The notes beneath the pieces are model-generated. The model had not been told where the DNA came from, made no database searches, and saw nothing but the letters and a program-made list of their open reading frames with translations. A stretch of 64,000 nucleotides of DNA, from the NCBI GenBank assembly GCA_038087875.1, contig CM075988.1, positions 7,628,001 to 7,692,000 on the forward strand, read 5' to 3'. The translations under genes were made by a program, and so were the position numbers. Shown one piece after another: positions 1 to 64,000 of this stretch. Source of the stretch: Malacoraja senta. Lineage: Eukaryota. The first letter of the stretch is position 1. Each line of letters starts with the position of its first letter.

Positions 1-345
1 TCCTTCCATCATGGACATGGGGTACAAGCGCTGTCTGAGTAGAGCTAAGGGCATTACCAAAGCCCCCACACACCCACAATTTGGACTGTTTATACTGCTT
101 AACTCTGGGAGGAGGTACCGCAGCATGAAGAGCGGGACAACCAGGTTCTGCAACAGCTTCATCCCCCAGGCCATAAGATTATTGAACAATCAATTAAACC
201 GAGGCTAGAACTTTTTAAATATCGACACTTCTAAAAAAAAAATAACTGGAGAGTCAAATGCAACGAAATTTCGTTCTAGGTGCACTGTGTATAGGTGTAT
301 ATCTGAATGACAATAAAGTTTTCATTCATTCATTCATTCATTCAT
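1..345 (+). mobile_element. Rex1/Babar-type LINE 3' end with (CATT)n tail
   Basis: ORF 11-208 reads RCLSRAKGITKAPTHP...LLNSGRRYRSMKSGTTRFCNSFIPQAIRLLN, the typical Rex1/Babar ORF C-terminus, followed by GACAATAAA and a (CATT)n tail at about 321-345. Confidence 0.8.
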
Positions 346-660
346 TTCTTGTTTGACCTTCAAGATGATATTGCTGCATTTGTTTAGAACTTGTGTAAAC
401 TTAATCTAGAAAATTTTAAAATCTGGAAAATTGAGACATATATAACTAATATTCCTCTCCCACTCTCTTCCTGCATTACCAGTTCCTAGTTTAGCAAATT
501 AGATTCTTGCATCTTTTCTAAATTGTCAGAAATGTCCTGACCTGAAACTTCACCTGCCCATTCATCTCCACAGATGTTGCCTGACCTGCTGAGTTTCTCC
601 AGAACATTGTGTTTTCGCTCAAGTTTCCAGCTTCTGGAGTTCCTTGTACCTCTCTGGCAG

Positions 661-955
661 GTGTCGGGCCACAGCTGGTAGAGCTGCAGCCTCACAGTGC
701 CACAATCCTGACCTCGGGTGCTGTCTGTGTGGAGTTTGCACGTTCTCCCTGTGACCGTGTGGGTTTCCTCCGGGTGCTCCAGTTCCCTCCCACATCCCGA
801 AGACGTGTAGGTTTGTAGGTTAATTGGCTTCTGTAAATTGCCCCCAAGTGTGTAGGGAGTAGATGTGAATGAGGGATAACATAGATCTAGTGTGCCCAGG
901 TGATCGATGGCGGGCCCAAGGGCCTGTTTCCATGCAGTTTCTTTCTCAACTCCAA
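661..955 (+). mobile_element. HE1-like V-SINE (tRNA-derived)
   Basis: Degenerate tRNA head, V-domain GGAGTTTGCACGTTCTCCCTGTGACC..GGGTTTCCTCCGGGTGCTCC, and CR1-like tail GGGCCTGTTTCC. Confidence 0.75.
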
Positions 956-1624
956 ATCTCTTTGCTGTGGTAGCGGTAATACATGTACTGATTCACACTT
1001 TCCTCACTGCTATATAGACCAGGACAAGCTAGGCTTTCTTGCTCTTCCCCTCCCTGAAAATCACCTTGACATGCAAGAGCAATCAGAGGCTGATTACTGT
1101 GTGTTTTGTGATGGGAGTGGAGTGTTTATGCCTTGTACTAAGATTTTGATCTTTAATTTTTTTCCTTTGGTCCCATTCCATCAGGCTGACCTTTTCAAAC
1201 TATAAATATCACTGTGCATGGCAGCAGCCAAAGAGAAAATAATGTCTGTCGTCAGCAGCGAGAGGTCAAATAATTATTCAACAGTTGCGACCTAACTTCT
1301 GAACAACTTCTGCTGTTCCAGCTTTAATAAAGAATCGATCTGTCTTCGCTGGTTCCAACTTGAGAAAAGTTTCAGAAACACCCTGTCAAATCTAGTAGCG
1401 TTTCGTTTCATCCCCATTGGCAAGATGATAGATGCCCTCGAAATTATTTCATCACTCTTGTTGCGGGCAGTGGACAGAGTTGAGATTAATGGGCCTGTTC
1501 ACCGTAAGTCAAAGGCATAACAACCCTCTGTCCACCTCGCCTAGATCTATGAATGTTGGCCTGTGTGCAGCCAATGCTAGCTTCATTGCACTGAAGGTGT
1601 CAATATGGTGAGCTTCGTTGGAAA

Positions 1625-2270
1625 TGCAAGGAGCTGCAGATAGACACAAAATGCTTGGTCAACTCAGCGGGACAGGCAGCATCTCTGGATGCAAGCCATT
1701 TCTTCTATCTAGAGATGTTGCCTGTCCCACTGAGTTAATCCAGCATTTTGTTTCTATCTTCAGTGTAAACCAGCATCTGCAGTATCTTCCTACACACGGG
1801 AACTGCAGAACGCTGAGGCTGAATTCCCAACCAACCACAACACTAAAATAGACACAAAGTGCTGAGGTTACTCAGCGGGTTGGGTAGGCAGCATCTCTGG
1901 AGAATGTGCATCGGTGACATTTCCGGTCGGGACCCTCCTTCAGATTCTACAAGGAACTGCAGATGCTGGTTTACAAACATATAGACACAAAGTACTGGAG
2001 TAACTCAGTGGGTCAGGCAGCACCTTTGGAGAACATGGATAGGGAAATAAATAGAGTGCAGAGTATAGTTCTCAGCGTTGTTGTGGACCAGTTCCAGAAA
2101 AACAAAATCCAGTCATGATCTGATAGAGTCAGAGTTAAACAAAACGGGCAACAGCAAGTAAGAATTTCATAGATAGACACAAAAAGCTGGAGTAACTCAG
2201 CGTGACAGGCAACATCTCTGGAGAGAAGGAATGGGTGACGTTTTGTGTCGAGACCCTTCTTCAGACTCAG
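1625..2270. repeat. Cluster of Penelope-like-element (PLE) terminal-repeat fragments in both orientations
   Basis: Repeated unit GATAGACACAAAA-GCTGGAGTAACTCAGC-GGCAGCATCTCTGGAGA...GGTGACGTTTCGGGTCGAGACCCTTCTTCAG. The same unit lies directly downstream of a PLE endonuclease remnant at 31916-32440. Confidence 0.7.
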
Positions 2271-3024
2271 AGTAAGAATTTCATAGTTCTGTTTCGGAAC
2301 ACATGACAATAAAACACTCCTGACTCTCCCTTGAAGGGTTTACTGCAGAGTAATACCCCATTTGCTCTGCTCCAATGAACTGCTTTAACCCTGAATATCG
2401 GAGATCACCTCTAATGACCAGTGTGGCATTTCTCCTTTCCACAACATCCTTACAGAGCAATGTCATCATCTGTTGGTTCAGAGATACCAGGAGAGCTCCC
2501 TTGGTTTCTAGTAGTGCCAAGGAATAATTCACAACCCTCTGAAAGGGCAGAGAGACCTTTGGTTTAATGATGTATCAAAAATATGATATCCTCAATGATG
2601 CATTGAAGTTTAGGCCAAGGTTATTTGTGGCCTGAAAGGGTCTTTTTTTGCATTTAGTGAAAAAAAATGTTGCTTCTGATCCACAGATGACACCTAGGTT
2701 TAATTTAGTTTTGCTGAGTTGTCTAATAACACCATTAACCTGTTTACTATTTAAAGGCACAAAATGCCAAGGAACATGTTTTACCATGTGTCCTGAAAGT
2801 TGCATGCTTAAGTGTGTGAATAATGAGTATAGAGGCTCCTCTGTCATCACCCTTACCATCAGATGCAGTTTGTCCTTCAACTTATATTCCATTGAAATAA
2901 CCGAGGGATTGATCTGTTAAGATAACAACCAGTGATTGAGTAATAGTCTTCCACTATAGAAACACATCCTTTGTCCCATCGACTTTACACACACCATTTT
3001 TTGATTTATATTCTGCACATATAC

Positions 3025-3380
3025 ATAAACATATGAGAGGAATAGATCGGGTAAATGCACATTCTCTTCTTGCCCAGTGTAAGGGATAGAGAACCAGAGG
3101 GGATAGGTTTAAGTTGAATGGGGAAACATTTTACAGGAATCTGAGGGGTAATATTTTCACAGAGGGTGGTGGGTGTATGGAACGAGCTGCCAGAGGAGGT
3201 AGTTGAGGCAGGGAATATCGCAATGTTTAAGAAGCAATTCGACGGGCACAGTGATAGGACAGGTTTAGAGGGATATGGGACAAACATAGGCAAGTAGGAC
3301 TAGTGTAGATGAGACATTTTGCTCGATGTGGGCTAGTTGGGCCGAAGGGCCTATTTCCACACTGTATGACCCTATGATTC
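3025..3380 (+). mobile_element. CR1 (HER1-like) LINE 3' fragment
   Basis: TTTTCACAGAGGGTGGTGGGTGTATGGAACGAGCTGCCAGAGGAGGTAGTTGAGGCAGG encodes the CR1 ORF2 end (F.QRVV..WN.LP..VVEA); tail GGGCCGAAGGGCCTATTTCC. Confidence 0.8.
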
Positions 3381-3813
3381 CATTCCCATCATCCCCCTCT
3401 TCCCAAATTCCTCCCTCACCTACACTAGGGCCAGTTACGACTTGGGTGGGAGTCCATATTGGTACATTCTTGGCTCTGGAAAAGGTGATAATGAGTATAA
3501 TGTTTAGTGGAAAGATGATTTTGTCATTTGCCTGTCAGTCTTTGTTTAGAGTAAGGGGTGAAAAGAGATTGGATGTGATGGGCTGGAACCAAGAGAGACT
3601 GAATGAAGAAATGATGTTGGTGTTGCCTGAGAGAGGTTGGTGACGGCTTGCTATCTAAGATGTGCGGGTGCAGTTAAAGAATCCATGTACTTTGAGTATG
3701 AGCCAGAGACATTAATGAACAGAAAGCAGAAGCTATTGAGGGTGTAGATGAAATGTAGGAAGGAACTGCAGAAGCTGGTTTAAAATGAAGATAGACACAA
3801 AATACTGGAGTAA

Positions 3814-4065
3814 AGGGCTTGTCCCAATATACGAGGTCATTCAAGAGTTTTCCCGAGTTTTCCCCTGATTCGAACTCAGAGAATGTCCGTAGCGGGTCCG
3901 TAGGAGTTCGTGGATGTCTCGTAGCAGCTCGTACGAGTAACGGTAGGTACTCGGGAAATCCGGTAAACTCGTGACGTTTTTTCAACACTGTGAAAAATGT
4001 CCACGAGTAAAAAAATACTTGTGATGAAATTTTTTAAAAGCTTTTCCCTCGTACGAGCCGCTACA
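3814..4065. mobile_element. Truncated PIF/Harbinger-type non-autonomous element (one end only)
   Basis: Starts AGGGCTTGTCCCA directly after TAA (3811-3813) inside a PLE repeat. CpG-rich body similar to 57915-58167 and to the ends of 29786-31912. Confidence 0.6.
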
Positions 4066-4357
4066 GGTTCACAACATAACCAGTCTCCTTGTTCACATCA
4101 TTGCCACAACACTTAATTCATTCTTTCTCTCCATAACTTTGACCTCCAACAACCTTTATGCAGGAGTGCAGATAATCTTCGGAACAATGGGAAGCTGTTC
4201 AGCCCATGGCAACTACACTCTAGAACAACAGCAACCCTAATCTCAGTATTAACACTGCTGTGTGAAGTGACGCCAATGTTTGCCTATGTTTGTCAAGTAT
4301 TGTAGAATTCTTCACTGATGTATACGAGAAGATGGGCCTTGCACTCAGTGTCTTAAG

Positions 4358-4578
4358 GTCATAAGAATTAGGCCATTCGGCCATCAAGGCTTCTCCGCCA
4401 TTCAATCATGGCTGATCTATCTCTCCCTCCAAACCTCATTCTCCTGCCGTCTCCCCATAACCTCTGACACCTGTACTAATCAAGAATCTATCAATGCCTT
4501 ATAAATATCCACTGACTTGGCCTCCACAGCCTTCTGTGGCAAAGAATTCCACAGATTCACCACCCTCTGACTAAAGGC
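4358..4578 (-). mobile_element. CR1 LINE 3' fragment
   Basis: Reverse complement of the CR1 ORF2 end (TTCTGTGGCAAAGAATTCCACAGATTCACCACCCTCTGACT) plus 3' UTR. Related copies lie at about 6355-6580, 11325-11475, 13180-13400, 18540-18880, 25150-25290 and 39508-39810. Confidence 0.8.
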
Positions 4579-4579
4579 A

Positions 4580-4812
4580 TTAACGCTATCCTACACACAC
4601 TAGGGACAATTTACAATTTTTGCCAAACCAATTAGCCCTTAAACCTGCACATCTTTGGAGTGTGGGAGGAAATCGGAGTTCCCTGAGAAAACCCACGCAG
4701 GTCACGGGGAGAACGCACAAACTCTGTACAGACAGCACCCGTAGTCAGGATGGAACCCGGATCTCTGCCGCTGTAAGGCAGCAACTCTACCGTTGCGCCA
4801 CCGTGCCGCCCC
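4580..4812 (-). mobile_element. HE1-like V-SINE
   Basis: Reverse complement of the tRNA head (GGCGGCACGGTGGCGCAACGGTAGAGTTGCTGCCTTACAGC) and the V-domain. Confidence 0.8.
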
Positions 4813-5169
4813 GCCCAGATGATCTGGTTTCCTTCTGTGCAGCTCGGCAGGCTAATTTGGCCAGTGTGAATCGCCCCTTGATGTGGTAGAATCTGGGGGC
4901 AGTTGATGAGAATGCGAGAAGAATTTTTTTTAAGGAACTAATGTAAGATTAGTGTAAAGGAATGAGAGATGGCCAGCGTGGGTTTGGTGGTTGGATGAGC
5001 CTTTTCCATCTGTTGGCCGCTGTGACTCAATGCTCATGTATTAGAGTTGCGAATTATCTACTGGGAAGATTGATGAGTTGCAAATTGTTTAGAAATGTAG
5101 GTAGAGAGGAAGGTAGATACATAGAGAGAGAGAGAGGGAGAGAGCTGTAAGATTAGCCAGGTATTGGAA

Positions 5170-5725
5170 GGGTGGGTTAGGAAAACACATTTACTAGAGA
5201 AAGAGGACATCTCGGATGTCCTTGAATGGAAAGCCTTATCCTGGGAGCAGATGCTGTGGAGACGGGGGAATTGAGAATAGGAGCTAGCGTCTTTGCAAGA
5301 GGCGGGGTGGGAAGAATCGTAGTCCAGATTGTAGCAGATTGACGCAAAAAGCTGGAGACTCTGAAGAAGGGTCTCGACCCGAAACGTTGCCCATTCCTTC
5401 TCTCCAGAGATGCTGCCTGTACGGCTGAGTTACTCCAGCATCTTGTGTCTATCTTCAGTTTAAACCAGCATCTGCAGTTCCATCCTACAGGTTTGTAGTA
5501 GACATGAGTTGATAGTATGTCCCCTGTGATGGAGACAGAGATCAAGAAAGGGGAAGGAGATGGCAGAGACAGTTCAAGGTGCATTTGAGGGCAGGGTGGA
5601 AGTTAGTAGTGATGTTAATGAACTCAATGAGTTCTACATGGGTGCAGGAAGCAGCCCCGAAGCAGTCATCGATGCAGGGGAGAAAGAGTTGGGGATAGTG
5701 CCTGTGTACGCCTGGAACACGTATC
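5170..5725 (-). pseudogene. Penelope-like element reverse transcriptase fragment, interrupted by a PLE terminal-repeat copy at about 5335-5490
   Basis: Minus-strand peptides CIDDCFGAASCTHVELIEFINITTNFHPALK (degenerate YIDD motif) and ISVSITGDILSTHVYYKP match PLE RT palm/thumb motifs. Frameshifted. Confidence 0.75.
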
Positions 5726-6959
5726 ATGATTGCATTGTGTTGTAGATATATAAAAACTCATGATTTAATAAATCTTCAATGTAGTTTTGTGGATTTAATT
5801 TGGTGATTGTTGAGAAATAATTCATGCAGCTTCCCCGTAAATACCTCCTGTGGCACAGACCGGCTCTCTGTAAGGGTTAAGGGGAGTGATTTGCTTGGCG
5901 CCCAGTGCTTGTGACTTCCTGCCAGTTGCTTGTTGTTAATCATGGACATCAGAGATGTTTCTATTAGCAGAGTGTTGGATAAATTCCCAATTTCCCCAGC
6001 TCAGCAATTTACAAGTCAATTTGTAATGCAATCTTTGCAGGGTGTGTGTCAGCATTGGAAACAAAATGTTGATTCTCATTTTTGCATATTTGTGGAGTTT
6101 GTAATGAATACTAGAAAACATAAATTATTATTAATTTGCTTTCTCTATTGGTGATGGGGAAAAGCTCTCCAAACTCAACAAACCCTCACCATTTAAATAA
6201 ATATTTTACATTTATCATGCCAAAGTAGACAATATTAAATTTTCCACATTTTTGTTCTAAATGCTGACATCGACTGTCAAAGCAATAATGCACACTTCCA
6301 AGTTAAGATAAAGCAGCATGAATGTATTCTCAGGCCAGGGTATCATAAGATCATCAAAAGATCATCAGATATAGGAGCAGAATTAAGCCATTCGGATCAT
6401 CGAGTCTCCTCCGCCATTCTATCAGGCCTGATTTATTTTTCCCTCTCAACCCCATTCTCCTGCCTACTCCTGGTAACCTTTGACGCCCTTGTTAATCAAG
6501 AACTGATTAATCTCCACTTTAAAAATACCCATTGACTTGTTCTCCACTTGTGACAATGAATTCCACAGATTCACTACCTTGATGCTTGTTACCTGTTGAA
6601 GGGCTTGAAATTCACTCTGGTATCCTAAAAATATTAATTTTCCACTTGCAAGCAGAAGGTCATCTATTAATTCCTCACTCCCTCAAGCACCAAGGGAATG
6701 CAACATAGGAAACAAAGTGCTGGAGTAACTCAGCAGGTCAGGAAGCATCTCTGGAGGACATGGATAGGTGACGTTTCGGGTGGAGGTCCATCTTCTTGTA
6801 CTGCTGTGATACTCCAGTACTTTGTGCCCTTTTCTGTATTACCCTGCATCTGCAGTTTTTTGTTTCTACAATGCAACATAGGAGTTTATTCCTTAAGCCT
6901 CCAATTCAGTTTTGCCATCTTAGTGTGTTTGTCTCCAGCACAAATGCATTCAACCACAT

Positions 6960-7285
6960 CTCAGTTTAGTTTAGTTTATTGTCACGTGTACTGAGGTACA
7001 GTGAAAAGCTTTTGTCGTGTGCTAACCAGTCAGCAGAAAGACTATACATGATTACAATTGAGCCATCCACAGTGCACAGATACACGATAGAGGGAATAAT
7101 ATTTGCTGCAAGGTAATGTCTGATTAAAGATAGTCCAAGGATCTCAAAGAGGGAGATAGTAGCTCAGGACTGCTCTCTAGTTGGTGATAGGATGGTTCAG
7201 TTGCCTAATAACAGTTGGGAAGAAACTGTCCCTGAATCTGGAGGTGTGCGTTTTCACACTTCTGTACCTCTTGCCTGATGGGAAA
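6960..7285 (-). mobile_element. Rex1/Babar-type LINE 3' fragment with (TAAAC)n tail
   Basis: Reverse complement encodes P.G.RYRSVK..TSRFRDSFFP.VIRQLN. Related copies lie at about 33120-33470, 35195-35870 and 60605-60910. Confidence 0.75.
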
Positions 7286-7377
7286 GAGGATGTATACGTG
7301 CCTGCTCTTGATAGTGTCATGCCCGTGCCATTTGTTTTGTTTCCATAATATTTTTTTAAAGGAAGCCATTGCCTTTA

Positions 7378-7936
7378 AGGGCCTGTCCCACTTGGCCGTC
7401 ATTTGCGCGCCATTTACGCGACCTCCAAAAGTGTGGTCGTCGTGTTGTGATGCACGGGTAACGTGTGGGTAGTGCGGGACGGGCGCATGGAGAGGCGTGG
7501 AGGAGTGTGGAGTTGCGCACGGTATCGCGTCGCGCTCCAGGATTTCGTGCTGCATGAAATCCTTGCGCACCACCTGTGTGACGTACATCACGTACGCACG
7601 CTGACGCATTGGCGTCCCAACATCTCACGTGTATCGCGTGGTGACGCATGGTTACGTCACCGTGCGTAACCATGCGTCGCCGCGCACTGCAGGGTATTCT
7701 AATGATGTCACGCGCACCAGACGGCATGATGACGCATGAGCGTAATCATGAGGATTTCGTTAGGCACGAAATCCTGGAGCGCCGCGCGATACCACGCGCA
7801 ACTCCACACTCCTCCACGCCTCTCAATGCGCCCGTCCCGCTCTACCCACATGCTACCCGTGCGTCACAATGCGTCGACCTATTTTACATATGACGCGTAA
7901 ATGAGGCACAAATGACGGCCAAGTGGGACAGGCCCT
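7378..7936. mobile_element. PIF/Harbinger-type MITE, strongly palindromic
   Basis: TIRs AGGGCCTGTCCCACTTGGCCGTCATTTG / CAAATGACGGCCAAGTGGGACAGGCCCT; TTA duplicated at 7375-7377 and 7937-7939; long internal inverted arms. Confidence 0.9.
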
Positions 7937-8369
7937 TTACTCTACATGAAGTTGCCCCACAGGCAATGAAGGATGGACTTCTGGAAATACATGATAAAGC
8001 TAGTCAAGAACTACCATCTTTTTCAGGGATTAATAGACTTCATAGGACAGATTGTTTCAGTATTTCCAGGGTACAATATAAGGTGATGAATTGAGAAAAG
8101 AAAAGAAACTCATGCGTTTATAGAGCCTTGCTTGCTGCCTCGACACCACACTGTGATGCCCTTTGTAGCTGGAGATATCTCCCTGTGTTTGTGGGGAGAT
8201 AGGATCTTGCTGATTCAGTCCATGTATTGTTGAAACTTCACCTGCTACCTCGTCTTTTATCAACTCACATTTTTATCTTCTTTTCCATGAGCTTTAGCAG
8301 AACTTGTAAAAAAAAATGCTGCAGAGAGAAGGATTTGCAATTGCTAGTTTAGAAAAAAACAACTTACAG

Positions 8370-8815
8370 AAAGTGCCAGAATAATTCAGTACATCAGGCA
8401 GCCTCTCTGGAGAACATGGATAGGTGACGTTTCGGGTTAGGACCCTTCTTCAGATTGATTGTGGTGGGGGTGGGGGGGGGAAGCTATAAAAGAGGTGGGA
8501 GTGGGATAAAGCCTTGCATGTGATAGGTAGATACAGGTGAAGGGGGTTTGATTGTCAGATGAGTGGACAAAGGCTAGAGATGAAAAGGAGCCAACATTGT
8601 CTCAGAAAATGAGAGATGAGCAGTGAAATAGAGGGATATAGGTGGAAGTGTGCTGGAGGGACAGCGAAGGGCGGGGGGGGGGGGGGGGGGGGGGGATAGT
8701 GGGATAAATGGGTGCGTTCCAGGCTGGGGCACAGGGAAGAGAGCGGGGAAGAAAGGAGGAGGGATGTTTATTACCTAAAATTGGACAATTCAATGTTCGT
8801 ACTGTTGGGTTGTAA
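8370..8815 (-). mobile_element. Penelope-like element 3' end (end of endonuclease, pyrimidine-rich 3' region, terminal repeat)
   Basis: Minus strand encodes ..LQPNSTNIELSNFR*, followed by a poly-C-rich tract and the hammerhead-like repeat unit. Confidence 0.7.
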
Positions 8816-9050
8816 ATTTCTGCTTTCATTTGGGTTTCATTTTCATTTCTTCTTTATTTCTCTGTATTGAATTGTAAACCATTTGGTTTAGCTTGTTCGT
8901 TTGCTTTTCCCGACGTCTTTAGTGTTTTCTATTCAGTGATCTACTTCACTTTCTCTGCCAGTCTGTCCATGGCCTTTCCCGCGGTGGTTTTGAGAATCGC
9001 TTTTCACTTTGATTCATAGTGTGCTTTTGCTTCAGCTGCTTGGAGGTTTA

Positions 9051-9214
9051 AGGGCCTGTCCCACTTGGGCGTCATTTGCGCGTCATTTACGCGACGAAAT
9101 TTACGCGTCGTGACGCACACGTGATGCACATATGGTCCAGGATTTTGGGATTCGCAAAACTTTCGCGCACCACCTGCGTGACGCGCAAATGACGCCCCAA
9201 GTGGGACAGGCCCT
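9051..9214. mobile_element. PIF/Harbinger-type MITE (164 bp)
   Basis: TIRs AGGGCCTGTCCCACTTGGG / CCCAAGTGGGACAGGCCCT; flanks TTA and TAA (imperfect TWA duplication). Confidence 0.85.
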
Positions 9215-9601
9215 TAACACCTTCTGATTTCTATCCTGGGTCTCAAAGCACAAAGTGTTTAGGAGCGATAAGGAGAGAGGTGGGGGGGAACCAGATTGGC
9301 ACCAGTTAGAAATGTGGCTGGAACGCTGAACAAGATTTGGAAGGCCAGTCGCACAAATAAGTTGAATATTGATGATGTGTAGAGGTGTCTTTGGATGTGA
9401 CGTGTTAACATGGAAAGGAGATACATATTACAAATGTTTTCAGATCCAGAAGCTGCAGAAAAATCCTCCTGGCTTGGATTTTATTTTCCCGCTGGGGTTA
9501 CCACTTGCATTGAAATACATGTTGTCAAAGCCACTCTGCAGTATTTGATGAATCACAAGAAAGCTCATAACGATAAGGGAAAAATATGCAGCCCAGAGAA
9601 G

Positions 9602-9860
9602 GTCGGCACAGTGGCGCAGCGGTAAGAGTTGCTGCCTTACAGCGCCAGAGACCCGGGTTTGACCCTGACTATGAGTGCTGTCTGTATGGAGTTTACACAT
9701 TCTCCCTGTGACTGCGTGGGTTTTCCATGGGTGCTCCGGTTTCCTCCCACAACCCAGAGATGTGCAGGTTTATAGGTTAATTGGCTTCGGTGTGTGGGAT
9801 AACGTTAGTGTATGGGGATCGCTGGTCGACGAGGACTCGGTGGGCCGAAGGGCCTGTAGT
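9602..9860 (+). mobile_element. HE1-like V-SINE
   Basis: GGCACAGTGGCGCAGCGGTAAGAGTTGCTGCCTTACAGCGCCAGAGACCCGGGTTTGACCC (A and B boxes), V-domain, CR1-type tail. Confidence 0.85.
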
Positions 9861-10393
9861 TTTGAAGGTTAATTGGCCCTCTGTAAATTATCCCTAGTGT
9901 GTCTATGGTATATAGACACACTGAACTGTTATCACCTGTTCTGTATTATGTTTACAAATTCTGTTGTGCTGCAGCAAGCAAGAATTTTATTGTCCTATCT
10001 TGACTCTTGACTCTTGAATACAACTCATGTGTGGGTGATCACTGGTCAGCGCAGACTCGATGGGCCAAGGTGACTGTTTCCATGCTAGATCTGTACACTA
10101 AACTAAATGAAAAAGTATCTGCTTCCGTGTAGAGCCACTCAAATCTAGACTCTCTTGGGTTAAATACATGCCCAGCTTTACAACCCTCTGCACATTCAAT
10201 ATTCTTGCAAAAGAGAGCACCTTCAAGTAAGGGAGGAATAACATTTGGTGGAGGAATTTGTAGAAGTACAACATCTGAACTGGATTGATTGATTACATGA
10301 TGTGTTTTAGAATCACTTTATTTAATGAATGTTTTGTAATGAAGATCGAGACAGATTGACTCTTATGAGATCAAAAGGACGAGTGAAACTTTA

Positions 10394-11151
10394 AGGGCCT
10401 GTCCCACTGCGGAGACCTAATTGGCGAGTTTAGAAGAGTTTACCCTTGACTCATACTCGCAGCATGGTCGACACGGGGTCCTAGAAGGTCTTTGTAACTC
10501 TCCTTCATGCTCAAGAGTAGTCCCCGCGTACTCGAGGCCTCAGCTAGGTCGCAGCGTTTTTTTCAACATGCTGAAAAATGCCTGCCATGGAAGGTCGCCA
10601 TGGAAAAAATCAATATTTTTTCACTCGTAGGTTTAGTCATAGTAGGTCCTTGTAGATCGTAATGCTATTCGTAGGTAATCGAAGGCAATCAAAGGTAATC
10701 GAAGGTAGTCGAAGGTAAAGCTCGTTGAGAAAAAAAAGTACGTAAACCGACCGGTAATGTTAAATGCCCGCTAAACTTTATTAAAAGTTGTCTGGCTTCT
10801 TAAAAGTGTCTCCCCTCCTTCTCCCCTCCTTCTCCCCCCTTCTCCCCCATTCTCTCTCCTCTCTCCCCTTCTCTCCCCCCCCCCCTCTCCTCGCTCTCTA
10901 AAGGGCTTTCCGTAACTGTGGCAGCCGTCTTTTACCTTCCTGTTCATCGCGGATGTGAATTTCAGATAGCGCTCCCCCCCCTTTACCTGGCCCCTGCATT
11001 TGCGATGTGTTTGTGTGTGTGTGCGGTCGGTCGATCCGGCTCGCGGTTTCATCGCTGACGGTCGATCCAGCTCGAGGTTTTTCAGGCGAGTGCCCTAGAG
11101 CTTGAAGGTCGAAGACAGTCGCTGAAAAGTCGCGTCAGTGGAACAGGCCCT
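10394..11151. mobile_element. PIF/Harbinger-type non-autonomous element (758 bp)
   Basis: TIRs AGGGCCTGTCCCACTG / CAGTGGAACAGGCCCT; TTA duplicated at 10391-10393 and 11152-11154; no transposase ORF. Confidence 0.85.
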
Positions 11152-13483
11152 TTACGTGTGTGTTGACAGCACAGGAGACGGTTCGGCCTATGTGTGCGTG
11201 TGGTCTTTCAAAGAGAAACCTAGCATTAATTGACTTGTCCTGTTTTCCCATAACCCCATGTCTTCTCTGCCCTCAAAATTGTATCCATCTCCCAGAGAGA
11301 TTGCAGCATTCTTTTTGGAGTGCAATCGACAATAGGTGCAGGAGTAGGCTATTCAGCCCTACGAGCCAGCACCACCATTCAATATGATCATGGCTGATCA
11401 TCCACAATCAGTACCCCGTTCCTGCCTTCTCGCAATATACCCTGACTCCGCTATCTTTAAGAGCTCTATCTAACTGTGGGAATCCTCCTTAATTACAATT
11501 TTAAGTACTAAATTGATGACTCCCTGATCAGCAACAGTCCAACTATAGGATTGTGATTGTCAGGGGAGAGTACAGTGGTGCTGCACACAGTGCAGCTGCC
11601 TCACGGATCCAATGACCCAGGTTGAAGTCTGATGTCTGGTGCTGCCTATGTGGAGTTAACATGTCCTCTTTGTGATCACGTGGGTTTCCTCTGGGAGCTC
11701 TGGCTTTTTAGCGGCATCTCAAAGATGTACAGACTGTTAGGATTAGTGGCTCTGTAAGTTACTTGCAGTACATTTGCCAGCTGAGAGGTTGTGGAGGTAG
11801 AGCTGTGTGTGTGAATAGGTTACAAGGGAATAAGTGAGGGGATGGGATTACCCTGAGAGCTGATATAGACACTTATCAAAGAGAAATTCAAAAAGGACTG
11901 TAGTTGCCAAAAACTAAAATAAAAAAAAAACGAAAGTGCGAGAAATACTCAGCTGGTCAGGCAGCATCTGAAGAAAGAGAAAGTTGCTGTATCAGCTCCA
12001 GGACTAGCAAAGAGACAAATTCCTGTTTTCTCTTCCTTTTTGCCAAAGGGTCTTTAACCTAAAGCATCATCTCCATATATGCTACGACTGCTGAGTATTT
12101 TCATATCTTTTTTTATTTAAGTAAGGATATTTATAAAAAATATTTGTGATTTGTGAAATATCCATTAGATTTCCCTTTAACTGTTTGTAGTTATATTCCT
12201 AAAATCTTTAGTTACTCCTTGTATCTGTGGATTTTTGTTGCTTATAAATCAAAGCTATATGCTTCCTGGACAATTAACGTACCATTTTTTTTTAATGACC
12301 CCGCAGTCTGATGTTAAACTGTTTTTGACGCCCTTGTTTCTGCACCCATGTGGTGCTCGTTTGTATTGATTTCTCCTTTCACCAACTCAAGATGTCCTAC
12401 CCCTGTGCTGAGCTGAGGAATCATTTCTTGTTATTGTGGCAGAGTCTCGACCCAAAACGTCACATATCCATGTTCTCCAGAGATGCTGCCTGACCCGCTG
12501 AGTTACTCCAGCACTTTGTGTCCATTTCTTGTTATTGGTTTATTTCTGCAGTTTACTCTACTTTATGAAGAGAGATTTAGCAGCTAATATGTGCAAAGCA
12601 AGATTGCACATTATAATAAAGGATAGAAATTGTGTTACGTGGGGCATAGAGGTTTTCAAGAGTGGGGCAAATTCTCTTCTAGTTCTTTGAAATTGTACCG
12701 CAGGAGCCTTAATTAAAACAGAAAATGGCAGAAATGCTGCCGATCAGGCAGCGTATGCAGAGGAAGAAAGAGATTTGAAGTTTCCATGAGCACTTCCGGC
12801 ATTCTGTTTTAGTTTCGGGATTACATCATCGGCAGCATTGGAACCTTGAGCTGAGGAAACAGTGGGGTCAGGATTTCAACTTTCCATCTAATTGATGGTA
12901 CTTCTGAGATGCAGCACTGTCTCAGCCTCATTCATAAACTGAAGTCTTGGGGCGCGGAATGAAAATGAGTCAAAGCATACTTTTATCATAACAGTTTTAA
13001 TCTCCCCACTTATTTATTGAACTTCCTTCACACTGTAGAAAGATTCATCTTTCTAAAGTTTAAAAAACAGTCATCTTCTTGTTATCCACGTTTGTCGCAG
13101 CTGTTGTCATAACTACAAATTTATTGGCCAGGTTGTTGACTAACTCATCAGTAGATGAGAAATACTGGATCAACAGATCTTAAGACACAGGAGCAGAATT
13201 ACGCCATTTGGCCCATCGAGTCTGCTCCGCCATTTGATCACGGCTGATCTAGTCGTTCAACTCCATTGTCCTGCCTTCTCCCCATAACCTTTGATTCCCT
13301 TACTAATCACAAACCTATCAATCTCCACTTTAAAAATACCCAACGACATGGCCTCCACAGTTGTGTGTGGTAATGAATTCCACTGATTCATCATCCTCTA
13401 GATGATCTTTAAACTCAGTGCGTCTTCCCTGTACTAGCCTCAAACCCTTTAATTCATTTAATATCCAACAATCTAGGGATATA

Positions 13484-13765
13484 GGGGCAGCACAGTGGTT
13501 CAGCGGTGGAGCTGCTGCCTTACAGCGCCAGAGATCTGGGTTTGATCCTGACTATGACTGCTGTCTGTACGGAGTTTGTACATTCTTCCCATGGCTGCGT
13601 GGGTTTTCTCCGGGTGCACCAGTTTCCTCCTACACTCCAAAGACATAGAGGTTTGTAGGTTAATTGCCTTCTGTTAATTGTAATTGGTCCCAAGTGTGTA
13701 TGATATTGCTGGTGTACGGGGTGGTTGCCAGTCAGCGCGGACTTGGTGGGCTGAAGGTCCCGTCT
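13484..13765 (+). mobile_element. HE1-like V-SINE
   Basis: tRNA head, V-domain and CR1-like tail. Confidence 0.8.
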
Positions 13766-15204
13766 AAAGTATAATCTCAGCCTCCATCTGGAAAATATTT
13801 AGCATATGAGCCTCCACTTGGCTGGAGAATTGCAAAGAAACATTGCACTAGTTGGAGAGATTTCTTGTCGCTCATACTTGATTGGTGGCCATCCATTTGG
13901 AAACATGGACTCCTAGTTCCTGACACATCAGTCAGGAGAGACGTTATCTCTGCAAATAGCAAGCTTCAGTAATTTAAAAATAATATTTCACTGCGGTTCT
14001 TTAAAACTCTAGAGTACAGACTAAATCTCTTCTCGTAGGAAATTTCCTTCATCCCAGGAATAAATCTGACGATCTATTGTTGCACTTCTATTACAAATAT
14101 ATCCTTCCTTAGAACCGGCGATTAGACTTGCGCACAATACGACAGGTGCTGTCGCAACAGGTCGCTAATACCACTAAGACATTTTTAATCATATTTTCCA
14201 ATCCTTTTGCAAATAAAGGCCAGTTTCACTTTGTAATTGGACGCTGCAGCTGCTTGTTTGCTTTCAGTGATTCATGCACAAGGATACACAGGTCCCTCTG
14301 AACACCTTAAACCTCAAGTGAAATGGCCGGGCCGCAGTTGTCAACTAATGTGGGATTCTGTGTTTCCAAACCAAGTCAAGAGACTCAAGAGAGTTTTATT
14401 GTCATGTGTCCCAGATAGGACAATGAAATTCTTGCTTGCTGCAGCGCAACGGAATATGTAAACATAGTACATAACGGGAGAAGAAAAAAAGTTCAGTGTG
14501 TGTATACACAATGCACACATACTCAATCTCAATAAATAACAAATATAGTGCAAAGGTACCATGTGTTGGAAAAAGGATTAAACGTTATCATTAAAACAAA
14601 ATCTTTGAAATTAGGACGATGACTATTTCTTTCACTTGGGTCATAACAAAGAAGTTGCCATGGTTATGGATTCTCTTCAGCTGTCCTACCCAATGAAAGT
14701 AGGACGAACAGTAAATCAGAATTGTAAGGATTTATGGGGATTTTGCAGAACAATTTTATTTTTACAAATTAAAATGTAAAATGCAGGGAGATTAGGAGCT
14801 ACTGTGTTTGTTGTGCAGCAAAATGGTTGCAAAGGGAGACAGTCTCGATAGGGATAAGATGATATCGGGAGAATCCAATTCAATGTTTTCTCTCTCCCTC
14901 TCTCTCTCTCTCTGAAGTTTGTTTGATTAAGCTGTTGTCTGTTTTGACAGCATGGAGAGAGGAGATAACATGATGTGTTTTGATGGCCCATGTACCCCTG
15001 ATGACTATTGCACTTCTAAATCTCAGGGGATGGGATTATCCATGTAGTCTGTTACTGCTGCTAATGACCTTTTCCAATGTATGCTGCTCTGCATGACAAA
15101 TTATCTTGTCGTCACTACCTGCTGCAATGAAGCCTGCACATTTGTTCACTCAACAGGCCAGCATTCACACCAGTGATGCCGTGGTCCAGTCTGACCTCTC
15201 TCTC

Positions 15205-15842
15205 AGTTAGATACAAAGGATTGCAGATGCTGGCTAATAGACAAAAGGACACAGAGTGCTGTAGTAACACATTGAGTCAGGCAGCATCGCTGGGGAACAT
15301 GGATAGGTGTCGATCCTCGAACCGAAACATCATCTATCCATGCTCTACAGGAATGCTGCCTGGCCAGCTGAGTTACTCCAGCACTTTGTGTCCCTCTCAC
15401 TGCTAACTGCAATCAGTTGAGGTGGTTGACCACACCATTGCTTTCTTCAAAGATAGACACAAAGTGCTGGAGTAAGTCAGCAGGTCAGGTAGCATCTCTG
15501 GAGATAAGGGATGAGTGATGTTTCAGGTCGGAGCCCTTCTTCGGAGCCCATCCTTTTCCTCCAGAGATGCTGCCTGACCCTCTGTGTTACTCCAGCACTT
15601 TGTGACTCTCTTCAGTATAAACTAGCATCTGCAGTTCCTTCCTACACACTTCAGTGGGGCTGCCAAAACTACATGGGCACAAAGAGCTGGAGTAACTCAG
15701 TAGATCAGCTAGCATCTCTGGAGAATATGGATAGGTGACGTTTCGGGTTGAAACCCTTGAAGTCGAGATGCTACCTGATCTGCTGCCAGCACTTTGTGTC
15801 TTTTTGTGTATTAAGCAGCATCTGCAGTTCCTTGTTTCTATC
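15205..15842. repeat. Three adjacent fold-back PLE terminal-repeat derivatives
   Basis: Each has a minus-oriented unit joined head-to-head to a plus-oriented unit (CACAAAGTGCTGGAGTAA ... TTACTCCAGCACTTTGTG). Confidence 0.7.
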
Positions 15843-16069
15843 AAAATGAGATTGTTGATTTCATGGGATCCAGTATCATCGTGGTTACATTACTTGATGG
15901 GAAGGCAGATTTAGGGATGATCCAGAGACATAAGTTTGAATCCCATTGTGGCAGCAGATGAATGTAAAATCAACTGATTAAATAAATAAATCTAGTAATT
16001 AAATGAGAAAATGCTCATCTAGAAACTGTAATCGTAAAAAGACAGTATTGTCATTAATACACCTTGCCA

Positions 16070-16380
16070 GGGCAGCATGGTGGCGCAACGGTAGAGTTGC
16101 TGCCTTACAGCGCTTGCAGAGCCAGAGACCCGGGTTCAATCTCGACTACGGGTGCTGTCTGTACATTCTGCGTGGGTTTTCTCCGAGATCTTCGGTTTCC
16201 TCCCACATTCCAAAGGCGTACAGGTTTGTAGGTTAATTGGCTTGGTATGAGCGTAAATTGTCCCAAGTGTGTGCAGGATAGCGTTAACGTGCGTGATCGC
16301 TTGTCCGTGCGGGCCCGGTGGGCCAAAGGGCATGTTTCCGTGCTGTATCTCTAACACTAAAACTAAAAACTAAACTAAAA
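16070..16380 (+). mobile_element. HE1-like V-SINE with (AAACT)n tail
   Basis: GGTGGCGCAACGGTAGAGTTGCTGCCTTACAGC head, GGTTCAATC B box, tail GTTTCCGTGCTGTATCTCT(AAACT)n. Confidence 0.85.
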
Positions 16381-16639
16381 GTCTATTTTGTTCACTAATG
16401 GTCTGCACGGAAGACAGATCTGACACGCTGACCTGGTGTGTGATCCCAGTTCCACTGAGTGTAGTTATCGCCTATCCGCCTCTTTAGTTCAGGGGTAATT
16501 AATGATGGACGATGAATACTGCCAATGCCAACAATATGCACAGCCTGTGAACTAATGAGCTAGCCTTCTACCTCCCTTTCCACGCACCTCTGCTCTGGCA
16601 ATATCCAGCCTCACCTTGCTCACAGTCTGTCTATATATT

Positions 16640-16855
16640 GAAGATAGACACAAAAAGCTGGAGTAACTCAGCGGGCCAGGCAGCATCTCTGGAGAGAAGG
16701 AATGGGTGACGTTTCGGGTCGAGACCCTTCTTCAGATTAGTTAGGCAAAAAGGGAAACGAGAGATATAGACGATGATGTAGAGAGATAAAGAACAAGGAA
16801 TGAAAGATATGCAGAAAAGTTACGATGTACTTTGATGTAATGAAGTAACGATGAT
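16640..16855 (-). mobile_element. PLE terminal-repeat copy with intact minimal hammerhead-like core (16708-16735)
   Basis: Minus strand reads CTGAAGA-A-GGGT-CTCG-ACCC-GAAACGTC. Confidence 0.75.
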
Positions 16856-18311
16856 TCAAGGTATGGCCTCTATATATTTATAACTTACTCTCTGTCATCA
16901 GGCTTCTTGAGTGGTCCTTTTTTAAGCCAGGGTAACTGTTTGATTCTCCTCCACCCCATTGCGGACATTGGGGTTTGTCTCTGGAACTGATGCGTTACAA
17001 TGGTGAGAACTATATTCTGCACTCTGTATCTCTCCGCCTCGCCACCCTCACCCCCCTTTGCTCTATCTGTTGCTTTTGAGATTGACGATTGTATTTATGC
17101 ACGATATATCTGATTTGTTTGGATAGCAAGTAAAGCAAAGCATTTCACCGTACTTCTGTATATGTAACAATAACAAACCTAAAACTATCATGTACTACTT
17201 TCCTATTTGAAGGGGAAATCATCCCTATTTGATACTGTTCAGGATAATCTGTCATTTGGGAAGGCTTCACTATACTGCAGTGAGGACTTGAAATTAGAGA
17301 AATCTACCACTGGTTTGTAAGATGCCCAAGCAAAATATGAGGTGCTGTTCCTCCAATTTGAATGCATTCCCTCCCCTCCCCTCTCTCCCTCCCCCTCCCC
17401 CCTCCCCCACCCCAGTCATCCTACCAGTTCCACTGTTTGCATCATTGTATCCCTCTTATTATCACACCTCCCCGAGCCAACAATGGGCCATTATGGGCTC
17501 CATCCTTCATGAGATCACCTGTTGCCGACCCTGCTTTGATCTGTCTCTAGTTTATTTCCCACGCCTTCCACACCCTCTCCCCTCTGCCTCTACTTTCATT
17601 CTGAAGATGGCTTACGACCTGAAACATTACCAATTATTTTTCTCCAGAGATGCTGCCTGACTCATTGAGTTACTCCAGCATTCTGTGTCTATACTGTGTC
17701 TATACTTCTGACTATACTGCAGTTGGTGCATTGTGTTTGTGTATGCCACCCTATTTCAATTCTTGAAGTGCGTATACAGATTAGTTTGATAAAAGCAAAA
17801 TGCAGCAGGTACTGGGGAATCTGGGGTGAGAAACGCCTTGAACATTCTGGGAATACGCAACAGTTCAGGCAGGGGAGAAAGAGCTAACAAATGATCTTGA
17901 GTCAGAATTGGGCAAAGTTGGAAAACGAGCAAATTTTCAGTTGCAGAAATGACAGAGGGGTGCAGAGAAAAAGGTGATACATCTGTGTTGGTCTGGAGAC
18001 CAGGCGGTGTTGCCTCCAGATCAGATCAGGTGCAATTGAGGTTTGCAGTTCAGAGTCGTGACTTTGCATGGAACCCGAGTTGAAGGTGATGGTGGGGTGG
18101 GGGGCAGAGTCATGGGTGATGCGATCCGCGCTGTTAAAACTGGCATCAGCTGTGCAACTATTATTGGATGGTGTATCACATATTCCATCTTAAATTACCA
18201 GACAGAAATAGATTGGTGTAGTTATTGTTTTGCGGTTGGTTGGTCTGAAGCTGACCAGTATAGTTACTGGTCAGCTTCTGTTACTGGTGTATTTTTAATG
18301 TTTTAGATTTA

Positions 18312-18531
18312 AGGGCCTGTCCGACTTGGGCGTCATTTGCGCGTCATTTCTTGGCCGTCATTTGCGCGTCATTTACGCGTAACGACGCACGACGCGCGCG
18401 TCGTAATGCGCACGTGATATGCGCATGGTGCGTGGTGACGTAGGCAGTGACGCCCCAGGATTTTGCGATGTACAAAATCTTCGCACGCCATCTGCGTGAT
18501 GCACAAATGACGCCCAAGTGGGACAGGCCCT
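18312..18531. mobile_element. PIF/Harbinger-type MITE (220 bp)
   Basis: TIRs AGGGCCTGTCCGACTTGGGCGTCATTTG / CAAATGACGCCCAAGTGGGACAGGCCCT; TTA duplication on both sides; same family as 9051-9214. Confidence 0.9.
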
Positions 18532-18963
18532 TTATGTTCATGTCAGAGGAGCAGAATTTGGTCATTCAGCCCATCGAGTCTACTCCTTCATTCAATCATA
18601 TCAACCCTATGCTCCTGCCTTCTCCCCGTAATCTTTGACATCCTTACTAATCAAGTACTTATCAATCTCTACTTTAAATGACTTGGCCTCCACAGCCTTC
18701 TGTGGCAATGAATTCCACAGATTCACCACCCTCTGACTAAAAATATTCCTCATCTTTCTAAAGCTACGTCCTTTTATTCTGAGACTGTGCCCTGTGATCC
18801 TAGACTCTCTCCACATCCACTCCACCCAGGCCTGTCACTATTTGGTAAGTTTCAATGAGGTCACCCACTAACCCTTCTGAACTTATTTGTTTGTTGAAAT
18901 TATCTTATCCAATTCTGCTTTGTCATAGAGTCATACAGCACAGACACTGGCCCTTCTGCCCAA

Positions 18964-19618
18964 TAAGCGAGATTAGTATTCCGACTGCGCATGCCCAGGT
19001 CATAGGTCACTCGTGATAAACACCCTTGGCAGCCGTGCCGCTGCATGAACACAGACCCGCGCTCCATCCGCAGCCAGGATCGAACCCGGCTCTCCAGCGC
19101 TGCAAGCGCCACCAACCCGCCACTGGACGATCCACGTCCACTCCTGAGCGCCCTATCCCCGTCCGGGGGCGGCTGGAGACGCCCGAGGCGACCCCGGACT
19201 GACGGGACACCGGTCCGTTGCAGTGGCGGCCCAGGCCCACAGCCAGTGCGGAGAAGAAGCGCCAACTCCACTGCTCCGGGCCGGTGTCCTTTCAGTCCAG
19301 GGCCGCCGGTTAACCCGGCGGGACAGGCAGAGCCGAACTGGAGCCAGAGCCTCCTCTCCACGCTGGCTGTAAGCCTGGGCTACCATTGCAACGGGCCGGT
19401 ACCCCGGACAGGGACGGGACACTCGGGAAGGGACGGGACACTTGGGAAGGGACATGACAGCCCAGCAGCAACTCAACAGCGCCAGAGACCCGGGCCCGAT
19501 CCTGACCACAGACGAAATGCAGGTCTGCACCCACGCAGCTGCACAGCCGCCGAGAATGCGAGTGACCCTCGACAAATCCCATGATTCCTTGCGTTTTTCA
19601 GAATACCAAACTCGCTTA
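18964..19618. mobile_element. Unclassified TIR-bounded fold-back (rod-like) insertion, non-coding
   Basis: 21-bp TIRs TAAGCGAGATTAGTATTCCGA (18964-18984) and revcomp of 19598-19618 TAAGCGAGTTTGGTATTCTGA (3 mismatches). Internal arms 19005-19270 and 19339-19567 are imperfect reverse complements. The insertion interrupts a CR1 3' tail. Confidence 0.75.
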
Positions 19619-20058
19619 TTTGTCCATCGTGTGGATAATGTCCATATACACTCGTCCCATTTGCCCATGTTTGACCCATAATCCTCTTAGCCTTTCCGAT
19701 CCATATACCTGTCCAAATGTATTTTGAATGTTGTGATTGTACCTGCCTCAATCACTTCCTGTGGCAGTACATTCCACTTACGTATCATGTTCTCTGTGGA
19801 AAATGTTATCCCTCAGCTTCTGATTATACATTTTCCATCTCACCTTAAATCTACTCTAGCAACATTTAAGAAACATTTGGACGGGTACATGGATAGGACA
19901 GGTTTAGACTTTAGAGGGATATGAGCCAAACGCAGGCAGGTTCAACTAGTGTAGATGGGACATGTTGGCCGGTGTGGGCAAGTTGGGCTGAATGGCCTGT
20001 TTCCACTCTGTAACACCCTATCTCTATGACTTAAACCTATGCCCTCAAGTTCTTGATT
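19619..20058 (-). mobile_element. CR1 LINE 3' fragment (continues at 18923-18963), itself interrupted by a plus-strand CR1 tail at about 19851-20030
   Basis: CR1 3' UTR and ORF2-end motifs on both strands; CTCACCTTAAA resumes as TTAAACCTATG after the inner copy. Confidence 0.7.
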
Positions 20059-20210
20059 CAAGAGTCAAGAGGGTGTTGTATTGTGAAATGTCCCGAAATG
20101 GAATTAAATTCTTACTTGCAGCAGCAACACGCCAGGTTTGTAAACACTGTACCCAATAGATAATATAATAAACAAACAAAAAATAGGTCAACAAATAAAA
20201 ATGAATATAG

Positions 20211-20424
20211 TTTAGCGGTTTGAGAAACGACTACTGGAGTTTCAACCAAAACCTTTATTCGAAAGTAAGTTGCAGTACACAGGTTTGTCAAACACGTCTG
20301 ACCACACTGAACTAACTCGCGCCAAGGGAAAACCGCGCGAAAACAACGGCCCCTCCCGGATCACGTGACCGCGGCTTCCGAACGCCGGGTTCGATATCTG
20401 CGTGCGCTAGGTGGCGCCGCTACA
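20211..20424 (-). repeat. 3' LTR (214 bp)
   Basis: Direct repeat of 24370-24591 with about 6 substitutions and 2 indels by eye; minus-strand AATAAA at 20254-20259. Confidence 0.95.
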
Positions 20425-20440
20425 TGCCCCCCCCCCAGAA
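20425..20440 (-). promoter_or_regulatory. Polypurine tract
   Basis: G-run on the minus strand directly before the TGTAGCGG start of the 3' LTR. Confidence 0.85.
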
Positions 20441-23400
20441 TCCGCGGTACGGAAACGCGCGGGTAAACGGACGGTGTGACCGGAACGTGTAGTCCGCGGT
20501 CGCGGGGCGAGCGTAACATTTGGGACCGGCACAACAGAACCGGAGGGACGCGAAAAATGCAAATGAGGGACGGGCATAACCAAGGGGACCGGAGAAACGC
20601 GACCAGAGAGAACGGGTGTAGAGGGTGTCAAAACGGCAGGTGGACGTCCTCTACGCCGTGGATTAGCCACTGTCACTGGGCTATCCTCATCGACATGTGC
20701 AGGCTTGAGGCGGCTCACAGAAACGAACTCCTCTCTGCCACCCATGTCCAAAGTGAATGTTGAAACCCCCACATTGAGCACCTTGTACGGACCCTCATAC
20801 ACCCGCTGTAACGGCGAGCGATGAGCGTCTCTACGGAGAAAAACAAGCACAATCCCGTAACACAGGAGGCACATGAACCGAAGATGAACCATGCCAGGAA
20901 GTGGGAACTGGGACCAAAACGTGCGCCCGCTCGCGAAGGTCCTCCAACACCTGCGAGGTGGCATTCTCCTGATCCTGGGGGGCAGGCAAGAAATCCCCGG
21001 CAAAACCGAGCCATAAACCAACTCGGCCGAGGAGGCTTTGAGGTCTTCCTTGGGCGTTGTCCTGATGCCCAGGAGGGCCCAAGGTAACTGGTCGACCCAA
21101 TCAGGGCCGGTGAGTCGTGCCTTTAACACCGACTTAAGATGTCTGTGGAATCGCTCGACCAGCCCGTTAGACTCGGGGTGGTAAGCAGTAGTTTGATGTA
21201 ACTTAGCGGCGTACATCTGCGCCATACCGCCCCATAGGGAAGATGTGAACTGGGCCCAGCAGTCTGTCGTTATATCTGAGGGGACCCCGAAACAAGCGAC
21301 CCAATTTGAGACAATGGCCCTCGCGCATGCCTCGGTGGAGGTATCCGATAACGGGATGGCCTCCGCCCACCTGGTAAACCTGTCCACGATAGTCAGTAAG
21401 TGGGTAGCCCCGCGCGAACAAGGTAAGGGACCTACCAGGTCTACATGGATGTGCAGGAACCGGCCGTCCGGGACATCGAAATCCTGGACCGGCGGGTGTA
21501 CATGTCTCTGCACTTTGGAGGTCTGGCATGGGATACAGGAACGGGCCCATGCAGCGACTTGCTTCCTCAGGCCGTGCCAGACGAACTTCGTTGCGACTAG
21601 GGCAGAGGTAGCGCGAATTGACGGGTGCGCTAAACTATGGATGGTGTCGAAGATCCGGTCTGGCTTTACCGGTGGAAACATCACAAAGGACTCGTGCGCC
21701 GGAGGCGTCGCAAGACACTTCAACCAGCTTCAGCCCTGATTCAGTGTTGTGGTAAATCCTCATACCCGTTGGGCAGCTGCCAACTCCTGGTAATCGATAC
21801 CCAGACTGAGCGCGGAGACCTCGGGCAGCGCTGGACGGGATAATGCGTCGGCCACGACATTCAGCTTTCCTGCCACATGCCGAATGTCAGACGTGAATTC
21901 TGAAATGTAGACAAGGTGCTGTTGCTGCCTAGCAGACCATGGATCAGAAACCTTGGTCAAAGCGAACGTTAGTGGCTTGTGATCGGTGAACGCGGTGAAA
22001 GCTCGCCCTTCTAGGAAATAGCGAAAATGGCGGATTGCTAGGTAAAGCGCAAGGAGCTCCCTGTCGAAAACGCTGTATTTAATTTCCGGGGCTCGCAGTT
22101 GCCTGCTGAAAAACGCCAGCGGCACCCAGCGACTGACTACCCGCTGCTCAAGGACGCCCCCCACCGCGACATCGGAGGCGTCTACGGTTAGTGCCGTTTG
22201 GGCCGAAGCCCTGGGTTGTACTAGCATAGTGGCTTTGGCCAATGCCATCTTGGCCCCTTCAAAAGCTTTCTGTGCCTCCTTAGACCAAACTAGGTCCTTG
22301 AGCTTACCGGCCAAGCATTGGAATAGCGGCCGCATGATGGCGGCTGCCGACGGGACGAAACGGTGATAGAAGTTAACCATCCCGATAAACTCCTGGAGAC
22401 CCTTAATCGACTACGCCCTGGGGAATTGCCGAATGGCGTCGACTTTCTCGGGCAGGGGTTGCGTTCCCTGGGAAGTGATACTATGCTCTAAGAACGAGAT
22501 AGAGCGCAGCCCGAACTGGCACTTCTCGGGGTTGATTACCAACCCGTGTTCGTGCAGACGTTCGAAAAGTAAGCGGAGGTGATTGGTATGTTCTGCCTCC
22601 GAGCGGCTGGCTACCAGGATGTCATCCAGGTAGATGAAAACGAACGGCAAACCCCAGCCGACCTGATCCATTAACCTTTGGAACGCCTGAGCTGCGTTCT
22701 TCAGGCCAAAAGGCATTCTGAGCCACTCGAAAAGGCCGAACGGGGTAATGGTGGCCCTCTTAGGGATGTCGTCAGGGTGGACCGGGATTTGGTTATACCC
22801 GCGGATGAGGTCGACCTTCGAGAAGATGGTCGCCCCTTCCAAATGGGCCGAGAAATCCTGAATGATTGGGACCGGATACCGGTCGGCCGTGGTTATTGCG
22901 TTTAAACGTCGATAGTCGCCGCAAGGCCTCCAACCCCCGGACGCTTTGGGCACCATGTGTAACGGGGAAGCCCAGGGGCTATCCGACCACCGGACAATTC
23001 CCATGTCCTGCATGAGCTGGAACCCGTCTCGTGCGATGGGCAGTTTATCGGGCGGGAGATTGCGCGCGCGGGCGTGCACTGGCAGACCCTCGGTGGGAAT
23101 GTGATGGACCACGCCATGACGGGGCGCGGTTCCGTCAAACCAGGGCGTGAGCAATCCTGGAGAATTGGCGAGCAGGGTCGTGAAAGGTTTCTGGATCTCA
23201 GCTACCTCGGAGATTTGCTGCGAGGGTGTTGACGGGTTGCGCGGTGTGTCAGGGCGTGGGCCCGATGCAGGGATCATTCGACCACCCCGTACATCGACTA
23301 ACAGGGAGAACGCGCGCAAGAAATCGGCGCCCAGGATTGGTTGGGCGACGTCAGCAACGATAAACTTCCACCTGTACTGGTGGGAGTCTAAATTTAGTTT

Positions 23401-23561
23401 CGCGGTCCGCGTACCGTAGGTGTGAATATCGCTCCCGTTTACAGCTGAGAGGACAGGTCCCACCTTACCCGCACGGAGGTCCCGGGTGTTTGGAGGCAGG
23501 ATACTGACATGGGCACCTGAATCTACCAGGAAACGGTGGCCGGAATGGCGATCACGGACGA

Positions 23562-23622
23562 AGAGGCGTGTGTTGGGGCCGATCGCGTTCGCCTCTATGG
23601 ACGATCGGCGGAGGCGTTTCCC
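23562..23622 (-). promoter_or_regulatory. -1 programmed ribosomal frameshift signal (G GGA AAC plus predicted H-type pseudoknot)
   Basis: Heptamer at 23616-23622 is in the gag frame and pol is open in the -1 frame; 6-nt spacer; stems GCCGATCG/CGATCGGC and AGAGGCG/CGCCTCT. Confidence 0.8.
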
Positions 23623-24326
23623 GGAAACGAACAAGGGCTTCGGCATCTTCGGGCTCCGAGCCCGTATAGCTGGTGGTAGTAGCACCATCTCCGTTGGCTG
23701 TAGGTCGATGTCCGCGACGCTTCGTCTTCGACGCTGGGCTGAGTCTCTTCCTCTCGTTGTCGGAGTGGCTGCACCCGTTGGGGCGGGCGACGGCGTGTAC
23801 GTCCCGCCGTCTGAGCGCCCAGAGCTCGTCTGCTCTTTCCGCGAGCCGCTGCGGGTCGCTGAAATCAGCTCCTGTTAACATCAGCTGCACTTCGTCGGGC
23901 ATCTGCTCTAAGAACGCCTGTTCGAAAAGCAAGCAAGGTCGATGCCCGTCCATCAGGGCCAACATCTTGGCCATGATCGTCGATGGCCTTCGGTCGCCGA
24001 TGCAGTCGATATGCAGCAGTCTTGCCGCCCTGTCTCTACGGGTCAGACCGTAAGCATGAAATAACAGGGCCTTCAACCCTTTGTACTTGCCGCTGGACGG
24101 AGGTTCTCTGATAAAGGGCAACAGCCTCGAGGCACAGTCCTGCGGTAAAGCTCCTACTTCATGGAAATACATGGTCTCATCGTGGTCGATACAATGAAGG
24201 TGGAATTGCGCTTCCACATGGGCGAACCACACTTGAGGTTGATCAGTCCATAAAGGCTGGCAGTTTGAAAGCCGGTGAGCCTTGCCTCGTGCTGGCCGAT
24301 TCTGCAGAAGGACCTTCTTCCTGCAT
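23595..24326 (-). pseudogene. gag: Gypsy gag, disrupted
   Basis: ATG at 24326 gives MQEEG...FKLPAF, then a 1-nt frameshift to WTDQPQVWFAHVEAQF...AERADELW, then a second shift to the C-terminal [21 protein letters not shown]ys/His knuckle ending in TAG. Confidence 0.88.
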
Positions 24327-24355
24327 AATTCTTCTGTCTATCGACGGCTAGACAG

Positions 24356-24368
24356 GTCGGGGTCACCA
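24356..24368 (-). promoter_or_regulatory. Primer binding site, tRNA-Trp
   Basis: Minus strand TGGTGACCCCGAC, 1-2 nt after the 5' LTR, is complementary to the vertebrate tRNA-Trp 3' end GUCGGGGUCACCA. Confidence 0.85.
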
Positions 24369-24369
24369 A

Positions 24370-24591
24370 TTTAGCGGTTTGAGAAACGACTACTGGAGTT
24401 TCAACCAAAAACTTTAATCGAAAGTAAGTTTGACAGGTTTGTCAAACACGTCTGACCACATCGGTGGTCAGCACTGAACTAACTCGCGCCAAGGGAAAAC
24501 TGCGCGAAAACGACGGCCCCTCCCGGATCAAGTGACCGCGGCTTCCGAACGCAGGGTTCGATATCTGCGTGCGCTAGGTGGCGCCGCTACA
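24370..24591 (-). repeat. 5' LTR (222 bp)
   Basis: Direct repeat of 20211-20424, adjacent to the PBS. Confidence 0.95.
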
Positions 24592-24595
24592 ATAG

Positions 24596-25010
24596 TACAA
24601 AAACTAAACAAAATGTCTGAAGTCCCTAATGCAAACCAGGCAGTTCATAGTTCAGAGTTCAGTTTGATTTCTTAGTGTTCAATAGCATGATGGTTGTTGG
24701 GAAGAAGCCGTTACCTGCACCTGGAGGCTCCTATACCTTCTTCCCGATGGTGGGAGTGAAATGAGAGCCTGGTTTGGGTGGTGTGGGTCGTTGAAAACAT
24801 TGGCTTCCTTTTTGAGACTTATAGATCCCATCGATGGTGGGGAGGTCAGATCCTGTGATGGACCGGGCAGTTTTCACCACTTTTTGTAATCTCCTTTGTT
24901 CCTGTACATTCAAGTCACCGAACCAGGCCGTGATGCAACCATTCAATACACTCTCCACCGTACACTTGTAGAGATTCAAGAGTGTATTCGCCGACAAGCC
25001 GAATCTCCTC
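24596..25010 (-). mobile_element. Rex1/Babar LINE 3' fragment (tail continues at about 20058-20210 across the Gypsy element)
   Basis: ORF 24731-24997 MSANTLLNLYKCTVESVLNGCITAWFG...RRLQKVVKTARSITGSDLPTI. An uninterrupted relative of the tail lies at about 57425-57715. Confidence 0.85.
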
Positions 25011-26674
25011 CATCTCCGCCTCTGAGTGGAAAAGGGCTGTGTGTATTCATCCTACCTATGCCTCTTGTCCTCTGTGAATTACTCTCCATCGATGGTTTTC
25101 CTTGCCCCCTTCCCCTTCCCACTTGTTTCGCTGCCTGTGGATGTCAATTCATAAGTTCATAAGTTATAGGAGCAGAATTAGGCCATTTGGCCCATCAAGT
25201 CTACTCCGTCATTCAATCATGTCTGATCTATCTTTCCCTCTCAACCTCATTCTCCTGCTTTCTTCCCATAACCTTAGACACCCTTACTAATATAGTACAT
25301 GACAAGTAATGGCATTTACAGCTGTAATAGCCGTAACAGGTAACAGCCATCTAATGGGAGGCAAGGTGTGTGCGGAGACTGGGACTGGTCTTTAAAATTA
25401 AAAAGGAAAGGGATGTTAAGTATCAGATAAAAATTGCAAGGGAATATTTGTTTATCAGTTTATTTTATTGTCACCTGTACCGTGGTACAGTGAAAAACTT
25501 TTGTTGCGTGCTAGTCAGCTGAAAGACAATACATGATTACAATCGAGCAATTGTATACATACTATTGAGTGTCTAGGTACATGATGAGGGAATAACGTGT
25601 AGTGCAAGTACTATTTTGACATCACAATGTTAACTGCTTTCTGCTCCTGTTTATTATATTCATTGTTATTAAGCTCATTATTCTCAGAGCTGGAACACAG
25701 AATTGTTCAGCAAACTCAAGGGAACCTGTCTTGGATTTAAAGTCTGACTTGGTTGGGGGTTTGGAAACATTAGCATTGTAATTTTCTGTGCGTCACGCTA
25801 CACCTTTCCATTTTGAAGGGAGTGTTGTGGGAGGGGTATGTTGGGGTTCTGGGGAAGAACATTGCCTGCTTCATTGTAACATACAACTGGGAGCCCAGCC
25901 GTTACTGCAGTGCCAGGAGTTGGCAGGAAATCTTTATATGTAACGATCGTAATTCATAGTACTTGAAACAATGGAAAAACGCGGCCATCCTAACAAAGAC
26001 TTGGCAACAGGTTTTCCCCCCTGATTTGTTATTTTTACCATGATTCCCACCAGAGTCAAGGGCCCATGTTAGGTCCAGTCACATAATTCCTCGAGTAACT
26101 CATTCAAGGTGTCTCAGCTTCATGCAGGTCCAGTCAATAAATGTCAAAGCCTTGTCAACACCCGTCATTAAAAGGTTCATGTTTCAGACATGATTAGGTG
26201 ATGCTTAACCTCTGTGCTTCACTTAAGTGCGATTGGAAGGGTTTGGTTAAGTGACGTTCCAAACACCATCACTCACTAGGCCTCCCAGTTTTCACAGCAA
26301 AACATCCATCCATCAACATCCCTAATGCAGATTATGTCGCCATTATCTTATTGCGAGACCAATTATCTTATTTGTTGAACCTTACTTTCTACAAATTAGG
26401 TCATTACAAGTTGTTAAATAAAATCACTTTTAAAAGATAGAACATAGGAACGTACAGTACAGGAATAAGCCCTTTGGCCCACAATGTATATGCTGAAGTC
26501 TGAAGAAGGGTCGTGACCTGAAACATCACCCATTCCTTCTCTACAGTGATGCTGCCTGAGTTACTCCAGCATTTTGGGTCTATCTTTTATGAATATGCTA
26601 AATATGATGCCAAGATAAATACTCTCATATACCTGCACATGATCTCCTGAGTTCCTGGGTATTTGAGTTGCTGA

Positions 26675-27097
26675 AGCTGGTCATCGGCTCTGACCTCCCC
26701 ACCATCGAGGGGATCGACCACAGTCGCTGCCTCAAAAGGGCTGGCAGCATCATCAAGGACCCACACCATTCTGGCCACACACTCATCTCTCCGCTGCCTT
26801 CAGGTAGAAGGTGCAGGAGCCTGAAATCTGCAACATCCAGGATCAGGAACAGCCACTTCCCCACAGCCATCAGACTATTAAACTCCTCAAACAAAAATCT
26901 GAACTTTAATAGCCTATTGCACTTTATATGCTTCTTTATGTGTGTATATATATATATATTCAATGGTATATGGACACAATGATCTGTTCTGTATTTATTT
27001 ATGCTTACTATATTCTGTTGTGTTGAAGCAAAGCAAGAATTTCATTGTCCTATCTGGGACACATGACAATAAACTCTCTTGAATCTCTTGAATCTTG
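26675..27097 (+). mobile_element. Rex1/Babar LINE 3' fragment with (TCTTGAA)n tail
   Basis: ORF IGSDLPTIEGIDHSRCLKRAGSIIKDPHHSGHTLISPLPSGRRCRSLKSATSRIRNSHFPTAIRLLN. Confidence 0.85.
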
Positions 27098-27529
27098 AAG
27101 CAGGTCAATATGCTCTCTACCTTATACCTGTAGAACTACAAGACAGTATTCTTCAACATTCCGAAACTCCTGAAACCCCTAAGGAAGTAAAAGCGTTGAT
27201 GGGCATCCTTTATGATTGCATCAATAATCGGGATCCAGGACAGATCTTCAGAGATATACACCAGGAACCTGAAGTTGTTGACACTCTCCACCACCGACCC
27301 GTTGATGAAGATGATTTACAAGTTTACCGAAGCCAATTAACCTACCAGCCCGCACGCCTTTGTAATGTGGGAGAAAACTGGAGCACCCGGAGAAAACCCA
27401 CGTGGTCACAGGGAGAACGTACAAATTGCATACACTGATCACCCATAGTCAGGATCGAACCTGCGTCTCTGGCGCTCTACCGCTGTGCTGCAGTGCTGCC
27501 TGAAGGTACGGAAGCCTGAAAACCATGGA

Positions 27530-28105
27530 CACTTCTTATCCAGTCCACATCACAAGATTAGATATTGTTCAGCCAGAGCTTCTCGGCATCTTCATTGCAG
27601 GCGGCGAGATCGGCAGCTGTGCATTGGTTTCCCAGATGGGGGCATTTCAGCAGGTGTTCCATTGTTTGTGGTTCAATACCACATTCGCAGGTGACATGGT
27701 TGGAGTTATATCCCCACTTGCTCAGAGACACCTTGGCTCTGCCAACACCAATTTTAAATCGATGGAGTCATTTCCATCTGGCCCAACTTGCGCCTGCACC
27801 AGGAGGGAGGTGCCCACTTGCCGCTAGTCCCATGGTAGTTGTGGGAGGTAGAGGGATATTCTATCACCTCATGTGGAGACTCGTGCTTCACATGTTGTAA
27901 TGCCAGCCACAAGAGGAGTCACACAGTTAAGAAAACTTTTCCACGACTTTAGGCGGCTTGGAAATGGCGTCTGTTATCTGGCGCTGGTGCTCCTTCATGC
28001 TGGCTCCTGCTCTTCTGACGGTTGGCGGGGCTATGCCTGCCAGGAGGTAGAGGCTGTCAGTACCTGTTGGCTTGAGACAACCTGTGACAAATCTGCAGGA
28101 GGCAT
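27530..28105 (-). pseudogene. Vingi/Ingi-type (I-group) LINE ORF C-terminal fragment
   Basis: Minus-strand peptides LNASCRFVTGCLKPTGTDSLYLLAGIAPPTVRR, RRLKSWKSFL, HLPPGAGASWARWK and GVGRAKVSLSKWGY...TCECGIEPQTMEHLLKCP (zinc knuckle) match the Vingi pattern as I recall it. Confidence 0.7.
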
Positions 28106-28877
28106 TGAGGACTGAGCCATGGGCACCAAGCTCAAGGATAGCTTCTTCCCGGCAACCATCAGGTTCCTGAACACGGCGCAACACTGACCACTTACTCAAC
28201 AACAATGAACTTCTATAGATGGTGTCTTAGGTTGCGCTATGGACTTCAGCTTTGCCCTATTATATTTACCCAGTATTGCTGTTATTAATTTATTGTATTA
28301 TTGTTAAGGTGCAGCATGTAAGTATTTCATTGTTCATGTCTTAAGATTGTGAAATGTTAATAAATTCAATATTTTAAACCTTTCGTATTATTGTCATAGA
28401 GCCATACAGCACCGACCAACATGTCCCATCTACACTAGTCCCACCTGCCTGTGTCAGGCCCATATCCCTCTAAACCTATTCTATCCATGTTTCTTAAACA
28501 TTGCAATAATCCCAGCCTCAACTACATCCTCTGGCTGCTTGTAAGAAAAAAGTTCATGTGGTTAAATTGCACTCTGTCAGATTTTAATACGAAGCCATGT
28601 CCCAAACATTATGGTGCCCCGAAAAGGGGGGGGGGGGGGGTGGCAGGCAATGTATAAACACAGCTGTAATCTCTACATGGTGAAACCAAAATGTATAAAA
28701 ATACCTTTTAATAAAATGTGACAACGTGCACCAACCACATGTGTTATTTTCTATTACAAATCTCAAATTGTGGAGTACAGAGGCAAATAAATAAATGATG
28801 GGTCTTTGTCCCAAACATTATGGAGGGCACTGTAAATGTATGTGAGTGTAGGGCCAGAGCCATCAAAACGCACCTCA

Positions 28878-28980
28878 ACAGTCTGAAGAAGGGTCTCGAC
28901 CCGAAACGTCGCCTATTTCCTTCACTCCATAGATGCTGCCTCACCCGCTGAGTTTCTCCAGCATTTTTGTCTTCCTTCAA
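28878..28980 (+). ncRNA. PLE-derived short repeat starting with a minimal type I hammerhead-like motif (core 28883-28910)
   Basis: CTGAAGA-A-GGGT-CTCG-ACCC-GAAACGTC; stem I is only about 2 bp, so activity is uncertain. Confidence 0.55.
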
Positions 28981-29785
28981 CAGTTAACCCAATCATCTCC
29001 AGGATCCTCCTCTGTAAACGTTCTCTGGACACTCTCCAACACCAGCACATCTTTCCTCAGATATTGGGTCCAAAACTGCTCATAGTATTCCAAATGTGGT
29101 CTGACCAGCACCATATAAAGCCTCAGCATTTCATCCTTCCTTTTATTTTCTTGTCCCCTAGGAATGATTGCATTTGCCTTCCTTACGACCGGCTGTTGTC
29201 CTGCACTTTATGGATATGGAAACATAAGACATGTGTCATTTGACAAGTTTACGATTTACTGGTGTGGGGACTATTCTGAGGTTAGTCTGCATCAACCTGT
29301 GCCAAGCCTGACCTGGGAGTGCCTGATGCCAACAATGAACAACAGATCGGAAGGTCTGCCATTCCACAGCACAAGCATTTTCATGAATATAGAAAAAAAT
29401 AATTGATGATCTACTATTCATAATCAAATGTTGATAAAATTATTGCACAATTGCATCTTTGTTCATATGAAAACCAAAATCATGCAAGATGCTCAAAACT
29501 GAGTGTTATCCTATGAACGTTAGAAAATTAAACTCTGCAAAATTTGAAATTCAATTTAGCTCCTCGCTTTTGCTGAATGGAGCTTTGTAATCAAAGTGGG
29601 AATTAATAATGTTGCAAAAGACCAGATTGTGCCATGATTTTATTATGGCTCAACAAATATATATGTCTTTTAGACACAAACATCCAGAGGTAAATATATC
29701 CCAACCATAACTGACAGGCAAAAGTAATGACAAGGAAGTGCAGATGCTGGTTTATACCAGAGATAGACACAAAATGCTGGAGTAA

Positions 29786-31912
29786 AAGGTCTGTCTCACT
29801 GTGCGAGTTGACCCACGAGTGACGCCGAGTTTAAAACAAATTGAACTCGTGGTAATCACGTACAATTAACGTAGCGGGAACGTCGGAACTCGTGGACGCA
29901 ACTTAGCGACTCTTGGCGCTAACGGGAGGTACACGTGAAACTTGTTAACTCTTGCAAAAGTTCAAACACGTTTGAACTTTTCCACGAGTAAAATGTACTC
30001 TTGAGGTTAAAATTTGAAACATTTTAAACTCGTTGTAAGAACGTAGTGGCCCGTGCGTTTAACTTTGTGACTCGTGAGTCTACCGTGGGAACTCTTTTTA
30101 GAAACAATAATCAGGGACAGAAATATCAGTTACTTAGACTTTTTAAAGACAAATTCTGCTTAACAAAGTTAAGTAAGTTATTGATAAGGTGGCAGAGTGG
30201 GTAGAAAAGAAAAAATTGCTTGAAGTTTATATATAAATTTTGTGTATTTGGGACTGAGCTCACAACCTTAAGACAAACCAGTATTGAGGAACAGCGTGAG
30301 AACATTTTATGACACTTAATCGGAGGTTTGCCAGTCACGTCCAGAAGCCATCTCTACCAGTGCTGTTGAAGAAGACAGGGTTGTGTTCACCTCTCCTGCA
30401 CCCCTGTTCCGTAGGACAACACCAACTCTTTCATTATGCGGATGTTAAAGGCTGGGTTTTATTGTCAAGCCATGATGCCAGATTCCCGATCTCTTTACTG
30501 AACTTTACTGAATCAAAGGGTTCTATAGGAGGTGCTGCCTCAAAAAGGCAGCCAGCATTGTCATGGACCCACACTACCCTGGCCATGCTCTCATTTCATT
30601 CCTGCTGAGCAGAAGGTATAAGAATCTGAAAACCATGACCTCCAGGTTCAAGAACAGCTTCTTCCCAACAACCATCGGGCTTTTGAACGCAACAAATGCT
30701 AACTAAACTATGAACTACAAACTGCCTTGTTTGCACTAAGGACTTTGGGATTTTTGCAATAATACTGGATTTTTTAATATATATTTTCTTTGTTTAGTAT
30801 ATTATCTATGAGTATTGTGTTTACTGGCCTGTTATGCTGCTGCAAGTGGGAACTCTTTAACTCAGAGGGCAGGCAGCATCTCTGGAGAGAAGGAATGGGT
30901 GATAGGATGACATTTCCAAATTGGGGGAGGGGGGGTGAGGGGGGTGGGGTGGAGGAGAGAGGGTGGAGAGTGGAGGGAGACAGATGGGGGTGTCTTCATT
31001 CACTGGCTGCGGGTGCCTGTCAGGTAGGTGAGATTTCACATCCACCTTGTGTGTGTGTTTCTCTCTCCCTCCCTCTCACACAGGCTGAGAGACTCTGCCT
31101 CTGTGAGTGTACGTCCCTTTCTCCCCCTCTCCCTGGGCTCTATACGCTCATTGTTTCCTATGAGAGACTTTGAAAAATAAGAATCACATTTCACACATTG
31201 ATTTTATGACTTTTAATTCTTAACATGACCATAATCACAATCTTTTACACCACCCATCACCACTCAGTTATACAGAGCTGCAGCCTGCTGCGTTAGCTGC
31301 TTTGCAATCTGAATATGGAGACGGCCGTCTTAGTGGAGCAGATTCACCATTTGATGAAGGGACAGACCTGGGAGATTAGTTCCGTTATCCCTCTGATGCA
31401 CGGAGCGGGTGATGCCTTGCCGGGTCGCCGCTCCGGAGTGCTGTGACCGCCGACCACCAACATCAAGCAGTCTGCGGTTTGTGGTCCGCGGTCTGCGGTC
31501 TGCGGTCTGCGGTCTGAGGGCGGCGCTGGGTCGAAAAAACCGCGGAGTCAGAGTCGAAGCTCCAACCTGGACTCCAATAGCCTTCTTGCAAACATTTTCT
31601 CCAAATGAGCCCATTTAAACAAGGCAGGCTTTTTAAAGTATGTTAAAAAAAAGCATGACATCATTTTTTTAACATGTGATGATTTTTAAACACTTCGATA
31701 TACATTGTTGCCTCAAGATTAACGGGAGAGGAACTTGGTACACTCGGGAGACGAACTTGGAACATCGCAGAAATGAGAAGTAAACGGGAAACTTAGACAT
31801 ACCCGTGGGAACTCGGTTAAACTCGGGATCATAAACTTGTAGTATCGTACGCAACCACGAGTCTTTCACTCGGGGTCACTCGTGGGTCAACTCGCACAGT
31901 GAGACAGCCCTT
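29786..31912. mobile_element. PIF/Harbinger-type non-autonomous element (2127 bp) with nested Rex1 and PLE fragments
   Basis: 45-bp TIRs (29786-29830, 31868-31912; 2 mismatches); TAA duplicated at 29783-29785 and 31913-31915; removing it restores GCTGGAG-TAA-CTCAG of the PLE repeat. Confidence 0.9.
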
Positions 31913-31915
31913 TAA

Positions 31916-32440
31916 CTCAGTGGGTCACGCAGCATCTCTGGAGAAAATGGACAGGTGATGTTTTGTGTCACGACTTTCTTCAGACTGACTGTAGTGATGA
32001 GAGTGGGGAAAAAAATTGAAAGTGAAGGAAAAAACCCACACAGGATAAGGGCCGGCAACAGATGTCCTCAGGCAAGGAAATTCCCTGATAGGCTGATTGT
32101 TGGCTAGGGATAGGTCTGAGCCCAAAGGGGGATACATCATTGCAGACTGTGGAACTAGTTAACAGACATTTAGTGGTGGGAAGGAGGAAAGGGAGGGGGA
32201 CGGAGAGGTTGGTAGAAGTCACCTAACATTGGAGAATTCAATGTTTATACTATTGGGTTGACAGCTGCCCAAGTGGAATATGAGGTGTTGTTCCTCCAAT
32301 TTGCTGGTGGCCTCACTCTGGCAATGGAGGAGGCCAAAGACAGTGTGGGAATGGAAAGGGGAGTTAAAATGATGAGCAACCGGGAGATGTATTAGGCCTT
32401 GGCGGACCGAGCGCAAGTGTTCAGCGAAACTGTCGCCCAG
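31916..32440 (-). pseudogene. Penelope-like element 3' end: C-terminus of GIY-YIG endonuclease plus terminal repeat (continues at about 29728-29785)
   Basis: RFAEHLRSVRQGLIHLPVAHHFNSPFHSH...LEEQHLIFHLGSCQPNSINIEFSN. A similar plus-strand fragment lies at about 45712-45840. Confidence 0.8.
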
Positions 32441-32559
32441 TCACTGACAGGAAAAACATTGGATCAATGAAAGAAGCCTATAGAAAAATTCAGAGTTCAG
32501 CCAAAGAGGCCCAAGACATTGATAACGAAAAAGGAAAAGGCAAGAATAATCTAGCAGGA

Positions 32560-33085
32560 AACATAAAAACAAATTGTTAAAGCTCCCATGGTTACATAAA
32601 AGTAAGAGGAATACATACAGTTGCAGAAAGAGACTGGACAACTTATATTATTGGAAAGGAAGGAAATAATAGAAAAACCAAGCAGGGAAGAAGATGAAAT
32701 TATGAAAAAATAGTAAGACTAATGGGAATGAAGAGTTGAAAAGTGTTGAAAAATTAATAGGATGAAAAACCAATGAATCCCCAGATACCCAGGATCTGAT
32801 CAGCTTCATTGCTAGGCTTGATAGGGGTGCAAATGGAGAGAATAGATGTACTAATTGTCATTTTGCAAAATTAGAATGCCTCCTACAGATTGGAAGGTAG
32901 CAAATATAACCCATCTGTTTAAGAAATTGGAAAAGTAGCAAAAAATTGGAAACTAAACCAAGTTAGCTTGCTATCATCTGTGGGGATAATGCTGGAGTTT
33001 ATTAAGAGATTGGAAACAGGGTACTTGGAAAATGAAAATAGGATCAAAGAACATGGATTTATGAAAGGTAAATCATGCTTGGAAA
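32560..33085 (+). mobile_element. Old CR1 ORF2 internal fragment
   Basis: GATTGGAAGGTAGCAAATATAACCCATCTGTTTAAGAAA (DWKVANIT.LFKK) and CATGGATTTATGAAAGGTAAATCATGCTT (HGFMKGKSCL). Confidence 0.75.
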
Positions 33086-33574
33086 AAGTGGTTAGACCTT
33101 TTAAATTGGTATTGATGTTGGTTTATTATTGTCATGTGTATCGAGAGACATAGTGAAAAACAATTTTTTGTGTGCTATCCAGGCAAATCATACTATATAT
33201 TACGTCAAGGTAGTGTAAACGAGAAAATAAACTGAGTGTAGAATGTAGTGTTACAGCTACAAGGAAAGCGGAGGTTACGAAGTGCAAGGGTTGCAACGAG
33301 GGGGATTGTGATATTGGGAATACATCCTCAGTTTATGAAAGATCAGTTCCAGAGTCTGATAACAGCAGGAAAGAAGCTGTTCTTGAATCGGGTGGTGTGT
33401 GCTTTCAAGGTTTTTGTATCATCTGCCCGACGGGAGAGGGGAGTACAGTGTGGGTGGCCCCTGATTATGTTGGCTGAAGAACAGTCCCGAACCGAAACGT
33501 CACCTAGCCATCTTCTCCAGAGATGCTGCCTGACCTTATGCTGGATTACCCCAGCATGTTGTGTCTTATTCTAA

Positions 33575-33830
33575 GTGATTTGAGGAATTTCTTTAGTCAG
33601 AGAGTGGTAAATCTCTGGAATTCACTGCCACAGACGGATGTGGAGGGCAAGTCAATGGGTATTTTTAAGGCGGAGATTGACTGACAGATTCTTGATTAGT
33701 AAGGGTGTCAGAGGTTATGGGACGAAGGCAGGGGAATGGGGTGGAGAGGGAAAGATAGATCAGCCATGAATGAATGGCAGAGTGATGGGCCAAATGGCCT
33801 AATTCTGCTCCTAGAACTTGAACTTATGAA
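33575..33830 (+). mobile_element. CR1 LINE 3' fragment
   Basis: FFSQRVVNLWNSLPQ-coding segment plus 3' UTR ending GGCCTAATTCTGCTCCTA. Confidence 0.8.
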
Positions 33831-34634
33831 TGTCTTGGTGATTATATTATTATACTTGTAATCCAGTGTCCTGGGTTATTACATGAGGGTTAAAATCTCA
33901 CCGTGTGGGTTTGAGGATTTGTTCAGTGTTTTAAAAAATATAGAAATGCTGGTATCATTACAACAATCTGATGGTTTTATTTTTACAAACACAGCTGGTT
34001 GCCTTTATGGTTGGAAATATGCTGTGCTTCATTGGGCTAGCCAGTATAGGATTCCAGTTCCATGTCAAGAGGTCTTGTAAGCCAACTCGCTACAATTCAA
34101 AAGCCCAAAAAGCCACTTTGAGGGGATCTAATGGTGAGAAGAAAATTTCAGACACAAGGAACTTTGCTGTAAAAATTCATGTGACATTAATCGAGAAAAA
34201 GGTGCGGTCACAATAGCTGTGGCGCGTTTCAACCCCTATCCTGCACCAGGACATCTTCACAAAATGAATACAATTTACCACAAATAAATCTGTTGTCATT
34301 TCCCAAATGTTAGTTGAATTTCTTCATTGTTTTTCTGTTGCCATCTAATGCTATCTTTGGAGAAGTATCGCTGATTGGTAATAATATGTTTTCATTTTTA
34401 TTCCAAATGTAAACCTCATACAGGCAACAGGAGATAGAAGTTGAACAAGGTTCCGTTTATAACGTAGAAACAAGGAACTGCAGGCGCTGGTTTACAAATA
34501 AAAAGACACAAAGTGCTGGAGTCTGAAGAAGGGTGCTGACCCGTTGAGTTACCTCAGCATTTTGTGTCTTCCTTTTTTAATGTCCTGTCAGCCACTCTAT
34601 GGAGAGATTAAAGCTCATTTCACGATATATATAT

Positions 34635-34920
34635 TTAGACAAGAGATACAGAACGGAAACTGGCCCTTCACACCACCGAGTCCACGCCGACCAGTAATCA
34701 CCCCGTACACTAGCACTATTCTACTTTAACGAAGCCAATTAACCTATAAACCTGTACGTCTTTGTAGTGGGGGAAGAGCTGGAGCACCTGGAGGAAACCT
34801 ATGTGGTCACAGGGAGAACGTACAAACTCAGTACAGATGGCACCCATAGTCAGGATCAAATCCGGGTCTCTTGCACTGTAATTAGGCAACAACTCTACCG
34901 CTGCGCCATGGTGCTGCCCT
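34635..34920 (-). mobile_element. HE1-like V-SINE
   Basis: Full reverse-complement copy with head, V-domain and tail. Confidence 0.8.
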
Positions 34921-36419
34921 TGATCTTTGGGACATAGGATCTTTCTCCTTGACAGGGTGAAGATCTGAAGTAAAACACAGTTCACCATGCCAGATGAATT
35001 ATTTTAGCCTACTGTTACACCATCCCGGCTACTTGAAGTGAACTTGGTGGTGGGAGTGTATTTTATTTTTGAACAGCATAAGAAACGGCTCGAAATTGCC
35101 CAATGTCAACTTTGGCAGAGCTAGTTATGTGGCCACATCAGAATATTGCAGTTGCATCCTCCTGAACGCAATAATCCTTAACACACATGTCCCCATATTG
35201 TCACGTATACCCGAGATTCAGTGAAAAGCTTTGATTTGCATGCTATCCAAACAGATCAGATATACTCTACCTACATACAATCCAGTTTTGCTCAAGTACA
35301 ATAGCCAGAGCAAAAAGGGAAGATACAGAGTGCAGAATATAGTTCTCAGCATTGTAGTAAATCAGTCCAATGTTCACAATGGGGTAGAGGTGAATGAGAC
35401 AAGACCCCAGCTAATGGTAGGATTGCTCAGAAGCCTGATTACAGAGGGAAAGAAGCTGTTCCTGAGTCTATTGGTGCATACTTTCAAGTTTCTGTACCTT
35501 CTGCCAGACAGCAGCAGGGAGAAGAAGGAATGACCAAGTAGGACAAGTCTTTGATTATATTGGCTGCTTTCTCGAGGCAGTGTAATGCATAGACGGAGTC
35601 AATAGTGGGAAGGCTGGTCTGTGTGATGGACCAGGCTACACCCACAACTCGCTGCAATTTCTTGCGGTCTTGGGCAGAGCTGTTCCCAAACCAAGCTGAA
35701 GCAACCCGACAGTATGCATTCTACAGTGCATCTGTAGAAGCTTATGCCTCAGTGGAGATACGCCAAATTTCCTCAGCTCCTCAATGTCTGTCGCATTAAT
35801 GTGGCTGGGCCATGACAGTTTATTGGTAATATTAACGGCAAGGAACTTGAAGTTCTCAATCATTTCCACTTTCGCACCATTGAACTTTTGCACCACCAAC
35901 ACTATCATGGTAGAGTGGGGCAATGTACAGGGTGATATTGGTTGTAATAGTGTCCTGTGGCTTCTTTGTCAGCATTTTGACTGTCATGCATATCTATTTT
36001 TGACATTTTCTGCTGCTTCCCAGGTCTGTCTGGATGGGCATGCAGTGGGCATTCTATTTGTCACAGATAGGGGAATTGACCACTGTGGATATCTCTGGAC
36101 TTACTCTGCAGAGAAGTTAAAGGAATTGTGGTGCTGTGTTAATGGATGGGGTTGAAGAATACTCGGAAGGGGTTGTTCCCCATCTAATAATTGCCAGCAA
36201 GAGTGAGGCTGTACGTGGTAATGCCCCAATATAATTCTCTTTTTTTCTGGGATTGCTTGCAGCACTGTGTAGATTATTAATCTATCGTTATTGGAAACTC
36301 AAGTGAGAAAGGGGCAAGAGTGTTTTATTGTCATATGTCAAAGATATAACAATGAAATTCTTACTTGCAGCAGCACAATAGAAAACATAGTACAGAATAT
36401 AATAAATGAGAAACGGGTT

Positions 36420-36511
36420 CAGTGTGTGTGAATATACATACCCACATATACCCTTTTATTTATATATATATATTTGTGTGTATGTGTATGTGTGTGTATA
36501 TATATATATAT

Positions 36512-36560
<49 letters not shown>
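36420..36560. repeat. Compound (TG)/(TA)/(CA)n microsatellite
   Basis: Seen directly in the sequence. Confidence 0.95.
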
Positions 36561-36563
<3 letters not shown>

Positions 36564-36569
36564 CAGTAG

Positions 36570-36778
36570 TAGATAGACACAAAATGCTGGAGTAACTCAG
36601 CGGGATAGGCAGCATCTTGGGAGATAAGGAATGGTTGACGTTTCGGGTCGAGACCCTTCAGACTGAAGAAGGTTCTCAACCCGAAACATCACCCATTCCT
36701 TCTCTCCACAGATGCTCCCTGTCCCGCTGAGATACTGCAAAATATTGTGCCTACCATCGGTTTAAACCAGCATCTGCA
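36570..36778. repeat. Fold-back PLE terminal-repeat derivative
   Basis: Inverted units meet at CTTCAGACTGAAG (about 36656-36668). Confidence 0.75.
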
Positions 36779-36944
36779 GACACAGAGACACAGAGACACA
36801 GAGACACAGAGACACAGAGACACAGAGACACAGAGACACAGAGACACAGAGACACAGACACACAGACACACAGACACACAGACACACAGACACACAGACA
36901 CACAGACACACAGACACACAGACACACACACACACACACACACA
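36778..36944. repeat. Compound (GACACAGA)/(GACACA)/(CA)n microsatellite
   Basis: Seen directly in the sequence. Confidence 0.95.
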
Positions 36945-38396
36945 ATAATATTGCAACAATAACAATAATAGTCTGTGTAGTTCAGAGCTTATTGGAGGTT
37001 GTACTGTTTGATAGCCAGGACAATGCTGGATGTCTGCCGACCCCACGAACGAACTGTTAATAGATGTCAAGTTCTCTGGCAGCTCAGGATGAGCCTGTTG
37101 TTACTATTTAGCCATGTCCGGGAAGCGCGTAGTGCCACTTCTCTGAGCGCTGGCATTTTGAGCTCAACTCCGCACCGACGCAACTGCCCGTGGTCCTTTG
37201 CGTGGATCTCTCACTACAATTAATTTTCCTTCCAATTTAGCAACCGTAAAATAAAAACAAAATCTCTTATATTAAAAGCAAAGGCTGATCGCACAAATCT
37301 CAGTTGAAACCTTAAACGGATTCCCTGAAAGGCTAATCTCATTTGCAGTGTATGTTTGTAATGGCGCAGTTTGAGTTAGTTTGAGAATCCTAAATGACTA
37401 ATCGACCTTTTCATTAACCCCCCACTGACGTCCTCAAGCAGATTTTGTGAAGCAGAAAACTAAAATCTATGCATTACAATTGATGCATAATTAAACCCAC
37501 CGCCTTTTATTCTCACGGGCCCTGCATTCTTCTTTTAAAACAAACTCCGCTGGCAGAGAGGCTGTGAGCGAGGTATTTTGATGCTGCGTATTAACATGAG
37601 AAAGAAAATCAACTAATCACATCGAGAATTGTTTCTTCCTTTTGGAAATAATGATATCATGATTTCCCTAAATATGGGTTTGCTGGGGATGGGGACTGTC
37701 TGTTATCTGGTGACTGGCTAGATCTGTCATAGATTATCATCCCACACTTGTGATTTTGGTCTTGTGGATCTGTGACTAATGTTATCTACTGACCAAAGAA
37801 TAAACTCAGATTACACTTTCACATCACAACAATGGTTGATATGAAAGGGTGTTCTGGAGCACTGTATTGTCAAATCCAATCATTTGACGATACTCAATGA
37901 TTCAATGATACCTTATTGTCTCATGCACCTAGGTACAGTGAAATGTTTTGTTTTGCAAATGACCTGGTAAAATCATGTAGCAGACCTCATGTAGCCAAGG
38001 CAATGCACAAGTGTCGCCACGTTTCTGGGGTCGACAAAGTTACAAAAGTTCACCGAACAGTCCAATATTCTGCCTGCCGCCATACTTGGCAGCCGGTCCA
38101 CCTCCCCCCTCCCCCCTCCCCCCTCACTGGGTCCACCGTCCCCCCCCTTCATTCTCGATGGCCTCCCTCGCTTTCGACGGCCCACCTCTCTCGTGAAGGC
38201 CCACCTCACCCTCGACGGCCCACCTACATTAAAGTATTTGCTTTTTAATTAAAAAGAACAAATCAACTCTAATTACCAAGCCTGACAAGTCGGGTCTCAA
38301 CTCCTAGATATGGCTGGTCATTGCATGACCAACTGGCGCCATCTGACCTGAGAGAATGCCAACACATGAGAGACCCAACAAGTGCAATACTGAGTA

Positions 38397-38641
38397 GTAG
38401 AAACAAGGAACTGCAGATGCTGGTTTACAATAAAGGACATAAAGTGCTGGAGTAACTCAGCAGGTCCCTGGAGAACATGAACAGGTGATGTATCGGGTTG
38501 GGACAGTTCTTCAGACTGAAGAAAGATCCCGACTGGAAACGTTACCGATCCATGTCCTTCAAAGATGCTGCCTGACCCAGAGTTACTCCAGCACTTTGTG
38601 CCCTTTATTGTAAACCAGCAACTGCAGTTCCTTGTTTGTAC
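38397..38641. repeat. Complete fold-back PLE terminal-repeat derivative (MITE-like palindrome)
   Basis: GTAGAAACAAGGAACTGCAG...TTCTTCAGACTGAAGAA...CTGCAGTTCCTTGTTTGTAC. Confidence 0.8.
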
Positions 38642-39052
38642 ATTTTAGCAGCTGAAGGGATCAGATGACGACCTCCTGTTAGTATGTTTTGCATTCTAGG
38701 TGTCTTTCTGTAAGCCCTATTTTCTGGTGATGTAACAAAAATAAATAATTGTTATATTGCACTGATTTAAATATCCTTTTTACATTTGAAAGCAGCTGCG
38801 GCTGCGCAGCTCATTTTGAATTAATTCATTTTGAGTTAGCACTGTTGGTTACAGTGAGTCGAGGGGCAATACCACAGGTTTGTGTGCCCATTGTGAGGAA
38901 CTCCGCGATGGAGAAGAGTTGGAAACACACCCACATATATCAATTGCTGGGAATTTCGGAAACGGTGAACGATTGTGTGAGACACATTGACAGTTATACG
39001 AGTAAATGCTGAAGTCGCCCTCTGAAGTCAAGGGTCATAAATTTCCCGTCGA

Positions 39053-39340
39053 CACAGTGACGCAGCTGCCTAACAGCGCCAGAGACCCAGGTTCGATTCT
39101 GCCAGCAGGTGTCTGTACGGAGTTTGTACGTTCTCCCTGTGACCATGTGGGTTTTCTCTGGGTGCTCTGGTTTCCACCCACACTCCAAAGACGTACGGGT
39201 TTGTAGGTTAATTGACTTTGGTAAATTATAAAATTGTCCCTAGTGTGCACAATAGTGTTAGTGTATGGGCATTGCTGGTTGGTGCAGACTTGGCGGGCTG
39301 AAGGGCCTATTTCCACGCTCTTTCTCTAAAGTCTAAAGAC
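39053..39340 (+). mobile_element. HE1-like V-SINE
   Basis: Head, V-domain and tail ending in CTAAAGT repeats. Confidence 0.8.
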
Positions 39341-39828
39341 ATTTCCACCAGGTGTCAAATTATATAATTGTAAGTGTCCCAGTTGCTGTCAAATTAAAAA
39401 TATAATCTTTGAATTACACATGAATTTTCAGCAGAACAGAACAATTATTTATTTCCCTGCAGTAATCAGCTACTGGGGGTGGCAGGAAGACACCTGGGTT
39501 GTGAGTGCATAGAAACATAGAAAATAGGTGCAGGAGTAGGCCATTCGGCCCATCGAGCCAGCACTGCCATTCAATATGATCATGGCTGATTATCCAAAAT
39601 CAGTACCCCGTTCCTGCTTTCTCCCCATATCCCTTGATTCCTTTAGCCCTAAGCATTAAATCTAACTCTCTCTTGAAAACATCCAGTGAATTGGCCTCCA
39701 CTGCCTTCTGTGGCAGAGAATTCCGCAGATTCACAACTCTCTGGGTGAAAACGTTTTTCCTCATCTCAGTCCTAAATGGCCTACCCCTTATTCTTAAACT
39801 GTGACCATGAATCAGAAACAGGAGGCCA

Positions 39829-40180
39829 GGACGACAGATGGCGCAATGGGCTAAGTGTTCGGCTGGCAACCGGAAGGTAGCCGGTTCGAATCCCGCTTGG
39901 AGTGCATACTGTCGTTGTGTCCTTGGGCAAGACACTTCACCCACCTTTGCCTGCGTGTGAATGTGTGTGAATGTGTGTGAGTGATTGGCGGTGGTCGGAG
40001 GGGCCGTAGGCGCAGATTAGCAGCCACGCTTCCGTCAGTCTGCCCCAGGGCAGCTGTGGCTACAGAAGTAGCTCACCACCACCGAGTGTGACTGAGGAGT
40101 GAATGAATAATGCGATGTAAAGCGCCTTGAGTATTAGAAAGGCGCTATATAAATCCCATCCATTATTATTATTATTATTA
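39829..40180 (+). mobile_element. Young tRNA-derived CORE-type SINE with L2-like tail
   Basis: A box TGGCGCAATGG (39839-39849), B box GGTTCGAATCC (39883-39893), CORE-like GTGTCCTTGGGCAAGACACTTCACCC, tail TGTAAAGCGCCTTGAGTATTAGAAAGGCGCTATATAAAT followed by (ATT)n. Confidence 0.85.
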
Positions 40181-43100
40181 CCTCATCCCAGCGGCTGCCA
40201 TTCATACAACCATGGCCTATCATGCACATTGTCCTTTTCCCACTGAATCCCTATCATTGTTTGTCGACCTCAGCCTTGAATGCACTTGTCCTGTTCAAAC
40301 TACATGTCCTTAGTGTCCATGGCAGTCTGAACGTTATTCCCTTAATCATGTATCTGTACACTGTAAATGGCTCAATTGTAATCATATATTGACTGGTTAG
40401 CATGCGACAAAAGCTTTTCACTGTACCTCGGTACAAGTGACTACAAACGAAACTGAACTGAACATGCACAGTCTCATCGGATAAAGATTTTCAAAGATTC
40501 ATGATCATCTGGCGTAAAAAATATACGCCTTAGTTCAGTCACTAACTGCCAAGTCTTTATCTTGAGACTGTACCCCTTGATTCTAAACCATCCACGAGGA
40601 GGAAGAAGTATCTCTGCAGCTATTTTATCAATCCTTTTCAGAATCATATTTGTTTTAATAAGATAATTTCCCATTCTTCTCATTGGGTATTCGCCACCTG
40701 TTAACCCAATTTCACAATCTCAGTTTCTCTGACACTGAGTTTAAGTTATTTAAGTTGAGAATTCTGTTTCAAACTAAATTGTCCCCAAAATAAAATTTGA
40801 TTTAATCATAATCCTGAGTGAATTGCGTATATTAAGTCATAATCCTGAGTGAATCCATAGTGAATTTTGCTATCGTGGATTGGGCCCAGATATGCAGTGA
40901 CATTTTTGTCACCTTGAGGTTTGTCTAGGATTCAACAGAGATTGAAGATGAAAACTGTTTAGTTTTCACAGCCATCCACCAGAGAGCTAAGTATTCACTG
41001 TTGCAGGTGGATGCCTTTTGTCAATAGAGTGAGCCCTCAGTTTATTCCTAGCTCCATCCTGTAGTAATGGCTTTAGTTGCTTTTTTTAAATTTCAGCTTC
41101 CAAGGCAAGATTTTTTGAGCCGGTGTGGTCCAAATAGATAAATTATTTAACTAAGCTGCTTCCTCTATTGATTCTCTATTCTGGTTTTCCAGGCTGAATC
41201 ATTCTTCCTCATTTCATCCTTTGTTCTCGAGGCTGCCTCACTTCTTCTTCTCATCTCACCTCACTATCCTTTCTGAACCTCACCTTCACCAGAATGTTGA
41301 TTTCTCCATCTTGTTCACTGTCCCTGCAATGGTGAAAAGATCAAACCTATTTCTTCTCAGGCACAGCATTGTTTCCAATGCAGCATTCCCTCATCACTTG
41401 CACTACAATACCAGCTTAAGTTACGTGCTTAAACTGGGGTTGAACCCATTGCTCTCTCACTCCAATATAAAAGCATAAGCAGTTCAAAGACAAATATTAT
41501 GGCAAGAGTTCATGCAATTCTATTTTACTCACCAGGATGGACCCAATGCTCGGTGCCTTCATGTTGAACCCCATAGTTTCGGCAAGCTGGGGAAGTTACT
41601 TGTTGCAAAGCTGAATCTCCATGAAGTCTTTCCTGTTGGAAATGCTAAAGACTGAGGGTGTGATGGCAGATTTGCATTTCTGGGATGATCCTAAACAAGA
41701 AGCTTCTTATTTTCAACAAAGCCAATGATACCGGTGAAGAAACCAATGATCATTAGGCTTGTGAAAAAAATTAAATTATGGACTAATCAGAACATTCACT
41801 GTGTAACTATGTCCCTGCAATAGATAAAAGATCAAACTAATCAATATTCCAGTTTTGTGCTTTGAAATGGGCTGCCTCTTCAAGCTGCATTGTGGGAAGA
41901 GAAACAGAGGTACATGACCATAAGATCTTATTACAGCTTATCTCCGTGACCATCCTGGTTTTACCTGGTCTGAGACGCCGCCCTCCTCCAGGCTACCTGC
42001 ATCTTGAAAGCTTCTTTTGTTCCCCAGCATTTGTCCCGCGCACACCTCTCTTCCAGCTTACTTTCCTCCACTGCAATCAGCCTGAATAAGGGTCCCGACA
42101 CGAAACATCGCCTCTCCACATCCTCCAGACATGCTTCCCGACTTGCTAAACTAATTCAGCACTTTGTGTTTTGTTTTTTAAACAGCACCTGCAGTTCCTT
42201 GTTTCTTCTCTTGTTTCTTTCCCAGTTGTGGTGAAGGTCTTTGATCTGAACTATTAACTCTGTTTCTCCCCACAGACGCATACTGACCTGCTAATTTATT
42301 TCGATCGCTTACTGTTTTTATTTGCGGTTTCCAGCATCTAGTATTGTCTTCATTTTCTCTCTTTTTCCTCTCCTGCTTCTTTACCCTCTCTCTCCATTTA
42401 CTCTTTCTCCCAATTAATCTTCACTCTTCTTCTTCCACCATCTCTCTCTCTCTCTCTCTCCCTCCATCTATCTTCTTCCTCCTCTATCTCATTTCTTGGT
42501 GCCCATTGTGAGTCTGTTTCATTTTGGAATCAACAGACGTCCTGAAATCAACAGAACTGTTGTCCCAGGCGTAGTCAGTTAATGGAAATTAAAGTTAAGA
42601 TACAAGGAACTATAGATGGTGGTTTATCAAAAATGACGCAACGTGCTGGAGTAACTGAGCAGTTCGGGCGGTATCTCCAAAGAACATGGATGAGTCACGT
42701 TTCGGGTCGGAAGTAGGCTCCCGACCCAAAGATTCTTCTATCCATGTTCTCCAGAGATACTGCCTGACCCCGCTGTGTTTCTCCAGCACTTTGTAAAATT
42801 AAAGTGAAAGTTAGTTCAGAGTTTTTTTTAAATGGCAAATACAGATGTGTATTGGAGAATTTGCCGACTATAAACACCTGAAACACTCTGTTTGCTGAGC
42901 ACATCTCAATCACTCAATGTACATCTACTGCTCTTTATTTTGTAACTGCTGTTGGCCATCTTATCTCCAGCTGATAGTCTCTGTGACTCTCTGATAACCA
43001 GTTCAAGCTGTTTGTTCAAGCAATTGATGTAATGTGATTGTAGTCTTCACACAAAGGTGTTTGATTTGGCCATGAGCCACAATCATGTGGCCAACTAAAG

Positions 43101-45049
43101 ATAAGGCCTCACACTGAGACCGTGCTGGAGCCGTGGGTTTTTGACGTTTTACTTATGAATGTGCAGGCAATCCTGGCTGCCCCAGAAAATCACTTCACCC
43201 AGTTGCTCCTTTGCAGCACTGACTCCCTGCGTTTCAGAATCTTCCCTCCACTGTTCCACTGCAACAAGCTGGCTCGGTTTCACTGAAAATTAAAGAACCC
43301 GATAATCTGAAATAAAAGCAAAAAAATGTCAGAAGCACTCACTCGGCAAGGCAGCATCAATGGAAAGTTGTGGGCGGTACTGTGTGTGGTGCAACTGGGA
43401 GAGTTGTTACAGTGCCAAATTGGATAGAACTAGTGTACAGGTGATCGCTGGTCAACGTGGACTCGGTGGGCTGAAGGGCCTGTTTTCATGCTGTATTTTT
43501 ATACTAAACTAAATTAAACTTAAGATAGACACAAAATGCTGGAGCAACTCAGCAGGACAGGCAGCATCTCTGGAGAGAAATGATGGGTGATGTTTTGGGT
43601 TGAGACCCTTCTTCAGACTTGAACTTGTTTACCTCTGCAGTGGTTGAAGACAATCACTTGACACAGTTTGACAAAGAGAGAAAGGTTCTTCCCACTCCTC
43701 AGATCAATGATTATCTTTCAAACATCATTACTCGAATGATCTGGCCACTCATCCTGTTGTTTAAGGGACCATGCTATGCACATGTTGGCTGTCCTGTTTC
43801 CCTGTTGCAGCAGTGACCATGTTGTTGGTTATTGTGTAAAACCTCCAGTCAACTGATATGTCTTACAAATACAAATTTGGTGCATCACTCCTTTCTTTCA
43901 TAGAAGAAATCCCACCATGTGGCAATGTTTCCATTCGGGCACTTTCCAACCTTCCACCCCCACCCCGGTATAGTCCACTCTGATGGTCCAATATAATAAA
44001 TCACAGCAAGAGACCCATGATGGTTTCATTCTGTTTTTCACCACCTGCCCGGGAACAGTCATTAAATCCACATGGACTCCAAAAGAGTTTTTGCCCGGAC
44101 TGGATATTGAGTGAGACCAGCCATTCGTACATCTGCAGCTGGAAAGGTGAACCTGTTGGTTGAGATAGTCCAGGACACAAGCCCTGCTTGATCAATGCCT
44201 GCCATCAAACAAGGATCCCGACCCGAAACGTCACCTATCCTTGTTCTCCAGGGATGCTGTCTGACCCGCTGAGTTACTCCAGCACTTTGACTCTTATTTT
44301 TCCTTTCCATCAAACACCTCTGGTGGGACCAAACTTTGGCAACTATACCCTCTGTCGAAGCAGCCCAATTTCATCACTGCTTCTGAAAGTTCCCCGACAT
44401 TAAAAAAACGATTAAACCTGAAATTTTAAAAAACATGTTTTAATAGTTTTTTTAAATAGAAATTAAATTACCTCAACTCTCTAACATTTCTGAATAATTA
44501 GAAACAATGCTGAGGCATGTAACTTGAAAAGAGTAACTTCTCTGCAGTTGTAAAATCCCCACTCAGATGAATCGACACACGGACCCTGGCATAGGATCTG
44601 AGAGAAGGTTCCTTTGTATAAATACCGAGTTATTCCTGCAAGCTGTAGCTCAGCAATGGGCTCCACGCAATGTAACACAGCTGAAAAATCACCTGCAAAG
44701 CTCAACCAGTTGGCTTGGAACGTTGACAATCACACAGGAGTTCTGAGCACTTTGAAAGAGAAGTTTAGTGAGGAACTGCTAGCAGAACCACCAGCACCTG
44801 GGTTGTTGTTTTGGAAAGGGAGTGAAATGGATACCTTCTTTGAAGAATGAAAGAAGCAAATTTTATTCATCAAGTGCCTGACCTTGCCTCTCAGAGTCTC
44901 AAAGCAATTCATGTACATTAATCACCTTGATCTGCAACCAATCTTGCACAGGCAAGTTGTGTGGAATATTACACATCAAAGAACTTATACCCAAAAGAGG
45001 AGGACGTAAGTATAATATTTCTGGTTGAATTGACCCAAATGCTGTTCCA

Positions 45050-45146
45050 TGGATAGACACAAAATGCTGGAGTAACTCAGCGAGACAGGCAGCATCCCTG
45101 GAGAGAAGGAATAGGTGACGTTTCGGGTCGAGACCCTTCTTCAGAC
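45050..45146 (-). ncRNA. PLE-derived short repeat with intact minimal hammerhead-like core (45117-45144)
   Basis: Minus strand GTCTGAAGAAGGGTCTCGACCCGAAACGTCACC. Confidence 0.55.
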
Positions 45147-45384
45147 GACATGGATTGCAGGACTGCATTAATAAACAATAAGTTGTGACATGTTTGATTT
45201 TGAAAGTTTTTATAGGTTACTTCCCAGTAGTTTCACATTTACTTACATGAGTGGACCTGATACCATGTAATCTGCAGTAGTTAAATAGGTAATCTGGACT
45301 AAAAAAAATCCTACAGAATTAGAAATAGCTTTGATAGTACCAGATTCCATTAAAACATTTGGTTCACTGCTGCACAGAGAGCCT

Positions 45385-45710
45385 GACTCTTGCAAGGGAG
45401 CAGATCACTGAGGCCTTGACAGAGATCTTTGCATCCTCCCTTTCCACCCTTGGAGTTCCAGAAGAACTAAAATTATTATTCCTTCAGGGCAACAGGAATA
45501 ATGCAGAAAATTATAGACCAGTGAGCCTTACATCAGTGTGAGGAAATTATTATAAAAGATTCTAAGGGACAGGATTCCCTTATATTTGGAAAAGTGTGAC
45601 ATTTTAGTCAGCAAGGCCTTGTGCTGGGGAGATCCTGTCTCACAAATTTAGTTGAGCTTTTCGAGGAGTGGATAAAGATGAATGATGATGGTAGTGAAGT
45701 GAATTTTGCC
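45385..45710 (+). mobile_element. Old CR1 ORF2 internal fragment
   Basis: ORF AREQITEALTEIFASSLST...GNRNNAENYRPVSLTSV contains the NYRPVSLTS motif that precedes the RT domain. Confidence 0.8.
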
Positions 45711-47204
45711 TTGATCGTTTAGCCGAACACTTGCGCTCGGTCTGCCAGGGTCTACTGGATTCCCGGTTGCTAACCATTTTAACTCATCTTCCCATTCCCA
45801 CACTGACATTTCTGTGCTGGGCCTCCTCCACTGCCAGCACCTTGAGCAAAAAAAAAAAAAACTGCTGGGGGAAAGGACACAAAGTGCTGGAGTAACTCAA
45901 CGGGTCAGGCAGCATCTCTGGAGAACAAGCATAGGTTTTGGATGGTACCCCTTTTCAAACTTTGTGTCATTTTTGGTAAACCAGCATCTACAGTTTATTT
46001 TGTCTCCACGGATTACTTGCATGGCTTTGTTCTGCTCCCACATCTGTTCCAGCTTTCTCCCTCCATTACAATCAGTCCGAAGAAAGGTGCCGATCTGAAA
46101 TGTCACCTATTCATGTCTTTCAGCGATGCTGACTGACCCACTGAGTTATTCCAGCACCTGGTGGTTTTTTTTTCATTATCCTAAATGCGGAATCCTACTT
46201 TATGTTGTATTGCCATCACTCTGTTACAGACTTCAGTGTCGTCTCCGTTCAAATATGGGCTAAAGAGGCAAGTTTCAGAGGCGAGAACGATGACTTTTGA
46301 CTAGCAGGATTTGACTAATCCAAGGAGATATAGTCAAACTGAAGTAATAGACAATAGAAGGGAAGGTAGAATCAACCGATTGAGGATGTTTGTTGGTTGG
46401 TGGGGCAAACATCACAGCCCAAGTGTTAGCAGTTAAGTTTTAGACTAGATTTCTGGGCCATACCGATGCTGCACCTGCGTTTGTTGTTGACTGTGAGTTG
46501 TATCATTGGAAAAGTAATGAGTTCCCTTGGAAGTAATTTGTTGAGAAACACCTTTTGAAAGTAATTGCTTACAGTACCTTGAATCTTAGATATAATGGCT
46601 GCCTAAGATGGTAATTATAATTTGCGTGATTCTATTGCATCAAAATGCTCTTGGTTCACTGTACGTCAATGTAAGGTCACTGCAGTATTTAATTGAGATG
46701 GATTTTACTTGTGGCTTATTCAAAGGAAAATACTAGCACCATTGTAGATGCAATGTAACAGCTTTAATGTGCTGCATAATCATTGCATGGCTCTTCTTCC
46801 CAGTCTACCCATTCCCTCCACACTTGTGCCTGACCTGCTGAGTTCTTCCAGCACCTTGTTTTTTTGCTCTGCTTCCCTTTGGCTGATGGCTTCCCTTCAC
46901 ATCAACCATAATTTCTTCCATTTCTTAATGTTACCTCCTTTACAGAATCACGAGGGCAGTGTTGTCTGCTGGAAAATAGAACATGAGAAATTAAGCTTTT
47001 CTCTTAAATAATTTAACACTGGACTTTATTTGGCCTAAGTTACAGATTGTTGTTAACCAATGGTCCAATGGTACTTCAGTGTCACAGGTACATAGGTATG
47101 GTGAAATTCCTTTTTTGCCTACAGTTCAGTAAAAATCTTATTCTTATACTACAGTACAATCCCGACTATCATACTTAAACAAGACCGTAAGATTAGGACA
47201 AGAG

Positions 47205-47505
47205 TGACCCAGTGGCGCAGCGGTAGAGTTGCTGCCTTACAGCGCCAGAGACCCAGGTCCGATCCTGACTATGGGTGCTATGGGTCTGTACGGAGTTTAT
47301 ACATTCTCCCTGTGACCGCATGGGGTTTCTCCGGTTTCCTCCCACATTTCAAAGACGTACAGGTTTGTAGGTTAATGGCTTCTGTGCCTACCCCTAGTGT
47401 GTAGGATGGAACTAATGTACAGGGTGACCATTGGTCAGTGCGGACTCAATGGGTCGAAGGGTCTGTTTCCATACTGTATTTCTAAACTAAACTGAATTCT
47501 AAACT
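47205..47505 (+). mobile_element. HE1-like V-SINE
   Basis: CAGTGGCGCAGCGGTAGAGTTGCTGCCTTACAGCGCCAGAGACCC head, V-domain, (AAACT)n tail. Confidence 0.85.
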
Positions 47506-47789
47506 AAGTAGATGGTTGGTAATAAGAAATGGTGGGTAACATTGTAAAGCAAGGAATCAATTATCGTCATAACATGTATCATCACATCGAGTTGTTTAAT
47601 CTCTGCATGCAGTGAAGCACATTTGAGCGCAGTCATTATTGTAATTAAGGAAGAAAATACTTCATTAGAATCATCCAGGTTTACTTCAGCTTTTTTGCTT
47701 GCTTTCCAAGGGCTACCATTGTGCGATTCTTACTCCTCGAATATTTATATTTCTAATGAACTAAAAGCAGCAAGCAAACATCTGTCACG

Positions 47790-48135
47790 TGTACAAAATC
47801 ATGAGAGGAATAGATTGGGTCGATGCACAGAGTCTCTTGCCCAGAGTAGGGGAATTGAGGACCAGAGGACATAGGTTTAAGGTGAGGGTGAAAAGATTTA
47901 ATAGGAATCAAAGGGGTAACTTTTTCACACAAAGGTGGGTGTATGGAACAAGCTTCCAGAGGTGGTAGTTGATGCTGGGACTATCCCATCATTTAAGAAA
48001 CAGTTAGATAGGTACATGGATAGGAAAGGTTTGGAGGGATATGGACCAAACACGGGCAGGTGAGACTAGTGTAGTTGGTGTGGGGAAGTTGGGCTGAAGG
48101 GCCTGTTTCCATAATGTATCACTCTATGACTCTAT
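47790..48135 (+). mobile_element. CR1 (HER1-like) LINE 3' fragment
   Basis: ORF2 end and tail GGGCTGAAGGGCCTGTTTCC...(ACTCTATG)n. Similar copies lie at about 55320-55615 and 61060-61400. Confidence 0.8.
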
Positions 48136-50094
48136 GTAAGACAACCCATGGGGATGGTGGAGTGCTCGGAGCATTGGAAGTACCTCCAAAGTTACCCCTT
48201 CCTCAAATACGAATCAATGACAAGATTCAATAGTGTGAATTCAATGGTCTGAAGAAGGCTCTCGTCCCGATACATCACCTATTCCTTTTCTCCAGAGATG
48301 CTGCCTAACCCGTTGAGCCACTCCAGCTTTTTGTGTCTATCAGAAATTCCTAACAATGTGATGTACCGATACTGGTTTGCATTTCTAACTTGAGGAGCAA
48401 ATGCCGTTATGTCAGGTAAGGATCGGCCATGTTGGAGGAGTGCCTTGTCAAATTGCCGCAGGGTGAGGAAGTGGAGAATGGGAACAGGATAAATCAGTCA
48501 GAATGGACTTTTGTTTTGAAAGCTATTCAATAGGATGAGAAGATGAAAATAAAATGGCTTTGAGAGGTTGGAGATTTCAAGAAGTGAAGGTGAACTATTC
48601 AGCTACAATGGGACAGACTGGAGTGAAGTACACGCTAGATTACCACTTTTACCTTCAATTGTTAGGTATCAATTTATTAAAAAAAATAAAGAATATCTGT
48701 CACCAAAGTAATAAAATTACACATGGTACCAAGCTGAATAGTCAATGATTATAGATAGACACAAAATGCTGGAGTAACTCAGCGGGTCAGGCAGCATCCC
48801 TGGAGAAAATGGATAGGTTCCATTTTGGGTTGGAACCCTTCTTCAGACAGTTTCTGAAGCCGGGTTCAGCAGCAGTCTGGGATGGAGAATGGGATGGAGT
48901 GACAATGGCTAGGAAAATGTCTGTTCAAGTTAATCTAAACCGATTAAACTACTAAGTGATGTGCAAATTAAAATTAACTAGCACTTTGCTGTTCAATTTG
49001 CAAAATACAGTTCCATGCCAATAAATGGCATATAAATGCACATTTATTAAAAGTTCAGTATGTTCATATTATAATTTACTTCTTGCTTTATTTCACAATT
49101 TTCTCTACTGTCATTTAAATTATTAATTGAGCAATACAATGATTTTTTGAAGTATTTATATAAAATGTAATTGCATTTTGAGATAATAGTCATAAAGACA
49201 TTGTAGAAAAAGATTAAAACGTATAAAACTTTCTGATTTGATTTAAAGGGTTGATAGCAATGGTCCACTGAAATGTGGAAATCCTGAATAAATAAGGTGG
49301 ATATCAGTGTGTGTGGTGTATTTGGATTTTCAAAATGCCTCCACATAAGAGATCACTAAATTGTTCAAGTGCATGGGTATTGGTAATATATTAACCTGGA
49401 TTGAGAATTGATTCATGGGCAGAAAACAATTTGGGAGATGAAGCCTAATGGGATGCCAATTGAGTTAGCTCTCTATCCCATTGTCTAGCTTCATGATTTG
49501 GATCAGAGCACCAAACAGGGCGGCTGGACGGGTTCTTCATGTAGTCACTCACGTGACTCCGAAGTAAAATATCCCATTTTCACCTAGCCCACAGCTAACA
49601 ATGGCCTGTTTCCTTTATCATTGTTTATTATTTCCTTTATCATTTACATATCTTTCATTCATTTGTTCCATATCTCTCTATATCATCGTCTATATCTCTC
49701 GTTTCCCTTTCCCCTGACTCAGTCTGAAGAAGGGTTTGACCCGCTGAGTTACTCCAACATTTTGTGTCTGTCTTCGGTGTAAACTAGCATCTGCAGTTCG
49801 TTCTTACACATAATATGTCCCAGGTTCAAAAACTGGGGATCATTTTGGTTGTTGGGGTTTATGCTTCAGGTGAAATATGAGTTTGTTCACTTAGAAAGGG
49901 AAAAAATAAGAATTGTTTTTAAATGATGAGAAATGTGGGCGTCAGAGGACTTTGTGTACAAATTACGAAAAGTTAACTTACAGGTACAGCAAGCAATTAA
50001 GGTGGCAGCCAACATGTTGACCCTTATTGCAAGACAATTTTAGTACAAGAGTAAATATGTATTGTTACAGGGCCCTAGCGAGCAAGAACAAAAC

Positions 50095-50525
50095 CAAAAG
50101 GGTCCCGACCCTAAACGTCACCCGTTTCACTAAATGCTGCCTGACCTGCTGAGTTCTTCCAGCAGTTTTGTAGAAACAAGGAACTGCAGATGCTGGTTTA
50201 CAAAAACGGCTACAAAGTGTTGAAGTAACTCAATGGATAAGGCAGCATCTCCGAAGATAGACAAAATGCTGGGATAATTCAACGGGTTGGGCAGCATCTC
50301 TGTAGATAAAGAATGGGTGACGTTTCAGGTCAGAACACTTCTGGTCCGACCCAAAATGTCCGACCTATTCCTTTTCTCCAGAGACGCTGCCCGATCCGCT
50401 GAGATACTCTAGCATTTTGTGTCTACGGTATAAACCGGCATCTGCAGTTCCTTCCTACACATTTCGACATCTCCAGAGATGCTGCCTGACCCGCTGAATT
50501 ACTCCAGCGCTTTGTGTCTTTTCAT
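50095..50525. repeat. Stack of PLE terminal-repeat fragments in alternating orientation
   Basis: At least five partial units of the GATGCTGCCTGACCCGCTGAGTTACTCCAGC repeat. Confidence 0.7.
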
Positions 50526-53500
50526 CCAGCAGTTTGTTTGTTTGCTGTCTCTTGTGTCTCCAAAACATTTCTTCACCTCGAGAGAAGAGGATCTTGGCAT
50601 TTACCACCTGAGAGGAGAGTGGATCAAGGTTGAGATTGAAAGACATTTGGACAGTGAGGGGATCAATGGACATGGAGGTGGTGCAAGAAAGCAGTGGAAT
50701 ATCTTAATTAAACATGGACGAGGAATGAGAGACTTCTCTTGTTATTTCTTATGTTCTTAGTTAGTGAAGTCATTCCAACACGCCCAAACCACCCACAAAC
50801 ATCAGTTAAATGCATGTTTACGATATCTGAAAATAACTTGAAACAAGAAAGGTTTTAGAAAAATGATTCAGATTTGTATTTATGTGTGTGTAAATTATTT
50901 GTTCCACATCTGGTCCATTTGGGCAGGCTCCAATTATTACACATGTCTAATTCTTAACATTTGCGTTGAATCATTGACATTTTCCGCTCATTTTACAGCT
51001 GCAGCAGGTTGCTCTCCAGATGTAATTTGGAATGTGTTTAATTATACCCAGCCGCAGGGATATAAGAATGTAAGGAGGAGAAGTCGGATTAGACCACATG
51101 GCAACACATGATAGAACCTTGAGCAAAGAACAATGTGTTGGAGGAACTCAGCAGGTCAGGCAGTATCTGTGGAGGGAATGGAGGGACAACATTTCAGGTC
51201 AGGACCCTTCTTCAGACTGTGTAGAGTAGGGGGGGGGGGGGAGAAAGCTGGAAAGGAGAGGTGGAGGTGGGACAAAGCTTGGCAAGTGATAGGTGGATAC
51301 AGGTGAGGGGGTGATTGGACGATGGATGGAATAAGTGACAATGGCTTGGGGTGAGAAGGAGTCAGATAAGGAGAGAAGAATAGGAGTGAAATGTGAAGTT
51401 GAAGGGAAGGATATGGGCAACAACTGTGGAGGGGATTTATGCTGCCTGACTTGCTGAATTCTTCCAGCAGTTGTTTTTTTGCTTAGGATTTCTGCATAAG
51501 GGACAGCACCTGAGGTCAGGATTGAACGTGGGTCCCTGGCAATGTAAGGCAGCAACGCTACCATTGCGCCATCATGCCGCCCCATTCTCGAACCTATACA
51601 AATTTGGAAATGACAACACTTTTCCCTGCAAAACCTTGCGATGCAGCTTACCAATGCCTGGCTATTTTTCATCTTCCTGCCTATTAATTTCTCCAATACT
51701 GTTTTTTTTACTAAAGCTGATTTCTTTATGTTCCTTTTCCATTGTAAACCAGAACTTCCCGTTGGTTTCTGAAAGTATTCTGCATCTCCTTCTGTGAAGA
51801 GTGTGTTTTTTAAAAACTCTGCCCTTTCCTTATTCCTTAGTAAATTTTCCTGTCTTAGCTGAAAGGGACTCATATTAACGTTTGTGCAGGAAGGAACGGC
51901 AGATGCTGGTTTACACCAAAGATAGACACAAAATGCTGGAGTAACTCACCGGGACAGGCAGCATCTCTGGTGAGATGGAATGGCTGCCTGTCCCACTGAG
52001 TTACTCCAGCATTTTACGTCTATCTTTTCACACGAACGTTTGGTGATCTTTTTACTCTGTGAAGAAGTTTTCACAGTGTGAATGCTAAGTATCTTCTTCA
52101 CTACACAGTCATTATTGTGAGGACCACAGTTAATCTATTTTGGTGCGTAATCTGATTTATTAAACATAATTGCTGACAGTTTGGGGTGAGGGATGACTGA
52201 ATGCCATTATTGTCTGGGTGACAAGATGCAGAGTTGTTTGCGTAAAAGAATGCCCATGTGCTTTATTTAATTAGGCAAAAGTGTAAATATCATCCATTCC
52301 AGTTCATCTATAGAAAGCAATTTGCATTGTCACATGGCATTTTTGCTGAAGGTTGTGGTTAGTTTCATATTGTGCAGATAATTGACTGTAGCTGCGTAGG
52401 AATGCACTGTTTTTGTGCCGCATTAGTTAATTTGTTCATTTGCTTCGAAATGTAATGCATTTTTGTCATGGCAACCATAATTTCATTATATTCAGAATAC
52501 CAGAAGGGTTAGCATGTGAGTGGTTGTAATGCTTAATTGCTGCACTGGCTGGAGATGTATAAACTATACACCACCCAAGACAAAAAGGCTACTAATTGAC
52601 TCCCCGAACTCCACCCTAAGTATTTTAACCCAACGCTATCACTCTATGATCGCGCAGCCTATCTAAGAGGAACCGGAGCAAGGTTTATTAGTCAAATCTC
52701 TGACCTTAATCCTTGCCTTAGCGTGGTCCGAAGGAGACTGGGAAACTCTATCATCCACAAACCTACCTTAAAGTGACATGTCATCCTGATTTAGAAATGT
52801 ATTGTCCTTTGCCATTACTGAGTCGACACCCTGGAATCAAACCATTGGTTCACCCTTCACCAAATGCACTGCAACAGTTCAGGCAGGCAGATTACTACCA
52901 CCTTCTTGAGGGCAATTGGAGAAGGGCCAGAAATGCAAAAACATTGGGGGCAATCTCCACATCCTGGATTTAATATCAAAAGTGGATGTGCAGTCCGATC
53001 AGTAAGAGTCAGACACAAAAAGCTGGAGCAACTCAACGGGACAGGCAGCATCTCTGGAGTGAAGGAATGGGTAATGTTTTGGTTCGAGACCCTTCTTCAG
53101 ACAGTTGTTTTCAGCGCTGATTGATCCTGTTCTTTTCTCGCCTCCAGCTCTTCAACCCCTTTCCTCCCACCTCCCACTGAAGAAATGCCCCGATCAGAAA
53201 CGTCACCTATTTTTTTCCTCCGGAGATACTGTCTGACCCGCGGAGTAAATCCAGCCCTTTGAGTCTATCTAGAGTTTGCAAAAGTCAGTTTGGTTTTCGG
53301 GTGTCTAATACTAATTCCATTATAGACTGGTTCAATGCCAAATGCAACCTTAACTTAATCATCTTATAACAAATGGTACCTTAACTTAACCAACCCTGTG
53401 ATTATACATTTAAATTTGTTAATACTATCTAAGGATTTTGGTTGAGCATAATTTCTTCCAAAGATGGGTAGAGACAGATTCATATCTGCTCTGTCAAAAG

Positions 53501-55033
53501 GAGCAAAAGTTTGCTTGGGCAACTTACGACCCAACGGTGTGAACGTTGATTTCTACGATTTCAAGTATCCCTTCCCCCCACACCCCCCCCTCCCCTCCTT
53601 CTATCCTCATCATCCTACCAGATCCACTGGTCACTTCCTCATACCCCTTCATTATCACCTCTTGCCCAGTCTTGACCCAAAACGTTACCCATTCTTTTTC
53701 TCCTGTGATACTGCCTGACATGCTGAGTTACTCCAGCACTTTATGTCTATTTTTCAAAAGGAAATTGGAGAGTCTGAGGAGAGAATAGCATGCGGGTCAG
53801 GGGAAAGGTTGAAGGATTGGGACTGATGCCCACCGATGGGTTCGTGTGCTATGACAGTATGATTTCACTCAATTCTTGGCTACTCTGGTACATGGTAATT
53901 ATAATAGATATCCTGACGAATGCCTTAATCAAATTATAAGTAATATTTATAATAATGTGCCAAATAGAGTTACAGAAGCAGAATTCACAATTAAAAATGC
54001 AGCTGCTTTGTACTGAGACAATTAGCGTATCTGAGGAGTGTGCTCAGATAGACAAAAGTCATCCTTTAAACTTTTATTAATTCTATTCAGCAAGATTACC
54101 ATCTACAATCTGCATCTGGCTCTTCCTTTATTTTTTTTTCAATGCTCTGCTTGAAGTATCAACATGTTGAAGGACAGTTGTTTCGCTATTTCATTCCATC
54201 AAATGTCAACAAATCTTTTTTGTTTAAAACAAACCTTTGCATGCTTAGTTGCAAGGTCAGTCTCCATGACGACGACCTTACAGTTATTTTCTTGGTTGTA
54301 TTTGCACACCGCTGCACTGGAGCAAAAAAGCTGGGAGAGGAAGGAGCCAGGTTTGGGGAGGTGGTTGAAAGAAAAAAGGGAACTCTGCCAAATCAGAAAT
54401 GTGGCTGAAAGGATTGGCATTAGTTAAAAGGTTATATGGAAAATGGGCCGGTGTGTGCAAATTGCATTTTCAGGCAATACAGGTGCAATGCCCTCTATTC
54501 AACAGCTTCCTTTAGATGCTTTAACATTGTACCACCCTAGAATGAAATCGGCAACAATCAACTGAAGGGCTTTTAACCTGTGGTCTTTTGTCATCTTCCA
54601 ACCAGAAAAGAAATGACCTATAGAACATCCCCAGACTGATGGAATCTCATTTTTCATCTCGTTTTCATGCTGTTGTGCTCTCATATCTATGGTAAAGGTC
54701 TCTCAGTTAGTTATTTGACAGTGTGTCATTTAAACCAGGGAACTTTGGGCTTTGTTTTTGCCCTATATTACTTATCAAACTTTTTCTTAGTTTATTTCAT
54801 TATTTATTGAGTACTGTGTTTACAAAGCTGTTGTGCTGTTGCTGTTGCAAGTAAGCATTTTATTGTTGCATTTCAGGGCATATGACCATAAAACACCCTT
54901 GACTCTTGAATTACTGTGATATTAAATCATTGCTTAGGCAATATGCAGTGTGTTTGGACTAATAGTGTGACGGATAGTTTATACTCCAGAAAGAGGAGGA
55001 GGATGAGGTGTATACATCATGAGAAGATAAGAT

Positions 55034-55306
55034 AGGGGCAGCACAGTGGTGCAGTGGTAGAGTTGCAAACCCGGGTTCGATCCTGACCATGGGTACTGTC
55101 TGTAGGAAGCCTGTGACCATGTGTGTTTCCTCCGGGACTCTGTTTTCTCCACATTCCAAAGACATGCCGGGTTGTAGGTTAATTGCTTTCTGTAAATTGT
55201 CCCTAGCGTGTAGGGTGGAAGGTTATAAACAGGTGATCATTGGTCGGCGCGGATTCGGTGGGTCGGAGGGCCTGTTTATACGCTGAATCTCTCAACTAAA
55301 CTAAAC
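55034..55306 (+). mobile_element. HE1-like V-SINE (internally deleted)
   Basis: A box, B box GGTTCGATCC, partial V-domain and tail. Confidence 0.75.
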
Positions 55307-55715
55307 AAAGGATAAGGTGAGTGCCATCTTTGACCCAGAGTAGGGTCATCAAGAATCAGAGGACATAGGTTTAAGGTGAAAGAGGAAAGATTTAATAGGA
55401 GCCTCAGGGGCAACTTTTTTACATATGGGTATATGGAATGAGTTGACAGAATAGGTAGTTGAGGCATATGTTAAACATTCAAAAGACATTTGGAAAGGTA
55501 TGTGGATAGGAAAGGTTTAGTGGGTTATGTACAATATGCGGGCAGTTGGGACTCGTGTAGATGGGACAACTTGGTCGGCGAGGGCAAGATGAGCCAAAGA
55601 CTATATGGTTCTCTGAGTGTCATAAGTGCTTAATTGTCATACGTACCGGCAATGGAACAATAACATTAATAGTTGCTGCAGCTTAATATAATAAAACACA
55701 AATAAATATTCAATG

Positions 55716-55920
55716 TTTAAGAAAGAACTGCAGATGCTGGAAAAATCGAAGGTAGACAAAAATGCTGGAGGAACTCAGCGGGTGAGGCAGCATCTATGGA
55801 GAGAAAAAATAGGCGACGGTTTGGGTCGAGACTCTTCTTCAGACTGAAGAAGGGTCTCGACCCGAAACATCGCCTATTCCTTCTCTCCATAGATGCTGCC
55901 TCACCCGCTGAGTTCCTCCA
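55716..55920. repeat. Fold-back PLE terminal-repeat derivative nested in a minus-strand Rex1 tail (about 55620-56180)
   Basis: Near-perfect palindrome centred on CTTCTTCAGACTGAAGAAG (55834-55852). Confidence 0.8.
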
Positions 55921-56310
55921 ATAAATATGCAATAATCAGTAATACAGTGAATTAATAATCAGTAATACTAGGTAACCAGACCATAAAAGTGCATAACCAA
56001 AGTGTGTAATGCAACCAAAACAAACTCCATTGTAGATGATAGTTACTGAGGTAGATGATAGTTACTGTAGAAGTTACTGAGGTGGGATTGCGGTCAGTCT
56101 TGTGCAGTGTTCAAGTGCCTAATGGTTGCTGGGAAGAAGCTGTTCTTGAACCCGGAGGTCACAGATTTCAGGCTTTATTAATTTGTAGTCAAACAACTTC
56201 TTTAAATGTGTTAAACATTCCAAGGGACACTTCCCAGAAATGATGTCAGACATCTCGCTGTTGACACTGGGCCACATAAGGAGATGTTAGGACCTGGAAA
56301 TATGCAACTG

Positions 56311-56593
56311 TAGTTTAAGAGATACAATGTGGAAACGGGCCCTTCAGCCCACTGAGTCTGCGCCGACCAGCGATCACCCGTAGACTAGGTTTATCCTATT
56401 CACAGGGGACAATTTACAGAAGCCAATTAACCTACAAACATGCATGTCTTTAGAATGTGGGAGGAAACCAGAGCACCCGGAGAGAACCCACGTGGTCACA
56501 GAGAACACATACAGACAGCACCCATAGTCAGGATTGAAGATGGGTCTCTGGAGCTGTAAGGCAGCATCTCTACCTTGTGCCACTGTACAGCCC
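56311..56593 (-). mobile_element. HE1-like V-SINE
   Basis: Reverse-complement copy of the V-SINE family. Confidence 0.8.
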
Positions 56594-56924
56594 AAACTGT
56601 AATAATAGTTTGTGAAGGAAAGACTGAGCACTTTATTTGAACGTTACCTAACTTATGTTTTACAGGGACTGCTGCTGCGTAAAGCTGTGAACTGCATCTC
56701 GGTCACCAGTCTGGAACTTCAAAGCGAGCTGCAGATACTGGGCTGCCAATCTTCGGTATGTGGTCACTTCTACTCCATCCACTTTCCCTTTCCCCTGTGC
56801 GTCTTGCCTTCCCCAGCTACTGTGCTGAGGATTTTCAAGTTTAATAACAGTGATAAATGGAGGCCCAAGAGGAGATTTGAAGCTTTAAACATTTTGGGTA
56901 GGGTTGTGGGAAGATTGGTGTTTG

Positions 56925-57280
56925 ATTGTCACCTTGTCGTGGTGGAGAAGCTTGTGTGGTCCTGAGATCCTGAGAGCGATGCCGTCTGGAGCTATGCTTT
57001 TGGTAGGGCCACCCATGGCGGTAAGGTCGAGGGGGAGGACTCTGACAAAGAGCAATCCAACCAAGACCTCAACGGTGGAACAGGTGGAAGATGATGGCTG
57101 ATCTTAGTGAAGCGTCACAACGGCTGGGAAGGCGGATGAAGGCTGCAGCAGAAAAGGGTCTCCGGTCATTTTGGACTCCATGCCACTGGATCCTGACCAG
57201 GATCTGTCAAGGACCGTGGGGTGACTGTCTGTGCACCAGTCTCCCCACATTAAACAAAGTCACGCACAGGCGTCCTCCAA
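56925..57280 (+). mobile_element. RTE-clade LINE 5' UTR-like fragment
   Basis: CACCTTGTCGTGGTGGAG...TGGTAGGGCCACCCATGGCGG...TCTGACAAAGAG resembles the 5' region of RTE elements (Expander/Rex3, BovB) from recall; no ORF follows. Confidence 0.55.
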
Positions 57281-57914
57281 TCCTGGAGTCACCCATGGTC
57301 AGCCATGACCGAGGGGGGCCTAAGAGCCGAAGAGGTGTTTGACCAACAGTTATGGTGAAGCAGGTATGAAGTAGTGCAGACTGCATGCATGGACCACTCT
57401 GCTGCACTTGGTAGGTGGTATAGACTTAGAACAAGAGTCAAGTCAAGAGTGTTAAAATTGTCCTATGTATCGAAAAGAGAACAATGGAATTGTTTACTTG
57501 CAGCTGCAGCATAACAGGTCTGTAAACACAGTACTCATAGATAATACAATTAACAAAAGAAAGTGCAATCAATTAAAAAAAACAATATTAGTGCAAATCA
57601 AAAGTCCAAAGTCCCTAGTGCAACCAAGCCACTTTGTAATTTAGTTGACGTCTGTGGTGTTCAAGACCACGATGGTTGTTGGGAAGAAGTTTTTGGTGAA
57701 TCTGGAGGTCATGTTTTTTAGATGTTAAATGCTGTTCTAGTAAGTTCCTTAGCTACCTCCTAAGGCAGCTTATATCCACTACATTCGGTGTGAGAATGTT
57801 TCCCCTCAGGTCCGTATTAAATCTTGCCCCTCTCACTTTAAACATACGTCCTCTCACTTTGATTCCCTTACCCCATCTGACTTACTTAGTAAGTAACATT
57901 TGTGCATTCACCCT

Positions 57915-58167
57915 ATTATTTAAAAAAAAAATCAAACTCTTGGTAATCACGTAGAATGTACGTAGCGGGTACATCGGAACTCAGCTCGTAACGCTAACGG
58001 CAGATACTCGGGAAACGCGGTAAGCTCGGGAAGACTCGTGAAGATTTTTCAACATGTTGAAAAATGTCCACAAGAGCCCCGAGTATCTACGAGCGGCTAT
58101 TAACGTAATTCTCCAAGTTCGAATCAGGGGAAACTCTTGAATTAGCTCGTACAGTGGGATAGCCCCA
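57915..58167. mobile_element. Truncated PIF/Harbinger-type MITE (right end)
   Basis: Ends CAGTGGGATAGCCCCA followed by TTA; body similar to 3814-4065 and 29830-30000. Confidence 0.6.
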
Positions 58168-59955
58168 TTACACACACACTCACACACACGTACACTCTTT
58201 CTCTCACACACTCACTCACACTTTCACACACTCTCACACACTCGCTCACACATTCTCACAAGCACACCTCTAGCATTAGTCTGACTAGGGTCAATTGAGT
58301 GTGTGCCACCAAGTGCACAAATAGTTAACCTGAGGCAGTGCGTTATATTTTATATGTTTTTTACAGAATTACGGGGAATAAAGCTAAGACAAAAGTTTCT
58401 TATAAATCTCTTTGCAGTACATAAATAACATCAATGTGCAATTTATTTTAAAGGAATTATTTTAAAATCATCCGTTACTGAGGTTTATCGAGTTTCATTG
58501 TGGGATCATGAAACAGTAAATCAATGTGTTCAGTGGGTTTTGGTCTCGGGAACATGGATCCTGTTGAAATGTATCTGAAGCACAGCAGGGACATCATGAG
58601 CAACATTCCGGTTATGATCCTTACTAAACTTCTGAAAACAGAATGCACCACGTTATGTTTGGTAGAATCCAACATAGTGCATTTCCGTTTATGCGCAATG
58701 TTATATTGGCTGAACATCTTTGGGATTCTGAGGAAAGGTCTCAACAGGAAATATCACCCATCCTTTTTCTCCAGAGATGCTGCCTGGAGTAACCGCTGAG
58801 TTACTCCAGCACTTTGTGTCTATCTTCGGTATAAACCAGCATCTGCAGTTCCGTTCTACACATCCTTGGGAGATTGCTCTTGCACAGTTTAGGGCTTGAT
58901 TTGCGCACTATTCCTAATGGACACCATTGCTCCATTCATGACCATTTAAACTCTGCCTCAAACTTTCCCATCCTTTCTCATTTTTTCTTCGACTGTGACT
59001 GTGTTTGAATCAAATCACCAGCTTTTTTTAAGAAAGTGGAATGGTTTGAGAATGGATTTTGGTTGAGGATTGAGCCAAGGTTCCTGCTCTTGCTCGCTGT
59101 CTGTCTGTCTGACGTCTCCTCTTGGAGGTATGCGTGACTTTAACGACAAGTGAGGCCATGTTTGCTCTGTTTCAAATCTTGTCCTTCACCCTCGTATTTC
59201 TTCATGTCATTATCCATGAATAGGTCACACATCAAAAATGATGACTCTAGTGAGCTGCTAGTGGCTGGGACATTTTAATTCACCAAGAGATCATGTGAGA
59301 GCTTCTTCACAGTCAGTTACAGCACGGAAACAGGCCTTTCGACCCACTGAGTCCATGCTGACCATTAAATCTGATTCATCTAATTAGATTTTACACAAAT
59401 CCTAATTAATCCCATGTTTTATTCTCTCCCCATATTCTTGGTACTTCTCTCCCTCTGATTCCGTGACATATTTGGGGGAATTTACAGTTGTCAATGTTTT
59501 GGGGATGTGGGAGGAAACTGGAGCTCCCCAGAGGGAACCCAGGCTGTCACTGGAAGAACATGCAAACTCCACATGGACAGCATCTGAGGTTAGAATTGAA
59601 CCTGGGATCCTGGTGATATGAGAGAGGCTCCAGTAGCTGCGGCTCAGCCTCTAATCTGGTGCAGACCTGGCTGATGTGCATCAACAAGTTTATTGTGCAT
59701 CAACAAGTTTAATGTTCATCAACAGCCAACAGCAAGGAACTGAGAAAACTGATGCAATGATGATATGGTTAACTTGGCTGTAAGAATATACTATACAAGA
59801 TCTCTGAAATGATCCTGAGATCAATGAGCCTTTGAAGAACTATTGAGGGTGGTCTTAGCTGCTTAGAATCATATTGTCCCAAAGAGCCAGAGTCACATAT
59901 TAGGCCCTTCGACTCACCTAATCTCCAGCGACCACCAAGCCTTCATTGACGTTAC

Positions 59956-60256
59956 CTTAGACTTTTAGACTTTAAAGATACAGCGTGGAAAAGGCCCTTC
60001 AGCCCACTGAGTCTGCGCCGACCAGCGATTATCCCGTAAATCCTAGCATTATCCTACACACTGAAGACAATTTACAATTTTACCAAAGCCAATTAACCTA
60101 CAACCTGTACATCTTTGGCGTGTGGAAGAAAACTGGAGCACCCTGAGAAATCTTACGTGGTCACAGAGAGATCGTACAAACTCCATACGCAGCACCTGTA
60201 TTCAGGAGCGAAGCACTGTCACGCAACGACTCTACCTCTGCGCCACTGTTCCGCCC
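59956..60256 (-). mobile_element. HE1-like V-SINE
   Basis: Reverse-complement copy with TTAGACT tail repeats. Confidence 0.8.
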
Positions 60257-63200
60257 CTGCATTAATCCTACACAAATAACCCCCCACAATAATCCTACTC
60301 AACTACTCCCAGAATCTAACACTTGCCTACCATGAGGGGAACATTTATAGTGACCAATTAACCTACCAACCACATATTTCGGGGATGTGGGAGGATACCT
60401 TAATGCAAAATAATTCTGCCTTGCCTATTTGTTCATTTTTCCATATCTGAGCATTGTTGGCAAAGCCAGCATTCATTGTCCAATTGTAACTGCATCAGCA
60501 AAAGTGGTGGCGACCCATTGCAGTCTTCTGGTGAAGTGTCTCACACAGTTCTACAGGGGGGGGGGGGGCTTCCACGATCTAGTCTCGGGTAGACTGAAAT
60601 AACTACTTTAGTTTAGTTTAGTTTAGTTTATCATCTCCTGTACTAAGGTAGAGTGAAAAGCATTTGTTGTGTGCTAACCAGTCTGGAAAGACTATACACG
60701 AGTACAATCGAGCCGGCCACAGTGTACAGATACATGATAAAGGGAATAACATTTAGTGCAAGATAAAGTCCAATAAAAGGCAGTCCAAGGGTCTCCAGCG
60801 AGGTAGATCGGAGGTCAGGACCACTCTCTAGTAGTTGATAGGATGGTTCAGTTGCCTGATAACAGCTGGGAAGAAACTGTCCCTCAATCTGGAAATGTGC
60901 GTTTTCATGGACATGGTGTGCAAGAAGGAACTGCAGAAGTTGGTTTATACCGAAGATAGACACAAAATGATTTCAGACTTTGAACAAAGGTTCTGACTTG
61001 AAACGTCACCTATTCCTTTACTACAGAGATGCTCCCAGAGTTACTGCAGCATTTTGTGTCTATGAGGGATATAGCTTGGATAGATGGTCAGCGTCGTTTT
61101 CCCAGGGCAGTGGAGTCTAGAACGAGAGGGCACAGGTTTAAGGTGAGAGAGGAAAATTTCAAAGTAAAGCTGATGGGTGCGTTTTTCACATACAGGTTGG
61201 TGGCTATCTGATATGACAGAGGAGGTGTTAGAGGCAGATACAGTTATGCTGTTTAGAAAGAATTTGAACAAGTACTTAAACATGAAAGATGTGGATACAG
61301 ATCTAATGCAGGCCATTGGGATTCGCATGGATGGGCATCTGGCCAGCATGGATGAGCTGGGCTGAAAGGCCTCATTTGTGCTGTATGATACTGTGACTCT
61401 ATAATCTTTCAATCCCAAATCATTTAAAACATAGTTTGCCTTCCTATTCTTGTCCCAACAAAATGAATGGCATTGATTTTCAACATTTATGATCCATCTG
61501 ATCTTATCCATTAACGTAACCTGTATACATTGCCTATATTAATTGGATAGAAAAGGCTCAGAAGGCTACGGGCATAATACGATGAAATAGAATTAGACTT
61601 GATATTCAAACCATTGACGTGGGTGACAAGGTCCAGAATAGCCGTGCTTTTGTGCGGTATGATTCTGTGCATCAGTGTACTTTCCCCTTGATGCCTAAGG
61701 ACAGTTTTACCAGGGCTTCATACTTGGTAGAACACAGCCTTGATGTCATTATCACCTCATCTCACCTCAACATTTAACTCCTCGTCCATTCTGGGCATTA
61801 GTAAGCAAGTCGTTGATAAGTAGGGACAGTCTGGTAGTCCTGCTGGCAACACCTTCTATCACTTTACTCCCAATTGAGATTGGATTTATTTGGCAATGAT
61901 CAGCCAGATTGGATTTATCCTGCTTTGTGTGAAAGTTGTTCTTGACTATATTATTGTTCTTTATCTCCATTTTTCCCTTTCCCATTTATACTTTTTATTT
62001 CAGCTGCATATCTACTGGTGTCAAACAGTCAATGTAACGCCATAAGTGAGGTTACTTTCACCACATCTCATTGCCTCCATTCTTTAATGTGCAGTAAATA
62101 TCTTGGATTCATTCATTTCTTTCCCCTCACACCCACTCACTCTTATATATCTGAACCTTTAAAATTCTCGTCTGTGATTTTGAGTCCCTCAATACCTTCT
62201 GTAATCCCTTCTAACCCACCAGGAGCTTAATGCTTTTCCTATTCCAAGACTTCAATCATTTCAATGTTGGTGGATGTGTCTTCAGCTGTCAAGAACTGAA
62301 CTCTGTTATTCCTTTACAAACCTTTCCACTTTATTGTGCAAGACAACCTACATTTCTTTCGGTGCCAAATTTTGATTGATAACGCTTTTGAGGAGCACCT
62401 TGGGACCTGTTGCTACTTTAAAGTTGCTATATAAATGATGATGGTAGTTATTAAGCAGGCAGAGTTGGCAGTGTTAGTGAAAATTGTCAATCACTACTGA
62501 GCTATCAAAGTGTAAATGGAAGTAGATGAATGAGGACAGGGAAGAGAAGAAAAAAACATTGTTGGAACAGTGAGATACAGAACAGTTCGTGCATATCCAA
62601 ACTTCGTGAGAACCATGGAAATTCTGGTTGTGTCAATCACTCTCTATTCATCTCCAACCTCTTAGGGATATTCCCTCTGCTTCCCCTGCCCCTCTTCTCT
62701 ACAACTTAAAACTTCTTTGATTTCTAATATTCCTGGTTCTGGTTGAAAAGTCTTCAACATGAAGTGTTTGCATTGTCTATCCCTCCATCCATGCTGCCTG
62801 ACCTGCTAGTTCCTAATTTCTAATTTTATTTCATGACCTACTTATTGGATGTGAGGTTTTACCATTTGACGTGCTGTGTAGCTTTATAAGAACACCAATT
62901 ACATTTTGCATTAACACCATATAAAGGTGTCCACAATGTTTCCGTCACTGCTATTAGCTGTGCTTTTGATAAGGTCTTGTTATGGACCATGGAAGAGTAC
63001 AGCACAGGAACAGGACCTTTGGCCCACAGTGTCTGTGAAGAACATGATGTCAGGATGAGCTAATCTCACTTGCCTGCACATGCTCCATAGCCTACCATTC
63101 CGTGTAGGTGCGAGTCTATCCGAAAGTCATGATCACATCAGTTACTTATGCTGTCACATTGTGCGACTGCTAATATTGAGACACAGGCTACTCCAAAGTT

Positions 63201-63266
63201 CATGGGTTTGTGTATAGTGTTATTGGTATGTCGAGGGGGGTTTGTGTGAATTTTAACTTCAATGAA

Positions 63267-63580
63267 GGGGCAGCACAGTGATACAGCGTTAGAGTTGCTA
63301 TGCAGCGCCAGACATTGCAGTGCCAGAGGCCCCGGTTCAATCCTGACTATGGGTGCTGTCCATACGGAGTTTGTACGTTCTCACTGTGATCAAGTGGGTT
63401 TACTCCGGGTGCTTCGGTTTCCGCCCACACTCCAAAGTCATACACGTTTGTATGTTAATTTGGCTTCGGTAAAATTGTAAATTGTCCTTCGTGTGTAGGA
63501 TAATGTTAGTGTACGGGGTGATCGCTGGTCGGCGCGGACTCGGTGGGGCGGAGGGCCTGTTTCCGCACCATTTCTAAAGT
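63267..63580 (+). mobile_element. HE1-like V-SINE
   Basis: Head with B box GGTTCAATCC, V-domain, tail GAGGGCCTGTTTCCGC. Confidence 0.8.
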
Positions 63581-63581
63581 T

Positions 63582-64000
63582 CCGGAAGTGGCGGCGCTGC
63601 CAAGCAGCTGCGGCTCGCCTGCAGTCAGTCTGTCTTTCCCTTTTTTTGTTTTATTTTGTCTTGTTAGATGTATGTTTTAGTTTATTTTTAGTTATGTATG
63701 TGTGGGGGGGTGGGGGAAACTTTTTTTAACCTCTTCCTTCAACGGGGATGCGACCTTTTCTTTGTCGTATCTCAGTCTCCGTCTGCGCTGAGGCCTAATA
63801 TCGTGGAGCTGGCGGCCTCCAACTGGAACCGACCTCGAGGCTCCGGTGCCAGAGCCTGTGGACTCACCATCGCGAAGCTGGCCGACTTCGGGGCTGTGGT
63901 GGCGCTGTGGCTGCGGCCCGACTTCAGAGCTTCGGAGGCTTCGGCCGCGGGCCCTGTGGACGGTAACATCGGGAGCTCGCAGGTCCCAGGTTGGTGACCG
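63582..64000 (+). other. CpG-rich segment, probably the 5' part of a young interspersed repeat, running off the window
   Basis: Abrupt switch to CpG-rich sequence starting CCGGAAGTGGCGGCG directly after a SINE tail; no recognisable ORF. Confidence 0.4.

What the first reader, a model, noticed from the sequence alone, without database searches (positions are those of the whole stretch)
18964..19618. 655-bp rod-like fold-back with strongly strand-biased G-U wobble pairing
Seen: nearly the whole GC-rich island is one imperfect inverted repeat. Outer arms 19021-19102 and revcomp of 19477-19558 align without gaps over 82 nt with 25 differences by my hand count. Of these, 21 become G-U pairs if the MINUS strand folds, 2 do so on the plus strand, and 2 are transversions, giving 78 of 82 positions paired on the minus strand. 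Inner arms 19209-19270 and 19339-19400 (62 nt) show 9 minus-wobble, 4 plus-wobble and 1 transversion. Two of the three TIR mismatches lean the same way. The palindromic MITE at 7378-7936 shows no such skew by eye. Neutral decay of a DNA palindrome should be strand-symmetric. Inference: the minus strand has been selected, or edited, as a folded single-stranded molecule. Candidates are a long hairpin RNA (hpRNA/endo-siRNA-like precursor), a rod-like mobile RNA, or an ssDNA transposition intermediate. It fits none of the repeat classes I recognise here.
Basis: partly seen in the sequence, partly recalled or inferred. Interest (0 to 1): 0.88.

Follow-up and report, generated by a model that had tools for sequence, protein, structure and literature searches.

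The report
RNA-editing scars in a DNA transposon
This hairpin is an old copy of a small cut-and-paste DNA transposon in which about half the A's on one strand became G's, in the pattern left by the RNA-editing enzyme ADAR, which suggests that edited RNA was written back into inherited DNA in an element not expected to pass through RNA.

Summary
The fold-back and its minus-strand G-U skew are real: 51 vs 11 wobbles, against 19 vs 22 in the control MITE. The stretch is one copy of a palindromic non-autonomous ISL2EU-type DNA transposon: at least 633 left ends, A|AT|T target, and a decayed THAP/HTH + YqaJ parent with the same ends. The skew is mutational, not selected. Against the family's perfect palindrome the copy has 47 T>C changes (A>G on the minus strand) and 2 A>G, all inside the fold-back, with ADAR's 5' neighbour order (U/A 14/16, G 8/24). 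Parent and SINE outgroups show A is ancestral. Short-read contigs carry 34 of the 47 sites. The change is family-wide: 36 of 64 scorable copies carry inherited plus-strand A>G. There are at least two editing histories, and some copies were re-made into palindromes with G-C pairs. The window copy is an edited lineage with its interior flipped. Best reading: hairpin transcripts were ADAR-hyperedited, copied back into germline DNA more than once, then spread by transposase. The reverse-transcription step is inferred, not shown. Six literature searches found no precedent.

The parts
18963..18964 (.). left AT target-site duplication (A|AT|T target)
   Evidence: AT on both sides in 65 of 79 distinct full copies; uninterrupted paralogous empty site in the host repeat, e.g. 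in L033. A no-duplication reading gives the same empty site.
18965..18984 (+). left terminal inverted repeat (20 bp)
   Evidence: same end on the decayed parent L253
18965..19072 (+). left part derived from the transposase-side end of the autonomous parent; holds NRF1-like (18986-18993) and DR1-like (18997-19009) motifs (motif names recalled, not tested)
   Evidence: parent matches family majority over positions 1-109 with 6 differences
18999..19270 (-). left arm of the fold-back; 26 of 50 T changed to C (A>G on minus strand), 0 of 50 A changed to G
19271..19308 (.). centre of the fold-back, with a partial internal duplication that allows an alternative hairpin (19187-19226/19268-19307); found in both orientations among copies; 2 of 8 T>C
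19309..19573 (-). right arm (includes the rest of the centre up to about 19338); 19 of 43 T>C, 2 of 53 A>G; two deletions against the family
19477..19507 (+). piece shared with a dispersed tRNA-type SINE (label recalled), mirrored at about 19072-19102; used as outgroup for polarity
   Evidence: matches at window 47239, 9639, 39072, 13522 and others; 51 SINE-context matches have A at the four sites edited in lineages
19550..19617 (-). right part derived from the YqaJ-side end of the parent; Staf/ZNF143-like motif at 19577-19590 (name recalled); 0 of 15 T>C outside the fold-back
19598..19617 (-). right terminal inverted repeat
19618..19619 (.). right AT target-site duplication

Best explanation
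The stretch is a dead copy of a non-autonomous ISL2EU-type DNA transposon whose interior is a ~270-bp-arm palindrome (shown). Source elements of the family were transcribed; the RNA folded into a long duplex and ADAR turned 35-60% of the paired A's into inosine (enzyme inferred from the footprint). That RNA was copied back into germline DNA, by a host reverse transcriptase (LINE/LTR hitch-hiking, or cDNA recombining into a resident copy) or by RNA-templated repair of a break at the palindrome or excision site (inferred; route unknown). This happened in at least two lineages, probably in successive rounds. The edited copies kept both ends and were multiplied by the transposase, so edits are shared across hundreds of loci (shown). 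Recombination between arms then flipped the interior (window copy) or re-copied one edited arm onto the other, turning A-T pairs into G-C (patterns shown, mechanism inferred). Edited, imperfect palindromes may have spread because they are more stable as DNA (speculative). The G-U rod is a scar, not a maintained functional RNA.
For: Spectrum: window T>C 47, A>G 2; L007 mirror A>G 58/122 vs T>C 3/129; 13 other copies 0-4 of each. Lineage majority A>G 22/36 and 20/33, T>C 0/45 and 0/25, C>T 3/67 and 0/50. Polarity: parent has A at 41, 68, 86, 88, 90, 92, 103, 109; SINE copies have A at 538 (45/51), 546 (48/51), 565 (41/51, no G), 568 (32/51, 2 G). Neighbour order 5' U/A vs G: window 14/16 vs 8/24 (p=0.001), cargo lineage 15/15 vs 14/26 (p=0.001), non-cargo 15/15 vs 10/18 (p=0.004), re-palindromised 6/6 vs 3/13 (p=0.003). 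This matches U=A>C>G and the 50-60% ceiling for long duplexes (PMC3113232, passages). Duplex-limited: 0/8 and 0/15 in the window's unpaired ends; in 10 long copies right arm A>G 16/29 but unique right end 4/93; captured gene piece 1/65. Several episodes: at 5'G sites cargo lineage vs window 4/6/3/7 (no concordance), window nested within L007 8/0/4/9. Inherited: window (inverted) and L007 agree at 59 of 86 A sites, p=8e-4, and share non-editing markers. Family.
Against: No reverse-transcription hallmark was found: the right ends examined sit in ordinary target sites without tails, and I did not screen systematically for 5'-truncated, tailed copies. The captured ZFP36-like piece spans no intron I could see, so it does not prove an RNA origin. 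L007's neighbour test is not significant (16/19 vs 15/26, p=0.1). The neighbour tests on different lineages reuse the same sites, so they are not independent. The cargo control is weak because capture may postdate editing. The A-run at positions 53-59 is unedited even in full-arm copies. The sister family has G at four sites (41, 82, 86, 90), and the parent has G at 82, so polarity there is not clean. Recombination between lineages could mimic nested rounds. ADAR can also edit DNA in RNA:DNA hybrids with the same preferences (PMC5389660, abstract).
Confidence: 0.65

Rival explanations
1. ADAR edited the DNA directly: the element's transcript paired with a DNA strand (R-loop; the palindrome lets it pair with either strand), dA became dI and was fixed at replication, with no reverse transcription.
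For: ADAR deaminates dA in DNA/RNA hybrids with its usual context preference (PMC5389660, abstract). It needs no reverse transcriptase and keeps both ends and the AT duplication intact, as seen.
Against: An ordinary R-loop would expose the template strand along the whole transcript. Here changes are confined to the palindrome and to one strand per lineage. About 50% density in perfectly matched hybrids, surviving inosine repair, would be needed (own knowledge).
Confidence: 0.15
2. A single-stranded DNA fold-back intermediate of ISL2EU transposition (for example made by the YqaJ exonuclease) is deaminated at adenines by ADAR or an unknown enzyme.
For: The parent encodes a YqaJ exonuclease of unknown role (PMC4482050, passages). 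Interior flips and arm re-copying fit fold-back DNA intermediates.
Against: Spontaneous deamination of ssDNA should raise C>T more than A>G, but C>T is 3/117. ADAR is described as needing duplex RNA or a hybrid. I know of no natural eukaryotic DNA adenosine deaminase with this preference (recalled).
Confidence: 0.08
3. Selection kept a G-U-rich hairpin as a functional RNA or ssDNA structure.
For: Minus strand folds 105 kcal/mol better than plus; edited lineages are the most numerous.
Against: Only one of the two wobble-making changes is enriched (42/69 vs 3/117, p=9e-20). The ADAR-type neighbour bias is not expected from pairing. Since insertion, copies decay by symmetric CpG loss (11-14% on each strand). 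Unedited palindromes fold better than edited ones.
Confidence: 0.05
4. Assembly or polishing artefact: edited RNA reads or hairpin-induced long-read errors entered the reference.
For: Runs X1 and X2 are of kind '?' and from one study, possibly the source samples.
Against: Zero-difference short-read contigs in two samples at flank-like depth. Edits are shared across dozens of loci and overlaid by CpG decay. A contig from another organism (X4, DNA?) is closer to the edited arm (17 differences) than the unedited majority is (29).
Confidence: 0.02

Closest known systems
ISL2EU (PHIS superfamily) DNA transposons and their MITEs (PMC4482050, PMC4122938; passages)
   Same: A|AT|T target with AT duplication; short TIRs; ~5.4-kb parent with THAP + HTH (+ DDE in a sister copy) and a second SAP-SWIM-YqaJ ORF on the other strand
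   Different: TIR starts AA, not the usual GG; long internal palindrome; captured host gene piece; inherited strand-specific A>G. That paper reports PHIS absent from sharks; this host looks like a cartilaginous fish (my inference from recalled repeats; no tool named it).
APOBEC-edited endogenous retroelements (PMC4866542, PMC2873906; passages)
   Same: A host deaminase's strand-biased hypermutation frozen in genomic copies of a mobile element
   Different: There G>A in LTR elements that reverse-transcribe by nature, with DNA transposons as the negative control; here A>G with ADAR context, limited to a duplex, in a DNA transposon
ADAR hyperediting of palindromic repeat transcripts (PMC2873906, PMC3113232; passages)
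   Same: A>G clusters in long fold-backs, 5' G depletion, 50-60% ceiling
   Different: Reported in RNA; PMC2873906 saw no such excess in high-quality DNA traces. Here it is in genomic DNA and inherited by subfamilies.
Pack-type non-autonomous DNA transposons such as Pack-MULEs (recalled)
   Same: Carry a host gene fragment (ZFP36-like, majority 98.6% identical to host gene L201) between transposon ends
   Different: No editing footprint is part of that description (recalled); the window copy itself has no cargo
Spy transposons (PMC4122938, passages)
   Same: AT-rich palindromic target that can be read as having no duplication
   Different: Target here is xAA|TTx with A at -3 in only 3 of 35; the parent has THAP and YqaJ, which Spy lacks

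Membership tests
ISL2EU | A|AT|T target, AT duplication | tested here: met
   65 of 79 full copies have AT on both sides; empty paralogous site. Cannot be told from a no-duplication reading by sequence alone.
ISL2EU | Autonomous partner with THAP + HTH + DDE transposase | tested here: met
   THAP and HTH_Tnp_4 in L253, which carries this family's left end; DDE_Tnp_4 scored in the related copy L252, whose ends I did not find. All copies seen are broken by stops and frameshifts.
ISL2EU | Second ORF with YqaJ exonuclease | tested here: met
   YqaJ PF09588 in L253; SAP start 143-152 bp inside the right end of long copies
ISL2EU | TIR usually begins GG (typical, stated as 'usually', not strict) | tested here: not met
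   begins AA; hence 'ISL2EU-type'
ISL2EU | Transposase falls in the ISL2EU clade | not tested
   no tree built
ADAR hyperediting footprint | A>G only, one strand, A ancestral | tested here: met
ADAR hyperediting footprint | 5' neighbour U/A > C > G | tested here: met
   significant in 4 of 5 lineages, p=0.1 in L007
ADAR hyperediting footprint | Limited to duplex, up to 50-60% of A's | tested here: met
   timing of cargo capture unknown; the most edited lineage reaches 61% (42/69)
ADAR hyperediting footprint | Editing seen in RNA of the element | not testable with these tools
   no RNA run was available to lay
Retroposed copy (LINE-mediated) | 3' tail, 5' truncation, long variable TSD | tested here: inconclusive
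   35 full copies show no 3-9 bp duplication; 20 right ends sit in ordinary targets; sampling by intact ends would miss retrocopies
APOBEC-edited retroelement | G>A on sense strand, derived A | tested here: not met
   direction is A>G by two outgroups
Spy | AAA|TTT target, single ORF without THAP or YqaJ | tested here: not met
Crypton (tyrosine recombinase) | DUF3504/YR partner between the ends | tested here: not met
   11 DUF3504 matches, none within a full copy; a DDE-type parent was found instead
Viroid-like / ribozyme rod RNA | self-cleaving ribozyme or Rfam rod-RNA match | tested here: not met
   6 sub-threshold Rfam hits, none a ribozyme
hpRNA / endo-siRNA precursor | phased small RNAs from the hairpin | not testable with these tools
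   no small-RNA data

The most novel reading that the evidence does not exclude
This ISL2EU-type family routinely replicated through an RNA stage: transcript, cDNA, then recombination back between transposon ends, perhaps helped by its YqaJ exonuclease. That would make it a DNA transposon with a retro step that picked up ADAR edits at each pass and captured an mRNA piece and a SINE piece the same way. Editing plus arm re-copying would act as an A-T to G-C ratchet.
Probability: 0.2. Interest if true: 0.95.

Novelty: new variant of a known kind. Interest (0 to 1): 0.8.

Why it matters
Cut-and-paste transposons are assumed never to pass through RNA; a survey of 80 genomes used them as the negative control for editing footprints (PMC4866542, passages). 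A family in which more than half of scorable copies carry an inherited ADAR-type A>G signature is fossil evidence that RNA edits reached vertebrate germline DNA, more than once. It makes the question of RNA-templated heritable change testable by sequence alone: arm-to-arm wobble skew plus 5' neighbour bias can be scanned in any genome. It also shows a route from editing to fixed GC gain (T-A to C-G at 10-13 pairs in each of 5 re-palindromised copies), may bear on the unknown role of the ISL2EU YqaJ ORF, and extends ISL2EU-type elements to a group where they were reported absent, if the host is what it seems.

Tried and rejected
No RNA holder listed in the run search; not used as evidence. Rfam: nothing at gathering level. 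Crypton lead (recalled end similarity): DUF3504 search gave 11 matches, none in an element. Forty 8-kb extensions from left or right ends held no intact autonomous element; the parent was found only through the SAP remnant. An apparent pair of mutually exclusive edits at positions 214/235 within the cargo lineage was an alignment artefact of a deletion and is dropped. A weaker hint of later editing remains: within-lineage A>G 43/549 vs T>C 49/1306, p=4e-4, which CpG reversion or mixed sublineages could also give. The 7378-7936 MITE is not a usable family-level control: other copies share only a ~43-bp TIR plus a partial match, so its long palindrome looks copy-specific; I fetched none of those hits. 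The small flank inverted repeat (19685-19733/19860-19908) shows no minus skew (4 plus, 1 minus). The neighbouring Gypsy element lies outside the MITE. Host genes L197/L198 were not the cargo source (80-83% over 153 bp); L201 was. My first neighbour tally on near-saturated site frequencies showed no preference; the per-lineage majority tally did. Earlier-findings look-ups returned nothing. No lineage tree was built; episode counts rest on pairwise site tables. Only about 17 kb around parent-like copies could be read, so a more intact parent may exist.

Full report
OBSERVATION. Over the whole arms the skew is 51 vs 11 (p=3e-7), against 19 vs 22 in the MITE at 7378-7936. The minus strand folds to -434 kcal/mol, the plus to -330. 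Zero-difference short-read contigs cover 34 of the 47 diagnostic sites in run X1 and 14 in run X2, two samples of one study. Their kind is unrecorded; I take them as DNA because their contig sets are genome-sized and cover the flank.

WHAT IT IS. It is one copy of a dispersed family: 633 left ends within 1 mismatch and 825 right ends within 2. Of 79 distinct full copies, 65 have AT on both sides inside an A|AT|T context, the target described for ISL2EU (PMC4482050, passages). Longer copies keep, 143-152 bp inside the right end, the start of an ORF whose relatives are SAP-SWIM-YqaJ proteins. Searching with one led to a decayed ~5.4-kb element (C7:12295610-12301011, L253 + L236) with both of this family's ends, THAP and HTH_Tnp_4 on one strand and YqaJ on the other; a related copy (L252) gave DDE_Tnp_4. 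The MITE consists of the parent's first ~109 bp, a GC-rich stretch with a SINE-like piece, an inverted copy of all this, and the parent's last ~70 bp. The TIR starts AA rather than the usual GG and no tree was built, so I call it ISL2EU-type.

SOURCE OF THE SKEW. The majority of 13 ordinary copies is a near-perfect palindrome (93.6%). The window copy differs from it by 47 T>C and 2 A>G, with 0/8 and 0/15 T>C in the unpaired ends. L007 is the mirror image, A>G 58/122 vs T>C 3/129; 13 other copies have 0-4 of each. I fetched the first 90 perfect left-end matches not already held; 84 were distinct, and 64 aligned over at least 100 columns (20 dropped). Of these, 36 are A>G-skewed, 7 T>C-skewed and 21 neither (the call's totals of 37 and 8 include L007 and the window). 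The changed sites are shared, so they mark lineages rather than single copies. After insertion all classes decayed alike, mainly at CpG, 10-14% per strand.

DIRECTION AND SIGNATURE. A is ancestral: the parent has A at eight left-end sites where lineages have G, and 51 SINE-context matches have A at the four edited sites of the shared piece. Exceptions: the parent has G at 82, and a sister family has G at 41, 82, 86 and 90. In the largest lineage the majority change is A>G at 22/36 and 20/33 sites, T>C at 0/70 and C>T at 3/117. This rules out selection for wobble, which would accept C>T too (p=9e-20). A's after U or A are almost always changed, A's after G much less: window 14/16 vs 8/24, and three further lineages at p<=0.004; L007 p=0.1. 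ADAR's order is U=A>C>G and long duplexes saturate at 50-60% (PMC3113232, passages). Unpaired sequence on the same copies is spared: unique right end 4/93 vs right arm 16/29 in 10 long copies. A captured antisense ZFP36-like fragment, present in many copies (40 scored of 352 candidates), differs from its host gene by 1 A>G in 65, though it may have been captured after editing.

HISTORY. Among the 78 full copies of up to 3 kb mapped (one longer copy left out; the set is enriched for cargo-bearing copies) there are perfect palindromes, copies edited on both arms of the plus strand, and 'mixed' copies. Only the window copy has T>C on both arms. Mixed copies are palindromes again: T-A became C-G at 10-13 pairs in each of 5 copies while A-T pairs stayed, meaning an edited arm was re-copied onto the other. 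The inverted window interior agrees with L007 at 59 of 86 A sites (p=8e-4) and shares non-editing markers such as 199, 528 and 591. So the two are one sublineage in opposite orientations; which orientation came first is open. At disfavoured 5'G sites the window's edits nest inside L007's (8 both, 0 window-only, 4 L007-only, 9 neither), while the cargo lineage agrees with neither (4/6/3/7 and 9/4/5/5). That points to at least two independent histories and probably successive rounds; recombination could blur this. A contig from another organism (X4) differs from the window's left arm at 17 places where the unedited majority differs at 29, so an edited relative exists beyond this species.

MECHANISM. 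Shown: family identity, strand-specific inherited A>G, polarity, duplex restriction, neighbour bias, arm flipping and re-copying. Inferred: ADAR as the enzyme (about 0.85), and an RNA substrate copied back into DNA (0.65 overall). Both parent ORFs read inward from the ends, so either end could supply a transcript (inference). The copying route is unknown: host reverse transcriptase or RNA-templated repair are the ordinary candidates, and a regular RNA step in this family's cycle is the bold one (0.2). Against it, I found no tails or truncation marks, though my sampling by intact ends would miss them. The main rival is ADAR acting on the DNA strand of an RNA:DNA hybrid (PMC5389660, abstract; 0.15), then a deaminated ssDNA fold-back (0.08), selection (0.05) and artefact (0.02).

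COMPARISON AND NOVELTY. Frozen deaminase footprints are known as APOBEC G>A in LTR elements, where DNA transposons were the negative control (PMC4866542, passages). ADAR clusters in palindromes are known in RNA and were not enriched in DNA traces (PMC2873906, passages). Six full-text searches listed no report of inherited A>G hyperediting in a DNA transposon. I saw only their listings and abstract starts, the library lacks most subscription papers and Repbase Reports, and I opened no supplements, where this family or its consensus could be listed. Also read as passages: PMC3212892, PMC4455052, PMC5753468 (Crypton lead, rejected) and PMC4122938 (Spy); searches were for classification. The host's identity as a cartilaginous fish, the SINE/CR1 labels and the promoter-motif names are recalled, not from a call.

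VERDICT. Real, explained at the level of what it is, open at the level of how RNA edits reached DNA. New variant of a known kind; interest 0.8.

Noticed in passing
L043:1815-2290; host gene L201:1547-2139 (G000:C3041): A large sublineage carries an antisense fragment of a ZFP36/TIS11-like CCCH gene (second zinc finger to C-terminus); majority 98.6% identical to the host copy; 352 candidate places. The host copy in the assembly has a one-base frameshift in the zinc-finger region that the cargo majority lacks.
   Followed up: partly
L034, L052, L078, L083, L142: Re-palindromised edited copies: one edited arm copied onto the other, giving C-G at former T-A pairs.
   Followed up: yes
L234, L235, L242, L243, L245, L246, L249: Sister ISL2EU-type deletion derivatives of about 1 kb with slightly different TIRs and no long palindrome.
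   Followed up: partly
window 20211-24591: Gypsy-type LTR retrotransposon on the minus strand, LTRs 97% alike, with protease-like, RT, RNase H and integrase frames interrupted by stops or frameshifts.
   Followed up: partly
window 7378-7936, also 9051-9214 and about 18314-18533: A second TIR MITE family (2415 candidate places); the 7378 copy has a long palindrome that other copies seem to lack, and no wobble skew.
   Followed up: partly
L007:969-1456: The edited right end plus about 420 bp of flank is tandemly duplicated (487-bp unit).
   Followed up: no
L142-L146 (G000:C4152); L011, L014, L015, L018, L021-L024; L220-L231: Groups of copies with identical flanks, i.e. amplified inside larger duplicated units on small scaffolds; whether those units are retroelements was not checked and bears on the hitch-hiking route.
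   Followed up: no
window 18986-19009 and 19577-19590: Promoter-like motifs at both ends (NRF1-like, perfect AGGTCA direct repeat, Staf/ZNF143-like; names recalled), well kept across copies.
   Followed up: no
L059, L061, L095, L049, L032, L042: Copies with both A>G and T>C in one arm, possibly a second round of editing after arm re-copying, or misalignment.
   Followed up: no
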